A stretch of DNA of 64,000 nt, from positions 576,001 through 640,000 of the forward strand of contig CAWHAE010000012.1 in assembly GCA_963827235.1 (NCBI GenBank), given 5' to 3'. Positions 1 through 64,000 of the stretch are shown here, piece by piece; position 1 is the first letter of the stretch, and each line of letters starts with the position of its first letter. A program made the translations under genes and the position numbers. The DNA comes from an uncultured bacterium. Its GTDB lineage: Bacteria > Chloroflexota > UBA5177 > JANWHV01. Under the pieces are notes generated by a model. It was given only the letters and a program-made list of their open reading frames with translations, was not told the origin of the DNA and searched no databases.

Positions 1-235
1 GATCGTGTGGTATGCTTTCTCGTTCAGCGTGCGGCGAACCGCCGTAACAGCACTCATCCTGGTCTCCGGGCAGCCAATATACCGTACTCAACTTATACTA
101 TACTATACAGATAGCCTCTGCTATACTCTACTCGTCCGGCAGTATCGCGAGCAGACGCGTATACTACATCGGCCAGGGCGCGGCGGCTTGTGTGGGCTGC
201 CCAGTTGTCCGAATAGCTTGGGGGTAAGGGAGAAC

Positions 236-1576
236 ATGGACCAACGCGACCGCAATTTAGAGACGCTTGCGACGCAGGCAGCCTCCTCGGGAATGAATCG
301 CGCGACCTTCATCAAACGTGCCTTGGCGCTCGGAGCGTCGATTCCCGCCATAGCTTATGCTCTCGAGGCACTCGAGGGTCCGGCATCGGCGTACGCGGCA
401 TCCAGCAGCCCGGTGCAGATCACGTTTGGCTCCTGGGGCAGCATCGACGAGCAGATCACCGCCAACGCAATCCTCAAGGTCTTCGAGGCGCGATACCCCA
501 ACATCCAGGTTCAGCCCCAGTACACAGACTTCACCAGCTACTTCATTCGTCTCAACGCCGACCTGGCCACGAAGAGCATCCCCGACGTGCTGTTCCTGAC
601 CTACGTCCCCACCTACGCTTCCAAAGGGGCGCTGGCCGACATCCGTTCTCTGGCCGCCAAGCACGGCAAGAACATTGCCGGTTATACGAACGCAGAGCTC
701 TTCCTGTTTGAGTGGAACGGCGGCCTGTACGGCGTGCCGCGCGACAACGACACGAAGGTAATCTTCTACAATCGCAAGCTGTTCCAAAAGGCGGGCGTCG
801 CCTATCCCAAGGACGGCTGGAGCTACGATGATTTGCGGGCAACCGCCCTGAAGCTGACGATCGGTAGCGGTGCGCGAGTCAGCCAGTATGGCTACGCCTA
901 CGAGACCGACTTCTGGCGCCTCTGGCTGTGGCAGAACGGTGTGGAGCTGTTCGACAGCGACGCCACGCCCACCAAGGCCATCTTCAACACCCCGGCAGCC
1001 GCCGAGGCGCTGCAGTTCATCGGTGACCTGACGACCAAAGACGACGTCACTCCGCCTGCCTCGCAGATCGCCAGCTCGGCGACGATCGCCTCGCTGTTCT
1101 CGGGCGGCCAGCTTGCCATGGCCTTCGGCAACCACGCCCTGGTGCCCACGTTCAACAAGACGAAGGGCCTCGACTGGTTCGTAGTCGGCATGCCGCACTT
1201 CACCGGGCACAAGGTGGTAAACGCGACGGGCGGCGCCGGCTACTGCATCTCCAAGTTCGCCTCGAATCCGTCCGCGGCGTACCAGTTATGGGACTTCATG
1301 ACCGGCCCCATCGCCTCGCTCGATTTCGCGGCCGGCGACGACATCGTGCCGCTCAGCCCCGAGGTGCTGAGCTCGTCGACCTGGACCAGCAAGCCGTACA
1401 ACAAAGTATTCACCGCCCAGACCAAGCTCGGGCATGACTTCCCGTCCTTTGCCAACGTCGGGCCTGTCTTCAGCGCCATCGACTCGGCTCTACAGCCGAT
1501 CTGGATTGGCGAGCAGACGGCAGCGGAGGCCCTGCCCAAGGCAGCGGCCGCCGCGCAGAAGCTGCTGCAGGGGTAG
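236..1576 (+). CDS. Carbohydrate ABC transporter substrate-binding protein with Tat-like signal
   Basis: ATG at 236 after GGGAGAAC; NRATFIK plus hydrophobic leader; family-1 SBP motifs (PDVLF, GLYGVP, IFYNRKLF, FSGGQLAM); followed by two permeases. Confidence 0.9.
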   Translation: MDQRDRNLETLATQAASSGMNRATFIKRALALGASIPAIAYALEALEGPASAYAASSSPVQITFGSWGSIDEQITANAILKVFEARYPNIQVQPQYTDFTSYFIRLNADLATKSIPDVLFLTYVPTYASKGALADIRSLAAKHGKNIAGYTNAELFLFEWNGGLYGVPRDNDTKVIFYNRKLFQKAGVAYPKDGWSYDDLRATALKLTIGSGARVSQYGYAYETDFWRLWLWQNGVELFDSDATPTKAIFNTPAAAEALQFIGDLTTKDDVTPPASQIASSATIASLFSGGQLAMAFGNHALVPTFNKTKGLDWFVVGMPHFTGHKVVNATGGAGYCISKFASNPSAAYQLWDFMTGPIASLDFAAGDDIVPLSPEVLSSSTWTSKPYNKVFTAQTKLGHDFPSFANVGPVFSAIDSALQPIWIGEQTAAEALPKAAAAAQKLLQG

Positions 1577-1596
1577 GCCGGCACTCCGGTGAGGAC

Positions 1597-1627
1597 ACGG
1601 TGGGGGCTGCTCTGCAGCCCCCACCGT
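1597..1627 (+). terminator. Intercistronic stem-loop after the SBP gene (mRNA stabiliser or attenuator)
   Basis: Perfect 14-bp stem ACGGTGGGGGCTGC-tct-GCAGCCCCCACCGT, no U tail. Confidence 0.6.
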
Positions 1628-1655
1628 CGCCGCCGGTGCGCTGCTTGAGCCGCTG

Positions 1656-2609
1656 ATGCCAACTGATGCGCGATCAACATTTCGCTCGCGCCTGGCGCGC
1701 CGTGCCGGCCACCGGGAGGGAGCGTACCGGCGGGGCGATGGACGGGTAGCGATTCTGTTTCTGCTGCCGGACTTCATCCCGTTCGTCATCTTCACGGTGC
1801 TTGGGGTTCTGGCCACGTTCGGCCTCAGCTTCTCGCACTGGGACCTGATCAACGCACCCAGCTTCGCCGGCCTGGACAACTACAAGTACCTCTGGGACGA
1901 CGACCTGTTCCGCAAGGTATTCTTCAACACGCTCTACTACACGCTGGGCGTGGTGCCGCTTGCCACGGCGCTCGCCCTGCTCGTTGCCGTCGGCCTCAAT
2001 CTCAAGCTGCCGGGATCGCTGGTCCTGCGTACGGCGTACTTTTCGCCCTACATCACCACGCTGGTGGCGGCCGCGCTCGTCTTTCAGTGGATCTACGATC
2101 CCCGCGCGGGGCTGATCGATAGCGTGCTCTACGCTCTTGGCGTTCCCAATCCGCCCGGTTGGCTCAACAGCACGACCTGGGCCATGCCGGCGCTGATCAT
2201 CTTCGGCGTGTGGCGGCAGATCGGCTTCAACATCGTGCTGTTCTTGGCCGGCTTGCAGGGCGTGGATCGCTCACTGATGGAAGCAGCGTCGGTCGATGGC
2301 GCAGGGAAGCTGGGACAGTTCAGACACGTCACCCTGCCGCTGATCAGCCCGACCACATTCTTCGTGGTGGTGGTGACGACGATCGGATCCTTCCAGATCT
2401 TCGACCAGGCCTACGCTATGACAAGCGGCCAGTTCTACCCCGACAACGCCACCAACACGTTGGTGGGGTATTTGTTCCAGCGGGCCTTCGTCTTTGCCGG
2501 CTCGAACATGGGCCTCGCCTCCGCGGTTGCCTGGGTGCTGTTCATGCTGGTGTTCGCGGTGACCATGGTGCAGTTCACGATGCAACGACGCTGGGTGCAC
2601 TATGGTTAG
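1656..2609 (+). CDS. Carbohydrate ABC transporter permease (MalF/UgpA-like)
   Basis: Multiple TM helices; EAA loop EAASVDGA..FRHVTLPLISP. Confidence 0.92.
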   Translation: MPTDARSTFRSRLARRAGHREGAYRRGDGRVAILFLLPDFIPFVIFTVLGVLATFGLSFSHWDLINAPSFAGLDNYKYLWDDDLFRKVFFNTLYYTLGVVPLATALALLVAVGLNLKLPGSLVLRTAYFSPYITTLVAAALVFQWIYDPRAGLIDSVLYALGVPNPPGWLNSTTWAMPALIIFGVWRQIGFNIVLFLAGLQGVDRSLMEAASVDGAGKLGQFRHVTLPLISPTTFFVVVVTTIGSFQIFDQAYAMTSGQFYPDNATNTLVGYLFQRAFVFAGSNMGLASAVAWVLFMLVFAVTMVQFTMQRRWVHYG

Positions 2610-3486
2610 CCGCACCGGTCTCACGACGACGGCACCGCGCCTGCAGGAGAAACGGCCGCGCGCCCGCACGATCGCGTTTCGCTTACTGATCTGGCTGCTG
2701 CTGGCAGCAGGTGCCGCGATGGTATTGACGCCGTTCGTGTACATGGTGGCCACGTCGCTGGAGACTAACGCGCAGATCGGCTCCCTCACGCCGCAGTTCA
2801 TTCCGCAACCGTTCGAGTGGGGGAACTACCAGAGCGTTTGGGAGCAGTTACCGATCGGCCGCTTCTTCGTCAACAGCCTGATCGTGGCCGGGTCGATCAC
2901 TTGCTGCCAGGTGATTACCGCCTCGTTGGCCGCTTACGCCTTCGCGCGCCTCCGATTTCCCGGACGCAGCGCGCTGTTCGCAGTCTACCTCGCCACTCTG
3001 ATCATTCCGTTTCAGGTAACCCTGATCCCGAACTACATCCTCATTCACTACCTGGGCTGGCATAACACCTACCAGGGCATGATCGCGCCCTTCGTGTCCA
3101 GCGTGTTTAGCACCTTTCTCCTGCGCCAGTTCTTCCTGACCCTGCCCGCGGATCTCGAGGAGGCGGCGCTGCTGGACGGCGCCGGGCACTTCTCGATTTA
3201 CGCGCGGATCGTGATGCCGCTGGCCAAGCCGGCGCTGGCGGCCCTGGTGATCTTCGCCTTCCTCGGCTCCTGGAACAACTTCCTCTGGCCGCTGGTAGTG
3301 GTGGACACGGAATCGCTGAAGACGCTGCCGCTCGGGATTATCGAGTTCCAGAGCCAGTACACCATCCAGTGGAACCTGCTCATGGTCGGCGCGTCGCTGT
3401 CGCTGATACCGGTGCTGATCGTCTACGTGATCGCGCAGCGCTGGATCGTCGAGGGAATCGCCCTGACCGGCCAGGGCGGCCGCTAG
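2602..3486 (+). CDS. Carbohydrate ABC transporter permease (MalG-like)
   Basis: EEAALLDGAG EAA motif, WNNFLWPL; overlaps the upstream stop. Confidence 0.92.
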   Translation: MVSRTGLTTTAPRLQEKRPRARTIAFRLLIWLLLAAGAAMVLTPFVYMVATSLETNAQIGSLTPQFIPQPFEWGNYQSVWEQLPIGRFFVNSLIVAGSITCCQVITASLAAYAFARLRFPGRSALFAVYLATLIIPFQVTLIPNYILIHYLGWHNTYQGMIAPFVSSVFSTFLLRQFFLTLPADLEEAALLDGAGHFSIYARIVMPLAKPALAALVIFAFLGSWNNFLWPLVVVDTESLKTLPLGIIEFQSQYTIQWNLLMVGASLSLIPVLIVYVIAQRWIVEGIALTGQGGR

Positions 3487-3581
3487 CACGGCGCACCGTG
3501 GCCGCGATGCGCGGCGAGCTCCAGACCTGCCGGCCGCTGGTGGCGCCTCGCGTGCCGCTGGGCGCGGTATCCACGCGGTGA

Positions 3582-6212
3582 TCAGCTAAAGCGGCCGAGT
3601 ATCTTGTCCGGGTGGGTGTGACCCAAGTCGTCCATGTGCATGACGAGCAGTGCTTTCTCGACAGGGTCGCCGACCCCCAGGGCATTGGCGTCGGCCGGCG
3701 ACGGTGGTGTCTCGTTGAAATGGACCAGCCCAGACACTCCCTGGTAGGTGATGCTCGCGACGGCACCGCGAAGGCTCGCGCGCGTCACGGACGTGCCAAG
3801 CTGCTCGATTGCCTTCGCCGTCAGCTTCACCGCATCGTAGAAGAGCGCCGCCTCCGACGGCACGCGGGCGTAACCATAGCCGTTCGGCTTGCCGGGGGCG
3901 CGGAAGTTGGTTGCGTATTCGCTCTTCATCGCCGCGCTGATCTGGGCGGCGCTACTGTTGCGCGGCAGCAGGCTGTCCTCATCCGGATAGAAGTAGCCGG
4001 TGAAGCGGTAGCGACCCTTGAACACGTTGCCATAGGCTATGAACTCGGCCGGGTCGTAGAACGCGTCGTCACTCAGCACCGGCGTGGTGCGATTGCCCAT
4101 TGTGTCGAGTGCCTGCCCCATTTGCAATCCGTCGCTGGCATAGCCAGCGAACACAATCAGGTCCGGAGTGCTGCTCAGCTGCTTCAGCATGGCCAGGTAC
4201 TGTTGTGCCGAGGTGCCGGCGGCGGAGCCGCTCTGTGCCGTGTAGTCCTCCTGTACGAGGTTGGCGCTGCCGGCCATGTCGGTGCTAAAGATCGTGGCCA
4301 GGCCGTTGCTGTACGAGTCGTCAGGGTCGCGGAACACGACGATCGTGGGGTGTGCTTTGCCGGTCAGGAAGCTCTTCGCGTAGTTGGCAAGATCTTGCCC
4401 CTGCACGGTGTCGCTGGGGCAGATGCGGAAGAAGTAGGTGCTGCCATTCAGGCTCGGGCTGCTCGACGTGGGCGTGATCGTGGTGATGCCGGCCTCAGCC
4501 AGGTAGGCAAGAGCGGCCTTCGTGCGGCTGCTGGAGGAGTAGCCCAGAAAAGCCAGTACGTTGCTATCAGCCGCCGCTGCTTTCGCGGCTTCCACCGCGC
4601 CGCTGGCCGTGCTGGCGTCATTGGCCAGATCCAGCACGAGCTTGCGGCCGCCGATTCCCCCTTGCAGGTTAATCTCATGCTGAGCCGTGTAGGCACCCTG
4701 CAGCGCGAAGCGGCCCGTCGTGATCTTCGGTCCGCTGAACGAGCTTCCCACGGCTATCGTATAGTACGGCTGCCCGCTCAGGAGGATGCCGGCGTTCTCG
4801 GCGTAGATCTCGCTCTCCGCGTCGGTCTGGTCGTTCGTGCTGGCTTGCTGGTAGAGCGCTTCTGCCCGGCTGATATTGCCGTTCTTCCACTGCACCGAGG
4901 CGTCCTTCTTCGCCTTCGCCCAGGCCGTGGCGTCCGACGCGCTGCCGATATTGTTGTTGGCCGCGGTGGGCAGACGTCCCGTGGTGTCCGTGTCGAACGC
5001 CACCCGGCCGGTGCTCACGGCTCCGGTTGGGGGCAGCGAGGCCTGCTGCTGCTCGTACACGGCCGCACCGCCGCCCACGGCAATCAGCACGAGCACCGCG
5101 GCGACGAGGGCAAACACCTTGCTTCGCGCCGAGGAGAGCAGCCCCTTCGGGGCCAACAGGGCGTCCACGTGTGCCTTCATCTCCGCAGCGGAGCTGTATC
5201 GGTGTGCAGGGTCGTTCTGCAGCGCCTTCTCGACGATATGGATGGTGGCATCGGAGACGCTTGGATTGAGCTGCTTGATGGGCGGGTAGGAAAACAGCGG
5301 TTCCACGCCCTGAGGATTGCGGCCGGTGAGCAGCTGGTGCATGGTCGCGCCGAGCGCATAGAGGTCCGAGAGCGTCGTCTCCTTGGCTTCGAACTGCTCG
5401 CGGGGCGCGTAGCCTGGGGTACCCATTGCCGTGGACGACGTGGCGCTGCCGGCCACGTGCTTACCCACGCGGAATTTGTGCGACGCCACGCCGAAGTCGA
5501 CGACGCGTACGCGGTTATTGGGCTCGACGATGATGTTGGCCGGCTTGATGTCGCGGTGGATCACCTGCGGGTCGAGGCTCTCGAGATAGGCGAGGACGGA
5601 CAGAACCTGCGACACCCAGCCCAGTACCAGTTTCTCCGGCAGGCCCTTGCCGCCGGCCTGATCGAGCCGCTTCTGCAGGTCCTCGCCGTCGATGAATTCC
5701 TGAACGATGAAGTGGTAGCCCTGCTCGGTGAAGAAGTCGCTGATGTTCGGGATGTTGGGATGGCTCATCGAAGCCAGCGTCTTCATCTCTTCCTGAAACG
5801 CTTCTTCGGCTGCGATGCGCTCTTCTTCCGTGGAGTAGTTGGGCAGGAGCTGCTTGATCACCACGGGCTTGTTGTTCACCCTGGTGTCGTGCGCGAGGAA
5901 GATGCTGCCCATTCCGCCCTTGCCCAGCGGCTTGTCGACCACGTAGCGGACGCCATCACCCAGTGCCATGCCCGCTGCGAGCGGCGTGCCCGTCTTGATC
6001 GTCCCGGCCACCTTGCCTTGGCCTGCGGCCGGCGTGGCACCGCCGGTGGCGGCGGGTTGCGCGGCGGGCTGGGCGACAGGCGCGGGCGCCGCCAAGCCGA
6101 GTGTATGCGTCGGTACCTGGAGTCGCTGCGTGAGACTGATGCCGCAGCCGTCGCAGAACTTACTGGCGGCAGGATTCACCATGCCGCACTGGGGGCAAGT
6201 GCGTGTCGCCAT
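3582..6212 (-). CDS. Zn-ribbon + Hanks-type Ser/Thr kinase + TM + extracellular LivJ-like (type 1 periplasmic binding) domain
   Basis: CPQC..CDGC; GKGGMG, VVIK, HRDIKPAN, DFG, GTPGYAP; one TM helix; INLQGGIGGRKL, FFRICPSD, YQGVSG motifs. Confidence 0.88.
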   Translation of the reverse strand: MATRTCPQCGMVNPAASKFCDGCGISLTQRLQVPTHTLGLAAPAPVAQPAAQPAATGGATPAAGQGKVAGTIKTGTPLAAGMALGDGVRYVVDKPLGKGGMGSIFLAHDTRVNNKPVVIKQLLPNYSTEEERIAAEEAFQEEMKTLASMSHPNIPNISDFFTEQGYHFIVQEFIDGEDLQKRLDQAGGKGLPEKLVLGWVSQVLSVLAYLESLDPQVIHRDIKPANIIVEPNNRVRVVDFGVASHKFRVGKHVAGSATSSTAMGTPGYAPREQFEAKETTLSDLYALGATMHQLLTGRNPQGVEPLFSYPPIKQLNPSVSDATIHIVEKALQNDPAHRYSSAAEMKAHVDALLAPKGLLSSARSKVFALVAAVLVLIAVGGGAAVYEQQQASLPPTGAVSTGRVAFDTDTTGRLPTAANNNIGSASDATAWAKAKKDASVQWKNGNISRAEALYQQASTNDQTDAESEIYAENAGILLSGQPYYTIAVGSSFSGPKITTGRFALQGAYTAQHEINLQGGIGGRKLVLDLANDASTASGAVEAAKAAAADSNVLAFLGYSSSSRTKAALAYLAEAGITTITPTSSSPSLNGSTYFFRICPSDTVQGQDLANYAKSFLTGKAHPTIVVFRDPDDSYSNGLATIFSTDMAGSANLVQEDYTAQSGSAAGTSAQQYLAMLKQLSSTPDLIVFAGYASDGLQMGQALDTMGNRTTPVLSDDAFYDPAEFIAYGNVFKGRYRFTGYFYPDEDSLLPRNSSAAQISAAMKSEYATNFRAPGKPNGYGYARVPSEAALFYDAVKLTAKAIEQLGTSVTRASLRGAVASITYQGVSGLVHFNETPPSPADANALGVGDPVEKALLVMHMDDLGHTHPDKILGRFS

Positions 6213-6558
6213 CACATGCTGCCACTTCCAGCGGCCCATCGACCGCCACTAGGCCTGCCCATAACAGAACGCTCGGTGCACCGGCCGCTCACGAGCTCCG
6301 GCTGCGCGAGCGATCATAGTGCTGTCATTTTACCGTTCCCTGGCCTGTACGCAATCCCGGACCATCGTCGATCGGGCGACGACGCCCGCGGCTTCTCCGG
6401 TCTGGTCGACTCGCGGACGCGGCGCGCGTTCCGGCGACCCGCTCCTAGCGACACCTGGGCGCGCCGGCCCTCGGTCGTAGAGTGTGCTCACCTGCCGGTC
6501 TGCTGCCCGGGACGGGCGCTCCTCGAGCACACGCGGCCAGCCGCGGCAGACGGCCGAG

Positions 6559-7725
6559 TTACTCGATGGGGAGCGCCAGCGACTGCCGCAGCGCGAGGAG
6601 CGGTAACAGCGAGAGCAGCACGAACGAGGCGGTGAGGCCCACGTGGTCGGCCAAGGCGCCGGTTGCCAGCGAGCCGAGCGCGCCGATTCCGGAAGCGAAG
6701 CCGTTGCTCAGACCTGCCGCCATGCCCTGGCGATGACTGATCAGCTGCTGCGCCATCACGACGGTGAGCGCAAAGGTGGAGAGCAGGCAGGCGCCGAATA
6801 CGGCGATCGCCAGCAGAGCCGGGAAACCGCTTAGCAGAAGGAAGAGCATCAGCAGCGGCGTGAGCGGCAGCATGGTCATGACCAGCACCCGGCGGCCACC
6901 AAAGCGATCGGCCAGCGGTCCGACCGCGAGGGTACCTGCTACGCCCGCGAAGAGGAACGCTGAGACGAAGACGCCGGGGCCGATGCCGTGCCCGGTTCTT
7001 TGCGCCCAGTAGGGCAGATAGAGGACCAGCCCGTTCTGAACCCAGGCACGAATGGCCACGATGGCGAGCACGTTGGCAACCACCGTCCAGGCCACGGCCG
7101 CCTCCGCGTCCCGTCCATGGCTCACATGCAGGGCGATACCCCGGCGCAACGGCGCGCAGGCAGTAGCCAGCCAGATCGTGACGACCAGGCCGAACGCGAA
7201 CAGCACTTCCGGCGCCACAGCCTGAACGTGATCGTGCAGCAAGAAGAAGAAGCCCGGGCCACAGGCGTAGCCAATGCTGCCGCCGACCGAAAACAAGGCC
7301 ATCGCGCTGGCCCGGCGGTCCCCGCTGAAGAAGGCGGCGGTCTTGGCAGCCTCCGGGTGGTACAGCGCGGATCCGCAGCCGCAGACACTGATCAGGGCAA
7401 GCAGCGTGAGGAAGTGCGACGCCCGGCTGGCTGCGCACAGGCCAAAGGCACAGAGGACGCAGCCGATGGGCAGCAACTCGGCCATGTGACGTCGATCCGA
7501 GAGATAGCCAAACAGCGGCTGGATGACCGAGGAGGTGATCGTGAAGGCGAGCGAGGCGAGTCCGATCAGGAAGTATGACAGGTGCAGCGCGGGGCGAAGC
7601 ACGAACAGCAGCGCCGGCAGCGCGCCGGAGTATACGTCGACCGTGAGATGGCCGAAACTGAGCATGCCGATTACCCGGCGATTCACTCGGTGCTCCCTCC
7701 GGCGGCGGACATGCGGCCCCACCAA
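6559..7725 (-). CDS. MFS transporter (Fsr/fosmidomycin-resistance-like)
   Basis: About 12 TM; GHLTVD, QPLFGYLSDR, YHPEA, GPLADRFG; true start may be about 7686. Confidence 0.85.
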   Translation of the reverse strand: MVGPHVRRRREHRVNRRVIGMLSFGHLTVDVYSGALPALLFVLRPALHLSYFLIGLASLAFTITSSVIQPLFGYLSDRRHMAELLPIGCVLCAFGLCAASRASHFLTLLALISVCGCGSALYHPEAAKTAAFFSGDRRASAMALFSVGGSIGYACGPGFFFLLHDHVQAVAPEVLFAFGLVVTIWLATACAPLRRGIALHVSHGRDAEAAVAWTVVANVLAIVAIRAWVQNGLVLYLPYWAQRTGHGIGPGVFVSAFLFAGVAGTLAVGPLADRFGGRRVLVMTMLPLTPLLMLFLLLSGFPALLAIAVFGACLLSTFALTVVMAQQLISHRQGMAAGLSNGFASGIGALGSLATGALADHVGLTASFVLLSLLPLLALRQSLALPIE

Positions 7726-7940
7726 CTGCCATATCCACGGCCTCTGGCATGCCCGGGCGGCGCCGACAGTCGTGCGCCCACCGCCGCTACCGGCACGCGA
7801 TCAAAGCTGAAGTATACCGGCATCCGTTGAGTCGTAGAGATTGTGGAAGCGTGAGCGAGCCAGTGCGGTGCTGATCCGCCCGTGGCGTCCCCTCGTATTC
7901 CAAAGCCGGTGCGGCCGCGCTCGGTATCCCGCGTAGGAGC

Positions 7941-8393
7941 GTGTTCAGCGGCAGCTTTCGCGCCTGGTTCTCACAGCAGCTATCTGTGTCCGGCGACGGC
8001 GACAGCCTGCAGCTGGGCAACGTCACATTGAGCCGTATGCTCCCTGCGGAGCCGGGCGTGAGACTGGACGGCACGTTCGGCTACGCGACCTTCGTCGACA
8101 CGACCGGCGTGGCTGGGTCGGGTTCCGTCTCGGGTGACCACACCGTCGCCTTCGGCAGCGACGGCAGGCTCAGCCTGAAAGACTTCGTGGACTCGTTGGT
8201 CTCGGGCGATACCGTGGGCGGCACGACCTCCAGCCGCGCCACCGGGTCCGGCGCTTACCGGCTCGAGGGCTACCTTGTGCGATTTGCCATCACCGACGGC
8301 GGGACGGAGCGGCACATCTTCTTCATCTTGCCGAGACGGGGCGAGACGAACGCCGCAGCGATTGACGGTGCCGTCTATCTCAGGCTCGGCTGA
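7941..8393 (+). CDS. Hypothetical protein, probably a 5'-truncated remnant
   Basis: Coding-like beta-rich sequence ending GAYRLEGY..DGGTERHIFF; no clear RBS or start. Confidence 0.4.
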   Translation: MFSGSFRAWFSQQLSVSGDGDSLQLGNVTLSRMLPAEPGVRLDGTFGYATFVDTTGVAGSGSVSGDHTVAFGSDGRLSLKDFVDSLVSGDTVGGTTSSRATGSGAYRLEGYLVRFAITDGGTERHIFFILPRRGETNAAAIDGAVYLRLG

Positions 8394-8502
8394 CTCCGCG
8401 CGGACCAGTGGGCCGGTGGCCACGGTCACGGCCGGCGCCACGCGGCCGGCCGTGGAAGGAACGCCCTGGCTTTGGCCGCGTATTCGGAGGGAGGCAGCCG
8501 GT

Positions 8503-9210
8503 CTACTTGGTAGGCGTCGTCCTGCCTTCACGGAGTAGGCGGGCGGCCTGGGTCGCGGCACATATCCCCGTTCTGCGCTGGCAAGAGCGTCTTGCGACCC
8601 GCCGGCAGGCTGAGGCACCCGTAAGCAGGACGGCCAGCGCCAGCGGCACTCGCAGTCTCTGAGAAATGCGGACTGGACCGGGAGGAGCTGGAATGCGTGC
8701 CCGCTCAGCTTCCGTATGTGCACGCCTGCGCTGCAGCTCGAGGAGCAGGCTTTGCTCGCCCACGCGCATCGCCCAGCGATGGTTGGCCGCGAACACCGGC
8801 TTGATCAGGAACGAGAGCCTGCGAAGCAAAGGCTTCTCGGCGCTGATCTTCCAGTCGTAGGTTATGTGGACGACCGGCCCGTCCTGCTCGAACGTCCAGA
8901 TGCCGGCACCGACGAAGTCGCCCTCGGCGGCAATAGCATAGCCATATGGCCGGTTCGATTCGGTGACGCGCAACTGCCAGCGCAGCGTGTAGGGTAGCCA
9001 CCCTTTGGTGAACAGACTGTAGCGGGAGCCCACGCCGCTCCTGTCTCCGGGCTCCAGCTCCAGGATGTCGAGGTAGACGGCAGGCCACCAGCGAGCGAGA
9101 TCGCGTGCGTCGCCGAGAATCGCGGAGACCTCCTCCACCATGCCGGTCACATCCCAGTGAGTGACGAAGTGGTACTGGTTGCCGTGCATGTCACGATCCC
9201 TCCCCTGCAT
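8503..9210 (-). CDS. SRPBCC/polyketide cyclase-like protein
   Basis: YHFVTHW, LARWWPAVY, KGWLPYTLRW, KPVFAANHRWAM; overlaps the upstream gene end. Confidence 0.75.
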   Translation of the reverse strand: MQGRDRDMHGNQYHFVTHWDVTGMVEEVSAILGDARDLARWWPAVYLDILELEPGDRSGVGSRYSLFTKGWLPYTLRWQLRVTESNRPYGYAIAAEGDFVGAGIWTFEQDGPVVHITYDWKISAEKPLLRRLSFLIKPVFAANHRWAMRVGEQSLLLELQRRRAHTEAERARIPAPPGPVRISQRLRVPLALAVLLTGASACRRVARRSCQRRTGICAATQAARLLREGRTTPTK

Positions 9211-10591
9211 GCCAGCGAGCCATGTGGTTGCGCTGCGTCTCAGTCAACGCTTCAGGTCGGTAGAAGCGATCGTAGAACCGCACGTCGACGTGTGTGGCCT
9301 GATAGCCCAGGAACGTGCGGTAGGGCGGGGAGTAAGCGGGAAAGCGTCCGTAGCGCTGGTAGACGTAGTCACAATAGGCGACAGTCGCCTCGATCGCCTT
9401 GTCCGATGGGGGCGCCGCGGCGGCTGTGATCGCTTCCGGATTTCGCCACGCGCTGGCTTTGCTTCCTTCCCGGAACGCGCCCTGGGCGCCGAACTTGGCA
9501 TCGACTACAGCCCGCACCGCGGCCTCCATATTGGGATAGTAGGGCGGGCAGTAAGGCTTGAGCAGCGTCTTGCCTTCGCTTTCCAGGCCAAGGACCAGTG
9601 GCACGGTGCCGTCCTTGCGCAGCAGGCGAGCGACGGTCGAATACAGCCGCCCGACGCCGAGGTACCGGCTAGCAGGCATTTCCGCGGTGCGAAATCCGAG
9701 GGCCTTCAACCAGCCGTATTCGTGCGCGGCAAAGTGCACGTAGCCGCCGAGGCCCATCGACTGCGCCATCAGTGCCACGTTCTGTAGCATCATGCCTTGC
9801 TCGCACGTAGTCCCTTCAATCATGGCGCATTCCACGCGCTGGATGGTGCCCGTGCGGTTCATCGCCGCGTCATCGCATAGGTGTCCGCCTCTACTTCGAG
9901 CGAATCGCGCCAGCCCGGCCGCGCGGAAGCCGTTGCGTTCGTCGCGGATGAAGCCGCCGGTATCTTCGTCGAAGAGCTCCAGGAGCGCGTTGATGTAGAA
10001 GAACGTGAGATCGTTGACGGGAAGGAAGTATGTGCTCGCAGGGGCGTAAAGCGCCCACCGATTGATGTTGAAGTTGTACAGCGGCTCGAGGGGAGCGGTC
10101 ACCCGCCGATCGCGAAATTTGACGCGACCGCAGCGATACAGCTCGAGATACTCGCGGCGCTCTCCCAGCCCGATTAGCTCGGCGATCTCGCCCGCCTCGC
10201 AATCATGCGGTCTCTTGAGCAAGTACGTTCCCTGGTCGTTGATCACGACGAGTGCAACCGTCTGTACCGCGTCGCCACTGGCAATGGTGCGGCCGACCCA
10301 GTTCGCCAGCATGGTGCCGCCGCGCCCGCTCGCGTATTCGAGGTCGGCCAGCGCGTACCCGGTAATACCGCAAGCGGCGTATGCCAGCATCGCCTCCTCG
10401 TCCTCGGAAAGCGGTGCGGCCGCATAGCTGCTGGAATAGGCCAGCGGCCCGTGCTCCATGCGCATGCCGCGGCCAAATCGGCGGCAGCGCCGGCCGCGAA
10501 TCGCCTCGAGCAACGGGTAGCTCGCTAGGTTCTGGAGACCGGGATGGGCCCCCTCCGCCGGCACCGCGGCGTCCGCACGGATCGATGTCAT
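9191..10591 (-). CDS. Conserved hypothetical protein with nitroreductase-like features
   Basis: GAAGGAGG RBS before ATG 10591; LLEAIRGRRCRRF and GMMLQNVALMAQSMGLGG motifs. Confidence 0.65.
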   Translation of the reverse strand: MTSIRADAAVPAEGAHPGLQNLASYPLLEAIRGRRCRRFGRGMRMEHGPLAYSSSYAAAPLSEDEEAMLAYAACGITGYALADLEYASGRGGTMLANWVGRTIASGDAVQTVALVVINDQGTYLLKRPHDCEAGEIAELIGLGERREYLELYRCGRVKFRDRRVTAPLEPLYNFNINRWALYAPASTYFLPVNDLTFFYINALLELFDEDTGGFIRDERNGFRAAGLARFARSRGGHLCDDAAMNRTGTIQRVECAMIEGTTCEQGMMLQNVALMAQSMGLGGYVHFAAHEYGWLKALGFRTAEMPASRYLGVGRLYSTVARLLRKDGTVPLVLGLESEGKTLLKPYCPPYYPNMEAAVRAVVDAKFGAQGAFREGSKASAWRNPEAITAAAAPPSDKAIEATVAYCDYVYQRYGRFPAYSPPYRTFLGYQATHVDVRFYDRFYRPEALTETQRNHMARWHAGEGS

Positions 10592-10753
10592 CGACGTACC
10601 TCCTTCAGGTGTGATAGGCATGGACGGCTTGACTCTGCCGGGCACCACCGGTCGGCCAGGCCGCCGGCGATAGTACGTCCGCCGAATGGGCGCGGATCAC
10701 AGGCTCGGCCGCGCACTCCGGGATGTGTCGTGGTGAGCGTAGCCAGCGGCAGC

Positions 10754-11034
10754 ATGACCCCGGCGGAGCGCTTTCTGACGGCCCTGGACAACAAGGTGCC
10801 GGACCGGGTGCCCGTGACCCCGGATATCTCCAACTACAATCCCTGCAGACGTACTCGCTTCGGGCTATGCGCGATGCGGGCGAACGGGGAGGCTTCATTC
10901 TGAGCACTGGCGACCGGTGCCCGCGCGACACACCGGACGCGAACATCTTCGCCGTGGTAGAGGCTGCCCACGAGCTCGGGCAGTACGACATGGCACCTGG
11001 CAGCTTATCGGCACTCGACGCCCTGCAAGACTGA
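10754..11034 (+). pseudogene. Uroporphyrinogen decarboxylase/MtaA-family remnant with internal deletion
   Basis: N-terminal MTPAERFLTALDNKVPDRVPV joined in a different frame to C-terminal GGFILSTGDRCPRDTPDANIFAVVEAAHELG. Confidence 0.7.
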
Positions 11035-11296
11035 GCGATTGGAGCCGGATCGCGCGCCGGGATGCCACGGAGCATCGCTAGGATACCGGCCGGGTCGGCA
11101 CGTGCTCCGGCAGTTGGGCGCATCCATGTGGAGTCCGGGCGGCACTCGATGTCCATTGTTGTGACAACGGTATCACGTGACGAGACATGGCACGGCGAGC
11201 GGCCGGTCTGCTGACCACCGGATAGGGCCAGGCGAGCCGCGAAGCAGGGGAGTTGTGCCGTGGACAGTCTACGACACAGTGTGCCCACCCTTGGGC

Positions 11297-11326
11297 TTGA
11301 CAGGGCGGCGCCTGGGTTGCTAGCAT
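11297..11326 (+). promoter_or_regulatory. Sigma70-type promoter for the dehydrogenase pair
   Basis: TTGACA-18 nt-TAGCAT with extended TG. Confidence 0.5.
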
Positions 11327-11531
11327 GGCGAGGATGATACCGGTGTCACCCGCGCAGCACCTTGGCTCGGGCCGCAGACAGCTCGCGCGCAGGCGCGGGC
11401 CACGGCCTGAGGTGGGAATTCGAGTGGACGACAGACTGACTGCGCGGCTGTCCTGCGGGTGATTCGATCCACCAGCCGTGACGTCCGTCCAGTCGAGGGA
11501 GTAGGCGTGCTCCTGGAAAGAGCGTGAACAT

Positions 11532-12560
11532 ATGAGTGACTCCATACCAGACACCATGCGTGTGGCCCGGTTCCTCGGTGAGGGTCGAATCGCGCTGGAA
11601 TCGAGGCCCGTTCCGCTGCCGGGGCAAGGCGAGGTGCTGCTCCGCGTGCACGCCTGCGCCACGTGCGGCAGCGACCGGCACGCCTGGGAACACGGATCCG
11701 CCATCACGCCTGGGCACGAGGGATCGGGCACCGTGGTGGCGACGGGGCCGGGAACCACTATCCCGATCGGCACTCGTGGCGCCGTCTATCTCGTCGCCTA
11801 CTGCGGCAGCTGCCGCATGTGCCGGCGAGGCGAGACGGGCGCCTGTCTGCGGAAGGAGCGCATGATCGGCTTCACGCACGATGGTGCCTACGCCGACTGC
11901 ATGGTGGCACCCGAGCGCTGCGTGCTCCCCATCGACAGGGACATGGATCTGGACAACGCCAATATGCTGCTCGACGTGCTGGGCACCACGTTCCACGCCA
12001 TCCGCCGCTCTCGGCTGGCGCCGGAACAGATCGGCGCCGCCTGCATCATGGGCGCCGGACCCATCGGCTTGGGCGCGATCCTCGCTCTGCGCGGTCTGGG
12101 AGTCTCGGCGATCTACGCGGTGGACGTCAATCCGCTCAGGCTGGATATGGCGGCAAAGCTCGGCGCCCACGTTCTGGACGGACGCGATGGTCAGGTGGTG
12201 CAGCGCATCCGAGCGCTGCTGCCGGATGGTCCCGACTTCGTGCTCGAGGCCACGGGGAATCAGGCGGCGCAGCGGCAGGCTATCGACATGGTGGCCGCGG
12301 ACGGGCCGGTCGTGGTGGTAGGGCACTCACCGAATCCGTTCGAAGTACGCTCGAGCGCCGACCTGATTAGCCAGGAGAAAATGCTCATTGGCTCCGAGTA
12401 TTTCGGCGTGGCGGAGTTCGCGGTGAACCTCGCGCTGCTGCGCGCGGGGCGCGTCGATCCCTTGCCCGTGATCACGCATCGTATGCCGCTGGATCAGATC
12501 GAGGATGCCTTCAAGCTGTTCTGGTCCGGGATGACCGGGAAAGTGCTGGTGTGCCCGTGA
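11532..12560 (+). CDS. Zn-dependent alcohol/sugar dehydrogenase (MDR)
   Basis: CGSD, GHEGSG, CGSCRMC..C, GAGPIG. Confidence 0.92.
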   Translation: MSDSIPDTMRVARFLGEGRIALESRPVPLPGQGEVLLRVHACATCGSDRHAWEHGSAITPGHEGSGTVVATGPGTTIPIGTRGAVYLVAYCGSCRMCRRGETGACLRKERMIGFTHDGAYADCMVAPERCVLPIDRDMDLDNANMLLDVLGTTFHAIRRSRLAPEQIGAACIMGAGPIGLGAILALRGLGVSAIYAVDVNPLRLDMAAKLGAHVLDGRDGQVVQRIRALLPDGPDFVLEATGNQAAQRQAIDMVAADGPVVVVGHSPNPFEVRSSADLISQEKMLIGSEYFGVAEFAVNLALLRAGRVDPLPVITHRMPLDQIEDAFKLFWSGMTGKVLVCP

Positions 12561-13555
12561 ACGCTCGGTTGCGCGTCGCGGTGATCGGCTACGGCGGTTG
12601 GGGCAGGGTGCACCTGGAAGCGTACCGCGGCAATCCACTCACGGAGCTGGTAGCGCTGTGCGGGCGGAATCCACGGCGCGTTACTCAGACGGCGGCGTAT
12701 TACGGCGCCCAACCCTACACCGACGTGGGCCGCATGCTGGCCGAGGAGCGGCCGGACCTCGTGTCGGTCATCCTGCCGGATGCCGAGCATTACGAGCCGA
12801 CACTGCAGGTGCTCGAAGCAGGCGTGTCCTGTTTTGCCGAGAAGCCGCTCACCATGGACCTGGCGGAAGCGGAGCGGTTGCTGGCAGCGGCGAAGCGGCA
12901 CGGCGCCCGCTTCGGCATCAACTTCAACCATCGCTACAGCACACCGTTCCAGCGCACCAAGGCCATCATCGAGAACGGTGTGCTCGGCGCGCCGGCTTAT
13001 TTCCTCTGGAAGTTCACAGGCGGCCACTTTCCCGAGCGCCAGGCTTCGCTGCACCATTTGCTCTACATGCAGAGCCACGGCTTTGACATGCTGCGCTGGC
13101 TGGGCGGGCCGGTGCGCTGGGTCAGCGCCGAGGCAGCCGACCCGCGCGGTGAAGGCCTGCTCACCACGGCCGTCGTCTCGCTCTCGTTCGCCAGCGGCGC
13201 CGTCGGCACGCTGATCGCCAGCATCGACGGCAGCTACGCCGATACGCATAACCACGAGTTTGAATGCCTTGGTCTTGGCGGCCGCGTTCGCGTCACCGAC
13301 GTGCTGCGGCGTTTTGAGTGGTCGCCGCGCTCACAGCGCGACGGTATCACCGTGTGGGAACCGGGATTCTTCGACGACCGGGAGCGCGACTTCGGCGCCA
13401 CCACGGCCACTCACGTCGACCGCTACGTCCGCGCGCAGCTGGCAGGGGATCCGGTGCCGGTGCCGGCAGAGGACGGGTACGAAGCGTTGAGGCTGGGACT
13501 CGCGGCCATCGAGTCCGTGCGTACCGGTGAGCGGGTAGCAGTCGATCCCGCGTAG
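12557..13555 (+). CDS. Gfo/Idh/MocA oxidoreductase
   Basis: VAVIGYGGWG, AEKP, NHRY; GTGA overlap with the upstream gene. Confidence 0.9.
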   Translation: MNARLRVAVIGYGGWGRVHLEAYRGNPLTELVALCGRNPRRVTQTAAYYGAQPYTDVGRMLAEERPDLVSVILPDAEHYEPTLQVLEAGVSCFAEKPLTMDLAEAERLLAAAKRHGARFGINFNHRYSTPFQRTKAIIENGVLGAPAYFLWKFTGGHFPERQASLHHLLYMQSHGFDMLRWLGGPVRWVSAEAADPRGEGLLTTAVVSLSFASGAVGTLIASIDGSYADTHNHEFECLGLGGRVRVTDVLRRFEWSPRSQRDGITVWEPGFFDDRERDFGATTATHVDRYVRAQLAGDPVPVPAEDGYEALRLGLAAIESVRTGERVAVDPA

Positions 13556-13808
13556 CAGCGCCGGTGCCGGATGAGGGGTGTCAGCCGCTCCATCTGCTCG
13601 TTGGTCAGCTCTCGCCCATGCGCCAACGCTCCACGACTGTGGTGCGAGCCGAGGGCGTCTAGCTGCCGGAATCGCGGCGGGCTTCGTGTGTCGGCCGCGC
13701 CGCTGGCTGGTCGAGCGCAGCGTATGCTTGGGTAGCGCGCTGTCGCCGCCTGCCGAGCGTTTGTGAGCGCTTGCCCCCGAGATCCTGGCCGCTAGCGCTT
13801 CGTCGCTG

Positions 13809-14099
13809 TTGTTTCCCCCATACTCGGCCATGTCGCCGGCATCATGGTTCGGCCGCGATGCCAACCTCACTGATGCCAACCTGACCGGTGCCACGATCAC
13901 GGGAGTCGTGTGGAACAGCACGGTGTGCTCCGCCAGCACGAACAGCACCAGCAACGACAGTAGTCCGAAGTCGTGCATCGGGCACGGATGGGGCCTGCAG
14001 GCGCCGATCCCGTTCACTGAAGGAGAGCCGCAAGCATGCGGTCCGGCACCCGCATGGCCCGCGCCGAAGCCGCGTGGCTGGAGCAAGCGCAGGAGCTGA
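13809..14099 (+). pseudogene. Pentapeptide-repeat protein C-terminal fragment
   Basis: DANLTDANLTGATITGVVWNSTVC..SCIGHG; N-terminus missing. Confidence 0.55.
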
Positions 14100-14332
14100 G
14101 CACCTGCATGTACATGCACCCGGTGCATAGCCATGAACTGGCGCGCGGCCAATGAATCGGCTGTAGCTGCGGTGCTCTGTCCGTTGCAGGGACACCGCGC
14201 CGCGATTACGACGCCGATGTCTTACATGGGTCTGCTAGCGCGCAACACGTGATGCCCGTCCTGCCTTGCCGTACCGCGGTCCCTTACGGGATACTTTCCT
14301 GCGGGGAATTCCGTGCATGGAGGGACGCGGTG

Positions 14333-17300
14333 ATGGGACAGGATCGCCACGAGATGCCCTCTCAGGTCACCTACAGCCGGCAGTACCGGCGCTGCGGCAA
14401 GGCGGGTTGCAAGCTGTGCGCAGGGGGAGCGCCGGGACACGGGCCCTACTGGTACGCCTACTGGCGGGAGGACGGCCGCCTGCGGTCCCGCTACCTGGGC
14501 AAACGGCGGCCCGACGGGGCGCCCGAGGAGGATGACGCCGCGATTCTTCCACCGCCGCCCGCTGCGGCGGTGACCGTCCCGCTCGCGCCCGCCGGAGCAG
14601 GGCCGATTCCGCATCCCCATCCTGGCACCCAGGCTTCGGACGCCGCAGCCTCGCGCCTGCGCATCCGCACGCTCGGAGGCTTCGCGGTCTGGCGGGGTGA
14701 AGTACCGGTGCCCGCACGCGTCTGGCAGCAGCGCAGGCTCGCCACCTTGCTCACCTGCCTGCTCAGCGCCCCCGGTCACCAGCTGCATCGAGAGCGTGTG
14801 ATCGCGCTTCTCTGGCCCGACGCGGACGAGGACGCCGGGACCGAGAGCCTGCGGGTGGCCCTGCACCGCCTGCGCGGCGTGCTGGATGGCCCGGACGCGA
14901 CCGCCAGCTGTATCCGCGCCGAAGGCGAACTGCTGCTGTTCCGCCCGCCCACGCCGGAGGAGGCTCCTGCCGACTGGCTCGACGCCGACGCTTTCGAGCA
15001 CGCGGCTCAGCAGGCGCTGGCCTCGAGCGACCCGGCACTCTGCCGGGCGGCGCTGGTGCTCTATACCGGGGAGTATCTCCCGGGTGACCTCTATGCGGAC
15101 TGGGCGGCGTCCCGGCGCGAGACCCTCCGGCTGCACTACCTCGCCGTGTTGCTGCGACTGGCGGAGCTGGCGGGGGTGCGGGGTGAGGTGGACGAGGCGG
15201 AGGAATGTCTGCGGACCGTCCTGACGCTCGACGCCTGCCACGAAGAGGCCGCGGGTCGCCTGATGGGCCTGCTTGCCTCCGGAGACCGACGTGCCGATGC
15301 GCTGCGCGTGTACGACGATCTGGCGGCTGCCCTGAAGCGTGATCTCGGATCTGCGACCCTCCGACGACCTGGCGCTGCTCTATCGCCAGTTGCTGGCGGC
15401 CGGCACCGTGCCCAGCGCCGCCAGCCAGCTCGCTCCGGCGTCGATCCCGATTCGACGCACGAAACTCCCCGTGCCGCTCACCTCGTACGTCGCCCGTCCG
15501 CACGAGGAGCAGCGCCTGCGCGACCGGCTGGCCCAGGCCCGGCTCCTCACGCTCACCGGCACCGGCGGCTGCGGCAAGACACGGCTCGCCCTCCACTGTG
15601 CCGCCGGCCTGCTGGAAACCTACCCCGACGGCGTGTGGCTGGCCGGGCTGGCGGCGCTCCCGGCCGGGCAGGAGGAGAGCACCGTGACCCGCGCCGTGGC
15701 CGGGGCGCTGGGGCTGGTGGAGGAGGCCCAGCGCCCGCTAAACGAAACCCTCACCGCCTTCCTGGCTCCCCGCACCATTCTGCTGGTGCTGGACAACTGC
15801 GAGCACGTCGTGGCGCCCGCGGCCGCGCTCGTCGACGCCCTCCTGACCGCCTGCCCCCGGCTGCAAGTGCTGGCCACGAGCCGCCAGCAGCTGAAGGTGC
15901 CGGGGGAAGTGACCTGCTGCGTGGGCTCGCTGGCGCTGCCGCCACCATCGTCCGGGGCGCAGGCACTGCCGCGCTACGAGGCGGCGGCGCTGTTCCTGGC
16001 GCGGGCGCGAGACACATCGCCGGAGCGGCTGAACAGCACGGAGGCCGCGGCAGCCATCGCCCAGATCTGCATCCGGCTGGACGGCATTCCCCTGGCCATC
16101 GAGCTGGCGGCGGCCCGGGCGCGCCTGTTGCCCCTGGCCACCATTGCCTCTGGACTGGACGACTGCTGTCGCCTGCTCACGGGCGGGCCACGCACGGTTC
16201 TGCCCCGCCAGCGCACCCTGCGGGCCACCCTGGACTGGAGCTACGCACTGCTGGAGGAGCGTGAGCGCGTGCTCCTACGTCGGCTGGCTGGCTTTGCCGG
16301 CGGGTGGACACTGGAGGCGGCGGAGGCCGTGTGCAGCGACACCGCAGTGGCCGGACCGGCTCCGGAGGTGCCTGTGCTGCCGGCGGGCGACGTGCTGGAC
16401 GTGCTGGCGGGCCTGGTGGACAAGTCCCTGGTGCAGGTCCAGCACCGTGACGGGACAACCCGCCACCGATTCCTTGAGCCGGCGCGGCAGTACGCAGCCG
16501 ACATGCTGACCGCCGCCGGCGAGGCAACGACGATCCGGGACCGGCACCTGACATGGGCCGTGACGTTCGCAGAGCGGGCGAGGCCGGCGCTCACTGGATC
16601 GGAGCAACTGATTTGGCTGGAGCGGCTGGAGGCGGAGCACGACAATCTGCGCGCCGCGCTGACCTGGGCGCGGGAGCGGTGCGCGGAGGAGTTCGGGCTG
16701 CGTCTGGCGGGGGCCGTGGGACGTTTCTGGAACATGCGGGGTTACTTCACTGAAGGACGACGCTGGCTGGAGGGAGCGCTGGCCGGAACGGGCCACGACG
16801 CGCGAACACCTCGTGCCCTGGCGCTGACCAGTGCTGGTAATCTGGCCTATTCCCAGGGAGATTTTGGGCAGGCGGCAGCGCTCTACGAGGAAGCTTTGGT
16901 GCTCGAGCGCGAGCTAGGGGACAAGCAACGCATCGCCATCTCGCTCAACAACCTGGGGGTGGTGGCGGACAGCCTGGGTGAGTATAAGCGTGCGGTGGGG
17001 CTCTATGGCGAGAGCTTGGCAGTCTATCGTGAGCTGGGGGACAAGGCTGGCATCGCGGGCGCACTCAACAACCTCGGAAGCTTAGCCGAATGTCATGGAG
17101 ACTGCGGGCGGGCGCTCGCACTGCTTGAAGAGGCTTCGGAGTTGTTCCGTGTCCTCGGAGACATCCGGAGCATGGCCATCTCGCTGAGCAATCTAGCGTA
17201 CGCGGCGGACTACCAGGGCGACCACGCGCGGGCGGTGGCCCTCCAGGAGGACGCCCTGGCGCTCAGTCGGCAGGTTGCGGATCCCAGGAGCGTTGCCAAC

Positions 17301-17813
17301 TCGCTCACCGGCCTCGGCGCTTTTGTGTGTCGGCAGGCTGACTACGGGCGAGCGGTGGCCCACCTCAACGAGAGCCTGACGCTGCAGCGTGCGTTGGGGA
17401 ACAAGGAGGGCATCGCACGGACGCTCGTGGTTCTCGCAGAGGTGGCCCACCGGTTGGGCGACGAGGCCCGGGCAGCCGGTCTGCTGCGTGAGGGCGTCCG
17501 CCTCAGTCGAGACATCGGTGCCAGGGATTGGCTGGCCCGAGGGCTGGAAGCGATGGCCAACGTAGCCGCGGCAGGTGGGGTGCATCGGCGAGCGGCGGTG
17601 CTCGCCGGGGCGGCCGAGTCGTTGCGCTGCGTGATTGGCCTTCACCGGCCGCCATTCCTCGCTGCGGAGCAGGAAGCATTGGTGCAGCGCTTGCACACCG
17701 CCCTGGGCGACGAAGCGGAGGCATCGTGGCATACGGGCCGGGTGCTGTCGCTCGACCAGGCTGTCGACCTGGCGCTGGATGAGCAGGAGCGCCGCACACC
17801 GGTCCTGGCCTGA
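14333..17813 (+). CDS. DUF6788-like Zn-finger + wHTH/BTAD + NB-ARC ATPase + TPR regulator (AfsR/SARP-like), frameshift near 15350
   Basis: CGKAGCKLC..HGPYWY; LHRERVIALLWP; DADAFE, DACHEEAA; GTGGCGKT, LVLDNCEH, LDGIPLAIELAAAR; SLNNLG TPRs; one extra base at GATCTCGGATCTG joins ORFs 14249-16264 and 15339-17813. Confidence 0.85.
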
Positions 17814-17819
17814 TTGCCC

Positions 17820-17923
17820 TGTTACACAAGTTCCCCGTCCTTGTTACACAAGATCCACGCTGCTCTCTCCTGAACGATGCGCTGGAGCGGCATAACGCTG
17901 CCGTAACGATCGACCACTAGGAT
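17820..17923 (+). promoter_or_regulatory. Direct-repeat regulator sites and -10 element
   Basis: TGTTACACAAG at 17820 and 17842 (22-bp period); (A/G)TAACG at 17892 and 17903 (11-bp period); TAGGAT at 17918. Confidence 0.5.
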
Positions 17924-18029
17924 CGTGACGGCTGAGCTGGTGCGCACTGAACGACAGGGCGACCGGGCGAGTGGCGAGGCGGTGGCCGCCGCGTGCGCGG
18001 ACGGCTGCGGACGAGAGTGAGGTGCAAGC

Positions 18030-19751
18030 ATGAAAACATTGAGGTATCTGGTCCTGGCAGGTCTCCTGGTCGTACCCGGCAGCGTGACGCGCCGCGCGTT
18101 CGGCGCGCCGGACGCCGAAACGGACGATGCCACCGCATCCGGTGGAAACGAAGGTGCCACGGCACGATCGTTGCTCGGGAGCGCCCAGCGGTTGCTGCGG
18201 CTTGCCGGCATTGCTGTGCTAGCGCTCCTGCTCCTCGGGATCGCGGGCTGCAGCAGCTTCGGGACGGGCAGGGCCCATGCAAGTGCTCTCAGGGCCTGTA
18301 CTGACGCCTGGATCGGTCCCTCGACGGGCACCTCCTCCTGGTCGGTCGCCGGCAACTGGTCGCACGGCGTTCCTACCAAAGACGATGTCGCCTGCATCAA
18401 CGACAGCGGCACCTACACGGTCGTCATGGACCATAATGCCGCCTGGCCATGGGAGGTTGGCGCAATCCAGATCGGGGCTCCCGCCGGCAACCCCACCCTC
18501 GAACTGAGCGGGCTCAATCCCCCCGACAATTCCGGAAACGTGAGATTGTGGCTCAACAACGGGACCATTATCGTCGGCGGTAACGGCACACACGGCACCC
18601 TGGCTGTCGTCGCGGACGCCAACGCCTCGGTTAGTATCGAGGATGAAAACCCCAGTAGCACCAACGGCGGCTCGCTCACCATCGCCGCGGGCGGGACGCT
18701 CACCCTGTCCGGACCCAAGGTTGCCGCATGGCAATCCGCACAGGTCCTTGTTCACGTACCGCTGACCATTGAGGCTGGGGGCATGGTCGATGTCGCTGCT
18801 GACACCGGCCTGAACCTGGGACCTCATGGCTCCGTGGGCCTTGGCACCGCCACGGTCAACGCGGGCACTTTTCATATCGAGCACGGTGCCATGGTCACGG
18901 TCATCGGCTCGTTCACACAGTCCGCGGGCAGCCTCCTGGTGGACGGCACGCTCACCGTGATCCCGGACGGCACCTTCACCTTTGCCGGCGGGAAGGAATC
19001 GGGCAGTCCGGTGCTGCTCGCGGGCGCCACCCTGGTCGACGGCCCCTACCCGGGCAGCTTCGATCTCACCTACGCCTGCAAGCTCACGGGGGATATCCCT
19101 GCCGGCCAGACCGTCATGGTCGACGGCCACCCGAACAACACCGCCGTGAGCCTCACTGGACCGACGACGGTCAAAGGCACGCTGGCGCTCGAGGCATTTG
19201 CCACTGGCTGGGCCAAGATCCAGGATGGGAACCCGGGCAGCGCATACAGCGGCTCGCTCACCATCGTCGCAGGCGGGACGCTCACCATGTCCGGGCCTTC
19301 CGGCTCGTCCCCACCGGTCATCATTGGCGTGCCGGTTACCAACCAGACGGGCGGCAGGGTAGACGTCACCGCTAATACCAGCGTTCAACTGGGCCCTGAT
19401 GGCTACGCGGCCACTGCTGCGGTCAACCGGGGCATTTTCCGCATTGGCCGCGGAAGCCAGGTCGTTCTGGGCGGTGCCAGCACCCTGACCAACGACGCGA
19501 AGGGAACCCTGGCAATCACGGTAGACGCGATCAACAAGACGGTGTCGGGCATTTCCGGCGCGGGCGTAACCGCGGGCGGCACACTGGCCATCACGACGCT
19601 GGGCTCACCGGCCTCGGGGTCGTCGTACGTCGTCATTACGGGCCCAGTGAAGGGCAAGTTCGCTACCTGCCGCTCCGGGCCCACGCAGTATGCTGTTCGC
19701 TACGCGGCGGGCACGGCGAGCAACAACGAGGTGCTATTGGTCGTCAGATAA
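18030..19751 (+). CDS. Secreted or lipoprotein Gly/Thr-rich beta-helix (adhesin-like) protein
   Basis: GAGGTG RBS; lipobox IAGC; SWSVAGNWSHGVP; duplicated GSLTIxAGGTLTxSGP domain. Confidence 0.7.
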   Translation: MKTLRYLVLAGLLVVPGSVTRRAFGAPDAETDDATASGGNEGATARSLLGSAQRLLRLAGIAVLALLLLGIAGCSSFGTGRAHASALRACTDAWIGPSTGTSSWSVAGNWSHGVPTKDDVACINDSGTYTVVMDHNAAWPWEVGAIQIGAPAGNPTLELSGLNPPDNSGNVRLWLNNGTIIVGGNGTHGTLAVVADANASVSIEDENPSSTNGGSLTIAAGGTLTLSGPKVAAWQSAQVLVHVPLTIEAGGMVDVAADTGLNLGPHGSVGLGTATVNAGTFHIEHGAMVTVIGSFTQSAGSLLVDGTLTVIPDGTFTFAGGKESGSPVLLAGATLVDGPYPGSFDLTYACKLTGDIPAGQTVMVDGHPNNTAVSLTGPTTVKGTLALEAFATGWAKIQDGNPGSAYSGSLTIVAGGTLTMSGPSGSSPPVIIGVPVTNQTGGRVDVTANTSVQLGPDGYAATAAVNRGIFRIGRGSQVVLGGASTLTNDAKGTLAITVDAINKTVSGISGAGVTAGGTLAITTLGSPASGSSYVVITGPVKGKFATCRSGPTQYAVRYAAGTASNNEVLLVVR

Positions 19752-20332
19752 GGGGCGCACACCGATAGGTGCAGGTTGTCCAGACCGCATCGCATAGCCT
19801 GCAGGTCGCCAGCGCACATCCTGCACTGGCCGAACGCGCCATGCTTATGGCTCAGCATGTGACCTCGGCCCTCTACCTGTGGCAGGTGCGATTCGTTTGC
19901 TCGAAACCAGCTCCGGCTGGGGGATGAGCAGGGCTCCGAGGTCGTGGTGCGTAGCCGCCACCGGGGAGCAACAACTGGTTGTGTGATGTCGGGTGCAATC
20001 CCCGACCCTTCAATTGCAAAGAGGAATGCATCTCCCTCAAAGTAGCGATTGGTCATCAATCCTTGAAGCAGGGAGAAACGCGGCGCAACGCTGAACGCGA
20101 CGGCGTGATGCTGCCGGCAAGTTGCAATGGTCAGCGCAAGCAAATGCCCATCTGAACCGTCGCCAGGAAGGACAGGCCCACGCGAGTTCACGGGCCTGGC
20201 CCAAAAGGGCAGGAATTGGGGCCAGCATCTTTGCCAGTGACTGGTAGGCACTCCCACGAAATCCGGCGGACAGTGTGCACCTACGGCAGCGCCGAACACA
20301 CAATGGGAACGAAGGAACCACTGGCTAGGCTC

Positions 20333-20887
20333 TCATCGGCGGTCAATACGATGAGCAGGCGACCAGTTTGCATGCCACCAGTGGGGGGGGGTGCACCCTA
20401 CTTTTGTGCAGCTGAGCCTGCTCGAGCGGAACGCTGGCGGCAGACAAGGTTGCGCCGCCAGCAGTCTTTCCCCTTGCCCGAGGGCTTGCCGGCGGAGGAG
20501 ATGGGCTCGGCGGCGGCTGGTGGCACAGGGACGGCCGTGCTCGCGGAGAGCGCGGGAGCGTCGAGGGCGGGCGGGGGCGGCGCGGCGCTCGCTCGGTGCG
20601 TCGGATGGGCGGCAGGGGTTGGGGGCGGTGCTGGGCGCCGTAGCAGCCGCCGGAGGGAGCAGGCGCAGGCGAGTCAGCGGTTTGCTGGCCCAGCACACGT
20701 TCCAGCGGTCATGCGCGCTGGAGTAGAGGGCGCGGAGGCTGGCGATGGCCTGGGCGCCCTCCCGCGTCCCGCGCATGTCGGCGCCTTTGTGGCGCTTGCT
20801 GATCAATACCTTGCAGGCACTCTCCACGGCCCCCGAGCCGAACGGGAGGGCACGCGCGACGAAGGTGGGGTACGCCATGCGCGCCAC
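20333..20887 (-). mobile_element. ISKra4/ISLre2-like transposase C-terminal remnant
   Basis: RMAYPTF..LPFGSGAVESACK..RHKGADMR matches the GSGxVESACK..RxKxxGMRW motif; possible end repeat GGGTGCACCC near 20389. Confidence 0.7.
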
Positions 20888-21427
20888 GTTGTCGCGCTCT
20901 GCGACCGACGCAGCGCGATCACTAGGCTGCCCGTCTGACGATCAGCTGTGCCGGCAATGGCACGCTTGTACGTGCCTTGCGCATCGCGCACGTCTCCACT
21001 GACCTACCACGGACGCTTGCTGCAATCACGGTAACGCCACTGGTGCGAGTCGGGGACTGAAGCGCGTCGGCGGCAATTGGGGGAAGCTGGGTCTGTATAG
21101 CCTATACAGTCGCGCTCGGTCGGCCCTTGCAGCGCAAGTCACAATACCGCAATGCCTGGCGCGATCCCGAGGCCGATGGCATGCTGCGCCCGGGGTGCCG
21201 GCAGGAGAGCGTACCGTGATCAATCCCTCCGATAAGCTACGTGCTATGCTTCAGGCGCGGCTTTGGTGCTTGCCTTTGGTGGGGTCGGAGCTGATCGAGC
21301 TAGTGCGGCTCGAAGGAGGCCGTCGCTCGCTAGTCGCCGTTCGGTCTTTGCCAGGAGTTCCTTGCACCATGGTCAATCCTGTTCTCGGCAGGTAGGAAGA
21401 GCGGATGTCTAGATAGGGGGCTATCGT

Positions 21428-22144
21428 ATGAGCAGAAGGTCGATCTCCAGTGGCTTGCTGCGGTTCATCTGGGTAGCGGCCTCTCTGGCGCTGCTCGCGA
21501 TTGTGTATCCCGGCGCTGCCCAGAGAAGTGTGGCAGCGACGGCGCCAGGCGCCGCAGCGGCGAGCCCGGCGTTCAGGGATGGCTTCACTTCGGCCAATTG
21601 GATGACGGAGAAGACCGCAAAGCTTTACCAGGTGGCGGCAACCGCCAGCGTGGTGCGCTTCAGCACGCCGGGCGGAGGGGCGGGCGGTTTTCAATGGGTG
21701 GGACTCCAGTTCAGGCACCAGATCCGCGGGAACTTCGACATCAGCATCCAGTACTCCAAGGCTAGTATTAAGCGGGTTAACGGGAGCCCTGCCAACCAAG
21801 TTCAGCTGAACGCGGTGTTCGGCGGCCAGATATTCTGCGTGGTGCGCGATGATGACGTGGTTGCCGGGAACAACTACCACATCTATACAGGGGGTTGGCA
21901 CGGCACGGTGAAGACCAGTGCGACATCGGGGGTGCTCAGGATTGTGCGTGTGGGCAGCACAGTGAGCGGCTACGCCGACGATACACGGCTCTACCAGGGA
22001 ACGTACAACAGCAGCCCTGTGACACAACTGTGGTTCTCGTTGCAGAACAACGGCACGGTCGATCCGATTTCGGTCACGTTCAGCAAATTCGTGCTCTCCG
22101 CTGGCACGATATCCCAGGCTTTGGGTGTTCCCTTGCTGAAGTAG
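21428..22144 (+). CDS. Secreted hypothetical protein, possible ConA/lectin-like beta-sandwich
   Basis: Signal peptide; GNFDISIQY, LRIVRVGSTVSGY; AGGGGG RBS. Confidence 0.7.
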   Translation: MSRRSISSGLLRFIWVAASLALLAIVYPGAAQRSVAATAPGAAAASPAFRDGFTSANWMTEKTAKLYQVAATASVVRFSTPGGGAGGFQWVGLQFRHQIRGNFDISIQYSKASIKRVNGSPANQVQLNAVFGGQIFCVVRDDDVVAGNNYHIYTGGWHGTVKTSATSGVLRIVRVGSTVSGYADDTRLYQGTYNSSPVTQLWFSLQNNGTVDPISVTFSKFVLSAGTISQALGVPLLK

Positions 22145-22816
22145 GCGAGGCCTGCGGCCAGGACCCCGGCATTGCACACAGTGGGCGACAAGCGTTTGGT
22201 CCGTCTGCAGGATCGTTCCAACGTCGAGACCGGCGGCGGCGACTGCCCAGTCGCCTGCCGTACAGTCTGGCCTGCGTGCAACAAGTGCCGGTCCACTACA
22301 GTCGGAGCGATGGTCGCATCGAGACCCTTCCGCCACACTGAACGCGAGTACGGCGCGGATCGCATGCATAGTAGAGTAGGGTCATCCTTCCCCGGCCACG
22401 AGCACGCATGGACGATTAGCATTAGTCGGGAGTGACCCGACTCAAGGAGGCGGACAGGGCACCCACGTCGCGCTCGAGACGTCCGGCGTTGAGGTAATGC
22501 GGGATCGCCCGTCGAGCCGCGAGGCACAGGGCGACGGAGTCGCCGCCGTACTCCGCGCACGGGAGAGCCGTGTACATGGGGAAGGGCGGCAGGTACCTGC
22601 GGCCTGGGGACATGCCGGTAGGCGAGATGCCACTGCAGTAGGTGCCTCGGCCGGCCTAATTCCTGCCATTCTGCGGCTGGAGGCCACCTCCAGAGCCGTG
22701 GACTGCTCGGGTCATAGCCGCGATCGGACGGATCAGCTAGAGTAGCGCTACGGTCGGGCTCGGTAGGCAGGTCGCTCGGACCCGGCATGGGCGCGTGTAT
22801 ATTTCGACACACTTTC

Positions 22817-22855
22817 ATGTAAGTGCTTGCATGCATTTCTGGCCTGCGCTAGAAT
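22817..22855 (+). promoter_or_regulatory. Promoter with overlapping TetR-like operator
   Basis: TTGCAT-17-TAGAAT; imperfect palindrome ATGTAAG-TG-CTTGCAT over the -35. Confidence 0.55.
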
Positions 22856-22909
22856 CTTGGCTGGCTCAGCAGTGGGCAGAGCGACCCTCCGTTAGGTGAC
22901 CCGAGAATA

Positions 22910-23501
22910 ATGACCGCCAGACCGAGTACCAAGGACAGGCTCTTGCGTGCCTTTCTCGATCTCGTAGCCGAACACGGGTATGAAGGCTCGACCACGCGCG
23001 CGGTGGCCGACGCCGCCGGGGTGAACGAGGTCACGTTATTCCGGCTCTTCGGGGACAAGGCTTCCCTTGCCCGGGCTGCCATCGGAGCGATCTCGGCGGA
23101 TGCTGCCTTGGCAGCATACGATCCCCCAGATCGATGCCTCCGATCCCGCCAAGGCAGCAGCAGATCTCTGTGCCTGCCTGGTGTTCCTGCGTGATCGGCT
23201 GCGCAGCCAGCCCTTCTTGATCAATCCGGTGCTGCGCGAGCTGGCTCGACGGGTATGCCGCGGCTGCGACACCAACCCTGGTCCGAGCTACGCCTTCGCC
23301 ATTATCCGGAGCGCTCTGACGAAAGCCATGCCGGTTCTACGGCCTGAAGTGGACATCACTGCCGCGACGCTGAGCCTGCTTGGCCTCATGGTGATCTTCC
23401 TTATGGAGGAGCGGTATTCGCAAAGTGTGGACATCGCCAGGGGCGATGCACTGTTCGTCGCAGCCCTTCGTCCATTGATTAGGTGGAATCCCGAAGCCTG
23501 A
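22910..23501 (+). CDS. TetR-family regulator, frameshift in the C-run at about 23125
   Basis: GYEGSTTRAVADAAGVNEVTLFRLFGDK HTH; continues as QIDASDP in another frame after CCCCC. Confidence 0.8.
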
Positions 23502-23526
23502 TTCGCCGGCTTCCTCAGGAGGTGTT

Positions 23527-25842
23527 ATGGAGCCCCTTTTCACGGCACTCGCTGGCTTCTGTGTCCGCTTCAAGTACCCGGTGGCAGTGCTCTGGATCGT
23601 CGTGACGATCGCCAGCGTGGCGCTGTGTCCGGGTCTCTCCAGCGTCGCCAAGGATCAAAACAGCAGCTTCCTCCCGTCGAGCGCGCCGAGCATGCAAGCG
23701 GCTGGGCTTGCCTCTCCCTGGCGCGACGTCGACCTCATCACCGGGGCGATCGTCGCCGCTCGCGCCGATGGCATTCTCACGAAATCAGACCAGGCTGCAA
23801 TCGGTCGCCTTGCCGCTGCCATCCGCATGCTGCCTCACGTCAAGACCTTTCAGGATCAAGGCGTGGCGGTAGACGGGAAAGCTCGTCAGTTCAGTATCCA
23901 GGCCGACGTCAACTGGAGCGGCACGGGAACGGCCAAGACGCTCGTGGATACCATCCGTCACGACTTCACCACAGTTGGCGCCCCGCCCGGCCTCGAGATG
24001 CACGTGACCGGCGAGCTGGGCATTCTGGTCGATCAGGCGGTGGCACAGTCGAGCTCGCAGGGCAAGACGACGTATCTCTCCTACCTGTTCATCATCGTGC
24101 TGCTGCTGATCGCTTTCCGCGCCCTGCTTGCGCCGCTCGTCACTCTCCTGCCGGCCGCCCTGGTGCTGGCGCTTTCCGGTCCGGTGATCGCCGCATCCAC
24201 GCACCTGGGCGTGCAGGTGGGCACCATCACCCAGATCATCCTGATCGTGCTTATCCTGGGCGCCGGCACCGACTACGGACTCTTCCTCGTCTTCCGCGTG
24301 CGCGAGGAGCTGCTCCGCGGGCGCACGACCAACGACGCTGTGATCCATTCGCTGACGAACGTTGGCGAGACGATCAGCTTCTCGGCATTCACGGTAATCG
24401 CCGCCATGCTCAGTCTGCTGCTGTCCGAGTTCGGCTTCTACCAGGGGTTGGGACCGGCTCTGGCCATCGGCATCGGCTTGATGCTTCTCGCCGGCCTGAC
24501 CCTGCTGCCAGCCGTCCTCGCCATCTTCGGTCGCGCGGTCTTCTGGCCCTCGAACACGACGGCGAGCGCGGGGGACAAGATCGGCATCTGGGGCGCAACC
24601 GCCGTGCGCGTGGTGCGCCGGCCCGTGGTCACGTTGGTCGCCCTGATCGGGGTATTCGTGCTCCTGGCCTGCGGTCTGATCAACTCCGGTACGACCGGCT
24701 TTGGCGATACCGTGAGCGGGCCGAAAGGCAGCGACTCGGCGGCCGGCCAGGCCCTGATCGCCGTCCACTGGCCGCAGTCGGGGGACAGCATCTACCAGTC
24801 GCTCATTCTCTTCCGCTTCGATCAGCCGGTCTGGAGCCAGCTCGATAAGCTCAACACCATCCAGTCCAACCTGGCGGCCAGCGGTGCCTTCGTCCCGCGC
24901 AGTCTCAGCGGCCCGCTCAACCCGTATGGCGCTCATCTGACCACCGTGCAGCTGGCCGCGCTACACAAGCAGCTCGGTCCGGCGCAAGCCTTGCCGGCGG
25001 TGCAGCCCGCCAGCCTCAAGAAGGTGGCGCCGCTCGCCTACATGGCTTACCGCGCCACGTTCCTTTACATAAGCGCGGACGGCAAGACGGTGCAGTGGAT
25101 CGGCATGACCACGGCCAACAACACTGGCAGCACGCACGATTTGAACCAGATGCCGGTGCTGCGCGATAGCGTCGGCGCGCTTGGGCGGCAAGTGCGGGCC
25201 GCGCAAACCGGCGTCTTCAGCGATATGGCATTCTCGTACGACGTCAGCTCCCTCGCCAACGACGACCTGCACCACATCATTCCTTTCGTGGCGATAGTGA
25301 TTGCCATTCTGCTGGCCATTGTGCTGCGCAGTCTGATGGCGCCGCTTTACCTGGTGGCCAGCGTCGTGCTTTCCTATCTGGCTGCCCTGGGCTTCGCGTC
25401 CTACGTGTTCGTGCACTTCGGTCCCAACTCGGGTCTCAACTTCGTGCTGCCGTTCCTGGTGTTCATCTTCCTCACCGCGCTGGGGTCCGACTACAATATC
25501 CTGGTTATGACCCGCATCCGCGAGGAGGCGAAGAAGCGGCCTCTGCGCCAGGCCGTCTGGTATGCCGTGGGCGTAAGCGGCAGCACGATCACTACGGCGG
25601 GCACTATCCTTGCCGGCACATTCGCCGTGCTCGCCTTTGCTGCCGGCGACCAGAGTGGCGCCGATCAGATGCGCCAGATCGGCTACGGCATCGCCGCCGG
25701 CGTGCTGATGGATACGTTCCTGATCAGGTCGCTGCTCGTGCCCGCCTTCGTGACCTTGCTCGGGCGCTGGAACTGGTGGCCCTCCAAGCTCTTCCGCCAC
25801 CAGATCGATGAGGAGCCGAGCGACGTCGAGGGCGCGGCCTAG
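23527..25842 (+). CDS. MMPL/RND-family transporter
   Basis: AGGAGG RBS; GAGTDYGLFLVFRVREE and GSDYNILVMTRIREE. Confidence 0.92.
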   Translation: MEPLFTALAGFCVRFKYPVAVLWIVVTIASVALCPGLSSVAKDQNSSFLPSSAPSMQAAGLASPWRDVDLITGAIVAARADGILTKSDQAAIGRLAAAIRMLPHVKTFQDQGVAVDGKARQFSIQADVNWSGTGTAKTLVDTIRHDFTTVGAPPGLEMHVTGELGILVDQAVAQSSSQGKTTYLSYLFIIVLLLIAFRALLAPLVTLLPAALVLALSGPVIAASTHLGVQVGTITQIILIVLILGAGTDYGLFLVFRVREELLRGRTTNDAVIHSLTNVGETISFSAFTVIAAMLSLLLSEFGFYQGLGPALAIGIGLMLLAGLTLLPAVLAIFGRAVFWPSNTTASAGDKIGIWGATAVRVVRRPVVTLVALIGVFVLLACGLINSGTTGFGDTVSGPKGSDSAAGQALIAVHWPQSGDSIYQSLILFRFDQPVWSQLDKLNTIQSNLAASGAFVPRSLSGPLNPYGAHLTTVQLAALHKQLGPAQALPAVQPASLKKVAPLAYMAYRATFLYISADGKTVQWIGMTTANNTGSTHDLNQMPVLRDSVGALGRQVRAAQTGVFSDMAFSYDVSSLANDDLHHIIPFVAIVIAILLAIVLRSLMAPLYLVASVVLSYLAALGFASYVFVHFGPNSGLNFVLPFLVFIFLTALGSDYNILVMTRIREEAKKRPLRQAVWYAVGVSGSTITTAGTILAGTFAVLAFAAGDQSGADQMRQIGYGIAAGVLMDTFLIRSLLVPAFVTLLGRWNWWPSKLFRHQIDEEPSDVEGAA

Positions 25843-25878
25843 CGCCGACCGGTTCGTCGCCTCTTCTGCGTGCAAACA

Positions 25879-25910
25879 GAGGCGGACCCGCCCAACGGCG
25901 GGTCCGCCTC
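25879..25910. terminator. Stem-loop between convergent MMPL and clpB genes
   Basis: Perfect 14-bp stem GAGGCGGACCCGCC-caac-GGCGGGTCCGCCTC. Confidence 0.65.
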
Positions 25911-26087
25911 CTCGTTCCCGGCGGGCCGTTGCAGGACAAGCCGGTGTGCGTGTATTGCCCCAAGTATTCGGCTAAGTGGCAGGATCCGGATCGAGCGTGA
26001 GGCCCTCGTAGAGGCGGACGACGGGGAGCAGCATGTCGACGCTCTCGAGGGGAACAGTGGTCCCTTCGACGAAGGTGAACATGTGTG

Positions 26088-28709
26088 CTACTTCACAGCC
26101 GCTCCGGCGGTTGCTGCCTCCATCTCGCCGTGCTTGAACACAAGCCGGCCACCCTCCACGTCGACGAGCACCGTGTCGCCTCCGGCGAAGTCGCCGGCGA
26201 GCAAGGCCGAGGCCAGCGGATCCATGATGCGCCGCTGCAGCACCCGCTTGAGAGGACGGGCACCGTACACGGGATCGTAGCCTTCCTCGGCGATCATGTC
26301 CTTAGCTTCCGGCGACAGCTCCAGATCCACATGGCGGTCGGCCAGGCGCCCGCGCAGAGCCCTGAGTTGAATGTCGACGATCTCGCCGATCTGGCCGCGC
26401 GTCAGCGTGGCGAAGGTGACGACGTCGTCCACGCGATTGAGGAACTCCGGTCGGAAGTGTGACCGCAGCGCCTCGTTCACCCGCCGCCGCATCTCTTCCT
26501 GGTCCGACGGTCCCAGCTCGGCGATGTACTGGCTGCCGATGTTGCTCGTCATCACGATGATGGTGTTCGTGAAGTCAACCGTTCTGCCCTGTCCGTCGGT
26601 GAGCCGGCCGTCGTCCAGCACCTGCAGCAGGATGTTGAAGACGTCCGCGTGCGCCTTCTCAATCTCGTCGAGCAGCAACACGCAGTAGGGCCGGCGACGA
26701 ACCGCCTCGGTCAGCTGGCCGCCTTCGTCGTATCCTATGTATCCCGGCGGGGCACCCACCAGGCGGGACACGCTGTGTCGCTCCATGTACTCGCTCATGT
26801 CGAGGCGGATCATGGCGCGCTCGTCGTCGAACAGGAATTCGGCCAGCGCCCGGGCCAGCTCGGTCTTGCCCACGCCGGTCGGTCCGAGGAAAATGAACGA
26901 GCCCAGCGGGCGGTTGGGATCCTGCAGGCCGGCGCGGGCCCGGCGAAGGGCGTTGGCGACGGCGCCGATTGCCTCGTCCTGGCCCACTACCCGGAGATGC
27001 AGGCTCTCTTCCATGCGCAGAAGCTTGCGCATCTCGGCCTCCATTAGCCGGTTGACCGGGATGCCGGTCCAACGGCTGACGACGGTGGCGATGTCCTCTT
27101 CGCCCACTTCCTCTTTCAGCAGACGCCGTTCCCCTTCACCCGCGTCCAGCGCCGCCTGCTTCTCGCGCAGCTCACGCTCGAGGGCCGGGAGGGTGCCGTA
27201 GCGCAGCTCGGCGGCCCGGTTGAGATCGTAGGCGCGCTCGGCCTGCTCCATTTGCAGCTTTGCCGTCTCGATTCTCTCGCGCAGGTTGCGCACCGCGGTG
27301 ATCGCAGCTTTCTCCTGCTGCCATCGCGCCTTCAGCGCTCCGCCTTCTTCGCCCAGCTCGGCGATCTCGGCTTCCAGGCGCTGCAGGCGGTCGCGCGAGC
27401 CGGCATCGGTCTCCTTTTGCAGGGCCTGGCGCTCGACTTCGAGCTGCATGCGCCGCCGTTCAATCTCGTCGAGCTCCGCCGGCATGGAATCTATCTCCAT
27501 GCGCAGGGTGGCCGCGGCCTCGTCGATCAGGTCGATCGCCTTGTCCGGCAGGAACCTATCCGCTATGTAGCGGTTGGAGAGCACGGCGGCGGCCACCAGC
27601 GCCGCGTCCTTGATCTGTACGCCGTGATGGACTTCATAGCGCTCGCGCAGTCCGCGCAGGATGCTGATCGTGTCCTCCACCGTGGGCTCGCTGACCAGCA
27701 CCTGCTGGAACCGGCGCTCCAGGGCGGCATCCTTCTCTATGTTCTTGCGGTATTCGTCCAGCGTGGTGGCGCCTATGCAGTGCAGCTCGCCCCGGGCCAG
27801 CATCGGCTTGAGCAGGTTGCTTGCATCCATGGCGCCTTCGACCTTGCCCGCGCCGACCACGGTATGGATCTCATCGATGAACAGGATGACGCCTCCCGCG
27901 GCCTTCTGCACATCCTGCAGCACCGCCTTGAGCCGTTCCTCGAACTCGCCGCGATACTTGGCGCCGGCGATCAGCGCACCCATGTCGAGGGCGATCAAGC
28001 GCCGGTCTTTCAGGCCCTCGGGCACGTCGCCGCGGACGATGCGAGTGGCCAGCCCTTCGGCGATGGCGGTCTTGCCCACGCCAGGCTCGCCGATCAGCAC
28101 CGGGTTGTTCTTCGTGCGCCTGGAGAGGATCTGCATCACACGCCTGATCTCGTCGTCGCGTCCGATCACGGGATCGAGCTTGCCCGCGCGGGCAAGCTCG
28201 GTGAGGTCGCGCCCGTAGCGCTCGAGGGCCCGGTACGTCTCCTCCGAGCTTGCCGACGTGGCGCGCTTGCCGCCTCGAACGCTCTCCACGGCGGCGCGGA
28301 TGCGACTCGTCTCACCGCCGGCCTGCCGCAGCAGGTCGCCTGCACGGTCGCCGCGCGGCGACGACGCCAGGGCCAGCAGCAGATGTTCGACCGCGAGGTA
28401 GGCGTCACCCATGCCCACTGCTTCTCCGTGAGCGCGCGTCACGGCGCCGCGAAAGCCGGAGGAGTAGCCGATCTGCGCGTCGCCGCCCACGCGCGGCAAC
28501 CTGGCGATCTCCTGGTCGGCGCGTCGCTTTAGCCCTGCCGGCTCGACCTGAGCCTGGCGCAACACCGCCGTGACCAGGCCTTCCGGGTGCGCGAGCATGG
28601 CGCTCAACAGGTGGAGCGTCTCGACCTCCGGATTGCCATTCGCAGTCGCCTGATTCTGAGCATCCAGGATCGCCTCCTGGGCTTTCTCGGTCAACTGGTA
28701 CTCATTCAT
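26088..28709 (-). CDS. clpB: ATP-dependent chaperone ClpB
   Basis: Two AAA modules ([16 protein letters not shown]), [10 protein letters not shown], coiled-coil M domain with AAELRYG, GARPLKR. Confidence 0.97.
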
Positions 28710-28749
28710 GATTCAACACCCATGCCACGTTTCTTGTACGCTGGACGCA

Positions 28750-28784
28750 TAGAATACTTGATAGTCATTCTATCAAGTATTCTA
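28750..28784. promoter_or_regulatory. HAIR-like (HspR) operator upstream of clpB
   Basis: Perfect 15-bp inverted repeat TAGAATACTTGATAG-N5-CTATCAAGTATTCTA; core CTTGATA-N7-TATCAAG versus HAIR CTTGAGT-N7-ACTCAAG. Confidence 0.7.
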
Positions 28785-28815
28785 CATCGTGGCGGGGCAG
28801 GAATCAAGTCTCGAT

Positions 28816-29406
28816 TCAGGCCATGCACAACTCCTCCTGCTGCATCTCGGGTACCGCTGTGTGCAGGAACGTCTCCACGAAGCTGCCGTCCCACTGCTGC
28901 CCGGCGCCTTCCGCGAGCGCTTCGATCGCTGCGCGTACCGGCAACGCGGGGTGAAACGGGCTTTCGTGGGTCAAAGCGTCGAAGCATTCGGCGATGGCGA
29001 TAATCCGCGATCCGAGCGGAATGCGCTCCCCGCACATGTGGCCTGGATAGCCGTCGCCGTCGAAGCGTTCGTGGTGGTGGAGGACGATTTCCGCCGTGCG
29101 CTGAGCCCCGGGTTGCGCGCGCAGATAAGCGGCGCCACGATCCGTGTGATGGCGCACCCAGCTCCACTCCAGCGGCGTGAGGCGGCGAGACCGCACAAGG
29201 GCCGCTTCCGGCACCGCCAGCTTGCCGATATCGTGCAGCCGCGCCGCGTCGAGAATCAGCTGCGCATCCTTCCCCGTCACGCCCAACGCCTTGAGCGTCG
29301 GCGCCACGAGAGCCGCCACGCGCTTACAGTGCCCCGGCATGCCGGAGCGCACGTCGGCGGCATCGGTAAGGCTGCCCAGTACGGTCATCGCAGTCTCTGT
29401 AATCAT
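28816..29406 (-). CDS. Stand-alone HD-GYP domain protein
   Basis: HCKRVA, LHDIGK, HHERFDGDGYP, IPLGSRIIA; start uncertain. Confidence 0.85.
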   Translation of the reverse strand: MITETAMTVLGSLTDAADVRSGMPGHCKRVAALVAPTLKALGVTGKDAQLILDAARLHDIGKLAVPEAALVRSRRLTPLEWSWVRHHTDRGAAYLRAQPGAQRTAEIVLHHHERFDGDGYPGHMCGERIPLGSRIIAIAECFDALTHESPFHPALPVRAAIEALAEGAGQQWDGSFVETFLHTAVPEMQQEELCMA

Positions 29407-29431
29407 GTTCTCGTCTGGTCGCAGGCACCGA

Positions 29432-29836
29432 TCACCGCCGGATCGGAACCGTGCGACTCGCCCTTTCTGCGCCCTGACTCCGGCCGCTCGGCCAGGTTGT
29501 TGCTGAGGTCGATCCATGATGGAGTGCGCCCACGTACTCGCCGCTGCGCCAAGCACAGACGGGGCGTGTGCCGACCAATCGAATGGGCTCCGTGCCCGCT
29601 TCATACTCCGCCGCACCCCAGGAGCCGTCCTGCGGCGGACGCCCGCAGGCGCGACGACTCACGGCGTCCGCGAACTGCTCCAGCGTCTGCGCCTGAATGC
29701 CGACCAGGGATTCGGCGAGCAACTTGTCGTAGCCGGCGTCGATGGCGGCACACCGCGGGTTTGCCAGCAGGCGCCCGGCAAAGGTGCCGTCCACCGAGGC
29801 CTCGGCGAGTAGCCGTTCGTAGGTGCGAAACCGCAC
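29432..29836 (-). CDS. Small protein resembling NHLP-clan (Os1348/Franean1_4349-like) leader domains
   Basis: ERLLAEASVDGTFAGRLLANP..AGY; AGGAG/GGAG RBS before GTG. Confidence 0.55.
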   Translation of the reverse strand: MRFRTYERLLAEASVDGTFAGRLLANPRCAAIDAGYDKLLAESLVGIQAQTLEQFADAVSRRACGRPPQDGSWGAAEYEAGTEPIRLVGTRPVCAWRSGEYVGALHHGSTSATTWPSGRSQGAERASRTVPIRR

Positions 29837-29958
29837 AGCTCCCTGCTCCTATTCCTGACATAACGCGTCGATGGTAGGATATGTATCGTCCCGGTCACGG
29901 CCATCGACGCCGTGTGCACATGGCAACCGCAATGCTCGGCTCTGAGCCTAGGTGGGGG

Positions 29959-30228
29959 CTATGCGTTGAGCGACTCACTATCGGCAGCGGCTACAGGCGC
30001 CTGCTGCGCGAAGGGCTGCGCGCCAAGCCCGTCGGCTAGCAGCGACGTGGCGGCAAACGGCTGCGCGCCGAGACCATCCGCGATCTTCGAAACGTGGGCG
30101 AACGGCTGCGCACCCAGCCCGTCGGCCGTGGAACGGCCCGTGTTGTGCGTGGGTGAGATGCTTGCGGACGATAGCAGGGAACCGGCAACGAGGCTGCTGA
30201 CCGTGATGGCGGCGACAAGCTTGCGCAT
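29959..30228 (-). CDS. Secreted 89-aa multicore propeptide (3 x ADGLGAQPFA)
   Basis: GAAGGAAAGG RBS; MRK plus hydrophobic signal; three identical 10-aa cores at a 15-aa period differing only at synonymous codons. Confidence 0.8.
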   Translation of the reverse strand: MRKLVAAITVSSLVAGSLLSSASISPTHNTGRSTADGLGAQPFAHVSKIADGLGAQPFAATSLLADGLGAQPFAQQAPVAAADSESLNA

Positions 30229-30281
30229 GGGACTGCCTTTCCTTCGGCTCGATGTGCTCGAGGCCACCTCGAGCTGCCGCC

Positions 30282-30314
30282 AGACTAGGCTTCGTCCCGT
30301 TCCCACACCGTTCC
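30282..30314 (-). promoter_or_regulatory. SARP/BTAD-type activated promoter of the propeptide gene
   Basis: Minus strand GGAACGG-tgtg-GGAACGG-9 nt-TAGTCT; no recognisable -35. Confidence 0.6.
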
Positions 30315-30372
30315 ACGGTTTTTGCCCCCTTGAGCTCGCGGACATCCCTCCGCGCCGCACTGGAGGCTCCTG

Positions 30373-33300
30373 ATGGAGACGCCGGATCTGCTCCCATTCC
30401 CGCTCAGCAAGCTGGCGCCGCCGGTAGCCCGGCGGCCGCCGATCGCGCGACCGCGCCTCTTCGCCCAGCTTGGAAGCGGGAGCCGCCTGCTCCTGGTCAC
30501 CGCTCCTGCCGGGTTCGGCAAGTCGTCCCTACTTGCCTCCTCGATCGCCGAGACCGACCGATCGCCCGACCTCTGGCGGCCTGCGCATGCCGCCGACCAT
30601 CGTTTCGTCTGGTACAGTCTCGACGAGGCCGACGCGGATCCCGGAAGGCTGGTCGACGGCCTGGCTGCGGCCTACGAGCGAGTGGCACCAGGCACAGGCG
30701 GACCGTCCCGGGAGATGCTGGCTGCCGGCGCAAATGTCTATGCCGCTCTGGCCTCGCTAGTGGCGCGGGCCGAGCAGGCTCCCACGACACTGGTCCTGGA
30801 CAATTGCCACAACCTCGAGGGGGCGGGTGAGGCGGAGCGCGCCCTCAGCTACCTGCTCGCGAACTGCCCTTCGGCGCACCGCATCGTGATCGCCGGTCGC
30901 GGTACGCCGGCCACTCCTGTTGTTGCCGCCCTGGCAGCCGGCGCCGTGCGCTCCCTTGGCCCGGACGATTTGCAGTTCGGCGACGACGAAGCGGCTGCGC
31001 TGGCCGCGTTGTACGGCGTGTCCGAGGACCGGGCTGCCGCCGTGGTGCAGCCGGCGGCAGGTTGGGCCATCGGCATTGTGCTGCTGGCACATGCCGGCGG
31101 TCGGGATGCCGCCATCCTGCAGCGCCCGATTGACGCGCTGGCCGACTACTTGATGAGCGAGATCGTCGACCGGCTGCCCGAGGCGTCACGCAGGTTCGTT
31201 CTGGAGAGCGCGCTGCTCGGAACATTCGATGCTGCGGCAGCCGACGCGATCCTGGAGCGCACGGACAGCGCACTCGTGATCGACGGCCTCCTCCGACGTG
31301 GCATCTTTCTGGACTGCTTCCCTTCGCAGGACGGATTCCTCACCCGCTATCACGATCTGTTTGCCGCAGCCATGGCCGGCCGCTTGCAGCGCCAGGAGCC
31401 CCGGCGATGCCGCGAGATTCACCGCCGTGCCTCCGACTACTATGCGGACGATCCTCATCGGGCCCTGGCACACGGCGCGCGCATGCACGACCCGGACTAC
31501 CTGGCGCAGCAGCTCGATCGCTACCTGCCCATGCTGCGCCGGGCCGGGCACTGGGAAGCTCTGGTCCGCTACGGGGAACAGCTCCCGGTCCGATTGCAGT
31601 CCCTGTTTCTCCAACGCGTGCTGTCGTTCGCTCATTACACTCGCGGCGACGATCGGGCCGCGCTGGCAGCTGCCGACCGCGTGTACGAGGCCGCGGTGGC
31701 CCAGGGAGATCGGGAAGCACGCTACTCGGCCCTCGTGTTGCGGGCGAACACGCACTTCAGACAGGAACGGTATGCCGAGCTCCTGCAGTACTGCCTACCT
31801 GCCCTCAGCGAGGCGCGCGCGGCCGGCTTTGCGCTGGGCGAATGCTGGCTGGCATGGAACGTTTCCAAGGCGCTCCTGCGTGAGGGCCGTGTGCGGGAAG
31901 GCCTGGCCATGGTGAGCCGCACGCTCGAGCTGTATCGCTCGCTACCCGGGCCATCGACACCGCTCTCCATGGCCTTCTACGAGCAGGACGTTGTCCCGAT
32001 ACTGCTCGAGACCGGCGATTGCGAGCGGGCGGAACGCTTGCTTGCCGATGCCGGGGCGATCGCGGGCGACTTCGACGACCGATCGCTCGTGCTGGCTTGT
32101 GAGGCGACGAGGGCGGAGATCCTTCTGTTGCGCGGAGAGTTCACGGCAGCGGCGGACCTCGCCGAGCGCGAGGTCTCGCTCACGGCGCGGGAGGGCAGTC
32201 CCATCGCGCACTACACGGCTCTGCGCGCCCACGCCCTCGCCTGCTCGGCGCTGAGGCGGCACGACGACGCACGGCGAACGCTCGACCGGTACGTGGACTT
32301 TGTCGTCACCTGGCCCGGCACCGTCCGGCTGCAGGCGGAGGTCACCCGCATCAGACTGGCATTGGCGGCGGGCGACTCGGGCGCCGCCCGCCGTGATCTG
32401 GCCGCTCTTGGTGCCCTGGATCCGCCCGAGCGTCTGGCGGCGGAGATCTCACTGGAGGCCGGGACGCTTGCCCTGCTGGAGGGGCGCGATCGCGACGCCG
32501 ACCGTCACCTCGGGTGTGCGGCGACCGTGCTGGCGCGATACGCCCGCCGTCCGGCGGCGGCACTGGCGCTGGTCCTGCGTGCTCAAGCCATGGTGCATCT
32601 GGGCAAGCAGGCACGCGCGGCGACCATGCTCGGCCAGGCGGGGGAGCTTGCCTGCGATGCGCAGTGGCTTCCGTGGCTCGTTCACCATTCGGCAATGGCG
32701 ATCGAGACGCTGCGGACCGTGGAGTCGTACTGGAGACTCCAGGGTAAGGCGCGCAAGCTCTATGAATCGCTGCTGGAGAGCGTGCCGAAGGCTGCCACGC
32801 AGACGGCCGTGCGGCGCCAGTCGCCTCCGGCCGCCGTAGGCACGCAGGATGGTTCTCTCGAGCCGATCGTCTTCAGCCCATTTGGCAGCGGCACCATGAC
32901 GCTGCATGAGGCCACCGTGCCGCTCTCCAGAATCGGAGGCGGGAAGGCCCAGGAGATGCTGGCCTATGCGATCTGGCAGGCTCGGCCTCTGCATCGCGAA
33001 GAGATACTGGAGGCGGTGTGGGATGGAAGGGTCGACGAGCAGTCGCTCAGCGCCTTGAGGAAGGCAGGCTATCAGATCCGTCGTCTGCTCGGCGAGCAGG
33101 CGTGGCAGCGCGCTAAGAGCATCTACACCTTCATGCCGCCTGTGGACGATGCCTATCGCTCGCTGCTGGCGACAGCAGTGGGCATTCGCGACCTGAAAGG
33201 GACGCCGGCCGAGGTCGCCGTCTTGGCCGCCCGGGCGCTCGCCAACTACTCGGCACCCTACTTGAGCTGGTGCTACAGCGACTGGGTGGAGGAGCCGCGC

Positions 33301-33585
33301 AGCCTGGCGGAGACGGCGGCGCTGGCTCTGATCGAGGCGCTGGCGCAGGCACGCAGGGAGCTCGGACAGCCACTGATGGCGCTGGAGGCACTTGAGCGCG
33401 GACTGGCCATGCAGCCCTACAACGAGTCGCTGCGGCGAGCGCACGTACAGCAACTGCTCGAGCTGGGCAAGCCGGTCGACGCCGCAGCAAGCTACCAGCG
33501 CCATCTTCGCGTGCTGAAGGATGAGGATCTGGGCGCGCCGTCGAGCGAGTTCCTCACACTGCGCTCGGCACTACCGACGGCGTAG
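30373..33585 (+). CDS. MalT-like STAND ATPase + TPR-like sensor + wHTH + BTAD transcriptional regulator
   Basis: GGAGG RBS; KLAPP..RPRL, APAGFGKS, WYSLDEAD.DP, LVLDNCH, GWAIG, RYHDLF; C-terminal HREEILEAVW, DWVEEPR, PYNE. Confidence 0.87.
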   Translation: METPDLLPFPLSKLAPPVARRPPIARPRLFAQLGSGSRLLLVTAPAGFGKSSLLASSIAETDRSPDLWRPAHAADHRFVWYSLDEADADPGRLVDGLAAAYERVAPGTGGPSREMLAAGANVYAALASLVARAEQAPTTLVLDNCHNLEGAGEAERALSYLLANCPSAHRIVIAGRGTPATPVVAALAAGAVRSLGPDDLQFGDDEAAALAALYGVSEDRAAAVVQPAAGWAIGIVLLAHAGGRDAAILQRPIDALADYLMSEIVDRLPEASRRFVLESALLGTFDAAAADAILERTDSALVIDGLLRRGIFLDCFPSQDGFLTRYHDLFAAAMAGRLQRQEPRRCREIHRRASDYYADDPHRALAHGARMHDPDYLAQQLDRYLPMLRRAGHWEALVRYGEQLPVRLQSLFLQRVLSFAHYTRGDDRAALAAADRVYEAAVAQGDREARYSALVLRANTHFRQERYAELLQYCLPALSEARAAGFALGECWLAWNVSKALLREGRVREGLAMVSRTLELYRSLPGPSTPLSMAFYEQDVVPILLETGDCERAERLLADAGAIAGDFDDRSLVLACEATRAEILLLRGEFTAAADLAEREVSLTAREGSPIAHYTALRAHALACSALRRHDDARRTLDRYVDFVVTWPGTVRLQAEVTRIRLALAAGDSGAARRDLAALGALDPPERLAAEISLEAGTLALLEGRDRDADRHLGCAATVLARYARRPAAALALVLRAQAMVHLGKQARAATMLGQAGELACDAQWLPWLVHHSAMAIETLRTVESYWRLQGKARKLYESLLESVPKAATQTAVRRQSPPAAVGTQDGSLEPIVFSPFGSGTMTLHEATVPLSRIGGGKAQEMLAYAIWQARPLHREEILEAVWDGRVDEQSLSALRKAGYQIRRLLGEQAWQRAKSIYTFMPPVDDAYRSLLATAVGIRDLKGTPAEVAVLAARALANYSAPYLSWCYSDWVEEPRSLAETAALALIEALAQARRELGQPLMALEALERGLAMQPYNESLRRAHVQQLLELGKPVDAAASYQRHLRVLKDEDLGAPSSEFLTLRSALPTA

Positions 33586-33590
33586 TGAGG

Positions 33591-36548
33591 TCACGGGCTT
33601 GTCACGATCACGTTGTCGTATTCCGGCGTGTTCGCAGTGCGCAGCCCGATCTCGCCGCTTGCCAGGCTGCCGTCCGTCACCGTGGCGACCACGGTGCCGC
33701 CGATCGAGGCAGAGATGGTCGTGCCGCTGAAGGATAGCTTCAGCGTATACCACGTGCCGGTCACGGGAGTAAAGCTTCCGGATGCAAGCTGGGTAAAGGC
33801 GCCGCCCACCCGCTTCGCCAACTGCCACCGCGTGCCGTCGTGCAGCAGCAGTATATAGGCGTCGTTGAAATCGTGCCAGCGACCGGCGATGCCGAAGGGC
33901 GCCGCGCCACCCGGTGCTTTGACGCTGACGGACATGGTGTAGTTGGTCCATGTGGGATTGCCCGTGGTGAGCTCCGCGGTGTTGCTGATCGCGGCAGTTT
34001 GCTGGACCACGTGTGTTTGGTCCTGTACCACGCGCCAGGTACCGCCGCTCGAGGACACCCAGTTGGCCGGTAGTGCGCCAACGGCGTCGGACTCGAAGCT
34101 GTCGGTCAGCAAAGTCCCGCTCGTCGTCGGCGTATTGGTCGCGGTGGCACTGGGCGTGGCCGAGGCGGTCGCTGTTACCGTCGGGGTCGCCGTAGCACTG
34201 GGCGTGCTGGTGGGGCTCGGCGTGGCGGCCGCGCCCGTCCCGGTGACCAGCACGTTGTCGTACTCGGGAGTGTTCAGTGTGTGGAAGCCGACCAGACCGC
34301 TGGTCAGACTGCCATCCTTGACTGTGGCGACCACGGTGCCGCCTATCGAGGCAGTGATGGTCGTGCCGCTGAAGGCGAGCGTCAGGGTGTACCAGGATCC
34401 GGTTACCGGGGTGAACGTGCCGGAGCCAAGCTGGGAGAACGTGCCGCCCACCCGCTTGGCGAGCTGCCACTTGGTGCCGTCCCGCAAGAGCAGCATATAG
34501 GTGTCGTTGAAGTCGTGCCAGCGCCCGAGAATACCGAACGGGTTGGTGCCACCGGGTGCTTTGACGTCGGCCGAGAATGTGTAGTCGGTCCAGGCGGCAT
34601 TGCCGGCCGTGAGTTCGGCGGCAGTGGACACCGTGGCGGTCTCGGTCACGCTGTGGGACTGATCCTGCACCACGCTCCATGTGCCTCCCGTCGCGGTCCA
34701 GCCGGTCGGGGCGGCGCCGATCGAATCGGCCTCAAAGTTGTCGGAGAACAGGGTGCCGCCCGGAAGCGGCGTGTTCGTGGCGACCGGCGTGACAGGGGTA
34801 TTCGTCGTGGTAGGCGTGGCGGTCGTGGTGGGTGTGGACGACGACGACAGCAGGCCGTAAACGTTGAGGTAGCCGGAGAACGTGGCCAGGTAGACCTTGC
34901 CGTTGGCCACCGTCGGCGCCACGAACTTGGCCCGGTCTCCCACTGCATCGCGGGCCGCGTTCTGATCGCTGTCCCAGAGCTCTTTGCTCAAGTCGGAAGC
35001 GTCGAAGGCTCGCAGAATGCCGGTGCGAGTCTGCGTGTCGCTGCTACCGCTGCTGGGCATCGCTGCCCACAGAATGCCGGTACCTGCGGTGGTGCCGTTT
35101 GCCGATAGCGACATCTGGCCCGCCCCTGTCGTCAGGGCCGTCACCGTGCTCTGTGTGTTCGGCGTGGTGGCAAACAGGCCGCCGGTGAAGCGGAACTGCT
35201 TGAGGCGATCGCTGTCGCCCGACGTGTACATGAACGGCCCGTTGGGCCCGTTCCAGTACACGGGGCTGCCGCCGATGTGCATGTCGCTGCCTGGAGTCAC
35301 CTGGAACTCCTGGTGCACGAGGTCGCCCGTGGCGTTGAAGTGCCCCATATTCCCCGTGTCCACGACGTAGAGCTTGCCCTCCTTGCCGCCGCCTACCACG
35401 TAGCTGGTGCCGGGCAGAAGCAGGACTCCCGAGGAGCCCAGGTCAAGATCCTGGTTGTTCAGGTTTACCTGGTCGCTGGGAGAGAAGTAGTCGGTCACGG
35501 CGCCTGCCGGGCTTACCTTCACGAAGCTGTCGCCGTAGCTGGCCCCGCCGCTGCCGATCGTGAGAGCGCCGTTGCCGGTCATGGCATAGATGTTGCCGGC
35601 GGCATCGGCCGCCGGGCCTTCGCCGCTCTGCCAGATGCCCGCGGCCTGCGTGTCCGGCGACAGGTTGACCACTACCGTCTGCGCGAGCGTGGCGGCGTTG
35701 TATCCGAGCAGCCAGCCGTTGTAGGGTTCCTGCTCGCCATGTCCGGCAAAGCCGATGTAGACGTTGCCGTTGACCAGCAGCAGCGCGGAGCGCTGAAGCT
35801 GCTTGAAGGCGCGGAACGTGATCACGCCCTTATTGCTGTTTCCGCCGGTACCGGGTACGGTCGCCGCGATGACGACCGGGCCGCCAAACTTCTCGGCGCC
35901 CGTGCGGATGTCGAGCGCGTGCAGGCGGAAGTAGTAGGTGGCCGTGCCGTTGACCATCTCTTTCGTGAAGGCCACCGCGTACAACGTATTGCTGGCCGGG
36001 TCGATGACCGGCGTGCTGAGGATACCTACCTCGACGGCGATATCGTGAAAACCGGTACCGAAGTCGACCGCCGGGGAAGACGGGCCGAGATTGGTGCTCC
36101 AGAGCGGAGTAGTCTGTGCCGGATCATCGGCGTCGAAGGCGTAGACCGTGTTGTGCATGGTCGCTACGTAGACGACGTTGTGGGTACCCCCGGCGATGGA
36201 GACGTCCGGCACGTAGAGCGGCTGAGCATAGATCTGCCCGTCTACCGGTCGCTTGAACAGCAGACCAAACCCGGCCACGTTGACGTTCGATGTGGTGAGG
36301 ATCGACTCGTTCAGGTTGTCACCCGAACGGTTGTTGTCGTTATGCTGTGTCAGCACGCTGGCCAGGCCGGCCGCCTTGCTGGTCGAAGGATCGAGTATCG
36401 TCAGCCTGGGCGCCATGGCGGCGATCACCGCCGCGGCGAGTAACCAGAGGAACATCGAGCGCCGGAGCAGCCCGCTCCGCGGAGTTCTGCCCGGCCATAC
36501 CGGAGACGCGCTACCGTGGGTTGCTGGATTGTGCATCTGGCTTCTCAT
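33591..36548 (-). CDS. Secreted PQQ-like beta-propeller protein with Thr/Pro linkers and two ConA/DUF1080-like domains
   Basis: VLTQHNDNNRSG, VDGQIYAQPLY, DLDLGSSG, KFVAPTVANGKVY; two near-duplicate FSDNFE..EYDNV domains. Confidence 0.8.
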   Translation of the reverse strand: MRSQMHNPATHGSASPVWPGRTPRSGLLRRSMFLWLLAAAVIAAMAPRLTILDPSTSKAAGLASVLTQHNDNNRSGDNLNESILTTSNVNVAGFGLLFKRPVDGQIYAQPLYVPDVSIAGGTHNVVYVATMHNTVYAFDADDPAQTTPLWSTNLGPSSPAVDFGTGFHDIAVEVGILSTPVIDPASNTLYAVAFTKEMVNGTATYYFRLHALDIRTGAEKFGGPVVIAATVPGTGGNSNKGVITFRAFKQLQRSALLLVNGNVYIGFAGHGEQEPYNGWLLGYNAATLAQTVVVNLSPDTQAAGIWQSGEGPAADAAGNIYAMTGNGALTIGSGGASYGDSFVKVSPAGAVTDYFSPSDQVNLNNQDLDLGSSGVLLLPGTSYVVGGGKEGKLYVVDTGNMGHFNATGDLVHQEFQVTPGSDMHIGGSPVYWNGPNGPFMYTSGDSDRLKQFRFTGGLFATTPNTQSTVTALTTGAGQMSLSANGTTAGTGILWAAMPSSGSSDTQTRTGILRAFDASDLSKELWDSDQNAARDAVGDRAKFVAPTVANGKVYLATFSGYLNVYGLLSSSSTPTTTATPTTTNTPVTPVATNTPLPGGTLFSDNFEADSIGAAPTGWTATGGTWSVVQDQSHSVTETATVSTAAELTAGNAAWTDYTFSADVKAPGGTNPFGILGRWHDFNDTYMLLLRDGTKWQLAKRVGGTFSQLGSGTFTPVTGSWYTLTLAFSGTTITASIGGTVVATVKDGSLTSGLVGFHTLNTPEYDNVLVTGTGAAATPSPTSTPSATATPTVTATASATPSATATNTPTTSGTLLTDSFESDAVGALPANWVSSSGGTWRVVQDQTHVVQQTAAISNTAELTTGNPTWTNYTMSVSVKAPGGAAPFGIAGRWHDFNDAYILLLHDGTRWQLAKRVGGAFTQLASGSFTPVTGTWYTLKLSFSGTTISASIGGTVVATVTDGSLASGEIGLRTANTPEYDNVIVTSP

Positions 36549-36556
36549 CCGTTCGA

Positions 36557-37684
36557 CTATGACGCCATCGAGGCGAACCACTTGGCCACCACCCGGCCGG
36601 TTGCAGTCTGCGAGCCCGTGTAGAGATCGATCGCCCGCTCGGGAGCGGTTGGGCTATTGCCGCTGAGCTGCCAGTATTCGACGCCCGCGATATACGATTG
36701 TTGCGCCATCCAGCCCATGATGCGATCGGTCGTGTTCGCCGTTGCGGGCTGGGCGCCGCTTTCAATGGTGTCGCCCCATTCGACCACGATTGGCTTGTGG
36801 AACGCGTTCCAGCTCGCTTGCAACTGGGAGGTGAAGCGCGTGAAGTCGATCGTGAAATGGTCGACGTTGTAGACGCTGGAGTAGGTGAGGGCCTGCGGCG
36901 TGACATAAGAATAGGAATCGCCGGCAAGGCCGAACCAGCCCGAGGCCACATTCTTGCCGATGCGCTGGAACGCAGCCTGGTCGACACGGCCAAAATCGCT
37001 CAGCCACTGATTGAAGGCGGCCGTGGACGGAAACTGGCAAACCTGCTTCGGGCAATGGGCCGCCGATGTGCCGGCAGGTCCGTTGGCGATGCCGTCGTTC
37101 TGCGGCTCGCCGAACGGCTCGAAGATGTCGCCATCCTGGAACAGATCGGCGTGGCGCAGGATCCACTGGAAGGTCATGCCCATATAGGACGTGGTGTCGG
37201 TGCCTTGCAGTACCGCCGAAACTCCGCCGCTAGTCTCATACGGTATGGCAGGGCTGGTGCTGTACGAGAGCTTGGCCATGCCGAAGCCGCCGGCCCAGTG
37301 ATTCCAGTTGCCGCGGTAGATCACGTGCAGGCCGGCGGCGTGTATGGTGCGCGTCCAGGCTCGCAAGTACTGGTCCGGCGATAGCGGACCTACGTGGCAG
37401 CTGAAACCCGAGGCGTCGTCAAGCGGCACGCTCTCTGAGGCGAGGTTGGCGTGGAACTGGGCCACGTAGCCCACCAGCCGCGTGATGGCGGCCTGACCGT
37501 ATTGGCTACAAACGGTGTCGTGTGAGAGGCTCGTCAAGCCCATGTCGCGCACCGACCAGCCGCGTGTCGTCCTGGATTCCCATGCCATCGCACTGGTGGG
37601 GTGGGCGCCGCAGAGCGGAAGGACCACCACGGCCAGAGTGGCAACCAAGCGGTCGATCTTGCCGAAGCGTGAGCGTATTGCCAT
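36557..37684 (-). CDS. Secreted putative clan GH-A-like glycoside hydrolase
   Basis: Signal peptide; AAGLHVIYRG, DLFQDGDIFEPFGEPQN, KPIVVEWG, GVEYW. Confidence 0.6.
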   Translation of the reverse strand: MAIRSRFGKIDRLVATLAVVVLPLCGAHPTSAMAWESRTTRGWSVRDMGLTSLSHDTVCSQYGQAAITRLVGYVAQFHANLASESVPLDDASGFSCHVGPLSPDQYLRAWTRTIHAAGLHVIYRGNWNHWAGGFGMAKLSYSTSPAIPYETSGGVSAVLQGTDTTSYMGMTFQWILRHADLFQDGDIFEPFGEPQNDGIANGPAGTSAAHCPKQVCQFPSTAAFNQWLSDFGRVDQAAFQRIGKNVASGWFGLAGDSYSYVTPQALTYSSVYNVDHFTIDFTRFTSQLQASWNAFHKPIVVEWGDTIESGAQPATANTTDRIMGWMAQQSYIAGVEYWQLSGNSPTAPERAIDLYTGSQTATGRVVAKWFASMAS

Positions 37685-38057
37685 GTGCACACCAATCTGG
37701 GCAGCGTCGAACGGTAGATGTAAAGCGTGGTGAATCGTTCTCCCGAGACCGCAGCTTCCGGCGAACGTTGCCGAAGCATGCGGCGCCGGGTCGAGGGACA
37801 TGGAGCGATGGCACGGCTGTGAACCCGCCTCGATTCATCGTAAAGGACGACCCGGGCGGCATGGAGCACCTGATCGGATATCAGTTCCACGCCATGCGTA
37901 TGTGAAACAATCTCTTCCGATCGACCCGATGGTCGTGCCGGCGGGATTGCTCGCGGTGTCAGTCGCCGCGATTGTAGACTTTGCGGAGCCACTGCTTGGC
38001 TGCTGAACGCCCCATTTCCGCGGCCCGTTCATCGCCGTATGATGCGCACGGATACGC

Positions 38058-38927
38058 ATGCCGCCGGCGATAGGACTACATGTGACCGTCTCGCTGCCTC
38101 CGGATACACGGGGTCGTACGCCTACCTCGCGGGCCCAGTTCCTGCGGGGCGCGTGCATTCTCGTGCTGGCCGTGCTCCTTGGAGCGGCCGGCGCATTGCT
38201 CGCCTACCATCCGGCCGCCCCCGAGCGGACGGCGGGCGTGGCTGCCGTCCGCATCCTCTTCGTCGGCAACAGCTACACCTACGTGAACGACCTGCCCGGC
38301 ACGGTGTCGAGCTTGTCCGCTGCCGGCGGGCATCCGGTCGAGACCGCCACGCTGGCCGAAGGAGGATGGACGCTCGCTCAGCATGAGGCCTCGCCCGAGA
38401 CAGGCGCCATGCTGCGGCAGCATAAGTGGGACTACGTGGTACTGCAGGAACAGAGCGAGATTCCGGCAAGCCCCTATTCCAGGACGACGGTCATGTATCC
38501 GGCCGTGCGGCAGCTCGTGAGCCAGGTCCGGGCTGCCGGCTCCCAGCCGATCCTGTTCCTCACCTGGGGGCATCGGGACGGCTGGCCCCAGGCAGGCTAC
38601 CAGAGCTTCTCGACCATGCAGGACCAGCTCACGGCAGGCTACCTGGGGATCGCGCAGGAACTGCAGGTTCCCGTATCTCCGGCAGGTGAGGCTTGGCGGC
38701 GGGTGAGGGCATCCGCGCCCACACTGGACCTGTGGCAGGAGGACGGCAGCCATCCCACTACCGCGGGCACTTACCTGGCCGCATGCGTGTTCTACGCTAC
38801 AATCTTCCGGCAGAGCCCGCTGGGGCTGAGCTACGGTGACGGCCTCGAGGCGGGCACCTCGCGGACCCTGCAGAGCCTGGCCGCCGGCACCGTCCTGTCC
38901 GACCCACCGATCTGGTACCTGCGCTAG
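38058..38927 (+). CDS. SGNH/GDSL hydrolase (DUF4886-like), membrane-anchored or secreted
   Basis: LFVGNSYT, WDYVVLQEQS, DGSHP. Confidence 0.85.
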   Translation: MPPAIGLHVTVSLPPDTRGRTPTSRAQFLRGACILVLAVLLGAAGALLAYHPAAPERTAGVAAVRILFVGNSYTYVNDLPGTVSSLSAAGGHPVETATLAEGGWTLAQHEASPETGAMLRQHKWDYVVLQEQSEIPASPYSRTTVMYPAVRQLVSQVRAAGSQPILFLTWGHRDGWPQAGYQSFSTMQDQLTAGYLGIAQELQVPVSPAGEAWRRVRASAPTLDLWQEDGSHPTTAGTYLAACVFYATIFRQSPLGLSYGDGLEAGTSRTLQSLAAGTVLSDPPIWYLR

Positions 38928-39176
38928 GGCACTTGCCGAACAGCAAACATGGCTGCGCCAAGGCCGGGCAGGCCGATGCCACGCGCGTGATTGGCGCCGA
39001 ACCCTCGACCCGAGTTTTGCGCGAGTATGCCGAGACCGGAAGGCGAGGTTCCCCGCCGTCATGCGCCTGGCGGGCAGTCTGTCTCGGCCGTACGCGCACG
39101 CGCACGCGCGCATCAGCTGTTGGCTTGTGTACCACATGCTATACTCGAACCTGGACCAATACGATGCGAAGGTCCG

Positions 39177-39265
39177 CCGCTAGGGGTGCGCGCAGGCGCT
39201 GAGAGGTGGCTATAAGCCATCAACCCTCCGAACCTGATCCGGTTAGTACCGGCGAAGGGAAGCCG
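39177..39265 (+). ncRNA. TPP riboswitch
   Basis: AGGGGTGC..GCTGAGAG..ACCC..GAACCTGATCCGGTTAGTACCGGCGAAGGGA consensus; upstream of thiamine genes. Confidence 0.93.
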
Positions 39266-39286
39266 CAACGGCGCTCAAGGAGGATG

Positions 39287-39325
39287 GGCCGCCGGCTCCC
39301 AGCAACGGGAACCGGCGGCCTTCGC
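39287..39325 (+). terminator. Hairpin of the riboswitch expression platform
   Basis: GGCCGCCGGCTCCC-agcaac-GGGAACCGGCGGCC followed by TTCGC. Confidence 0.5.
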
Positions 39326-39369
39326 GTTGCAGTGGATGAATCCGCTGCTGCCGGAAGGAGCGCCGGTCT

Positions 39370-40170
39370 ATGCTATCGCCGTACGTCTACGTGGAGCGTG
39401 TGAGCCACGCCTTTGCCCGTGGCCGGGATCCTGCCGTCGAGGCGTTGCGCGACGTCTCGTTCACGGTCGAGCGGGGTGAGTTTGCCAGCCTGGTCGGGCC
39501 CAGCGGTTGCGGCAAGAGCACCCTGCTGCGCCTGCTGGCCGGGCTCCTGCAGCCCACGCGAGGCAACCTGACGGTCGGAGACGCACCCACCGGCCGGCTT
39601 CTGGGGGCCGCCGGGTACATGCCGCAGCGCGACCTCCTGATGCCCTGGCGCACGGTAATCGACAATGCTACCGTGGCATTGGAGTTCGCCGGCGTGCCGC
39701 GCCGCGCCGCTCGGGAGCGTGCCCGGGCGCTGCTGCCCACGTTCGGTCTGGAGGCCTTCGAGACGGCGCGCCCCGCGTCGCTCTCCGGCGGTATGCGCCA
39801 GCGCGTATCGCTGCTGCGCACCGTCCTGGCCGGGCACCGCCTGCTGCTGCTCGACGAGCCCTTCGGCGCCCTGGACGCTATCACACGCGCCGAGCTGCAC
39901 GAATGGCTGGTCGACGTGCTCGCCGGGCTCGAGGCTACCGTGATCCTGGTCACCCACGACCTGGATGAAGCGGCGTTCCTCTCCGATCGCGTCTACGTGA
40001 TGACCGAGCGCCCCGGGCGTATCGCCGCTTCCGTAGCGGTTCCCATCCCGCGGCCCCGTACCTACGAGGCCACCACCACCGGCCAGTTCGTTGACATAAA
40101 GCGATCGCTGTTGGAGGCTTTGCGCGCGGCTCGAAGGCCGTTGCCTGCCGCGGCCGGAGGTGGGCGATGA
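39370..40170 (+). CDS. thiZ: ABC ATP-binding protein of the HMP/thiamine-precursor transporter
   Basis: GPSGCGKS, LSGGMRQR, LLLDEPFGALD; TPP context. Confidence 0.8.
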   Translation: MLSPYVYVERVSHAFARGRDPAVEALRDVSFTVERGEFASLVGPSGCGKSTLLRLLAGLLQPTRGNLTVGDAPTGRLLGAAGYMPQRDLLMPWRTVIDNATVALEFAGVPRRAARERARALLPTFGLEAFETARPASLSGGMRQRVSLLRTVLAGHRLLLLDEPFGALDAITRAELHEWLVDVLAGLEATVILVTHDLDEAAFLSDRVYVMTERPGRIAASVAVPIPRPRTYEATTTGQFVDIKRSLLEALRAARRPLPAAAGGGR

Positions 40171-41030
40171 GGCAGCAGACCGGAGCAGGCCGGCCGGCGA
40201 CATGCCGCCTCTGGCGCGCCTCCGCCGTAGGGCGTGCGCCCAGCCGTGGCCCGGCGCGGCGCCGCCGTCGCTGGGCAGGCTGGCTGCTTTCGGCGCTCAT
40301 CGTCGTCGCGCTGCTGCTCGGCTGGCAGGCGGTGATCTGGATAGGGAATCTGGAGGAATACATCCTGCCGACGCCGCTGGAAGTGTTGCAGGCGTTCGGG
40401 CAGTCCGACACGCGCGGCTTGATCCTCGACAACCTCGGTCCCACGCTGACCGAGGCCTCGCTGGGTTTCGCGCTGTGCCTGGTCGTAGGCGCCCTGCTGG
40501 CCGTGGCCATGTTCGCCTCGCGCGTGGTGCGCGACGGGCTCTATCCCCTGTTGATCGCTTCGCAGGCCATCCCCACCATCGCCATTGGCGCCGTCCTGCT
40601 GGTGGCGCTAGGCTACGGACCGCAGCCGAAGATCGCGGTAGTGGTGCTGTACTCGTTCTTCGCCGTCAGCGTGAACGTCTACGACAGCCTGCAAGCGCTC
40701 GATCCCGAGCTTCCCGCCCTGCTTCGCACGCTTGGCGCCTCACCCTGGCAGGTGTTGTGGACCGCGCGCGTCCCCGCCGCCCTACCGGGCTTCTTCACCG
40801 GCGCCAAGCTGGCCGCTACGTACAGCATCTCGGGAGCCATCTATGGCGAGTGGGTGGGCGCCACCGGCGGCCTGGGCTATGCCCTTCAGATGGCGGCCAA
40901 TCAGAATCACTCGCCCACGGTGCTGGCCATCGTCGTGGTCATGGCAGTGCTGGGCATCCTGGCGTTTTCCATCGTGGCCGTGCTCGAGCGGCTATTCGTG
41001 CCCTGGTCCGGAGGAGGATTGGATCGATGA
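40167..41030 (+). CDS. thiX: ABC permease (SsuC/TauC type), HMP transporter
   Basis: YILPTP, SQAIP, GAIYGEWVG..GLGY; ATGA overlap. Confidence 0.8.
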   Translation: MRQQTGAGRPATCRLWRASAVGRAPSRGPARRRRRWAGWLLSALIVVALLLGWQAVIWIGNLEEYILPTPLEVLQAFGQSDTRGLILDNLGPTLTEASLGFALCLVVGALLAVAMFASRVVRDGLYPLLIASQAIPTIAIGAVLLVALGYGPQPKIAVVVLYSFFAVSVNVYDSLQALDPELPALLRTLGASPWQVLWTARVPAALPGFFTGAKLAATYSISGAIYGEWVGATGGLGYALQMAANQNHSPTVLAIVVVMAVLGILAFSIVAVLERLFVPWSGGGLDR

Positions 41031-42124
41031 CCGAAGGCTCAGTTGTGAACAGGGCGGCAGAGACCACCGGTGCCCGGTCCGCACCGGATCGGCGAGCGGA
41101 GGTCTCGTCGATCACGTGCGGCCGGCGCGGCGGGAGTGTGGCCGTGATGCGCGTGGCCGTTCTCCTCGTGCTGTGCCTGGCAACGCTGGGCGGTGCGGCC
41201 TCACCTGCCGGCGCCGCCGGACACCGCAAGGTGACCGTGTGGCTGGACTGGTATCCCAACACCGACCACGCGGGCATCTACGTGGCGCAGGCCAAGGGGT
41301 ACTACGCGGCGGCCGGCCTGGACGTCAACGTGCAGGTGCCCGCGGGGGCCGCCGATGCCGTCAAGCTGGTGGCGCACGGCACGGGCGATATCGCTATCTC
41401 CTACGAGCCGACCGTGCTGCTGTCGAGCCAGGAAGGTATTCCGGTGGTGGCGGTCGGCGCCATCGTGCAGAAGCCGCTCAACGCGCTGGTCGCCCTGCGC
41501 AGCACGGGCATCAGTCGCCCCCGCCAGCTCGAGGGGCACACGGTGGGTATGGCGGGCGAGCCGAGCGACTACACCAATCTGCAGGCAGTGGTGCAGGACG
41601 ACGGCGGGATTTACGGCAAGGTCCATGCCGTCAACGTCGGCTACAACCTGTTGCCGGCTTTGCTCAGCCACCGCGTGGATGCCGTGATCGGCGTTTACTG
41701 GACCTGGGAAGCGCTGCAGGCCACGGCGGCCGGCAAGCCGGTCAACGTGATGCGGCTCGAGAGCTACGGTGTGCCCACCTACGACGAGCTGGTGTTCATC
41801 ACCGGCAAGACGCAGATCGCCGGCGAATCGGACACCATCCGCGCGTTTCTGAAGGCCACCTACAAAGGCTATGCCTACGCCTCGGCGCACACGGTCGAGA
41901 CGACCCAGATCTTGCTCAAGGTACCGGGAGTGCTGTCCACCAGCCGCTCCCTGATCGAGCAGAGTCTCGGCCTGCTGTCGCCGCTCTTCAAGGACGGCAA
42001 GGGCGCGTACGGCACCATGGACCAGCGCGCGTGGCAGGCATACGCCGACTGGATGACGGCGAAGAAGCTGATGCCGGGTCGCCTGGACGTCTCCCAGGCT
42101 ATGACGGCTTCGCTGCTCCCATGA
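41027..42124 (+). CDS. thiY: NMT1/THI5-like substrate-binding protein
   Basis: LDWYPNTDHAGIYVAQAKGYY, GVPTYDELV. Confidence 0.85.
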   Translation: MTEGSVVNRAAETTGARSAPDRRAEVSSITCGRRGGSVAVMRVAVLLVLCLATLGGAASPAGAAGHRKVTVWLDWYPNTDHAGIYVAQAKGYYAAAGLDVNVQVPAGAADAVKLVAHGTGDIAISYEPTVLLSSQEGIPVVAVGAIVQKPLNALVALRSTGISRPRQLEGHTVGMAGEPSDYTNLQAVVQDDGGIYGKVHAVNVGYNLLPALLSHRVDAVIGVYWTWEALQATAAGKPVNVMRLESYGVPTYDELVFITGKTQIAGESDTIRAFLKATYKGYAYASAHTVETTQILLKVPGVLSTSRSLIEQSLGLLSPLFKDGKGAYGTMDQRAWQAYADWMTAKKLMPGRLDVSQAMTASLLP

Positions 42125-43215
42125 GCGGCAGAAGCGAAAGGACGAGAATGAACGCAGAGCTGCCAGATATCGGCAAGATCTCGCCGGAAGTGTTCGACGA
42201 ACTGTTCTACCCACGCCTCGGCAGGCGCTCCGCCAACGTTCTGGTTGGTCCGCGGCACGGGGTGGACGTGGGCGTGGTCGATCTCGGCGGCGGCCAGGTG
42301 ATGGTCACCACCTGCGACCCCGTCTTCATCGTCCCCGCCTACGGCTTCCGCCGCGCAGCCTGGTTCGCCGTGCACATCCTGGCCTCCGACGCCGTGACCT
42401 CTGGACTGGCGCCCACGTATATGTGTATCGACCTCAACCTGCCGCCCTCGATCACGCGGTCCGAGCTCGACGAGCTGTGGACCACGGTGCACGAGGAGTG
42501 CGACCGCCTGGGCATCAGCATCATCAGCGGGCACACGGCGCGCTACCAGGGCTGCGACTACCCCATGGTCGGCGGCGCCACGGTCATGTGCATCGGCTCG
42601 AAGGACCGCTACGTGACGCCCGCCATGGCCCGCCCCGGCGATCAGGTGATCGTCACCAAGGGTGCCGCGATCGAAGCCGCCGGGCTCATGGCCGTGACCT
42701 TTCCCGGCCGCCTGGCCTCGGCATACGGCGCCAGAGTTCGCCAGCGACGCCGAGCAGACTCTTCTCCATGATGAGCGTGGTCGACGACGCCCTGACCGCC
42801 GTCTCCGTGGGCGTGCGCGATGATGGCGTCACCGGCATGCACGACGCCACCGAGTGCGGCGTGTGGGGAGGGTTGTACGAGATCGCCCAGGCCTCGGGAG
42901 TGGGCATGCGCATCGAGCAGGAGCGCGTGCCCGTGCGCGACGACGTGCGCCGGATCTGCGAGCACTTCGACATGGATCCGTATACGTCGATCAGCGAGGG
43001 CACGCTGCTGATTACCTGCAGACCGGGCAAGGCGGGCGAGGTCGTGCAGGCGCTGGCGGCGAAGAACATCGCCGCCGCGGTGGTGGGCGAGGTGACCCCT
43101 CGGCCGAAGGGGTGCGCATGCGTGAGCGGCGGCGACGAGCACGCACTCGAGCACCCGCGCGTCGATCCCTTCTGGGCAGGCCTTTGCCAAGGCCGCGCAG
43201 GGGTCCACGCGGTGA
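42121..43215 (+). CDS. AIR synthase-related (PurM/HypE/ThiL fold) protein, frameshifts near 42740 and 43180
   Basis: GPRHGVDVGV, TCDP, ILASD, SGHT, MHDATECG, SEGTLL, DPFW. Confidence 0.8.
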
Positions 43216-43218
43216 ACG

Positions 43219-43846
43219 TTGAGCGCAGCGCGCCTGCGCCTGCACGTGCTCACCGATCGGGCCGCGGCGGGGGCCCGATCGGATGAAGAAGTCGTCCGCG
43301 CCGCGCTGGCCGGAGGGGCGACCGTGATTCAGCTACGAGGCAAGACGCTCTCCGGCGGCCGAGCTTGTGCGCGTGGGTCGCCTGCTGCGCCGGCTCACGC
43401 GAGAGGCCGGGGCCCTGCTTGATCGTCAATGACCGGGTCGACGTCGCCCTGGCGGTCGGCGCCGACGGCGTGCACCTGGGACAGGACGACCTGCCTGCCG
43501 GCGACGCGCGACGACTGATCGGCGCGCGGCGCATGCTCGGCCTCTCGGCGTCGACGGTGGACGAGGCAGTGAGAGCCGACGCGGCCGGCGCCGACTACAT
43601 CGGCTTCGGTCCGGTCTTCGCCACCGGCAGCAAGGAGCGACGCCCGGCCGCCCGGCCGGGTTGGACGCGCTCGGCCGAAGCAGTGGCAGCGGTGAGCGAC
43701 GCCGATCGTGGCCATCGGCGGCATCGACGCCGAGTACCGCGGGCGCCGTGATGGCCACGGGCGCGGCCGGCATTGCCGTGATCGCCGCGGTGGTAGGCGC
43801 CGCAGACGTTGAGGAAGCGGCGCGATCGCTGCGCCGGCTGATGTGA
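43219..43846 (+). CDS. thiE: Thiamine-phosphate synthase, multiple frameshifts
   Basis: GGATVIQLRGK, LIVNDRVDVALAVGADGVHLGQDD, DYIGFGPVFATGSK, VAIGGI pieces across frames. Confidence 0.85.
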
Positions 43847-43859
43847 GGAGGAAGCATTC

Positions 43860-44691
43860 ATGACCGGCGATCTGCGGCCGGAGGGCATGGCGCCGCCCAG
43901 GGCGCTGACCATTGCCGGATCGGACTCCGGCGCCGGAGCAGGGCATACAGGCCGACCTCAAGACGTTCGCCGCCCTGGGCGTGTACGGAACCTGCGTGAT
44001 CACTGCCGTGACGGCACAGAATACGCGCGCGGTCGTGCGCGTGGAAGAGCTGAGCACCGAGATCGTCGCGGCTCAGATCGACGCCGTGATGGAGGATATC
44101 GGGGCCGGAGCGGCGAAGACGGGCATGCTCGGCAGCGCGTCGATCGTGGACATCGTGGCCGAGCGTGTGCGGCGCCACGCTCTCGCACCGCTGGTAGTCG
44201 ATCCCGTGATGGTGGCCAAGAGCGGTCACAGGCTGCTGCGCGACGACGCGGTGAGCGCGATGCGCGAGAAGCTGTTGCCGCTGGCCACGATCGTGACGCC
44301 AAACGCGCCGGAAGCCGAGGTGCTGGGAGGCATGCCGATCGCGGGCGAGGAATCGCTGGCCGAGGTCGCGCGGCGCATAGCAGATCTGGGCCCGCGCTTC
44401 GTGCTGATCAAGGGCGGGCACCTGCCGGGCGATAGCGTGGTGGACCGGCTTTGGGATGCGCGCGCCGGGCGGTTCGAGCAGCACGTTTCGCCGCGCCTGC
44501 ATACCACCAGCACGCACGGCACAGGCTGCACGCTGTCCGCGGCGATCGCGGCGTACCTGGCCATGGGGCGCGACGTGCCGGCAGCGGTAGAGGCGGCCTG
44601 CCGGTACGTCGGCTATGGCCATGCGCTCTGCCCAACCGATCGGGGCCGGCCACGGCCCCCTGCACCACTTCTGGGCGTTCGACGAGGCTAG
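43860..44691 (+). CDS. thiD: HMP/HMP-P kinase, frameshifts near 43935 and the 3' end
   Basis: ALTIAGSDSG..GIQADLKTF, KTGML, VVDPVM, TPNAPEA, KGGH, THGTGCTLSAA. Confidence 0.9.
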
Positions 44692-45104
44692 AAGGCAGGA
44701 CCGGGAAGTAGCTAATATCGCGCCTGATCAGCACTTCAGCGGCGCCAGAGGCGCCAGGATACTCTCCTTCTCACAGTAGTGCAGGCTCCAGTGACCGTCG
44801 TCGTGGCCGTGGCCTGTTCATTTGACGGGATTGCATGGTCTTTCTGGACGATCTTGCCGGTGAGCAGGCGAGCATTCTTGGGATTCCTGCCGGGGTGCCC
44901 CTCGATGGCTATCGGGCAGTGGTGGGACACAGCGGGACGGCTCGTTTGCATCCAGCTCCTCTCGTGCTTGTCCGTGCACGGATCGCTCTCGACGTCGATG
45001 CTGCGATGGTGAACCAGGCTGGGGAACGTATCGGTGGGGAACGCCAGGTCGATCTGATAGGGATCGGCGACGTGAGGATGCGCAAGATCGGGCTTGTCTG
45101 GAGG

Positions 45105-46382
45105 CTAGCGAGCTTCGTGCAGCACGCTCACGCTGCCCAGCCCTGAAGGCGCGCGAGACGACTGCACGCGCCAGGGTAGCACGCGTCGCAGCCACGCCGG
45201 CACACGGTCCCACAGGCTCGGCGTCGTCTGCGAGCCACCGCCGTTGACGACGAACAAACGCGCCTCCCGATCGTCGACCGCGACCGCATCCGGTGTGCTC
45301 CCGACGCCAACGGTAGACACAATCGCGCCGCTGCTGGCGTCCAGGATAGCAACGCTGCCCTCACCCGACGCGCTGCCTTGCTTCAGCACAAACGCTTGCT
45401 TGGTCTGGCCATCCGCAGCGACGCCGATCGGGGCAGAGCCGAGCCGTATGGTGCGGAGCAGCGCGCCGCTCCCGGCATCGAGCACGCTCAGGCCGGCAGT
45501 GCCGGTACCGACCACGTAGAGCCGGCCGCCACGTGTATCCAGCGCCAGGCACTCCGGGGTGTAGGCGACAGCGTACGGCGTTGAGGCAAGCGGGATGGTG
45601 CGCAAGACGGCCCCTGTCCGTGCATCGAGCATCGTCACCGCACCGGCTACCGCGTCCGCCACGAACACGCGTGCGGTCTGCTCGTCCACCACCACGGCAT
45701 AGGGGGCGCCGGCAGCAGGCAGGGCGCGTAAGACGGAGCCGCTGCGTGCATCGACCATGTAGACACGCGCCGGGCTGGTGCCGCCGGTCAGCACGAATGC
45801 CATGCCCGTGCGCTCGTCCACGGCCACCGCGCCCGGGTACGCGGCCTTCGGCCAGGCCTCCAGCTCAATCGTGCGCACGAGGGCACCGGTCCGGGCATCG
45901 AGCACGTCCAGGCCACCAGTCATCGTAGTAGTCCTGGCAAACACCAGCTGCTCCACCAGGAAGACGCGTCCGCTGCGACCGTCCACGCCAATCGCCGTGG
46001 GACCACCCCCGCTCCCCAGTACCGTCGTGCGCAGGACGGCGCCGCTGTGCGCATCGAGCATGCTCACGCTGTTGCCGGCCGTATTGATCACGAACGCATG
46101 CGCGTTCCGTTCATCGACCGCCACGCCCTCGGGACCCTGTCCGACCGCTATCGTCGCGAGGTAGGTGCCGGTCGCGGCGTCCAGCACGCTCACCGTGTTG
46201 TCCCGGCTGTTGACGACGAAGACGCGTCGCGTCTGGTCGTCGACTGCCACCGCGACCGGCTGCCGGCCCACGGCGATGGTGCGCAGCGGTAAAGCCACCT
46301 TATCGAGCCGGGCGATGACGAGAGCACACACACCTGCTGCCAGCAGCAAGGCCACGACGATAACCCGGCGCATCGAGAGCAC
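45105..46382 (-). CDS. YVTN/YncE beta-propeller repeat protein, secreted or anchored
   Basis: Repeated P.AVAVD..RVFVVN..VSVLDA..G units; N-terminal TM. Confidence 0.85.
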   Translation of the reverse strand: MLSMRRVIVVALLLAAGVCALVIARLDKVALPLRTIAVGRQPVAVAVDDQTRRVFVVNSRDNTVSVLDAATGTYLATIAVGQGPEGVAVDERNAHAFVINTAGNSVSMLDAHSGAVLRTTVLGSGGGPTAIGVDGRSGRVFLVEQLVFARTTTMTGGLDVLDARTGALVRTIELEAWPKAAYPGAVAVDERTGMAFVLTGGTSPARVYMVDARSGSVLRALPAAGAPYAVVVDEQTARVFVADAVAGAVTMLDARTGAVLRTIPLASTPYAVAYTPECLALDTRGGRLYVVGTGTAGLSVLDAGSGALLRTIRLGSAPIGVAADGQTKQAFVLKQGSASGEGSVAILDASSGAIVSTVGVGSTPDAVAVDDREARLFVVNGGGSQTTPSLWDRVPAWLRRVLPWRVQSSRAPSGLGSVSVLHEAR

Positions 46383-46625
46383 CTCCCGTCACGGCGCGGC
46401 CTCCCGAATGGCACGTCGGGAGTAACGTCCGATTCCCGCCCCCGTGAGCTAGCTTACTACCGTCTGGCCGGGCGTCTAGAGCATGTGATACTCAAAGCCC
46501 GCTGGACGGCAACATGTCGTGCACGTACCCGCCGCGATTGTGGCCGCTGCAAGCTTCGGAGGCCATGTGCATGCCGGGATGCGGGGCGGGGGAAGCTCAG
46601 GCGGGGTGGCAGTGAAGTGCAGACC

Positions 46626-47117
46626 TCAGGTCGCGTCGTGCACGCCGTGCTGCGCCATGGCGCACCGCGGCTGGCAGGCGACCATTTTGGCGAGCAGGGC
46701 ACAGAACTGCTCGCGTTCCGGCTTGCTCAGCGCGTCGATGATCGGCTGGGCGGCATGCGCCACTTTCGCCTCGATCTGCTCCATCAGGGCCTCGCCGGCG
46801 GGTGTGAGCGTCAGCACCTTCTGCCGCCTGTCGGCCGGGTTCTCCTCCCGCTCGACGTAGCCTCCGTGGACCAGGCGATCGACCACCCGGCTGGCGGCAG
46901 ATTGCGTGATGGAGATGCATGACGCCACGTCGGCCACGCTCAGCGACGCGCGCTGCAGCATACGCAGCACGATCGACTCGGGAAAGCTAAGGTTGGCATG
47001 CACCATCTCCTCGAAGGCGGGCTGAATGCCGCTCCAGATCAGAAGGTTGATCCATACTTCCAGGAGCTGTTCAGACGGCAGCTCGTCGAGCCGCCGCTCA
47101 TCGGATGTGGCGATCAC
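46626..47117 (-). CDS. MarR-family regulator
   Basis: SAASRVVDRLV..GYVEREENPADRRQKVLTLTPAG. Confidence 0.9.
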   Translation of the reverse strand: MIATSDERRLDELPSEQLLEVWINLLIWSGIQPAFEEMVHANLSFPESIVLRMLQRASLSVADVASCISITQSAASRVVDRLVHGGYVEREENPADRRQKVLTLTPAGEALMEQIEAKVAHAAQPIIDALSKPEREQFCALLAKMVACQPRCAMAQHGVHDAT

Positions 47118-47237
47118 TGCCGAACGACCTCCTCGTCAAGGCCAAGCGCCCCACGTCGTGGGGCGCTCGCGCACCTGGCGCCGGCTTCACTTACTCTCAC
47201 TCAGTCTCCGCCCGACCGTATTGCAGTCGCCTGCTCA

Positions 47238-48815
47238 TCAGGCCTGCGCTACCTGCGCCGCCTGCGAGCCGTGGGCGGTCTGCAGGGCCGGCTGGGCCGC
47301 TTGAGCGGCATGGTTGCGCCGCAGGACGATGCCCATGATGGTGCCCACGATCGCCATCACTACCACCACCTTGAACGTGTCGGAGAACGCAGACGCCGCG
47401 GCCCTACCCATGGCGTATTGTAACTGCTGGTTCATAGCCGCCGTCGCGGAGGCGGTCATGTGCTTGACGTTGTGGTATTGCGCCATGACCTGTGCCTGGG
47501 CATTGGCCACGTTGGTGTTTCTGCGCGAGGTCACGATGGTCGCAAGGGCGGCCACGGTGAGCGAATTGACGACCTGCGAGAGGGCGTTGGTCAGCGAAGT
47601 GACGCGGCTCACGAGGTTTCGCGGCGCCGCGTTGATCAGGTGCGTGTTCAGCGGCATCATCATCAGCCCCATGCCCACGCCGTAGAGCGCGAGGGGAAGG
47701 ATGAAGGCGGGACCGGAGGTAGAAAGGTTGACGCCGGTCAGGATGAAGGCGCCGACGGCGAGCAGCACGCCGCCGCTGAGCACCAGCGGGCGTGCGCCCA
47801 GCCGGTCAAAGAGGATGCCGCCAATGGGCATGGCTATGGCTGCTCCGAATGCCTGCGGCAGGAGGGCGAGGCCGGTGTCGAAGGCGCCGTAACCGCGCAC
47901 GCCCTGCAGGAAGAGCGGCACGAGGAGGAGGGCGCCGAACATCGCGAACTGCGTGATCCACTGCACGGGAATTGCCAGGCTGAAGTCGGGGGACTTGAAG
48001 ACGCGCAGCTCGAGCAGCGGAGACTCGGCGCGCAGCTCCGCGACACGAAGAGCACCAGGGCGACGACGCCCACCACGATGCCGGCCGATCGTGTTGGCGG
48101 AGGTCCAGCTCGTGCTGCCCTCGCTGATGCCGTAACAGAGTGCGGCAAAGGAGAGCGGCGCCAGAATGAAGCCCGGAATGTCCAGGGCCGGCTACCGACT
48201 GGCGGTCGACCCTGGGCAGGCTGCGCATGCCGAACGCAACGCCGATGATGCCGATCGGCAGATTGAGCAGGAAGATCCAGCGCCAGGTGTGGTACTGCAC
48301 GAGCCAGCCGGCCAGCACAGGGCCGATAGCCGGCGCGAACAGAATCGGCACGCCCATCATGCCCATCAACACGCCGACCTTATCGGGCGGGCTGAGCCGG
48401 TAGATGTAGGCCATGGCAACCGGGATGACGCAGCCGCCGCCGAGGCCCTGCAGGATGCGGAAAAGGATCAGCATGTTGGCGTCCTGCGCCGTGGCGCAGA
48501 GCACGGAGCCCACGGTGAACAGTGCGACGGAGGTCAAGAAGACGTACTTGGCGCCAAAGCGGTCCGACAGCCATCCGGCCAGAGGGATGACGGCGGCCTG
48601 GGCCAGCGAATAGCCGGTGACGGTCCACTGCACGGTAGTGAGCGGGGTTTTGAAGTCGACGACGAGCTTCTGCAGGGCCACGTTGACGGCGGTGCCGTCG
48701 AGCACGACCATGAAGATGCCGACGATGATGGTGATCAGCGGCACCAGGACGGAGCTAATCCGGAATGGAGCTGCTTGCTCGGCTCAGCGTAGTCCCTAGC
48801 GACGGAGACTGCCAC
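47238..48815 (-). CDS. DHA2 (EmrB/QacA) MFS efflux transporter, several frameshifts
   Basis: LDGTAVNVA, GWLSDRFG, WRWIFLLNLPIG; ORFs 47806-48744 and 47238-47966 join via frameshifts at about 48040-48190; another near 48750. Confidence 0.85.
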
Positions 48816-48943
48816 GATGGATACCCCTTCTGTTTCGCTGCGACAGGCAGATCGCGAGACGCGGGGTGACCGCGCCGGCGGGTGAGAGGCGCCCTTCGTT
48901 CCGGAAAGCCCGGCGGGGGCAGCGACCACCACCCCCAAGTATT

Positions 48944-48961
48944 ATATGCGTATTCGCATAT
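48944..48961. promoter_or_regulatory. Palindromic operator (likely MarR) upstream of MFS-marR
   Basis: ATATGCG-tatt-CGCATAT. Confidence 0.55.
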
Positions 48962-49264
48962 TCTGCGCAATAGCATGTAACGCAGTTTACTCCCGGGCGT
49001 GCAGTAGCAGCACGTGTTTGGGGGACAGCGTCATTGGCCCCAGGGACAAACAGATCGGCCTTGGGTTGCCACGGCGCTCGACGAGTAACACCCGCTGGAG
49101 TGTCTGCAACCTCAACACAGCACTTTGTTCGGCACTGCGGATAATCCTGTGGAATGCTCCTGCCCCTCATGTGAGCGTGAGAGATCACAAGCTGTGGAAC
49201 AGCCTGGCAGACGTTTCGAACAACTACGGACGGAACGCGATGCGGCAAACCCGGATGCCAGGGC

Positions 49265-49690
49265 ATGAATGCCTGTCTTGACACGTCGGTGCTCGTGCCC
49301 GTGTTCTACGAAGATCACGAGCACCACGAGGCCAGCCTTGCGCTATTCGTGCAGTGCGACAGCGGCGCGAGCTGCTGCGGCGCGCACAGCCTGGTCGAAG
49401 TCTTCGCCACGCTCACCCGCATGCCAGGCCGGCACCGCATTAGCGCTGAGCAGGCAATACTCTTCATCGGCAACATCCTGGAGCGGCTCGCTATCATCAC
49501 GCTGGACGGCAACGAGTACGTGCACGCTCTGGGGACGTCCGCGGCGCTGGGCATTGTCGGCGGCAGCATCCAGGACGCCATTCTGGCTCAATGCGCTCTG
49601 AAAGCCCGATCGGATGCCTTGTACACCTGGAATACTCGCCACTATACGCTCTATGGGCCGGAGGTTACCGGGCGTCGCCAGACGCCGTAA
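49265..49690 (+). CDS. vapC: PIN-domain (VapC-like) ribonuclease toxin
   Basis: LDTSVLV, HSLVEVFATLTR, GGSIQDA, YTWN. Confidence 0.85.
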   Translation: MNACLDTSVLVPVFYEDHEHHEASLALFVQCDSGASCCGAHSLVEVFATLTRMPGRHRISAEQAILFIGNILERLAIITLDGNEYVHALGTSAALGIVGGSIQDAILAQCALKARSDALYTWNTRHYTLYGPEVTGRRQTP

Positions 49691-50073
49691 GGTGGCGTCT
49701 GTGCGCCAGCACCTGGAAGCGCCTGCTTGAGCTTCAGCACCCCGTGCCTGCCGTTCGTTCCAGAGAAGGATCCGTTTACGGTACCGGGCCGGGCTACCCG
49801 GCTCCCTTGGTTCGATCCGCCACGCCCTGTCTACTTGGTCGGCAATTGCATGCGCGAAACAAGCGACTACCCTCCATAGGCCGCCCCACCAACGTTCTGA
49901 GGTGGACGACCAGCATGCTGAGGCAATCACATGTCATTCTGGGTCGCGTTTCTTGCAGCGTTCTCACAGGGCGACGCCGGGGGCAGCCCCACCGCCACGA
50001 GAATTGGCACACGAAGTGGCCCGGGTAGCCCAGCCCCCGGGCCACTTCGAATGCCTCGACGTGCGTGGCTGCC

Positions 50074-50511
50074 TTACATAACGCCCGGCACCACCACGGC
50101 CCACCAGACGCCCGCCACGCCCTGGCCACTGATGTCGCCGGGCTTCTTGTCGTTGGCGAAGGTGTAGAGCGGAGCGCCATCGTAGGTGAGCTGATCGGCA
50201 CCTCCGGCAAGCATGATCTCCCCGAACGTGCCCGGGACGCCCGCCATCTTGCTCGGCACCGTCATGCCTTTAGCCAGCACGAGCGGTGGCCAGAACGTCG
50301 CGCACTGCCCGGTGCAATTGCTCTTGCCCTTGGTGTCTTTGGCGTAGACGTAGAGCGTCATGCCCTTAGCATCGACCAGGATGTGTGCCGCCGCCGTCTT
50401 CACCGGCGCAGCCACGGCACCGTTCCGGGCGCCGGCGCTTGCGCCGGAGACGACGACCACGAGCAACAGCGGGACGAGCAACAGCGACGATAAGCGAAAT
50501 GAGAACACCAT
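50074..50511 (-). CDS. Secreted COG4315-like protein with Y-X4-D repeats
   Basis: GMTLYVYAKD, CTGQCATFWPP, PLYTFANDKKPGD..GQG..W; AGGAGG RBS. Confidence 0.85.
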   Translation of the reverse strand: MVFSFRLSSLLLVPLLLVVVVSGASAGARNGAVAAPVKTAAAHILVDAKGMTLYVYAKDTKGKSNCTGQCATFWPPLVLAKGMTVPSKMAGVPGTFGEIMLAGGADQLTYDGAPLYTFANDKKPGDISGQGVAGVWWAVVVPGVM

Positions 50512-50891
50512 GGCGTTCCTCCTTCTGGCATCCAGGCGCCGGACCACACTCCGGGTTGCGCCGGTGATAGCTTGCCACAACACAGCGTACGCTCCCGCAT
50601 CTTTACTTTCTAGCCTGAATATTGCTGCTGCGGGTCGTCGTATGCGCTCAAGCCGGCCTCTAGGCGGTCGTCGACTCAGGTCTCAGGACGCGACAAACCT
50701 GCGCTCCAACTCGGCGATGAACGCTTCTGAGAGATGTTCGGAGTCGCACACCGTGGGCCGAATCTGCTCACCAGGCTTGAGCTTCGGATCTCGAGCGTGC
50801 GGTAATCGGCATTTTGGCAGTGGAGCCGTGCTCCATGGTGAGGTCGCCGCGCCAGCCCAGAGGTACCATGAAGAAAGCAAGGAGCAGATAG

Positions 50892-52004
50892 TTGGCCAAT
50901 TCGACGCGTATCCTGGCGGTGGATATCGGCACCGGTACGCAGGACATCTTGATTCTGCAGGCCGGCCAGGAGATTGAGAACGCCATCCAGCTCGTCCTGC
51001 CTTCCCCGACCGTGCTGGTAGCCCGCCGGATCGAGGCGGCCACGGCCCGTGCCGAGGGGCTGCTGCTCACTGGGGTGACCATGGGCGGCGGCCCGTGCGC
51101 GTGGGCCGCGACGGCACACCTCCGGGCCGGGCTGCCGGTGCTTGCTACACCGGATGCCGCCCGCACGTTCGACGACGACCTGGAGGCGGTGGCCCGCATG
51201 GGCGTCCAGATCGTCGCGGAGGACGAAGCAGCGCGGCTGACGGGCGTCTGCACAGTACGGCTCGGCGACTTCATGCCCGAGGCCATCTCGACGGCATTAG
51301 CCGCCTTTGGTGTGTCCACCCGGTTCGACGCGATCGCTCTCGCCGCCTTCGATCACGGTGCGGCGCCGCCCGGGTATAGCGACCGGCGGTTTCGTTTCGA
51401 TTTCCTGCGTAACACGATCGGGCGGGGCGACGACCTTCGCTGCTTTGCCTATACGCCCGATCGCCTGCCACCCTCGCTCACTCGGCTGGCGGCGCTGATC
51501 GCGGACGTGCCTGGAGACGTGCCGGCGGTCGTGATGGACACCGGCGCGGCGGCGGTGCTCGGCGCTCTGGAGGACCCCCTGGTGGGTGCTTCCGCCAGCA
51601 CGCTCCTGGTGAATATCGGCAACTTCCACACTCTGGCGTTCCATCTGGAAGCCGGGCGTATCCGGGCTCTTTTCGAGCACCATACCGGGGAGATCGATCG
51701 TCCCAAGCTGGAGCGCTATCTGCAGGCGCTGGCGGACGGATCGCTCGACGAGCAGACGATCTTCGCCGACGCCGGTCACGGTGCCCTGGCGCTCGCGCCG
51801 CCGCAAACGGTCCCCGGTCTGCTGGCCGTGACGGGACCGCGGCGCCGGCTGCTGGCCGAATCGTCTCAGCGACCCTACTTCGCCGTACCCCATGGCGATA
51901 TGATGCTCTGCGGCTGTTTTGGACTGCTGCGGGGCGTGGCAGCGGCCCTCCCACCGTTCCGCGACATGGTGGAGGCCGCAATGGGCCGCGGCAGCCAACT
52001 CTAA
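50892..52004 (+). CDS. DUF1786-family protein (actin-like ATPase fold)
   Basis: ILAVDIGTGTQDI, ENAIQLVLPSPT, DHG..SDR, NIGNFHT, FEHHT, PHGDMMLCGCFGL. Confidence 0.8.
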   Translation: MANSTRILAVDIGTGTQDILILQAGQEIENAIQLVLPSPTVLVARRIEAATARAEGLLLTGVTMGGGPCAWAATAHLRAGLPVLATPDAARTFDDDLEAVARMGVQIVAEDEAARLTGVCTVRLGDFMPEAISTALAAFGVSTRFDAIALAAFDHGAAPPGYSDRRFRFDFLRNTIGRGDDLRCFAYTPDRLPPSLTRLAALIADVPGDVPAVVMDTGAAAVLGALEDPLVGASASTLLVNIGNFHTLAFHLEAGRIRALFEHHTGEIDRPKLERYLQALADGSLDEQTIFADAGHGALALAPPQTVPGLLAVTGPRRRLLAESSQRPYFAVPHGDMMLCGCFGLLRGVAAALPPFRDMVEAAMGRGSQL

Positions 52005-52005
52005 T

Positions 52006-52038
52006 ACATTGACATTCGTCGATGTGTTCTGCTATGCT
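52006..52038 (+). promoter_or_regulatory. arsR promoter with ArsR-type operator
   Basis: TTGACA-18-TATGCT (extended TG), ATG 6 nt later; ACATTGA-N6-TCGATGT overlapping the -35. Confidence 0.7.
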
Positions 52039-52044
52039 CGAGGC

Positions 52045-52404
52045 ATGAGAGTCGCGACCTTCGCCCGAGAGCTGCCTGTGCGGCGCAAGAATGAGTCCTG
52101 TTGCGCCGCGGTGGAAGAACCCCGCTTGTCGCAAGCTCGCACCGCCTCTCTGGCGGAGTGCCTCAAGGTCCTGGGAGATGCTACGCGCCTGCGCATGCTC
52201 GACCTTCTGGCGCAACAGCCCGAGCCGATCTGTGTCTGCGACGTCACCGCTCGGTTCGCACAGAACCAGCCGACCATCAGCCACCATCTGCGGCTGCTGC
52301 GTGAAGCACGGTTGATCGAGACCGAGAAACGCGGCATCTGGTCCTACTACTGGGCGACGGACTATGGAAGGAGCTGCCTATCGGTCGTGCAATCCTTGCC
52401 CTGA
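52045..52404 (+). CDS. arsR: ArsR/SmtB repressor
   Basis: LGDATRLRML, ICVCD, QPTISHHLRLLREA; N-terminal CC. Confidence 0.9.
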   Translation: MRVATFARELPVRRKNESCCAAVEEPRLSQARTASLAECLKVLGDATRLRMLDLLAQQPEPICVCDVTARFAQNQPTISHHLRLLREARLIETEKRGIWSYYWATDYGRSCLSVVQSLP

Positions 52405-52424
52405 GTCCCTTTTTTTGCTCGTAT

Positions 52425-52444
52425 ACATCGATGAACATCAATGA
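52425..52444. promoter_or_regulatory. Second ArsR-like operator before arsM
   Basis: ACATCGA-N6-TCAATGA, same 7-6-7 form as at 52006. Confidence 0.55.
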
Positions 52445-52454
52445 GGAGTATCAC

Positions 52455-53354
52455 ATGAGCGACCAAGTTGCCTCAGCCACGATTTCACCCCAAGACATAA
52501 CCGCTCGCGTGCGAGAGCGCTATGCGGGCGCCGCGCTGCGTGTCACGGCCGGCGCAGGTGGCTGCTGCGCCGCCGCCGCGGACGGGAGCGCCGTGGTGCG
52601 CGATCTCTATGGCCAGAGCGAGACGGATGGACTGCCCGAGGAGGCAGTGATCGCTTCGCTCGGGTGCGGCAATCCCACGGCGCTGATCGACCTCAAGGAA
52701 GGCCAGACTGTGCTGGACCTCGGGTCCGGCGGCGGGATCGACGTGCTGCTCAGCGCGCGGCGCGTGGGCCCGACCGGCTTCGTGTTCGGGTTGGACATGA
52801 CGGACGAGATGCTGGCCCTGGCGCAGGCCAACAAGGAGAAAGCCGGCGCCAGGAATGTAGCCTTCCTCAAGGGTCAGATCGAGAGCGTCCCGCTGCCTGC
52901 CCATTCAGTTGACGTGGTGATCAGCAACTGCGTGATCAATCTCTCGCCCGACAAGGGCCAGGTTCTGCGCGAAGCCTATCGCGTGCTCAAGCCGGGCGGC
53001 CGCTTCGCCGTCTCCGACGTCGTTGCCGAAGGGCCGGTGCCCGCGGCGCTGCGTCGCGACATGGAAGCCTGGGTGGGCTGCCTGGCAGGCGCTCTTGAAG
53101 CCGACACCTACGTCGAGCTGCTCGCGGCGGCAGGTTTCGAGAGTGTGGAGATCGAGATCACGCGCCGGTTCACGGCTGCCGACTCCGGCTTGGACGTGAC
53201 TAGCCTGCCGGAGGGCTGGGAGGCGGCGGACGGAAAGCTGGCCAGCGCCTTCGTGCGCGCCACCAAGTCGCTGTCGGCGACGCTTCCCGTGGGCACGGTA
53301 GCCGCGCCGTCCGCGACTGGGTGCTGCGGCGGCGCTAGCGGCGGCCAGGGCTGA
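52455..53354 (+). CDS. arsM: Arsenite S-adenosylmethionine methyltransferase
   Basis: SLGCGNP, VLDLGSGGGID, ISNCVINL, WVGCLAGA; CC pairs; next to arsR. Confidence 0.92.
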   Translation: MSDQVASATISPQDITARVRERYAGAALRVTAGAGGCCAAAADGSAVVRDLYGQSETDGLPEEAVIASLGCGNPTALIDLKEGQTVLDLGSGGGIDVLLSARRVGPTGFVFGLDMTDEMLALAQANKEKAGARNVAFLKGQIESVPLPAHSVDVVISNCVINLSPDKGQVLREAYRVLKPGGRFAVSDVVAEGPVPAALRRDMEAWVGCLAGALEADTYVELLAAAGFESVEIEITRRFTAADSGLDVTSLPEGWEAADGKLASAFVRATKSLSATLPVGTVAAPSATGCCGGASGGQG

Positions 53355-53795
53355 CCATGCCGGCGAACCGGAAGGCGCCCGCGCGCGGCAGGCGGGCACG
53401 CTGGCATTCGCCTCATGCCCCGCCATGGCTGCTTCGCGTATGGCCGCATTGTCCCACCAAAGCGCGCCGGAGAGATTGGAGGGCACGCACGATTGCCGAC
53501 ATCAGGAAGCCGCAGCCGCATTCAGTCACCGGTGACGGCCTGCTTCTGTCTATCGCCGTGGTGGGGACCTTCTGCAAGCACACGGTCAGTACGCACCAAG
53601 TAAGGCCACCTTTGCTCATTGCCAGCACGGTGCTCTGAAAGAGCTGCTAGTGCGCCTTGGCGAAGGCGATCGGTCTGCATCGACCCGTGCCCCTAAGCGG
53701 CGGCAGCTGGCTTATACTCGACATGTGCGCGGCGGTTTGTTCTACCGCAGAATCCACAGGAATAAGCAGCGTCGAGAGCAATGAGAGAAGAAGTA

Positions 53796-54893
53796 ATGCA
53801 CAGGACGTTGGGTATCGGTATATGCGGCGGTGGCGGCATCGCCCGCCAGCACATAAAGGGTTACCGGCAAGTCGACAACGTGCGGCTGGTGTGTATCGCG
53901 GATCCGGACGTCGATCGTGCCAGCCAGCTGGCCAAGGAGTTTGCCATCCCGCGCGTGGTCGAAGACGCTCGGGAGATGTTCGCGATGCCCGAGGTTGATG
54001 CCGTAAGTGTCTGCACGCCGAATCTTTACCACTGCTCTCTGTCTGTCGATGCGTGCAACGCGGGCAAGCACGTGCTCTGCGAGAAGCCGCTGGCCGCAAA
54101 TGCCCACGACGCCCAGGCAATCGTCGATGCGGCACAGGCCAACAAGAAGGTCTTGATGGTTGCCCTGAACAATCGGTTCGCTGCCAACTCCCGGGCTCTC
54201 AAAGCGGTCGTGGACGAAGGCGCGCTCGGCCATATCCATTACGGCAAGGCGTGGTGGCTGCGGCGCCATGGCATTCCAGGCGCCGGCGGTTGGTTCACGA
54301 CCAAGCGGATCTCGGGCGGCGGCCCGTTGATCGACATTGGCGTGCACGTGATCGATCTCGCGCTCTTCATGATGGGTTATCCGGAGCCAGTCGCAGTGAC
54401 GGGGTCGACCTACGATGTTTTTGGATCGCGCGGTCTGGGGGCCAGCCCGGTACTGAAGGCGTCCGAGCGGCAGCGCACCGGCGTGTTCGATGTCGAGGAT
54501 CTGGCAGTGGGCATGGTGAAGCTGGCCGACGGGGCCACACTGGTGGTGGAAGCGAGCTGGGCCGGACATCAGGAGCGAGAGGACGACATTGGTATCCAGC
54601 TTTTCGGCCGCGACGGCGGCGCACGGATGTGGATGCCCGACTACGAGACCGGCGAGTCGGTTCACGTCTACACCGAGGCCAAGGGCGAGATTGCGGACTT
54701 CGCGCCGTGCTATACGGTGACTGACGCGTACGCGACTGAGATACAGCATTTCGTGGACTGCATTCGCATGGGTTGGCAGCCTCGGTCGCCCGGCGAGCAT
54801 GGCGTGACGCTGCTGCGCATCATCGACGCGCTCTACGAGTCGGCGGCAACCGGACACGAGGTACGACTGGACGAGCCGGCACCCTCGCGCTGA
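53796..54893 (+). CDS. Gfo/Idh/MocA oxidoreductase
   Basis: GGGGIA, VCTPN, HVLCEKP, GGGPLIDIGVH; start 53781 or 53796. Confidence 0.9.
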   Translation: MHRTLGIGICGGGGIARQHIKGYRQVDNVRLVCIADPDVDRASQLAKEFAIPRVVEDAREMFAMPEVDAVSVCTPNLYHCSLSVDACNAGKHVLCEKPLAANAHDAQAIVDAAQANKKVLMVALNNRFAANSRALKAVVDEGALGHIHYGKAWWLRRHGIPGAGGWFTTKRISGGGPLIDIGVHVIDLALFMMGYPEPVAVTGSTYDVFGSRGLGASPVLKASERQRTGVFDVEDLAVGMVKLADGATLVVEASWAGHQEREDDIGIQLFGRDGGARMWMPDYETGESVHVYTEAKGEIADFAPCYTVTDAYATEIQHFVDCIRMGWQPRSPGEHGVTLLRIIDALYESAATGHEVRLDEPAPSR

Positions 54894-55022
54894 AGCATTG
54901 GCGGTATACGACCGGCAGGTCGTGTGCTCTGCTCCGCGGTGCTCGATGCGGTCAGGAGAGCTGCAGCCAGGCGGGACGTTGGGACATACACAGGCGGTGC
55001 TCGGCGACTTGAGTGCCGGGCA

Positions 55023-55721
55023 CTAACGGCCATGGGCGTAACCAGGGCAGCGTCGCTGTCTCTCTATATCGAATACTATCGGCATGCGATGCACATACAG
55101 CCCGTCCTTAGCAGTGACGTAGATAAATCTGCCGACGTTCTCCCTGGATACGCTAAGCTTTGCCGGTTTGTCCCCACATGAAATGCCGTAGCCTGAATTC
55201 CTGTCCTTGCGGTTTGGGTTGATGAACCGAACGACTGTCCAGTCGAGCGAAGAGTGCGTGATCACCGTTTCCAGCTTCCTCATTTCCCGATAGCCGGTTG
55301 GGTAGAGGATTCTGGCCAGGAGGCCGGGAACTACCGTGCTCACGCTCGGCCTATCCTGTGTTGAGCGCAGCGTTGGCGTCCCGATGACGATGAGCCGCTT
55401 CGCGTCCAGACGCTCCATGATGTGCACGATGCGTTGCGTACCGTCCGCGATAGGCGTTCCCGCAACTCTTCTTGACATGCTGAGCGGAGGCCCCATCGTG
55501 CTGATCACGGCATCAGCGCCGGTGATTGCCGTCTCCAGAAGATCCATATCAGTCAGTTCGCCCTGTACCGCACGTACGTGAGTCTCAGAAGGCTTCACCG
55601 CGGTCCGCGAACGCGCATACGCCGTCACGTCGTGGCCGTCCGCCGCGGCCAATTCCGTTACTATTCTGCCGATAGCACCCGACGCGCCGAATAGCGTGAT
55701 CTTCGTGGTCGTTCTCCTCAA
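55023..55721 (-). CDS. NAD(P)-binding protein (BVR-B/flavin reductase-like)
   Basis: FGASGAIG, GHDVTAYAR, SSLDWTVVR. Confidence 0.8.
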   Translation of the reverse strand: MRRTTTKITLFGASGAIGRIVTELAAADGHDVTAYARSRTAVKPSETHVRAVQGELTDMDLLETAITGADAVISTMGPPLSMSRRVAGTPIADGTQRIVHIMERLDAKRLIVIGTPTLRSTQDRPSVSTVVPGLLARILYPTGYREMRKLETVITHSSLDWTVVRFINPNRKDRNSGYGISCGDKPAKLSVSRENVGRFIYVTAKDGLYVHRMPIVFDIERQRRCPGYAHGR

Positions 55722-55819
55722 CTTGTCTTCAGCCTGGTGGGCCGCGCCTTTGCCTTCGCACGTACGCAGGAAGTGCTGTCACTCTCGGCAGCACAGCCGC
55801 CCGGCTGGGACACCCAATT

Positions 55820-56377
55820 CTATTGCTTCGTGAACTGTGCGTGGACGACGAGCACCGAGGTGGGTGCGGCCATGCCCAGCGGGCTCCAGGTCATGCCGAA
55901 CGCGGTGCGGTCGACACTTACCTCGGCGTCAACCGTCACCGACTTGCCGGAAGCCTCGCTCAGACGGGCTTCAAAGGTGATGGACTGGCTGTGACCCGCT
56001 ATGCTGAGCTCCCCCTGCACGTCGAGGCGATCGGTACCCTGGCCGGTCACCTGTTTGCTGGTGAACGTGACCGTTGGGTGGTTGGCGACGTCGAAGAAGT
56101 CCTTGGAGCGAAGATGCTTGTCTCGCTGCCCTTGCTTGGTGTCCAGCGAGGCGGCGTCGAGGCTCAATGTCGCCGCGATGGCACCGTCGGCACCTACCTC
56201 TGCGGTTCCTTCGGCCCGCGTGATCTGCCCCCGGACGGTCATCAGCCCCCAGAAATGCCTCACGCGAAACTCGAAGCGCGACCGGCCGGCCTCCAGCGCC
56301 CACACGCCGGCCGCAAGGCCGGCCGGTCCCGACGGCGATGCTGCAGCTGTCGACTTCTTCTCGACTGTGTTCTCCAT
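55820..56377 (-). CDS. YceI-family protein
   Basis: FRVRH, SLDT..RDKHLRSKDFFDVANHPTVTF, DRTAFG. Confidence 0.9.
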   Translation of the reverse strand: MENTVEKKSTAAASPSGPAGLAAGVWALEAGRSRFEFRVRHFWGLMTVRGQITRAEGTAEVGADGAIAATLSLDAASLDTKQGQRDKHLRSKDFFDVANHPTVTFTSKQVTGQGTDRLDVQGELSIAGHSQSITFEARLSEASGKSVTVDAEVSVDRTAFGMTWSPLGMAAPTSVLVVHAQFTKQ

Positions 56378-56477
56378 CTCGCATCCTCTTTCTCCCCAGC
56401 CGGGGATTAGCACCACGAGCAACTTCCGCTTCGTCACCTGCCTGCTACGCCGGAACAGGTGACTGCTGAGCTTCGAC

Positions 56478-57512
56478 TCAGGCCGTCTCGCGGGGCACCA
56501 CGGGAGCAACCTCGGTCGCCAGCAGCTCGATGGATTCGGCCACCTTGTCGAAGGGCATGCCGCCGATATCGATCTGCCCAATGAAGCGTTGGTGGCCGAA
56601 CAGCTCATGTTGGTACAGCAGCTTTTCGATGACCTGTTGCGGGCTTCCCACGATCAGCGCATTCTCTTTCCTCGCCTCCCACTCATAGTCCGCGCGACTG
56701 AACGACATGTGCCGTGTCCGCTCGCCACCCAGCGCCCTGAAATAGTTGGTGCGATAGGGATAGAGCGTATCCAGTGCCTCCTGTGACGACCTGGCCACGT
56801 GGATGTAGCTGGTTACTGCCACCTTGAGGTCCGCGGGCTCCTTCCCCGTTCCGGCTCCGGCGCGACGGTAGAGGTCGACCAGCGGTACAAAGCTCGCGGA
56901 CGCGCCGCCGATGATGCCCAGATTCATGGGAAGACCCATACTGCCCGCACGGATCGCGCTCCGCGGCGTGCCGCCCACGGCAATCCATATAGGCAGTCGC
57001 GACTGAAGTGGACGCGGCGCGATCGGCGCCTCGTCGAGTGCCGGGCGAAACCGACCCTGCCACGTAATGCGGTCCGTCGCGTTCAACCGGTTCAGCAATT
57101 CGATCTTCTCGGCGAACAGGGCGTCGTAGTCCTGCAGCTCGTAGCCGAAGAGCGGGAAGGATTCGACGAAGGCCCCGCGGCCGGCGATGATCTCCGCCCG
57201 CCCCCCGGAGAGCAGGTCCAGGGTAGCGAATTCCTCGAACACACGCACCGGATCGGCCGTGCTCAGCACGGTGGCCGTGCTGGTCAGGCGAATTCGTTTC
57301 GTAGCCTCCGCCACGGCAGCCAGTACGACGGCCGGCGCGGAGGCGGCGAAGTCGAGGCGATGGTGCTCGCCGAAGCCGAAGACGTCCAGGCCGGCTTCAT
57401 CGGCCAGTGCGGCCATCCGCAGCACATTCTTGAGGCGATCGTGCGCGCTGAGGGTCTGCCCTGACTGCGGATCGGGTACCAGCTCGCCGAAGCTGTGGAT
57501 GCCTAGCTCCAT
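56478..57512 (-). CDS. LLM-class flavin-dependent oxidoreductase
   Basis: GEHHR, STADPVRVFEEFATLDLLSGGRAE..GRG, ESFPLFG. Confidence 0.9.
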   Translation of the reverse strand: MELGIHSFGELVPDPQSGQTLSAHDRLKNVLRMAALADEAGLDVFGFGEHHRLDFAASAPAVVLAAVAEATKRIRLTSTATVLSTADPVRVFEEFATLDLLSGGRAEIIAGRGAFVESFPLFGYELQDYDALFAEKIELLNRLNATDRITWQGRFRPALDEAPIAPRPLQSRLPIWIAVGGTPRSAIRAGSMGLPMNLGIIGGASASFVPLVDLYRRAGAGTGKEPADLKVAVTSYIHVARSSQEALDTLYPYRTNYFRALGGERTRHMSFSRADYEWEARKENALIVGSPQQVIEKLLYQHELFGHQRFIGQIDIGGMPFDKVAESIELLATEVAPVVPRETA

Positions 57513-57604
57513 GGTGTGCGCTCTCCTCTCACCCGGACGCGGGCGAAGCAAGTGTGCCGGCCGCGTCCAGGTGCCGCAGACCGCGAGATGCACATCCGGG
57601 CCCC

Positions 57605-58192
57605 CTAGGGCTGCTGAGCGCGAGCTCGCTGCAGAGCGTGCGCCCACCATGCCAGGTCCTCCGCGAGCAGATCCGCACGCTGCTCAAGCGGTGCGAAGAT
57701 AGCCGGATCCACGGGCGCAGGCGCGGCCATCGCCGGCCGCATCACGTCGGGCAGGATATGCACCGCATGGCGCAGCGGCGCCATTTCCAGCTCGACCGCC
57801 ACCTGCCGCAGCTGTTCGATCGCACGGGCACCACCGACGCCTCCGTAGCCGACGAAGGCTACCGGCTTGTGCTGCCACTCCACGAAGCCGTAGTCGAGGG
57901 CATTCTTCAGGGCCGCAGGGTAGCCATGATTGTACTCAGCCGTGACGATCACGAAGCCGTCTGCTTGGTCGATCGTCTTTGCCCAGCGGGCCACTTCCGG
58001 CGTGCGGTACTCCCTCAAAGTGTAGGCAGGTGGCCGGGACTCCTCGTAGAACGGCAGGGGGAAGTCGCGCAGATCGACCACCGTGACGCCGAGATCGGCG
58101 CGCCTGGCAAGGCGATCGGCAATCCATCTGGCGGGCTTCTCACCGAAACGGTCCGGACGCGTGCTGCCGATGATCACTGTGATGCGGACCAT
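57605..58192 (-). CDS. NADPH-dependent FMN reductase
   Basis: GSTRPDR, EYNHGYPAALKNALD, YGGVGGARA. Confidence 0.9.
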   Translation of the reverse strand: MVRITVIIGSTRPDRFGEKPARWIADRLARRADLGVTVVDLRDFPLPFYEESRPPAYTLREYRTPEVARWAKTIDQADGFVIVTAEYNHGYPAALKNALDYGFVEWQHKPVAFVGYGGVGGARAIEQLRQVAVELEMAPLRHAVHILPDVMRPAMAAPAPVDPAIFAPLEQRADLLAEDLAWWAHALQRARAQQP

Positions 58193-59127
58193 TAGAAGCC
58201 TCCCGAGATAGCAAGCTTGCCCAGTGTCCCGGCGGCAAAGTCTGAGAGGGCTTGCGGAGCTTGCTCGAGCCGGTATGTGCGCGTGATCGGGCTCTTCAAT
58301 CGGCCGGCGGAGGCATCTGCCGCGAGTCGGTCGAGCAGGTCGGCGCCCGGCGTGGCCATGATGCTTGTGACGGTGACCGGCCGGCCGGTGAACCGGTCGG
58401 GTCCGGCTCCGAGCGTGGAAGCGAGACGCCCACCGGGGACGAGCAAGTCAGCGAGCTGCAGGGCGTCGCCCGCGAGGTGGATGACTGCATGCACGCCTTC
58501 CGGGTGTTCGAAGCGCAGAGCGCCGGACAGATCGGTGCTGTAGTCGACGGTCTGGTTGGCCCCGAATGCGCGCACGAACGCCACTTCGTCGGTCGACTGG
58601 GCCGTGGCAATCACCTTTGCCCCGCGCGCGGCAGCCAGCTGTACGGCGTAGGCGCCGACGCCGCCGGTCGCACCGGAGATGAGCACGGTCTCGCCGGCAG
58701 TCGGGGCGACCGCGTCGACCGCCATCTGAGCGGCAGTTCCCGCCAGGCCCAGCGCTCCTGCGAAGGCCAGGCCGAGTCCGGCCGGCACGCGAGTGATGCC
58801 AAATCCTTCGGGCACGCTGACGTACTCGCCAAAGGACCCGTCGCCCAGCACGGGCTTCATGACCACGCCGAACACGATATCCCCAATCGCGAAGCGGGTC
58901 ACCTCGGTGCCGACCGCCTCGACGGTGCCGGCGAAGTCTTTGCCGAGTACGACGGGGAAGCGGTGCTCCATCATCCCCTTGAGCATCCCGGCAGCCACCG
59001 CCAGATCGAACCCGTTGACCGAGGACGCCTGAATCCGGACCAGAACCTCACCGGGACCGGGCTCAGGAGCCGGCAGATCATGCAAAGCAGGCGAGACGCC
59101 GAAGTCCTCCATGGTAATAGCGCGCAT
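58192..59127 (-). CDS. NADP-dependent quinone oxidoreductase (MDR)
   Basis: SVNGFD, GKDFAGTV, GATGGVG. Confidence 0.88.
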   Translation of the reverse strand: MRAITMEDFGVSPALHDLPAPEPGPGEVLVRIQASSVNGFDLAVAAGMLKGMMEHRFPVVLGKDFAGTVEAVGTEVTRFAIGDIVFGVVMKPVLGDGSFGEYVSVPEGFGITRVPAGLGLAFAGALGLAGTAAQMAVDAVAPTAGETVLISGATGGVGAYAVQLAAARGAKVIATAQSTDEVAFVRAFGANQTVDYSTDLSGALRFEHPEGVHAVIHLAGDALQLADLLVPGGRLASTLGAGPDRFTGRPVTVTSIMATPGADLLDRLAADASAGRLKSPITRTYRLEQAPQALSDFAAGTLGKLAISGGF

Positions 59128-59183
59128 GCGATTGAGCCTCCCAAGTAATGCGTCGACAACCGGACTTCCCGGCCGCGACCAGC

Positions 59184-59253
59184 AAGTGGAGACTAGCTTC
59201 CACTTGATCCAAGCATACCACAGCAGCACCTAAGTGGAAAGCATTCTCCACTT
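59184..59253. promoter_or_regulatory. Tandem palindromic operators upstream of the oxidoreductase operon
   Basis: AAGTGGA-N8-TCCACTT at 59184-59205 and 59232-59253. Confidence 0.7.
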
Positions 59254-59259
59254 CCGACC

Positions 59260-60819
59260 CTATCCGACTAGTGCCGGCATTTGCATTTCAGCGGCGGTCT
59301 CACCGGTCGCCTCCGCGTCGCGCTGGGCCGAGGTTCGGCGCCGTAGTCCCAGGCCAAGCACGGTGGCTACCAGCGCCACGAACGCTATCAGTGCGAACGT
59401 GTCGTCGAAGGCGTGAGAGAACATCGCTGCTATCGGCGCGGGCAGGGCGCTCTGCGAGGCTGCTGCGACGTGGCCCGCCTTTGCCGCCTGCATCTGCGCC
59501 TGTGCAATCAGGTGCACCGCACCGCTGTAGCTCGACCGCGTGGTGAGAAACGTGGTGAGCAGCGCTACAGCCAGCGCGCTGACCACGGCCACCAGAGCGT
59601 TATTGAGCGCGGCCACGCGGCCGACCAGCGCGCGAGGTGCGGCGTTGATCAACTGAGTGTTGAGGGGCATGATGCTCAAACCCACGCCCATGCCGTAGAT
59701 ACTGAACGGTAGGATCAGGTCGAATCCCGACGTTTGGATGCCTACCCTGGCAAGCAGGAAGCAGGCGATGATCAGCAAGATGCCGCCGCTCAGCATGAGC
59801 GGCCTGGCACCGATGCGATCGAAGAGTGTGCCGCCGAACGGCAGGACCAATGCCGCGCCGAGCGCCAGTGGAAGCAGCGAGAGCCCGGTGTCCAGCGCAC
59901 CGTAGCCCCGAACTGACTCCAGGAACTGGGGCACCATGAACAGGGCGCCGATCAGCGCAAACTGGAGTATCCACTGCGCGATGATGGCAAGATCGAAATC
60001 AATCGCCTGGAACACGTGCAGCTCCAGCAGCGGGTACTCGGTTCTCAGCTCTACAGTGACGAACGCCACAAGGGCCACGGCGCCTACTACGATGCCACCG
60101 ATTGTATTGGCAGAGGTCCAGCTCGTGGCACCTTCGCTCACGCCGTAGATCAGCGAAGAGAAGGCCAACGGTGCCAGGAGCGTGCCGGGCAGGTCGAGCA
60201 CAGGCGTCTGCTGGCGCTCCAGATCGGGCAGGTTGCGTAGGCCTTCAAGCACACCGAGAATGCCTATGGGCAGGTTCAGCAGGAAGATCCAGCGCCAACT
60301 GGCAGAGTCCACGAGCCAGGCGGCCACCACCGGCCCCAGGGCGGGGGCGAACAGGATCGGGATGCCCAGGATAGACATGACCAGACCGGCTTTCTCGGGC
60401 GGCGCCAGGCCGTAGGCGAAGGCCATGGCCACGGGCAGTACGAAGCCGCCGCCCAGGCCCTGCAACACGCGGAAGGCGATCAGCACATTGCTATCGTGAG
60501 CGGTCGCGCAGAGTACCGACCCGAGAGTAAAGATCACGACTGAGGTCAGGAAGACCCGCTTGGCGCCGAAGCGGTCGGAAAGCCAGCCGGCCAGCGGGAT
60601 CACCGCCGCCTGGGCCAGGGTGTAGCCGGTAATCGTCCACTGCAGAGTTGACAACGTGCTGTTGAAGTCGGTCGCCAGTCGCGGGATCGCGACGTTCACC
60701 GCCGTGCCATCCAGTACCACCATGAATGCGCCCACTATGATGGCCACCATCGGCGCCATGATACTACGCAGGGAGAAGGGTGCTACCGTCGAGGGAGCCG
60801 TCCCATTTGAAGAAACCAT
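59260..60819 (-). CDS. DHA2 (EmrB/QacA) MFS efflux transporter
   Basis: LDGTAVNVAIP, GWLSDRFG, WRWIFLLNLPIG; about 14 TM. Confidence 0.9.
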   Translation of the reverse strand: MVSSNGTAPSTVAPFSLRSIMAPMVAIIVGAFMVVLDGTAVNVAIPRLATDFNSTLSTLQWTITGYTLAQAAVIPLAGWLSDRFGAKRVFLTSVVIFTLGSVLCATAHDSNVLIAFRVLQGLGGGFVLPVAMAFAYGLAPPEKAGLVMSILGIPILFAPALGPVVAAWLVDSASWRWIFLLNLPIGILGVLEGLRNLPDLERQQTPVLDLPGTLLAPLAFSSLIYGVSEGATSWTSANTIGGIVVGAVALVAFVTVELRTEYPLLELHVFQAIDFDLAIIAQWILQFALIGALFMVPQFLESVRGYGALDTGLSLLPLALGAALVLPFGGTLFDRIGARPLMLSGGILLIIACFLLARVGIQTSGFDLILPFSIYGMGVGLSIMPLNTQLINAAPRALVGRVAALNNALVAVVSALAVALLTTFLTTRSSYSGAVHLIAQAQMQAAKAGHVAAASQSALPAPIAAMFSHAFDDTFALIAFVALVATVLGLGLRRRTSAQRDAEATGETAAEMQMPALVG

Positions 60820-60898
60820 AGATGTCTGCCCTTTCTCTGACAGAAGCCTGCAGACTATGAGCCTGTTCGTTGTCACCGACCTTTGGTGGTTCGCGTTA

Positions 60899-60920
60899 GA
60901 TACCAACCGGATAGTATGTC
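60899..60920. promoter_or_regulatory. TetR-like operator upstream of the MFS gene
   Basis: GATACCAACCGGATAGTATGTC, matching the site at 61624. Confidence 0.55.
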
Positions 60921-60963
60921 GGGATGAGAAATAGTCGGCGCGCATGACGAGTCGCACAAAGAG

Positions 60964-61605
60964 TTAGGTTGAGCGCAGCAGAACGCCGTTGAACAACAGG
61001 TCGGCCACGATATCCTCGACGTCGCCGGTGGCAGCCACCGTCCGGAAGGGGATGGCGAGGAAACAAAATGCCAGGCCGAGCAGCGCGGCCGCCGCATCCG
61101 GCGGCGTGACGCCCGGTCGTAGCGCTCCTTCATGCGCGGCCTGCTCGAACAAGGCGGTCAGCGGACCGAAAATGTGGCGGTGGCCCGCCTCATTCACGCG
61201 CTCCCGGGCTTCCGGTCCCAGATACTCCTCGTTATCGGCCAAAGAACGAGCAAAGTTGCGCGGCAACAGATCCCGCATCGTCGTGACCAGGGCAGTCACG
61301 CGGGCCCCCACGTCGCCCGGCGTAGCCGCTGCCTCAGCCAGGACGCGTCCGGTTTGTTCCAGACGTTCAAGAACCACCGTGAGATAGAGCGCTTCCTTAT
61401 CGGCAAAGTAGTAGTAGAGGCTGCCCTTTGTCAGCGGGCGCACTCGCGAGATCGCCTCGATCAGTGTGTTCATCGACACTGCCGCGTAGCCGTGCCGCGT
61501 AAAGAGCGCTTCCGCCACGTGCAGTATAAGCCGGCGCGTGTCCTCGACCGGCACTGCGTCGCGCTGGTCCACGCCGCTCTCAAGCCCTTCGTGTTCTCTG
61601 ACCAT
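60964..61605 (-). CDS. TetR/AcrR regulator
   Basis: ILHVAEALFTRHGY..TKGSLYYYFADKEALY. Confidence 0.9.
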   Translation of the reverse strand: MVREHEGLESGVDQRDAVPVEDTRRLILHVAEALFTRHGYAAVSMNTLIEAISRVRPLTKGSLYYYFADKEALYLTVVLERLEQTGRVLAEAAATPGDVGARVTALVTTMRDLLPRNFARSLADNEEYLGPEARERVNEAGHRHIFGPLTALFEQAAHEGALRPGVTPPDAAAALLGLAFCFLAIPFRTVAATGDVEDIVADLLFNGVLLRST

Positions 61606-61623
61606 TCTCGTCTCCCGTCGTCA

Positions 61624-61645
61624 CATACCTACCGGTCAGTATGTC
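61624..61645. promoter_or_regulatory. TetR autoregulatory operator
   Basis: CATACCTACCGGTCAGTATG imperfect palindrome just upstream of the start. Confidence 0.6.
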
Positions 61646-62000
61646 CACAATAGCTGGTCGATACCATGCCGTCAAGCAGGAGCTTTGGCAAGGCGGTGCC
61701 AGTACCGACTGGTCGACCGGTGGAAGACTTCGTTCGACAAGCACGCGACAGCAGCCGTCTCCCGGTCCTGCCTGGCGATTGCCCGGAGGATGTGCCTCTA
61801 TCAGAACCGGTCACGGTAGCAACCAAGTTGCACGTGTCTAGCGGCGGCTGAGGTCCGCGAGATGGGCGCAATGAGCGCGATCCGTGGGCCCACGCGGGAG
61901 GCTATGGATCGTCGATACGGCTCGATGGGCGTGCTCGCGCACCGCTCGACTGAGCACCCCGGGGTGAGAAGAAGCCGGGCACGGCGTCTTGGGCGGCGGT

Positions 62001-64000
62001 CTATTGGGTAGCAAGAGGCAGAACCAGGCGGAAGGTGCTGCCGTGCACGCCGGTGGATTCGAGGTCGAGCTCGCCGCCCATGGCGCGAGCCATCTGGCGA
62101 CCCAGGTATAGACCCAGGCCCGTGCCCACCCGGCCGGCGCGGGCGCGGCTGCCCGGCACGCGGCCGAAGCGCGTGAACAGGCGATCCTGGCCATGTGCCG
62201 GGATCCCCATGCCGAAGTCACGCACGCGCACCACGGCGTGCTCACCACTGACTGTCCACTCGATCTCGACTGGACTGCCGTCGGGTGAGTATTTGGCCGC
62301 GTTGTCCAGCAGATTGACCAGCACCTGGACCACGCGATTGGCTTCGCCGTGCACGGCGATACCGGCCGGACCGGTGCGCTCGATGGTTTGGCCCGCGTAG
62401 CCTGCCTGCACCTCGGCGACCGCGTGGCGCACCTGGGTGGCGAGGTCGATCGGCGCGCACTCCACGGCCAGCGCGTCCATGTCCAAGCGGCCGACCAGCA
62501 ACAGGTCCTCGACGAGCTTCTTCTGGCGATTGGCTGAGAGCACGATGCGTTGCACGTGCCCCTTCCGCGCCTCGTCCGAGAGCTGTTCCCAGCGTGCGGC
62601 GAGCAGCTCGCCATAGCCCACGATGGCGGTGAGCGGCGTGCGCAGCTCATGGCTGACCGAGGCGACGAAGCCGGCGCGCATGTTGGCCAGCTCGGCCGCC
62701 GCCCGGGCACGTTCTCGCTCGTGCACATAGAGGCGGGCTCGGTCCAGCGCCTGCGCTGTCAGGCTTGCCAGCGTAGTCAGAAATTCGCGTTGCTCGGGCT
62801 GGAAGCAACTACTGCTCCGGATGGCGACCAGCAAAGTTCCGGCGGCACCACCGTCCAGAGAGAGCGGCAGGATGGCGACCGCGCGGAAGCCGGCTGCCAC
62901 CAAGCCGGGCAGATGCAGCCCGTCGACCGGCCCGGCCGCAGTGAGGATTGGCTCCCACGCCGCTTGTCTCGTGCGCAGCACCAGGGAGACCAGGGGATTG
63001 CCTGCCGTGGGAAGACGAGCCGGGAACAGCGAGGCCAGCGCCGGCTCAACGTCGCCGGGTCGCTCCAGCCAGTCGCCGTCCTCGCTGAGCAGGCGGGGGA
63101 TGATCACGGCGTCGCCGAGCAGCGCCTTGCCTTCCGCAATCACTGCTGCCATGATCTCATCCGGGGTATGCACCACGGCCAGCGTAGCGGTCAGGCGCTG
63201 CAGCGCAGACAGCCTGGCCTGGCGCCCTGCCAGGCGACCCTGCAGGCGGTAGTTCTCCACCAGCACTACGATCTGCCGCGATAGCACCAGCATGACCAGC
63301 ATGCTGCCGCCCAGCAGGACTCCGCTCAAGAGGGCGTGGTCTGCCCCGAGGCGCCATGTGCCGAGCGCAACCGTGGCTACTAGCGGCAGCAGGGAGTAGG
63401 GCAGCAGGACGCGCACGAGCATCGGTATTTCGCCAGCCTCGCGGCCAGTGTCGGCGGGATCCGCGGCCTGCTCTTTGTGGCGCAGCACGGCCATGGCAAG
63501 GCCGGCCAGCAGCACTGCCAGCGGCCAGGCGGCGTCCACTGGGTCGCCGTAATGGTAGGTGCCGTTCAGGATCTGGGCGCCCTGGACGCTGTCGGCCACT
63601 GCCAGCAGGGCAAGGCTCGCCGAAGCCAGCTCGACCACCGGCAACAGCAGTCGGTCGAAGTCCTGCACCCAGAGCATGAGCACACATGCCAGCAGGAGGC
63701 AATCGCCCAGCGGGTAGGCGACGTAGGTGACCTTCGTCAGCGTGTCGGCAGGCCCATTGAGCACCATAGGGCCCACGGTGATCGGCCAGGCGCAGCTCAG
63801 CGCGGCGACCACGACAAGCAGGCCGTCCAGTCCGGCGCGCAACCGCTGCGTCGCGGTAAGCGGCCTGCGCGGCAGGAGCAGTACTACCGCGAGCAAGAAC
63901 ATGTATGCGACCAGGTCGAAGAGGTCGGTCAGGGAGGCCCGCATGGCGCGTTCGGTACCAAGTATTGACGCGATGAGGAAGATAGTCTGGCCGGCGACCG
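62001..64000 (-). CDS. Membrane sensor histidine kinase with GAF domain (5' end outside the window)
   Basis: Multi-TM N-terminus, GAF, SHELRTPLT, NLLDNAAKYS, DFGMGI, GTGLGL; frame open to the window edge. Confidence 0.9.
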   Translation of the reverse strand, partial: VAGQTIFLIASILGTERAMRASLTDLFDLVAYMFLLAVVLLLPRRPLTATQRLRAGLDGLLVVVAALSCAWPITVGPMVLNGPADTLTKVTYVAYPLGDCLLLACVLMLWVQDFDRLLLPVVELASASLALLAVADSVQGAQILNGTYHYGDPVDAAWPLAVLLAGLAMAVLRHKEQAADPADTGREAGEIPMLVRVLLPYSLLPLVATVALGTWRLGADHALLSGVLLGGSMLVMLVLSRQIVVLVENYRLQGRLAGRQARLSALQRLTATLAVVHTPDEIMAAVIAEGKALLGDAVIIPRLLSEDGDWLERPGDVEPALASLFPARLPTAGNPLVSLVLRTRQAAWEPILTAAGPVDGLHLPGLVAAGFRAVAILPLSLDGGAAGTLLVAIRSSSCFQPEQREFLTTLASLTAQALDRARLYVHERERARAAAELANMRAGFVASVSHELRTPLTAIVGYGELLAARWEQLSDEARKGHVQRIVLSANRQKKLVEDLLLVGRLDMDALAVECAPIDLATQVRHAVAEVQAGYAGQTIERTGPAGIAVHGEANRVVQVLVNLLDNAAKYSPDGSPVEIEWTVSGEHAVVRVRDFGMGIPAHGQDRLFTRFGRVPGSRARAGRVGTGLGLYLGRQMARAMGGELDLESTGVHGSTFRLVLPLATQ

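Follow-up and report, generated by a model that had tools for sequence, protein, structure and literature searches.

A conserved Chloroflexota gene cassette resembling a hitherto undescribed form of peptide signalling between cells

In the RRNPP(A) systems of Bacillota (Rap-Phr, NprR-NprX, PlcR-PapR, PrgX, Rgg-SHP, and AimR-AimP-AimX) a small exported propeptide is encoded beside a cytoplasmic receptor-regulator, a TPR protein of ~300-400 aa with an N-terminal HTH. The locus described here recalls arbitrium, in which three genes encode a receptor, a propeptide, and a small output. Fungal alpha-factor-type precursors likewise consist of a signal peptide followed by identical short peptide copies with spacers, but they are eukaryotic, processed by Kex2/Ste13, sensed by a cell-surface G-protein-coupled receptor, and without homology to our cassette. 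Rap-Phr systems include propeptides in which the pheromone is duplicated in tandem (PMC11343458).

The receptor class at the present locus has other relatives. MalT of Escherichia coli, the STAND archetype, has an N-terminal NTPase followed by a TPR_MalT region, takes a sugar as inducer, and acts through a LuxR-type HTH. STANDs that have a TPR sensor become active once this sensor binds an inducer, and the expected MalT-type logic is release of autoinhibition followed by ATP-dependent multimerisation, as outlined in PMC6468293. AfsR and the large actinomycete SARPs, together with EmbR, contain the building blocks SARP, STAND NTPase, and TPR, in AfsR in that order. AfsR-type operators are direct repeats spaced by one helical turn, a short way upstream of the -10; SARPs bind such repeats at 8 nt upstream from a -10 element, and the portions of PMC11301090 drawn on here describe no peptide ligand for AfsR. 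The NHLP, Nif11, Frankia_peptide, Os1348, and ComX proteins have in common an N-terminal helical motif and a conserved head with a variable tail. According to PMC12353581, ECOD unites Frankia_peptide with Nif11, ComX, DurB, and the TglI recognition domain.

We analysed 64,000 nucleotides of DNA from an uncultured Chloroflexota bacterium (hereafter the window). An earlier note on this DNA had pointed to a small ORF with a strong RBS, a Sec-type signal, and three identical cores, lying head-to-head with a 1070-aa regulator 144 bp away and followed on its own strand by an NHLP-like and an HD-GYP gene. All of these elements were located at the positions given, the signal by eye. The multicore propeptide gene (29959-30228, minus strand, ATG at 30228) encodes 89 aa and is preceded, 7 nt before the ATG, by the RBS-like GAAGGAAAGG (30236-30245, minus strand). 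Residues 1-23 (30160-30228, minus strand) form a signal-like segment; like the RBS it was read directly from the sequence, and its N-terminus, MRKLVAAITVSSLVAGSLLSSA followed by S, has the charge, hydrophobic stretch, and small residues of a Sec signal, as judged by eye rather than with a predictor. Three copies of ADGLGAQPF follow on the same strand at residues 35-43 (30100-30126), 50-58 (30055-30081), and 65-73 (30010-30036), separated by the 6-residue spacers AHVSKI and AATSLL and succeeded by a 16-residue tail. The underlying 45-nt DNA repeat tops the Tandem Repeats Finder rows in the window, with a score of 115 vs. 41-65 for the others. The core had been given as ADGLGAQPFA. Its first nine residues are retained in relatives as ADGxGxQP[FY]; the final A is replaced there by V, S, or P, and the conserved core is thus a 9-mer.

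The three cores of the window are identical in protein and show synonymous differences in 7 of 9 codon columns. At the type-A loci (n = 4) amino acid variation within a precursor affected 0 of 9 core columns and synonymous variation 3 to 7 of 9, and across the cassettes copies inside one precursor are mostly protein-identical with synonymous-site differences. Homologous precursors have retained their cores while spacers and tails diverged between orthologues. Judged from these alignments, the cores are the units under selection. Each lineage has its own core allele, altered in all copies jointly (ADGSGTQPF, ADGIGVQPY, ADGGTQPF, AEGGGVQPF, and ADTVGNNPL), which argues for a sequence-specific, co-evolving recognition partner. 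Non-identical copies occur within some precursors (P0044, P0049, G004, and one of the seven copies in C16), which speaks against a signalling loop. Core length ranges from 8 to 10 residues across cassettes, with an end of P-[FLY].

The divergent regulator (30373-33585, plus strand, 1070 aa) comprises a MalT-like NTPase core at residues 12-481 (30406-31815), a region of TPRs, the sensor, spanning residues ~430-830 (31660-32862), and a SARP module (32863-33582) made up of a wHTH (~832-926) and a BTAD domain (~927-1066). The domain order ATPase, TPR, wHTH, BTAD had been proposed before, and both the domain searches (Pfam AAA_16, TPR_MalT, and BTAD) and a model of the C-terminus agree with it. The N-terminal 480 residues are homologous to MalT (PDB 8bob, 1.1e-22), and the match to the NCBIfam MalT family (7e-43, 146.8 bits) falls far short of its equivalog cutoff of 537 bits. 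For the C-terminal part no PDB match was found at the sequence level. An AlphaFold model covering the final 275 residues (pLDDT 87.9) matches the AfsR SARP domain (8hvr_I, E 2e-8, TM 0.74/0.80) and also EmbR, both of which superpose on the C-terminal 240 residues with TM 0.68-0.80. Relative to AfsR the order of parts is inverted to NTPase, TPR, SARP, and relative to MalT the LuxR-type output is replaced by an OmpR-type wHTH with BTAD. The cassette does not belong to RRNPP. Its receptor differs, being a STAND NTPase of 1070 aa that has its SARP module at the C-terminus; the Chloroflexota host, the conserved NHLP-like partner gene, and the 8-10-residue cores are further differences. Among orthologues with different peptides, identity in the sensor region against the SARP domain was 74% against 67% and 85% against 82%. 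The sensor region thus does not diverge distinctly quicker than the SARP domain, which counts against a peptide-sensing loop.

Within the 144-bp intergenic region neither a sigma-70 consensus promoter nor a -35 consensus was found. The region contains a conserved block, AAAAACCGTGGAACGGTGTGGGAACG(G) (30297-30323, minus strand), a candidate SARP-domain binding site in which two GGAACGG units lie 11 bp apart. The block is near-invariant in the window, G001, and L013, and the surrounding intergenic sequence has diverged. When compared to shuffled sequences, the direct repeat was reached in 263 of 500 shuffles for the window, which is not beyond chance and counts against the loop, and in 2 of 500 and 3 of 500 for G001 and L013, respectively, where it does exceed chance. 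A -10-like hexamer, TAGTCT (30282-30287, minus strand), is tentatively assigned 9 nt downstream of the second GGAACGG unit; its counterparts are TATTGT in G001 and TAGGAT in L013. Only three instances of the exact motif GGAACG-N5-GGAACG exist in the genome of 8 Mb, which fits a regulator specific to the cassette. The repeat geometry upstream of the peptide gene appears SARP-like and fits SARP-type activation of its promoter.

Following the propeptide gene on its strand are the gene for an NHLP-like protein of 134 aa (29432-29836; relatives about 90 aa) and that for a stand-alone HD-GYP phosphodiesterase (28816-29406, 196 aa when counted from the ATG; its longest ORF extends to 29616). In the former, a conserved helical domain at the N-terminus, 64 residues long and ending in RRVYG, precedes a variable tail of ~28 residues. 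It scores 26 bits against Pfam Frankia_peptide (PF14407, cutoff 48) and 27.3 bits against the NCBIfam Os1348/NHLP clan (cutoff 40); the profile of the 31 family proteins collected matches nitrile hydratase alpha at 3.7e-5. The HD-GYP protein reaches 108.9 bits for HD_5 (cutoff 27.2) and contains the motifs HDIGK and HHERFDGDGYP.

Twelve modules of this kind (the window, L007, L012, L013, and L044-L051), falling into three types, are present in five genomes of one Chloroflexota genus and on two metagenome contigs. A small signal-bearing peptide gene adjoins the NHLP-like gene in all 12, and the regulator is divergent to the peptide gene in all 10 with sequence on that side. The HD-GYP gene lies downstream of the NHLP-like gene in 9 of the 11 modules with sequence there; in the modules of the third type from G002 and G003, its place is taken by a receiver-domain protein. 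Genome G000 carries three paralogous cassettes, on contigs C12 (ADGLGAQPF x3), C16 (SAGGANGGPL x7), and C10 (a single GGGAGSPPIF-type core), a count which assumes that the three contigs belong together in an assembly with an estimated contamination of 9%. Several paralogous cassettes with different peptides in one genome resemble the multiple orthogonal Rap-Phr pairs. Since duplication of a whole module keeps regulator and peptide together, such pairing among paralogues adds no independent proof that the partners recognise each other as cognates.

Of 10 loci with an NHLP-like gene in other Chloroflexota families, seven have a full-length regulator homologue directly upstream of that gene, and in six of these seven the gap holds a small signal-like ORF, one of which ends in LVADGTQPSIVGGPGMP, similar to the type-A core. 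This reduced form consists of regulator, peptide, and NHLP-like gene, and it leaves only the regulator or the NHLP-like protein as conserved candidate partners of the peptide. The earlier note had named HD-GYP as a possible output; the gene was absent from all 10 distant loci and is specific to this genus. Generic MalT-like regulators have an NHLP-like neighbour at only 2 of 80 loci, both in the genus of the window. Across Chloroflexota, no other gene accompanies the regulator as constantly as the NHLP-like one. On comparative grounds, the pairing of peptide and regulator is a conserved cassette and not a coincidence.

We hypothesized that the cassette forms an autoinducing loop whose peptide is sensed by the STAND regulator and whose output in this genus is HD-GYP, and we hold this reading tentatively, with a confidence slightly short of even. 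The propeptide, NHLP-like, and HD-GYP genes would be transcribed as an operon from an activator-dependent promoter, whose two 11-bp-spaced GGAACG repeats would be bound by the C-terminal SARP module of the divergent regulator. The propeptide would be exported via Sec, and extracellular proteases would release up to three identical peptides of ~9 residues, (A)DGLGAQPF. At high density the peptide may re-enter the cell, possibly through some of the about 30 Opp/Dpp-type binding proteins that the genome encodes. Its binding by the TPR sensor would release autoinhibition of the MalT-like NTPase core, and the regulator with ATP would multimerise and activate the operon, so closing a positive feedback loop. 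In this genus, the physiological output would be a fall in cyclic-di-GMP brought about by the co-transcribed HD-GYP enzyme, and the NHLP-like protein may be a further output or a modulator. Literature searches found no publication on such a peptide with a STAND-SARP regulator, in keeping with the earlier note, which knew of no characterised system with this receptor architecture. The signalling interpretation as first proposed finds partial support in the conserved pairing, the lineage-specific alleles, and the selected cores; it leaves unexplained why the partner seen most constantly is a protein whose fold is typical of RiPP leaders, and this counts against the loop.

Adjacency of regulator and peptide gene is equally expected if the regulator only controls a peptide with another function. 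The peptide could be a regulated secreted product, with an antimicrobial or interference role, a surface-active or morphogenetic role in filamentous Chloroflexota, or a role as signal to another receptor, e.g. a membrane kinase, while the regulator responds to a different cue inside the cell, for instance a metabolite or a protein. We consider this rather unlikely, although it accommodates adjacency and operator evidence as well as the loop does, since these say only that the regulator controls the operon. It is further consistent with the non-peptide cues to which MalT and AfsR relatives respond, as described in PMC6468293 and PMC11301090, with the finding of no importer or protease gene within the cassette, and with the lack of excess divergence in the sensor region; the receiver-domain protein of G002 and G003 hints at other signalling routes. 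Lineage-specific alleles that are identical across copies speak for a co-evolving, sequence-specific partner instead, and neither an immunity gene, a dedicated exporter, nor a second receptor is conserved in the cassette; the distant minimal unit points back to the regulator or the NHLP-like protein. That the regulator has its direct partner (an anti-activator or co-sensor) or its effector output in the NHLP-like protein rather than in the secreted peptide is improbable in our view; on that reading the place of the peptide would be upstream of this protein or parallel to it. Precedents are MalK, MalY, and Aes, which inhibit MalT, and aimX, the effector output of arbitrium cassettes. The NHLP-like gene and the regulator form the most widely conserved pair (12/12 genus-level modules, 7/10 distant loci), one that is rare around generic regulators. 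Moreover, inhibitory proteins stabilise resting STANDs in the account of PMC6468293, and the LigA-like fold class contains domains that recognise peptides, among them the one at the N-terminus of TglI (PMC12353581). The distant locus L138 argues against such a partnership, having an NHLP-like gene and no regulator within 7 kb, and the selection on multicopy secreted cores would be left unexplained.

The kinship of the NHLP-like protein with Frankia_peptide and the Os1348 NHLP clan also speaks for a RiPP-type locus, in which enzymes encoded elsewhere would act on this protein, and perhaps on the multicore peptide too, as precursors, and the regulator would be a pathway-specific SARP-type activator. 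Its leader-like domain and variable tail have the usual leader-plus-core layout, and multicore precursors are common among RiPPs; against it, a Sec signal such as that on the multicore peptide is atypical of bacterial RiPP precursors. We give this reading a low probability. SARPs are described as classic pathway-specific activators (PMC11301090), but no maturase, ATP-grasp, radical-SAM, cyclodehydratase, or C39 peptidase-transporter gene lies near the cassette in the window, and none is evident in the distant loci, where downstream genes look housekeeping-like by eye rather than by Pfam scan. The protein scores below both curated cutoffs, its conserved leader ends in RRVYG and not in a GG-type cleavage site, and the variable tails have no recurrent Cys/Ser/Thr pattern by eye. 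Unlike NHLP family members, it is always paired here with a STAND-SARP regulator and a secreted peptide. Each of these readings takes the small ORF to be a gene, and that it is a non-coding tandem repeat, open by chance in a GC-rich genome, is extremely improbable. Spurious ORFs are plentiful in high-GC DNA and the antisense frame is open in the window and in L012, but the sense frame is open at all four orthologous loci whereas the antisense frame is interrupted at two of them, by three stops in L007 and one in L013. Differences among the repeat copies of the window are synonymous only in the sense frame and change amino acids when read antisense. Start codon, signal sequence, and RBS are kept among relatives, the propeptide homologues being P0002 (75% identity), G001, L013, and 9 further small precursors, and 12 small precursors from independent sources have one common layout.

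The peptide ORF at 29959-30228 (minus strand) reads as an 89-residue product. A GAAGGAAAGG motif lies 7 nt upstream of its ATG, and its N-terminus (MRKLVAAITVSSLVAGSLLSSA followed by S) has a charged start, a hydrophobic stretch and then small residues, features from which we judged it to be a predicted Sec signal. The product contains ADGLGAQPF three times (residues 35-43, 50-58, and 65-73), with the spacers AHVSKI and AATSLL between the copies. These three cores are identical as protein and carry synonymous differences in 7 of 9 codon columns; the corresponding 45-nt DNA repeat, the highest-ranked tandem-repeat row in the window, is only 74% matched at the nucleotide level. Within the precursors of the window and three relatives (L007 from G001, a genome of the same genus, and the metagenome contigs L012 and L013) none of the 9 core columns varies in amino acid, and 3 to 7 of 9 vary synonymously. 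Comparison of the orthologues revealed that the cores are retained and that spacers and tails are divergent. The antisense frame with shared third codon positions has no stop in the window or in L012, three stops in L007 and one in L013. An antisense ORF as the real gene was rejected on account of these stops and because its copies in the window are unlike in amino acid. Since the copies differ only synonymously, the antisense frame contains stops and the cores are kept while the spacers diverge, this comparison of sequences argues that the small ORF is a genuine gene and the cores its functional unit. An RTX-type calcium repeat was also rejected, because the consensus of that repeat consists of contiguous nonapeptides and the cores here lie 15 residues apart with variable spacers.

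Other precursors carry other cores. The G001 precursor has ADGSGTQPF three times, and that of L013 has ADGIGVQPY three times. A search of 1.84 billion representatives with the precursor profile yielded 18 matches at E <= 0.001, half of which (9/18) are small precursors with this signal sequence as well. Among their cores are ADGGTQPF (three copies), AEGGGVQPF (two), ADG[IM]GQKPYPPR (three), ADGLGAQPF (two), and ADTVGNNPL (four and one cut copy). Two of these small precursors hold unlike copies: ADGSGTQPF with ADGSGTLPL, and ADSGGTTPL with ADGAGTGPL. The other nine matches were longer or without a signal match; five were examined and dropped as unrelated repetitive proteins without a signal sequence (P0046, P0047, P0051, P0052, and P0054), and P0042, P0048, P0050, and P0056 were left out.

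The cassette recurs within the genus. The source genome G000 (8 Mb, 21 contigs, completeness 95.9%, contamination 9.06%; the window lies on contig C12) belongs to a GTDB order of five genomes, all in one genus. Searched with the NHLP-like profile, G000 itself yielded two further copies of the NHLP-like gene, each beside a regulator paralogue (~30% identity), and a small signal-bearing ORF is again present between the NHLP-like gene and the regulator paralogue. The precursor on G000 contig C16 contains SAGGANGGPL seven times, with N replaced by S in one copy; elsewhere we found five ASGITSGPL-like copies (G004), NTSGGPL three times (G002), SVNTGSGPL four times (G003), and two GGVPAxxGPL copies (G001 contig C684). 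A single-core type is represented by G000 contig C10 (VHA followed by GGGAGSPPIF) and by G002 and G003 (...IQPGPL...). Counting the window and 11 further loci, the peptide gene adjoins the NHLP-like gene in all 12 modules. An HD-GYP gene lies downstream in 9 of the 11 modules with sequence there (L013 ends), its place being taken by a receiver-domain protein in L050 and L051. The earlier note had paired the peptide ORF with the regulator 144 bp away; this pairing is borne out and enlarged to a gene-cassette family, and the flanks of regulator homologues, which the note had proposed to scan for short signal-peptide ORFs, do contain them. Within the genus the regulator is divergent in 10/10 modules whose sequence extends that far (L012 and L047 stop short of it), and small ORFs with a signal-like start were also found in six of seven gaps at distant loci.

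The precursors with SAGGANGGPL-like cores (type B; L044 3207-3683, L046 4341-4655, L047, L048, and L049) all have, by eye, a lipobox-like Cys towards the end of the hydrophobic stretch (LAAGC and SASC, for example), and an (A/V)HA site immediately ahead of the first core. No such lipobox-like Cys was seen by eye in the precursors with ADGxGxQP[FY] cores (type A). Type-B precursors might be lipid-anchored prior to release.

The regulator ORF (30373-33585, plus strand, 144 bp from the peptide ORF) encodes 1070 residues. Its Pfam matches are AAA_16, AAA_22, TPR_MalT, TPR_12, and BTAD, and the only families at E <= 0.1 in Pfam and NCBIfam were the MalT-like NTPase, TPR_MalT, TPR_12, and BTAD. NF003420 (MalT) aligns to residues 12-481 (7e-43; 146.8 bits vs. 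an equivalog cutoff of 537), Walker A (APAGFGKS) and Walker B (LVLDN) motifs are visible, and the sole PDB sequence relative of residues 1-830 is MalT (8bob, 1.1e-22). From these matches the NTPase core (NBD-HD-WHD) is classed as a relative of MalT and not as an equivalog. Sensor-domain matches are weak in the window regulator (TPR_MalT 34.6 bits, cutoff 45; TPR_12 19 bits), and distant cassette homologues exceed the cutoffs (L135: TPR_MalT 73 bits, TPR_12 88.9 bits). BTAD reached 44.8 bits in the window regulator vs. a cutoff of 22.1. A PDB sequence search with the last 270 residues gave 0 matches, and a fold search of the C-terminal part was therefore needed. In the AlphaFold model of the last 275 residues (13 sequences, pLDDT 87.9) a beta-sheet, three helices, and a beta-hairpin precede an all-helical domain. 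The AfsR SARP domain (8hvr_I; E 2e-8, TM 0.74/0.80) can be superposed on this model, as can EmbR (2fez, 2.5e-8); the SARP module occupies residues ~832-1066 of 1070. No LuxR-type HTH was found at the C-terminus of the regulator, where a wHTH and a BTAD stand instead. The domain order that had been read from the unaided sequence (ATPase, TPR, wHTH, BTAD) was right, given the Pfam, NCBIfam and 8bob matches and the superposition of the C-terminal model on the AfsR SARP domain. Full-length relatives of the sensor and output part number four besides the query among 5.8 billion clusters (E <= 1e-5).

In its logic the cassette is like the RRNPP(A) systems, with an adjacent small ORF, a signal-like N-terminus and predicted export; Rap-Phr propeptides are described as containing tandemly duplicated pheromones (PMC11343458). 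In RRNPP(A) systems the mature peptide returns into the cell and binds the TPR domain, as it would here. The RRNPP(A) receptors, however, are stand-alone TPR proteins (Rap, NprR, PlcR, PrgX, Rgg, and AimR) without an NTPase, whereas the regulator here has one, and RRNPP(A) systems occur in Bacillota and their mobile elements, whereas the cassette is found in Chloroflexota. By its predicted domains the regulator fails the defining receptor feature of RRNPP(A). It shares the NTPase core with MalT, but the C-terminus of MalT is a LuxR-type HTH and that of the regulator a SARP module. In large SARPs such as AfsR the module is N-terminal and here it is C-terminal, the same domain set in opposite order; the OmpR-type winged HTH and the BTAD of the SARP family are present in the regulator too. 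The regulator is related to MalT and has a SARP output; it is neither MalT proper nor an N-terminal large SARP. The literature searched, which had subscription journals outside its scope, yielded no published description of such a system; the earlier note likewise knew of no characterised system with this receptor architecture. The word "Chloroflexi" does not appear in the main text of the RRNPP_Detector paper (PMC10075063); candidates outside Bacillota could stand in the supplementary tables of that paper and of PMC9765709.

The HD-GYP ORF (28816-29406, minus strand) encodes 196 residues from its ATG, the longest ORF extending to 29616. It matches HD_5 with 108.9 bits vs. a cutoff of 27.2, and HDIGK and HHERFDGDGYP are present in the translation; the 196-residue protein is a full HD-GYP domain and a predicted phosphodiesterase. 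In type-B modules and on G000 contig C10 the HD-GYP protein is longer at its N-terminus by ~150 residues that match nothing in Pfam (L044 1965-2951, L045 1929-2903, L046 3103-4197, and L047 2056-3144); this region is not part of the window protein. In L012 tandem HD-GYP genes (663-1349 and 1276-2049) lie downstream of the NHLP-like gene.

The NHLP-like ORF (29432-29836, minus strand, 134 residues) gave sub-cutoff matches to Frankia_peptide in Pfam (PF14407; 26 bits, below the cutoff of 48) and to the Os1348/NHLP clan in NCBIfam (27.3 bits, below the cutoff of 40). In the NHLP-like family of 31 proteins, 20 have a precomputed PF14407 match. Across the family a head of 64 residues, which ends in RRVYG, is conserved and a tail of ~28 residues varies; the family profile matches nitrile hydratase alpha at 3.7e-5. 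The protein belongs to the LigA-like fold group, which is described as including RiPP leaders, ComX and a RiPP recognition domain (PMC12353581, PMC8939145, PMC7726476). The window ORF is 134 residues long vs. ~90 in its relatives. Their stop comes right behind an EPMRLVSA-like motif, where the window reads EPIRLVG and continues, which points to loss of the stop codon or to an extension particular to this lineage.

Outside the genus the NHLP-like profile matched 33 of 401 sampled Chloroflexota genomes (E <= 0.001), many of these matches being weak, partial or in other gene contexts. Ten of the better distant loci were enlarged for gene-context reading. A full-length regulator homologue (1015-1197 residues) lies directly upstream on the same strand in seven of them, none of the ten has an HD-GYP match, and their downstream neighbours look like housekeeping genes by eye. 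Scans of two distant regulator homologues gave TPR, a weak Trans_reg_C match (~1e-3) and BTAD. A small ORF with a signal-like start occupies the gap between regulator and NHLP-like gene in 6/7 of these loci, with endings that include ...VIGGGGGGPTLP, ...VIGGTGGPPTGH, and ...HLVADGTQPSIVGGPGMP. These ORFs are weaker evidence than the multicore genes, because the signal filter was crude and such ORFs are common in GC-rich DNA. Of 80 loci with generic MalT-like homologues, drawn from many phyla, only two had an NHLP-like neighbour, both in G002. A locus from another Chloroflexota family, L026 (G181:C39:511079-514267), has a more distant NHLP-type gene of 72 residues between TPR and P-loop proteins, a context that differs from the cassette and is again STAND-like.

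Alignment of the intergenic regions of the window, G001 and L013 revealed a single nearly invariant block, AAAAAnCGTGGAACGnTnTGGGAACG (30298-30323). It contains GGAACG twice, 11 bp apart (GGAACGG in the window), followed after 9 nt by a -10-like TAGTCT; the hexamer at the same place is TATTGT in G001 and TAGGAT in L013. According to PMC11301090, the direct repeats to which SARPs bind overlap the -35 element and precede the -10 by 8 nt. In SARP target promoters the repeats are one helical turn apart and ~8 nt upstream of the -10; at the candidate site the distance is 9 nt. The observed repeat score was reached by 263 of 500 shuffles for the window, 2 of 500 for G001, 3 of 500 for L013, and 26 to 334 of 500 for other intergenic regions. 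Taken singly the direct repeats are mostly not beyond chance, and since only those of G001 and L013 are strong, the case for a candidate operator rests on conservation. The other module types have their own repeats spaced by 10 or 11 bp (TCAGGGT, AACACAGG, and CCCAAC), conserved between orthologues; no direct repeat was found in the intergenic region of G000 contig C10. The exact operator pattern occurs three times in the genome, the extra two being about the chance expectation. The intergenic region contains no sigma-70 consensus promoter, which is what a promoter dependent on an activator would lead one to expect. Sequencing runs listed for 28816-33585 included none of RNA; two DNA runs shared ~9% of its sequence words.

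In the type-B loci L044, L046, L048, and L049 the repeats lie 20-45 nt from the regulator start codon and ~270 nt upstream of the peptide gene, which implies a long 5' leader of the peptide operon or another promoter layout. At 30257-30273 (minus strand), in what is presumably the 5' UTR of the peptide gene, stands a perfect inverted repeat, CTCGAGG-N3-CCTCGAG. Its counterpart at this position is CTCGAG-N5-CTCGAG in L013 and a different hairpin in G001. The folding energy is not beyond that of shuffles (z = -1.06 in the window and -0.66 in L013), and the inverted repeat could serve as a second operator instead of acting as RNA. In the window and in three type-B loci, an Rfam scan found nothing within the cassettes.

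The reading we favour is an autoinducing peptide loop. It is plausible and the best available, though unproven, and we place it slightly under an even chance. Anatomy, conservation, selection pattern and candidate operator are what we observed, and we infer each biochemical step. The propeptide would be exported via the Sec pathway and cut to core peptides, which would then be taken up by the cell; the genome has 33 SBP_bac_5 matches, a capacity for uptake that is not specific. Many Chloroflexota are thought to be without an outer membrane, which would ease peptide exchange. Inside the cell the core peptides would bind the TPR sensor and the MalT-like core would be freed from autoinhibition, a release described in PMC6468293. 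The SARP module would then switch on the operon, whose output in this genus would be HD-GYP. More broadly, and more tentatively, Chloroflexota may own a peptide-pheromone family with an NLR-like STAND ATPase with SARP output as its cytoplasmic receptor. A multicore pro-pheromone would there yield several identical signals of 8-10 residues per precursor, and each lineage or paralogous cassette would have its distinct "pherotype" allele (ADGLGAQPF, ADGSGTQPF, ADGIGVQPY, ADGGTQPF, SAGGANGGPL, and others). The conserved NHLP-fold protein would be a built-in modulator or a second signal, and the loop would be tied to cyclic-di-GMP via HD-GYP in one genus.

Binding of the peptide by the regulator was approached in silico. 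A co-fold of sensor residues 385-835 with propeptide residues 24-89 scored 0.01 vs. a mark of 0.32 in a run with no controls, a score that weighs on neither side of the binding question. As a proxy for receptor-peptide co-variation, per-domain identity among regulator orthologues with different peptides revealed a sensor not distinctly faster-diverging than the SARP domain. That the peptide is a regulated product with a different function is a reading we consider unlikely, yet a serious one; it would share with the autoinducing loop the divergent regulator and the candidate operator. The NHLP-like protein is an unexplained component and probably an important one. It accompanies the peptide gene in every module of the genus and a regulator homologue at seven of the ten distant loci, and that it is the regulator's true partner seems to us improbable. 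We think no better of a RiPP locus with enzymes encoded elsewhere: the LigA-like fold group has RiPP leaders among its members, and the window neighbours are ClpB, an MMPL transporter, HD-GYP, the regulator and a secreted lectin-domain protein, with no maturase or C39 peptidase-transporter beside the NHLP-like gene among them. An artefactual small ORF, set against its synonymously varying cores, has next to no credence with us.

PMC10075063 presents genetically encoded peptide signals read by a cytoplasmic receptor as a speciality of Bacillota and their phages. If true, the autoinducing loop would extend intracellularly received peptide quorum sensing beyond Bacillota, by way of receptors whose class is otherwise familiar from sugar sensing, antibiotic regulation, and innate immunity. 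Chloroflexota would then have an unrelated, second class of receptor for the same job, which would mean that the logic evolved more than once. It would also provide a peptide-ligand paradigm for bacterial STAND/NLR-like ATPases and a handle on the social behaviour of a largely uncultured, often filamentous phylum, and the natural alleles, which include at least seven homogeneous core variants, would serve as a ready specificity panel for receptor-ligand studies and orthogonal synthetic circuits. Should the peptide not be the ligand, the trio of regulator, secreted peptide and NHLP-like protein would still be an undescribed functional unit.

Converging on the regulator gene is the gene of a secreted-looking protein of 996 residues (33591-36581, minus strand). 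It has a long N-terminal part with no Pfam match and two 3-keto-disaccharide-hydrolase/LamG-type lectin domains with Thr/Pro-rich linkers between them. A second, unrelated STAND-TPR protein of 824 residues (15339-17813, plus strand) matches AAA_22 and nSTAND1 and then, strongly, TPR_12 and TPR_10, and it has no DNA-binding domain recognisable in Pfam. A TPP riboswitch (RF00059) is located at 39172-39277 on the plus strand (69.5 bits, E 1.8e-11), and the region downstream of it includes an ABC permease gene (40167-41030).

Follow-up and report, generated by a model that had tools for sequence, protein, structure and literature searches.

The repeat peptide gene and selection on its cores

A stretch of 64,000 nt from the genome of an uncultured member of the Chloroflexota (hereafter the window) carries a small gene that encodes three copies of a single nonapeptide. 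The gene belongs to a four-part cassette, which comprises a divergently oriented STAND-TPR-SARP regulator, the repeat peptide, which is predicted to be exported, an NHLP-like protein and an HD-GYP phosphodiesterase (Table 1).

Table 1. Positions of the cassette genes and associated sequence features in the window.
Feature	Position	Strand	Description
Pro-peptide gene	29959..30228	-	89 aa; stop within the coordinates; homologues found
Signal-peptide-like N-terminus, ~residues 1-23	30160..30228	-	MRK followed by 22 uncharged residues, the last of them SSASIS
Core copy 1, ADGLGAQPF	30100..30126	-	Read from the sequence and the codon table
Core copy 2, ADGLGAQPF	30055..30081	-	Read from the sequence and the codon table
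Core copy 3, ADGLGAQPF	30010..30036	-	Read from the sequence and the codon table
Two GGAACGG heptamers, direct repeat	30314-30308 and 30303-30297 (30297..30314)	-	11 nt start to start; intergenic
-10-like hexamer, TAGTCT	30282..30287	-	9 nt downstream of the second heptamer; read directly
Shine-Dalgarno-like GGAAAGG	30236..30242	-	7 nt before the ATG
NHLP-like small protein	29432..29836	-	134-aa ORF; relatives 84-95 aa
HD-GYP domain protein	28816..29406	-	Pfam HD_5, E 2.9e-31; HHHERFDGDGYPG motif read in the translation
Regulator	30373..33585	+	1070 aa; divergent from the peptide gene; Pfam/NCBIfam domains

Inside ORF 29959-30228(-), three stretches translate as ADGLGAQPFA: 30126-30097 (gcc gac ggg ctg ggt gcg cag ccg ttc gcc), 30081-30052 (gcg gat ggt ctc ggc gcg cag ccg ttt gcc) and 30036-30007 (gcc gac ggg ctt ggc gcg cag ccc ttc gcg), exactly as the first-pass annotation had given them. 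The repeat search returned three copies at a spacing of 45 nt, Tandem Repeats Finder reported a period of 45 with 2.5 copies, and the 5-aa spacers HVSKI and ATSLL, also read earlier, were confirmed in the translation. The GC content at the three codon positions of the ORF is 0.68/0.57/0.77, and this order (GC3>GC1>GC2) matches that of the ClpB and regulator genes. An overlapping ORF on the plus strand (29912-30373) contains three units of its own (AKGCAPSPSAS, ANGCAPRPSAI and ANGCAPSPSAV), which are non-identical; the conservation therefore fits the minus-strand frame. A better fit to some other frame had been named at the outset as grounds for abandoning this reading, and none was found.

At a minimum, eight base changes separate the three copies within the 9-aa core, with one more in the tenth (Ala) codon; all nine are silent third-position differences, and there are no replacements. 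A random single-base change in these codons has a probability of only 0.26-0.31 of being silent, and thus the chance of nine silent changes out of nine is about 6e-6 to 2e-5 (for eight out of eight in the 9-aa core, 2e-5 to 7e-5). Within the cores of the four type A genes with DNA (the window gene and three relatives) there are 21 silent differences and no replacements, and in five type B genes there are 29 silent and six replacement differences (binomial p 1.4e-10 at a silent fraction of 0.30). Compared with its orthologue L039, the window gene has 12 synonymous-only changes and no replacement in 27 core codons, whereas its 39 non-core codons have 11 synonymous-only changes and 18 replacements (Fisher p 2.7e-4); in other words, replacements account for none of the 12 changed core codons, as against 18 of the 29 changed non-core codons.

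These contrasts bear out the earlier claim that purifying selection acts on the exact peptide, and the silent-only changes, together with homologues of the same pattern, support the view that the ORF is real. The core had also been proposed as the functional unit, and this is supported by homologues that keep their copies identical within each gene while the core differs between genes. A protease-like site (STA, KIA or LLA) ahead of each core is at most a possibility: the Ala belongs invariantly to the repeated unit itself (A-[DE]-G...), and the two preceding residues are variable. Amplification of a signal by the three copies is plausible, because the copy number in the family runs from one to seven; a signalling role for the peptide is itself only suggested by gene context.

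Each relative has a core of its own, for example ADGSGTQPF or ADGIGVQPY, while spacers and tails change freely. At least eight core variants were counted, and all copies are identical in 10 of 13 type-A-like precursors. Across the family, the genes carry 1-7 cores (single-core members exist) in units of 7-12 aa, and the spacers of 5-7 aa differ among homologues in both length and sequence. A profile of the precursor gave convincing matches only in G000 and G002 among 401 genomes of the phylum; the other 12 matches had E values of 7e-4 or weaker, and most of them lay inside long ORFs. In the profile search of representative sequences, the seven long matches that were fetched (P0006 and P0014 were left out) proved to be unrelated repeat or low-complexity proteins. 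Nine clusters of precursors were recognised, and 73 of NHLP-like proteins. The homologous-protein search with the precursor returned nothing beyond the query itself and P0002, and a wider search for related loci yielded three, all on contigs of G002, G003 and G004. The small-gene family is unannotated, its members being named "hypothetical" or not called at all.

A crude n-region/h-region rule was passed by 19 of 21 family members, and a lipobox-like Cys is present in all five type B members. In the AF2 model of the pro-peptide, the sole helix spans residues 2-17; the mature part has no predicted fold (coil past residue 17, mean pLDDT 47.7), a weak result given the shallow alignment. From its signal-peptide-like N-terminus, the pro-peptide is predicted to be exported by a Sec-type route.

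The candidate promoter region and the conserved cassette

The direct repeat of GGAACGG heptamers upstream of the peptide gene is a candidate binding site of the SARP-type domain. In all three type A loci with upstream DNA, the GGAACG pair stands at 11-nt spacing, 9 nt ahead of a TAnnnT box; their alignment contains the invariant block AAAAAYCGTGGAACGNTNTGGGAACG, and the T, the A and the final T of the -10-like box are invariant as well. Exact matches to the pair number one in the 64-kb window and three in the 8-Mb genome, against ~0.9 expected, so that no regulon can be proposed. A scan with the sigma-70 consensus did not call the TAGTCT box, as might be expected for an activator-dependent promoter with no -35 box. 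The G002 orthologue has AGGAGGA where the window has the Shine-Dalgarno-like GGAAAGG. Type B loci carry a different conserved heptamer pair, CAGGGTN, likewise at 11-nt spacing, which lies ~250 nt from the start of the peptide gene and next to the start of the regulator. In the region 28500-31000, the sole Rfam match, to an sRNA, fell below threshold (E 0.24), and a scan for terminator-like sites gave none. Folding of the 136-nt gap that separates the peptide and NHLP-like genes is no more stable than that of shuffled sequence (z -1.25).

The regulator begins with a STAND ATPase of MalT-like type, continues with a TPR region (MalT-like sensor) in its centre and ends in a winged helix with BTAD (SARP-type). 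Pfam matches were AAA_16 (residues 29-172), TPR_12 (452-523), TPR_MalT (503-608) and BTAD (938-1057), and a paralogue of the regulator in the same genome has a weak Trans_reg_C match just ahead of BTAD. The NCBIfam MalT model matched residues 12-481 with 146.8 bits against a cut-off of 537 bits. Identification as a MalT equivalog was rejected, because this match is partial and far below the cut-off and the C-terminus is of the BTAD/winged-helix type, not a LuxR-type HTH. The RRNPPA family is absent from the listed Pfam and NCBIfam matches of the regulator. With PADLOC, none of the regulator, peptide and NHLP-like protein could be assigned to a defence family; for the HD-GYP protein the sole match, to Cas3 HD, was weak and trivial.

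The NHLP-like protein has a conserved helical domain of ~65 aa (approximately residues 1-66) that weakly matches families of the NHLP clan, in each case below the cut-off: PF14407 (Frankia_peptide) with E 1.1e-5 and 26 bits against 48, and NF038399 (Os1348) with E 2.8e-6 and 27.3 bits against 40. The PDB profile search pointed to Os1348 (6lk7; E 0.0096) and 8tb1 (E 0.079). In the AF2 model, pLDDT is ~90 over residues 1-60 and falls under 50 over residues 67-129. With this fold, Foldseek found no match at E<=1e-3; VIA-align gave Z values of 3.4-4.4 to Os1348 and RiPP precursors, which are not above background, and with a best Z of only 4.5 no family can be named from the structure. The nearest named cluster in the ESM Atlas, "Franean1_4349 family RiPP" (score 0.86), can serve as a lead only. 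For the HD-GYP protein, orthologues point to MITETAM at 29406 as the likely start, although the longest ORF reaches 29616.

The NHLP-like gene was found in all five genomes of the genus, at ten loci, and at each of the ten a small ORF with a predicted signal peptide and 1-7 short cores lies directly upstream of it. Divergently oriented orthologues or paralogues of the STAND-TPR-BTAD regulator are present at nine of these loci, the tenth being interrupted by a contig end. HD-GYP was confirmed by Pfam at six of the ten; at two others a receiver domain stands instead, recognised by Pfam at L048 and by visual inspection at L049. The HD-GYP gene comes after the NHLP-like gene at L030, L031, L033, L034, L050, L039 and L082. 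One genome contains three paralogous cassettes, and the same gene order recurs on two metagenome contigs.

The cassette extends to another family of Chloroflexota, in which genome G076 (locus L082) encodes a STAND-TPR-BTAD regulator, multi-core ORFs, an NHLP-like gene and HD-GYP. The multi-core ORFs of G076 have no signal peptide of any kind; they are the sole leaderless case, and export is therefore not universal in the wider family. At every cassette locus the NHLP-like gene is present and adjoins a STAND-TPR protein, and in other Chloroflexota it adjoins other STAND-TPR proteins. According to Pfam and NCBIfam, no RiPP maturase, peptidase or exporter is conserved at the cassette loci scanned; the neighbours matched ClpB, HD-GYP, glycosidase-like proteins, fumarase, receiver domains, aminotransferase and MutL.

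Comparison with known systems and the proposed role of the nonapeptide

The cassette shares several features with the AfsR/AfsS pair of Streptomyces. AfsR is described as a large regulator composed of a SARP (OmpR-type winged helix and BTAD), a STAND ATPase and TPR (PMC10832544, PMC11301090, PMC2267785). It activates the adjacent small gene afsS, whose product has two to five short tandem repeats, strongly variable between species, that are needed for AfsR binding (PMC10832544). AfsR binds direct repeats that precede the -10 element by 8 nt (PMC11301090); in the window, the candidate sites would occupy a comparable place ahead of the putative -10 box of the small gene. The domain order of the window regulator is permuted in comparison to AfsR, with the MalT-like ATPase at the N-terminus and the SARP at the C-terminus. 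The small protein here has a Sec/lipoprotein-like signal, unlike AfsS, which has been characterized as "sigma-like" and cytoplasmic; the two are likened by description, not by sequence. The present cassette also adds the NHLP-like protein and the HD-GYP enzyme, and belongs to the Chloroflexota rather than the Actinomycetota.

RRNPPA systems (Rap/Rgg/NprR/PlcR/PrgX/AimR) also pair a small propeptide gene with an adjoining TPR-containing cytoplasmic regulator (PMC11343458), an adjacency found in the window, where the two genes diverge, and at nine of the ten loci of the genus. Their propeptides, in Bacillota, are described as carrying a Sec-type signal and one to four pheromone units of 5-10 aa, identical or slightly different and lineage-specific in sequence; the units undergo extracellular maturation and are then brought back in by Opp (PMC11343458). 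The peptides of the cassette, with a signal predicted by the crude rule and units of 7-12 aa, may be comparable. In contrast, the candidate receptor in the cassette is a STAND NTPase with a SARP output and not a member of the RRNPPA family, the core copies reach seven, and NHLP-like and HD-GYP genes are co-encoded; furthermore, the RRNPPA systems have been described from Bacillota and their mobile elements (PMC10075063). A third comparison is offered by the MalT/LAL-type STAND activators, which likewise have an N-terminal ATPase and arm (the region covered by the MalT model, residues 12-481), followed by a MalT-like TPR sensor; the present regulator has a SARP-type output domain in place of a LuxR-type one, and MalT itself takes a sugar as its ligand, not a peptide.

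Our preferred reading, to which we assign a probability of about one half, is that the exported, multi-copy nonapeptide ADGLGAQPF is the ligand of the adjacent regulator in a four-gene module. By analogy, such a module would blend features of AfsR/AfsS with those of the tandem pheromone propeptides of RRNPPA systems. The SARP-type domain of the regulator would bind the 11-nt-spaced GGAACGG repeats and switch on the operon of the peptide, NHLP-like and HD-GYP genes. The pro-peptide would leave the cell by means of its Sec-type signal peptide and be cut extracellularly into three copies of the nonapeptide, which, after re-import, would bind the TPR sensor of the STAND regulator. Binding would favour the ATP-bound, oligomeric and active state of the regulator and so close a positive loop, the output of which would include HD-GYP and hence the breakdown of cyclic dinucleotides. 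Because each lineage has its own core, the peptide-regulator pairs might act as private channels, comparable to pherotypes. The genome has 33 matches to the Opp/Dpp-type binding-protein family, a number that is only permissive. A complex prediction for regulator residues 430-860 with pro-peptide residues 24-89 returned "no answer" (score 0.01 against a mark of 0.32).

Several observations count against the ligand model. The regulator lies outside the RRNPPA family, and we know of no peptide ligand for MalT/AfsR-type STAND regulators except the AfsS protein itself. No peptidase or dedicated transporter is conserved in the cassette at the loci scanned, and the type B repeats may, from their position, serve either of the two promoters. 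The model gives no role to the NHLP-like protein, which is present at every locus and could be what the TPR region binds. The leaderless multi-core ORFs of G076 weigh in the same direction, since that locus is more readily explained by a cytoplasmic mode like that of AfsS.

Such a mode, applied to the whole family, provides the first alternative, namely an unprocessed co-regulator resembling AfsS. The entire repeat protein, either cytoplasmic or tethered to the membrane by its hydrophobic N-terminus, would bind the TPR region and, as a multivalent ligand, aid the oligomerization of the STAND protein or its hold on the promoter, with no signalling between cells. Both the architecture of the gene pair and the promoter repeats resemble AfsR/AfsS (PMC10832544, PMC11301090), the AfsS-like proteins are described as having 2-5 repeats and low identity between species (PMC10832544), and a variable copy number (1-7) and the leaderless ORFs of G076 would also be accommodated. 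However, the signal-peptide-like N-terminus of 19 of 21 members and the lipobox-like Cys of all five type B members are hard to square with a cytoplasmic partner; single-core members exist, and multivalency is therefore not required. On this balance we regard the co-regulator as unlikely.

Equally unlikely, in our view, is a multi-core RiPP precursor, the cores of which would be modified into a secreted product such as an antibiotic, with the NHLP-like protein as a second precursor or a helper and the STAND-SARP protein as the regulator of the pathway. Hypervariable repeated cores between conserved flanks are indeed reminiscent of such precursors, the neighbour weakly matches RiPP families of the NHLP clan, and SARP regulators typically control secondary metabolism. 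Nevertheless, the cassette loci scanned have no conserved maturase, peptidase or exporter, although an unlinked enzyme is possible; the N-terminus resembles a Sec/lipoprotein signal and not a RiPP leader, and the NHLP matches all fall below the curated cut-offs, with structural matches that are weak (best Z 4.5). Os1348 of Pseudomonas sp. Os17, the prototype of NF038399, is clustered with GNAT, HEXXH peptidase and SagB-type dehydrogenase genes (PMC7726476), a point in favour of the RiPP reading; none of these genes neighbours the window cassette.

The peptide might instead be exported for some other extracellular role, in antagonism of neighbours, at the surface or in the matrix, or in the binding of metals or nutrients, and merely be regulated by its STAND-SARP neighbour. 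The export signal (by the crude rule) and the strong selection on the cores would suit this explanation, and diversification of the core between lineages fits antagonistic peptides too. What makes it quite improbable is the tight and ancient pairing of the peptide gene with a sensor-type regulator, which persists across paralogues only 24-37% identical, and the lack of a conserved immunity gene or exporter at the cassette loci; in addition, the short, uncharged, Gly/Pro-rich cores would be unlike typical membrane-active peptides. Finally, the first-pass annotation had raised the possibility that the repeats are structural units, here of a small folded or fibrous secreted protein, and despite the regular 15-aa period and the Gly- and Pro-rich units this is very improbable, given that AF2 predicts no fold, that there are only 1-7 units (a single one in some members) with spacers variable in length and sequence, and that the long profile-search matches fetched are unrelated repeat proteins.

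Implications for possible peptide signalling in Chloroflexota

Our analysis suggests that the cassette encodes a module for peptide signalling, and that such modules have so far gone undescribed in Chloroflexota. A search of open-access main texts found no description of the cassette or of peptide signalling in this phylum. A wider reading of the ligand model, which we advance tentatively and consider somewhat doubtful as a whole, is that cell-to-cell signalling in Chloroflexota employs an exported, multi-copy, AfsS-like nonapeptide that binds directly to an NLR-like (STAND) transcription factor and drives a cyclic-dinucleotide phosphodiesterase, with the different cores as private channels. 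If this were true, the AfsR/AfsS pairs and the pheromone systems of Bacillota would represent two forms of one principle, the reading of short repeated peptides by TPR domains, and STAND regulators would be added to the known receptors of peptide pheromones.

In the literature cited here, peptide pheromone systems come essentially from Bacillota, and insight into how AfsS-type repeats act on AfsR-type STAND regulators has only lately started to emerge; the cassette unites both themes in an uncultured lineage of soil and sediment. With at least eight core variants, and three paralogous cassettes in one genome, it also offers a natural set of peptide-regulator pairs that is small and experimentally convenient. 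In addition, the comparison brings to notice a recurrent partnership between NHLP-like small proteins and STAND-TPR signalling proteins, along with the unannotated family of small genes.

The peptide core and its relatives

The 89-aa ORF read from the window has the layout MRKLVAAITVSSLVAGSLLSSASISPTHNTGRST-ADGLGAQPF-AHVSKI-ADGLGAQPF-AATSLL-ADGLGAQPF-AQQAPVAAADSESLNA, and repeat searches of the window gave a period of 45 nt across the three cores. The first-pass annotation had described these cores as identical in protein and diverged at silent sites; the codons are exactly as it quoted them, and the observation holds. At least eight base changes in the nine core codons, plus one in the next Ala codon, are needed to relate the three copies, and all of them are silent. 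Given an expected silent share of 0.26–0.31 for random single-base changes in these codons, the chance of nine silent changes out of nine is about 6e-6 to 2e-5. The same annotation had named a better fit of the conservation to another reading frame as a refutation; the overlapping ORF on the plus strand encodes three differing units at the cores, so the conservation favours the minus-strand frame. The GC content of the peptide ORF by codon position (0.68/0.57/0.77) follows the same order as in ClpB and in the regulator.

A word-indexed search of 5.8 billion proteins returned a single relative, P0002, with 75% identity, the same three cores and other spacers. A search of 41 related genomes and a subsequent one of 401 from the phylum gave a convincing precursor match in only one other genome, G002, of the same genus. 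Its gene carries 3x ADGSGTQPF; every copy has the substitutions L>S and A>T, and the copies differ from each other at silent sites only. A metagenome scan added two loci, L039 (encoding P0002) and L040 (3x ADGIGVQPY). The earlier argument for purifying selection on the exact core was sound and is much strengthened by these relatives: within these four genes (type A), the differences between cores amount to 21 silent and no replacement changes. Comparison of the window with L039 gave 12 synonymous-only changes and no replacements in the 27 core codons, against 11 synonymous-only changes and 18 replacements in the 39 other aligned codons (Fisher p 2.7e-4).

Searched with a profile, 1.84 billion representatives yielded 18 matches. 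Of 16 examined, nine proved to be small precursors whose N-terminus is signal-like; the other seven were rejected as unrelated repeat or low-complexity proteins. The cores of the nine were 3x ADGIGVQPY, 3x and 2x ADGLGAQPF, 3x ADGGTQPF, 2x AEGGGVQPF, 3x ADG[IM]GQKPYPPR, 5x ADTVGNNPL, ADGSGTQPF+ADGSGTLPL and ADSGGTTPL+ADGAGTGPL. Thus, cores tend to be alike within genes and to differ between them: all copies are identical in 10 of 13 type-A-like precursors, and at least eight different cores occur between genes. Its position marks the second spacer (A[AST]TSLL / SSVHLL) as orthologous, so the three-copy layout predates the core changes. The cores were therefore altered together, through parallel change or conversion of short tracts, and the differences gathered since then are all silent. 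In five genes of another precursor class (type B), within-gene core differences comprise 29 silent and six replacement changes. A crude signal-peptide rule was passed by 19 of 21 family members, and a lipobox-like Cys is present in all five type B members.

Organization of the cassette and its promoter

Features of the peptide gene and its neighbours in the window
Feature	Position	Strand	Details
Regulator, 1070 aa	30373-33585, upstream of peptide gene	+ (divergent)	MalT-like STAND ATPase, MalT-like TPR region, C-terminal BTAD
GGAACG direct repeat	30314-30297	-	11 nt start to start; within invariant block AAAAAYCGTGGAACGNTNTGGGAACG; candidate SARP site
TAnnnT box (TAGTCT in the window)	30287-30282	-	9 nt after repeat pair; from type A alignment
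Shine-Dalgarno-like GGAAAGG	7 nt before ATG of peptide gene	-	read from window sequence
Peptide gene, 89 aa	ATG 30228, stop 29959	-	three cores
NHLP-like small ORF	29836-29432, downstream of peptide gene	-	first ~65 residues match NHLP-clan families weakly
HD-GYP domain protein	29406 (likely start)-28816, downstream of peptide gene	-	Pfam

Used as a single-sequence query, the NHLP-like gene had matches in 5 of 401 phylum genomes, each of them from the window's genus (the class of these genomes is represented by 21 genomes in the collection searched); as a profile, it revealed 10 loci in the five genus genomes. Such counts come from sampled related MAGs, of which several are incomplete, and absence refers to the genomes searched. 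At all 10 loci, the gene immediately 5' of the NHLP-like gene on the same strand is a small ORF whose product combines a signal-like N-terminus with short repeated cores. The multi-core forms were 7x SAGGANGGPL (contig C16 of the window's own genome), 5x ASGITSGPL-like, 4x SVNTGSGPL, 3x NTSGGPL and 2x GGVPAxxGPL; single-core forms were ..IQPGPL.. at two loci and ..GAGSPPIF.. on contig C10 of the window's own genome. The divergent STAND-TPR-BTAD regulator accompanies nine of the 10 loci, and the tenth contig ends there. The third gene encodes HD-GYP at six loci (Pfam-confirmed) and a receiver domain at two type C loci (L048, by Pfam; L049, by eye). Genes outside the four cassette members vary from locus to locus. 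The window's own genome has three cassettes, whose regulators share only 24–45% identity by domain, with the sensor region among the least conserved parts, and a regulator paralogue has a weak OmpR-type winged-helix match immediately before BTAD. On this sequence evidence, the genes form an unannotated family of predicted exported repeat-peptide genes within a conserved STAND-regulator cassette.

The three type A loci for which upstream DNA was available all contain the invariant block. In the GGAACGN heptamer, both copies at a locus share their seventh base, which varies across the window, L035 (one more type A locus) and L040: G,G, T,T and C,C. The candidate site matches the layout reported for SARP sites (PMC11301090). 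Type B loci have a different pair near the regulator's start, CAGGGTG-N4-CAGGGTC, likewise 11 nt apart.

The NHLP-like ORF of the window encodes 134 aa, whereas every relative has 84–95 aa. Its 44 additional residues (29432-29566, minus strand) do not show the GC pattern of coding sequence (0.62/0.73/0.67 by codon position) and have pLDDT below 50; the extension looks like the result of a lost stop codon, with the frame running on towards the HD-GYP gene. At L039 (663-2049, plus strand), two tandem HD-GYP genes follow the NHLP-like gene, whereas the window has one. The sole sigma-70-like promoter match in 28600-30700 (TTGATT-17-TAGAAT, 28779-28807, minus strand) lies just upstream of clpB (26088-28709, minus strand), so clpB probably has its own promoter and stands outside the cassette operon.

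The NHLP-like gene beyond the genus

Of 401 Chloroflexota genomes, 61 contain a match to the NHLP-like profile, and in public data the family comprises at least 73 clusters; the named ones are all “hypothetical protein,” and the stated organisms are all Chloroflexota. In G076, a genome of a different family, the order at locus L082 is STAND-TPR-BTAD regulator, two small ORFs of NPESFGS units, NHLP-like gene and HD-GYP. The units (contig C95, 4929-5397, minus strand) are divided by [VM]K[SR] (VKS/MKR, basic pairs), and alternating ones differ at silent sites only. Both ORFs are leaderless, with repeats from the start and without a signal peptide; one is broken by a stretch of N. Three genomes from family f26 have a co-directional STAND-TPR-BTAD gene upstream of the NHLP-like gene, and one of the three has a signal-peptide ORF, ending ..GGTGGPPTGH, between these genes.

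The loci of family f13 are a second, different context in which the NHLP-like protein is paired with a STAND-TPR protein. There, the NHLP-like gene (ending ..SKSAGRGFF) is directly 3' of a gene for a 1442-aa adenylate/guanylate cyclase-STAND-TPR protein and is followed by genes for a 1227-aa HEAT-repeat protein, a ribonucleotide-reductase-small-chain-like protein and an SDR. This context was found at L083 (G230, contig C1, 2017-10332, minus strand), L056, L062-L066, L068, L070 and L076. Since the NHLP-like protein recurs beside STAND-TPR proteins of differing outputs (SARP+HD-GYP, cyclase), it may itself interact with those sensors.

Possible function of the repeat peptides

The strict conservation of the nine-residue unit through purifying selection, its diversification between lineages and the sensor-type regulator that is its constant partner argue for the core as a putative short-peptide ligand with its own sensor-regulator. 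Two known systems are relevant here. Streptomyces AfsR (SARP, STAND ATPase and TPR) is reported to activate the adjacent afsS; AfsS-like proteins carry two to five short repeats with low identity between species, and these repeats are needed for AfsR binding, which strengthens the hold of AfsR on promoters (PMC10832544; PMC2267785). The RRNPPA propeptides of Bacillota are described as containing one to four repeated pheromones that undergo Sec export, cutting outside the cell, Opp re-import and binding by TPR-type receptors (PMC11343458). The window's gene resembles the former in its gene-pair architecture and predicted promoter layout and, by the crude rule, carries a predicted export signal like that of the latter; the family is akin to both AfsR/AfsS pairs and tandem pheromone propeptides but belongs to neither group. 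By analogy with these systems, we favour, with a probability of about 0.5, a scheme in which the precursor would be exported and processed into a multi-copy peptide, the peptide would be read by the neighbouring STAND regulator, and HD-GYP would be part of the output. The window's own genome has 33 matches to Opp/Dpp-type binding proteins, which permits re-import and proves nothing.

An AfsS-like protein acting unprocessed would suit the leaderless form in G076, but the conserved predicted export signals do not fit it, and we consider it unlikely. We judge a multi-core RiPP precursor to be just as doubtful: hypervariable cores and an NHLP-like neighbour would be expected of one, but the loci scanned have no conserved maturase, and the matches of that neighbour to NHLP families fall under all curated cut-offs. 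An extracellular role other than signalling seems somewhat less probable still. A folded repeat protein is very improbable.

The window contains two more short tandem repeats, at 19755-19820 (29-nt period, 2.3 copies) and 13856-13893 (15-nt period, 2.5 copies). Outside it, a genome-wide scan for tandem peptide repeats revealed long stretches that repeat every 26 aa (78 nt) and have several open frames, on contigs C8 (197.9–200.9 kb) and C12 (319.3–322.6 kb) of the same genome.
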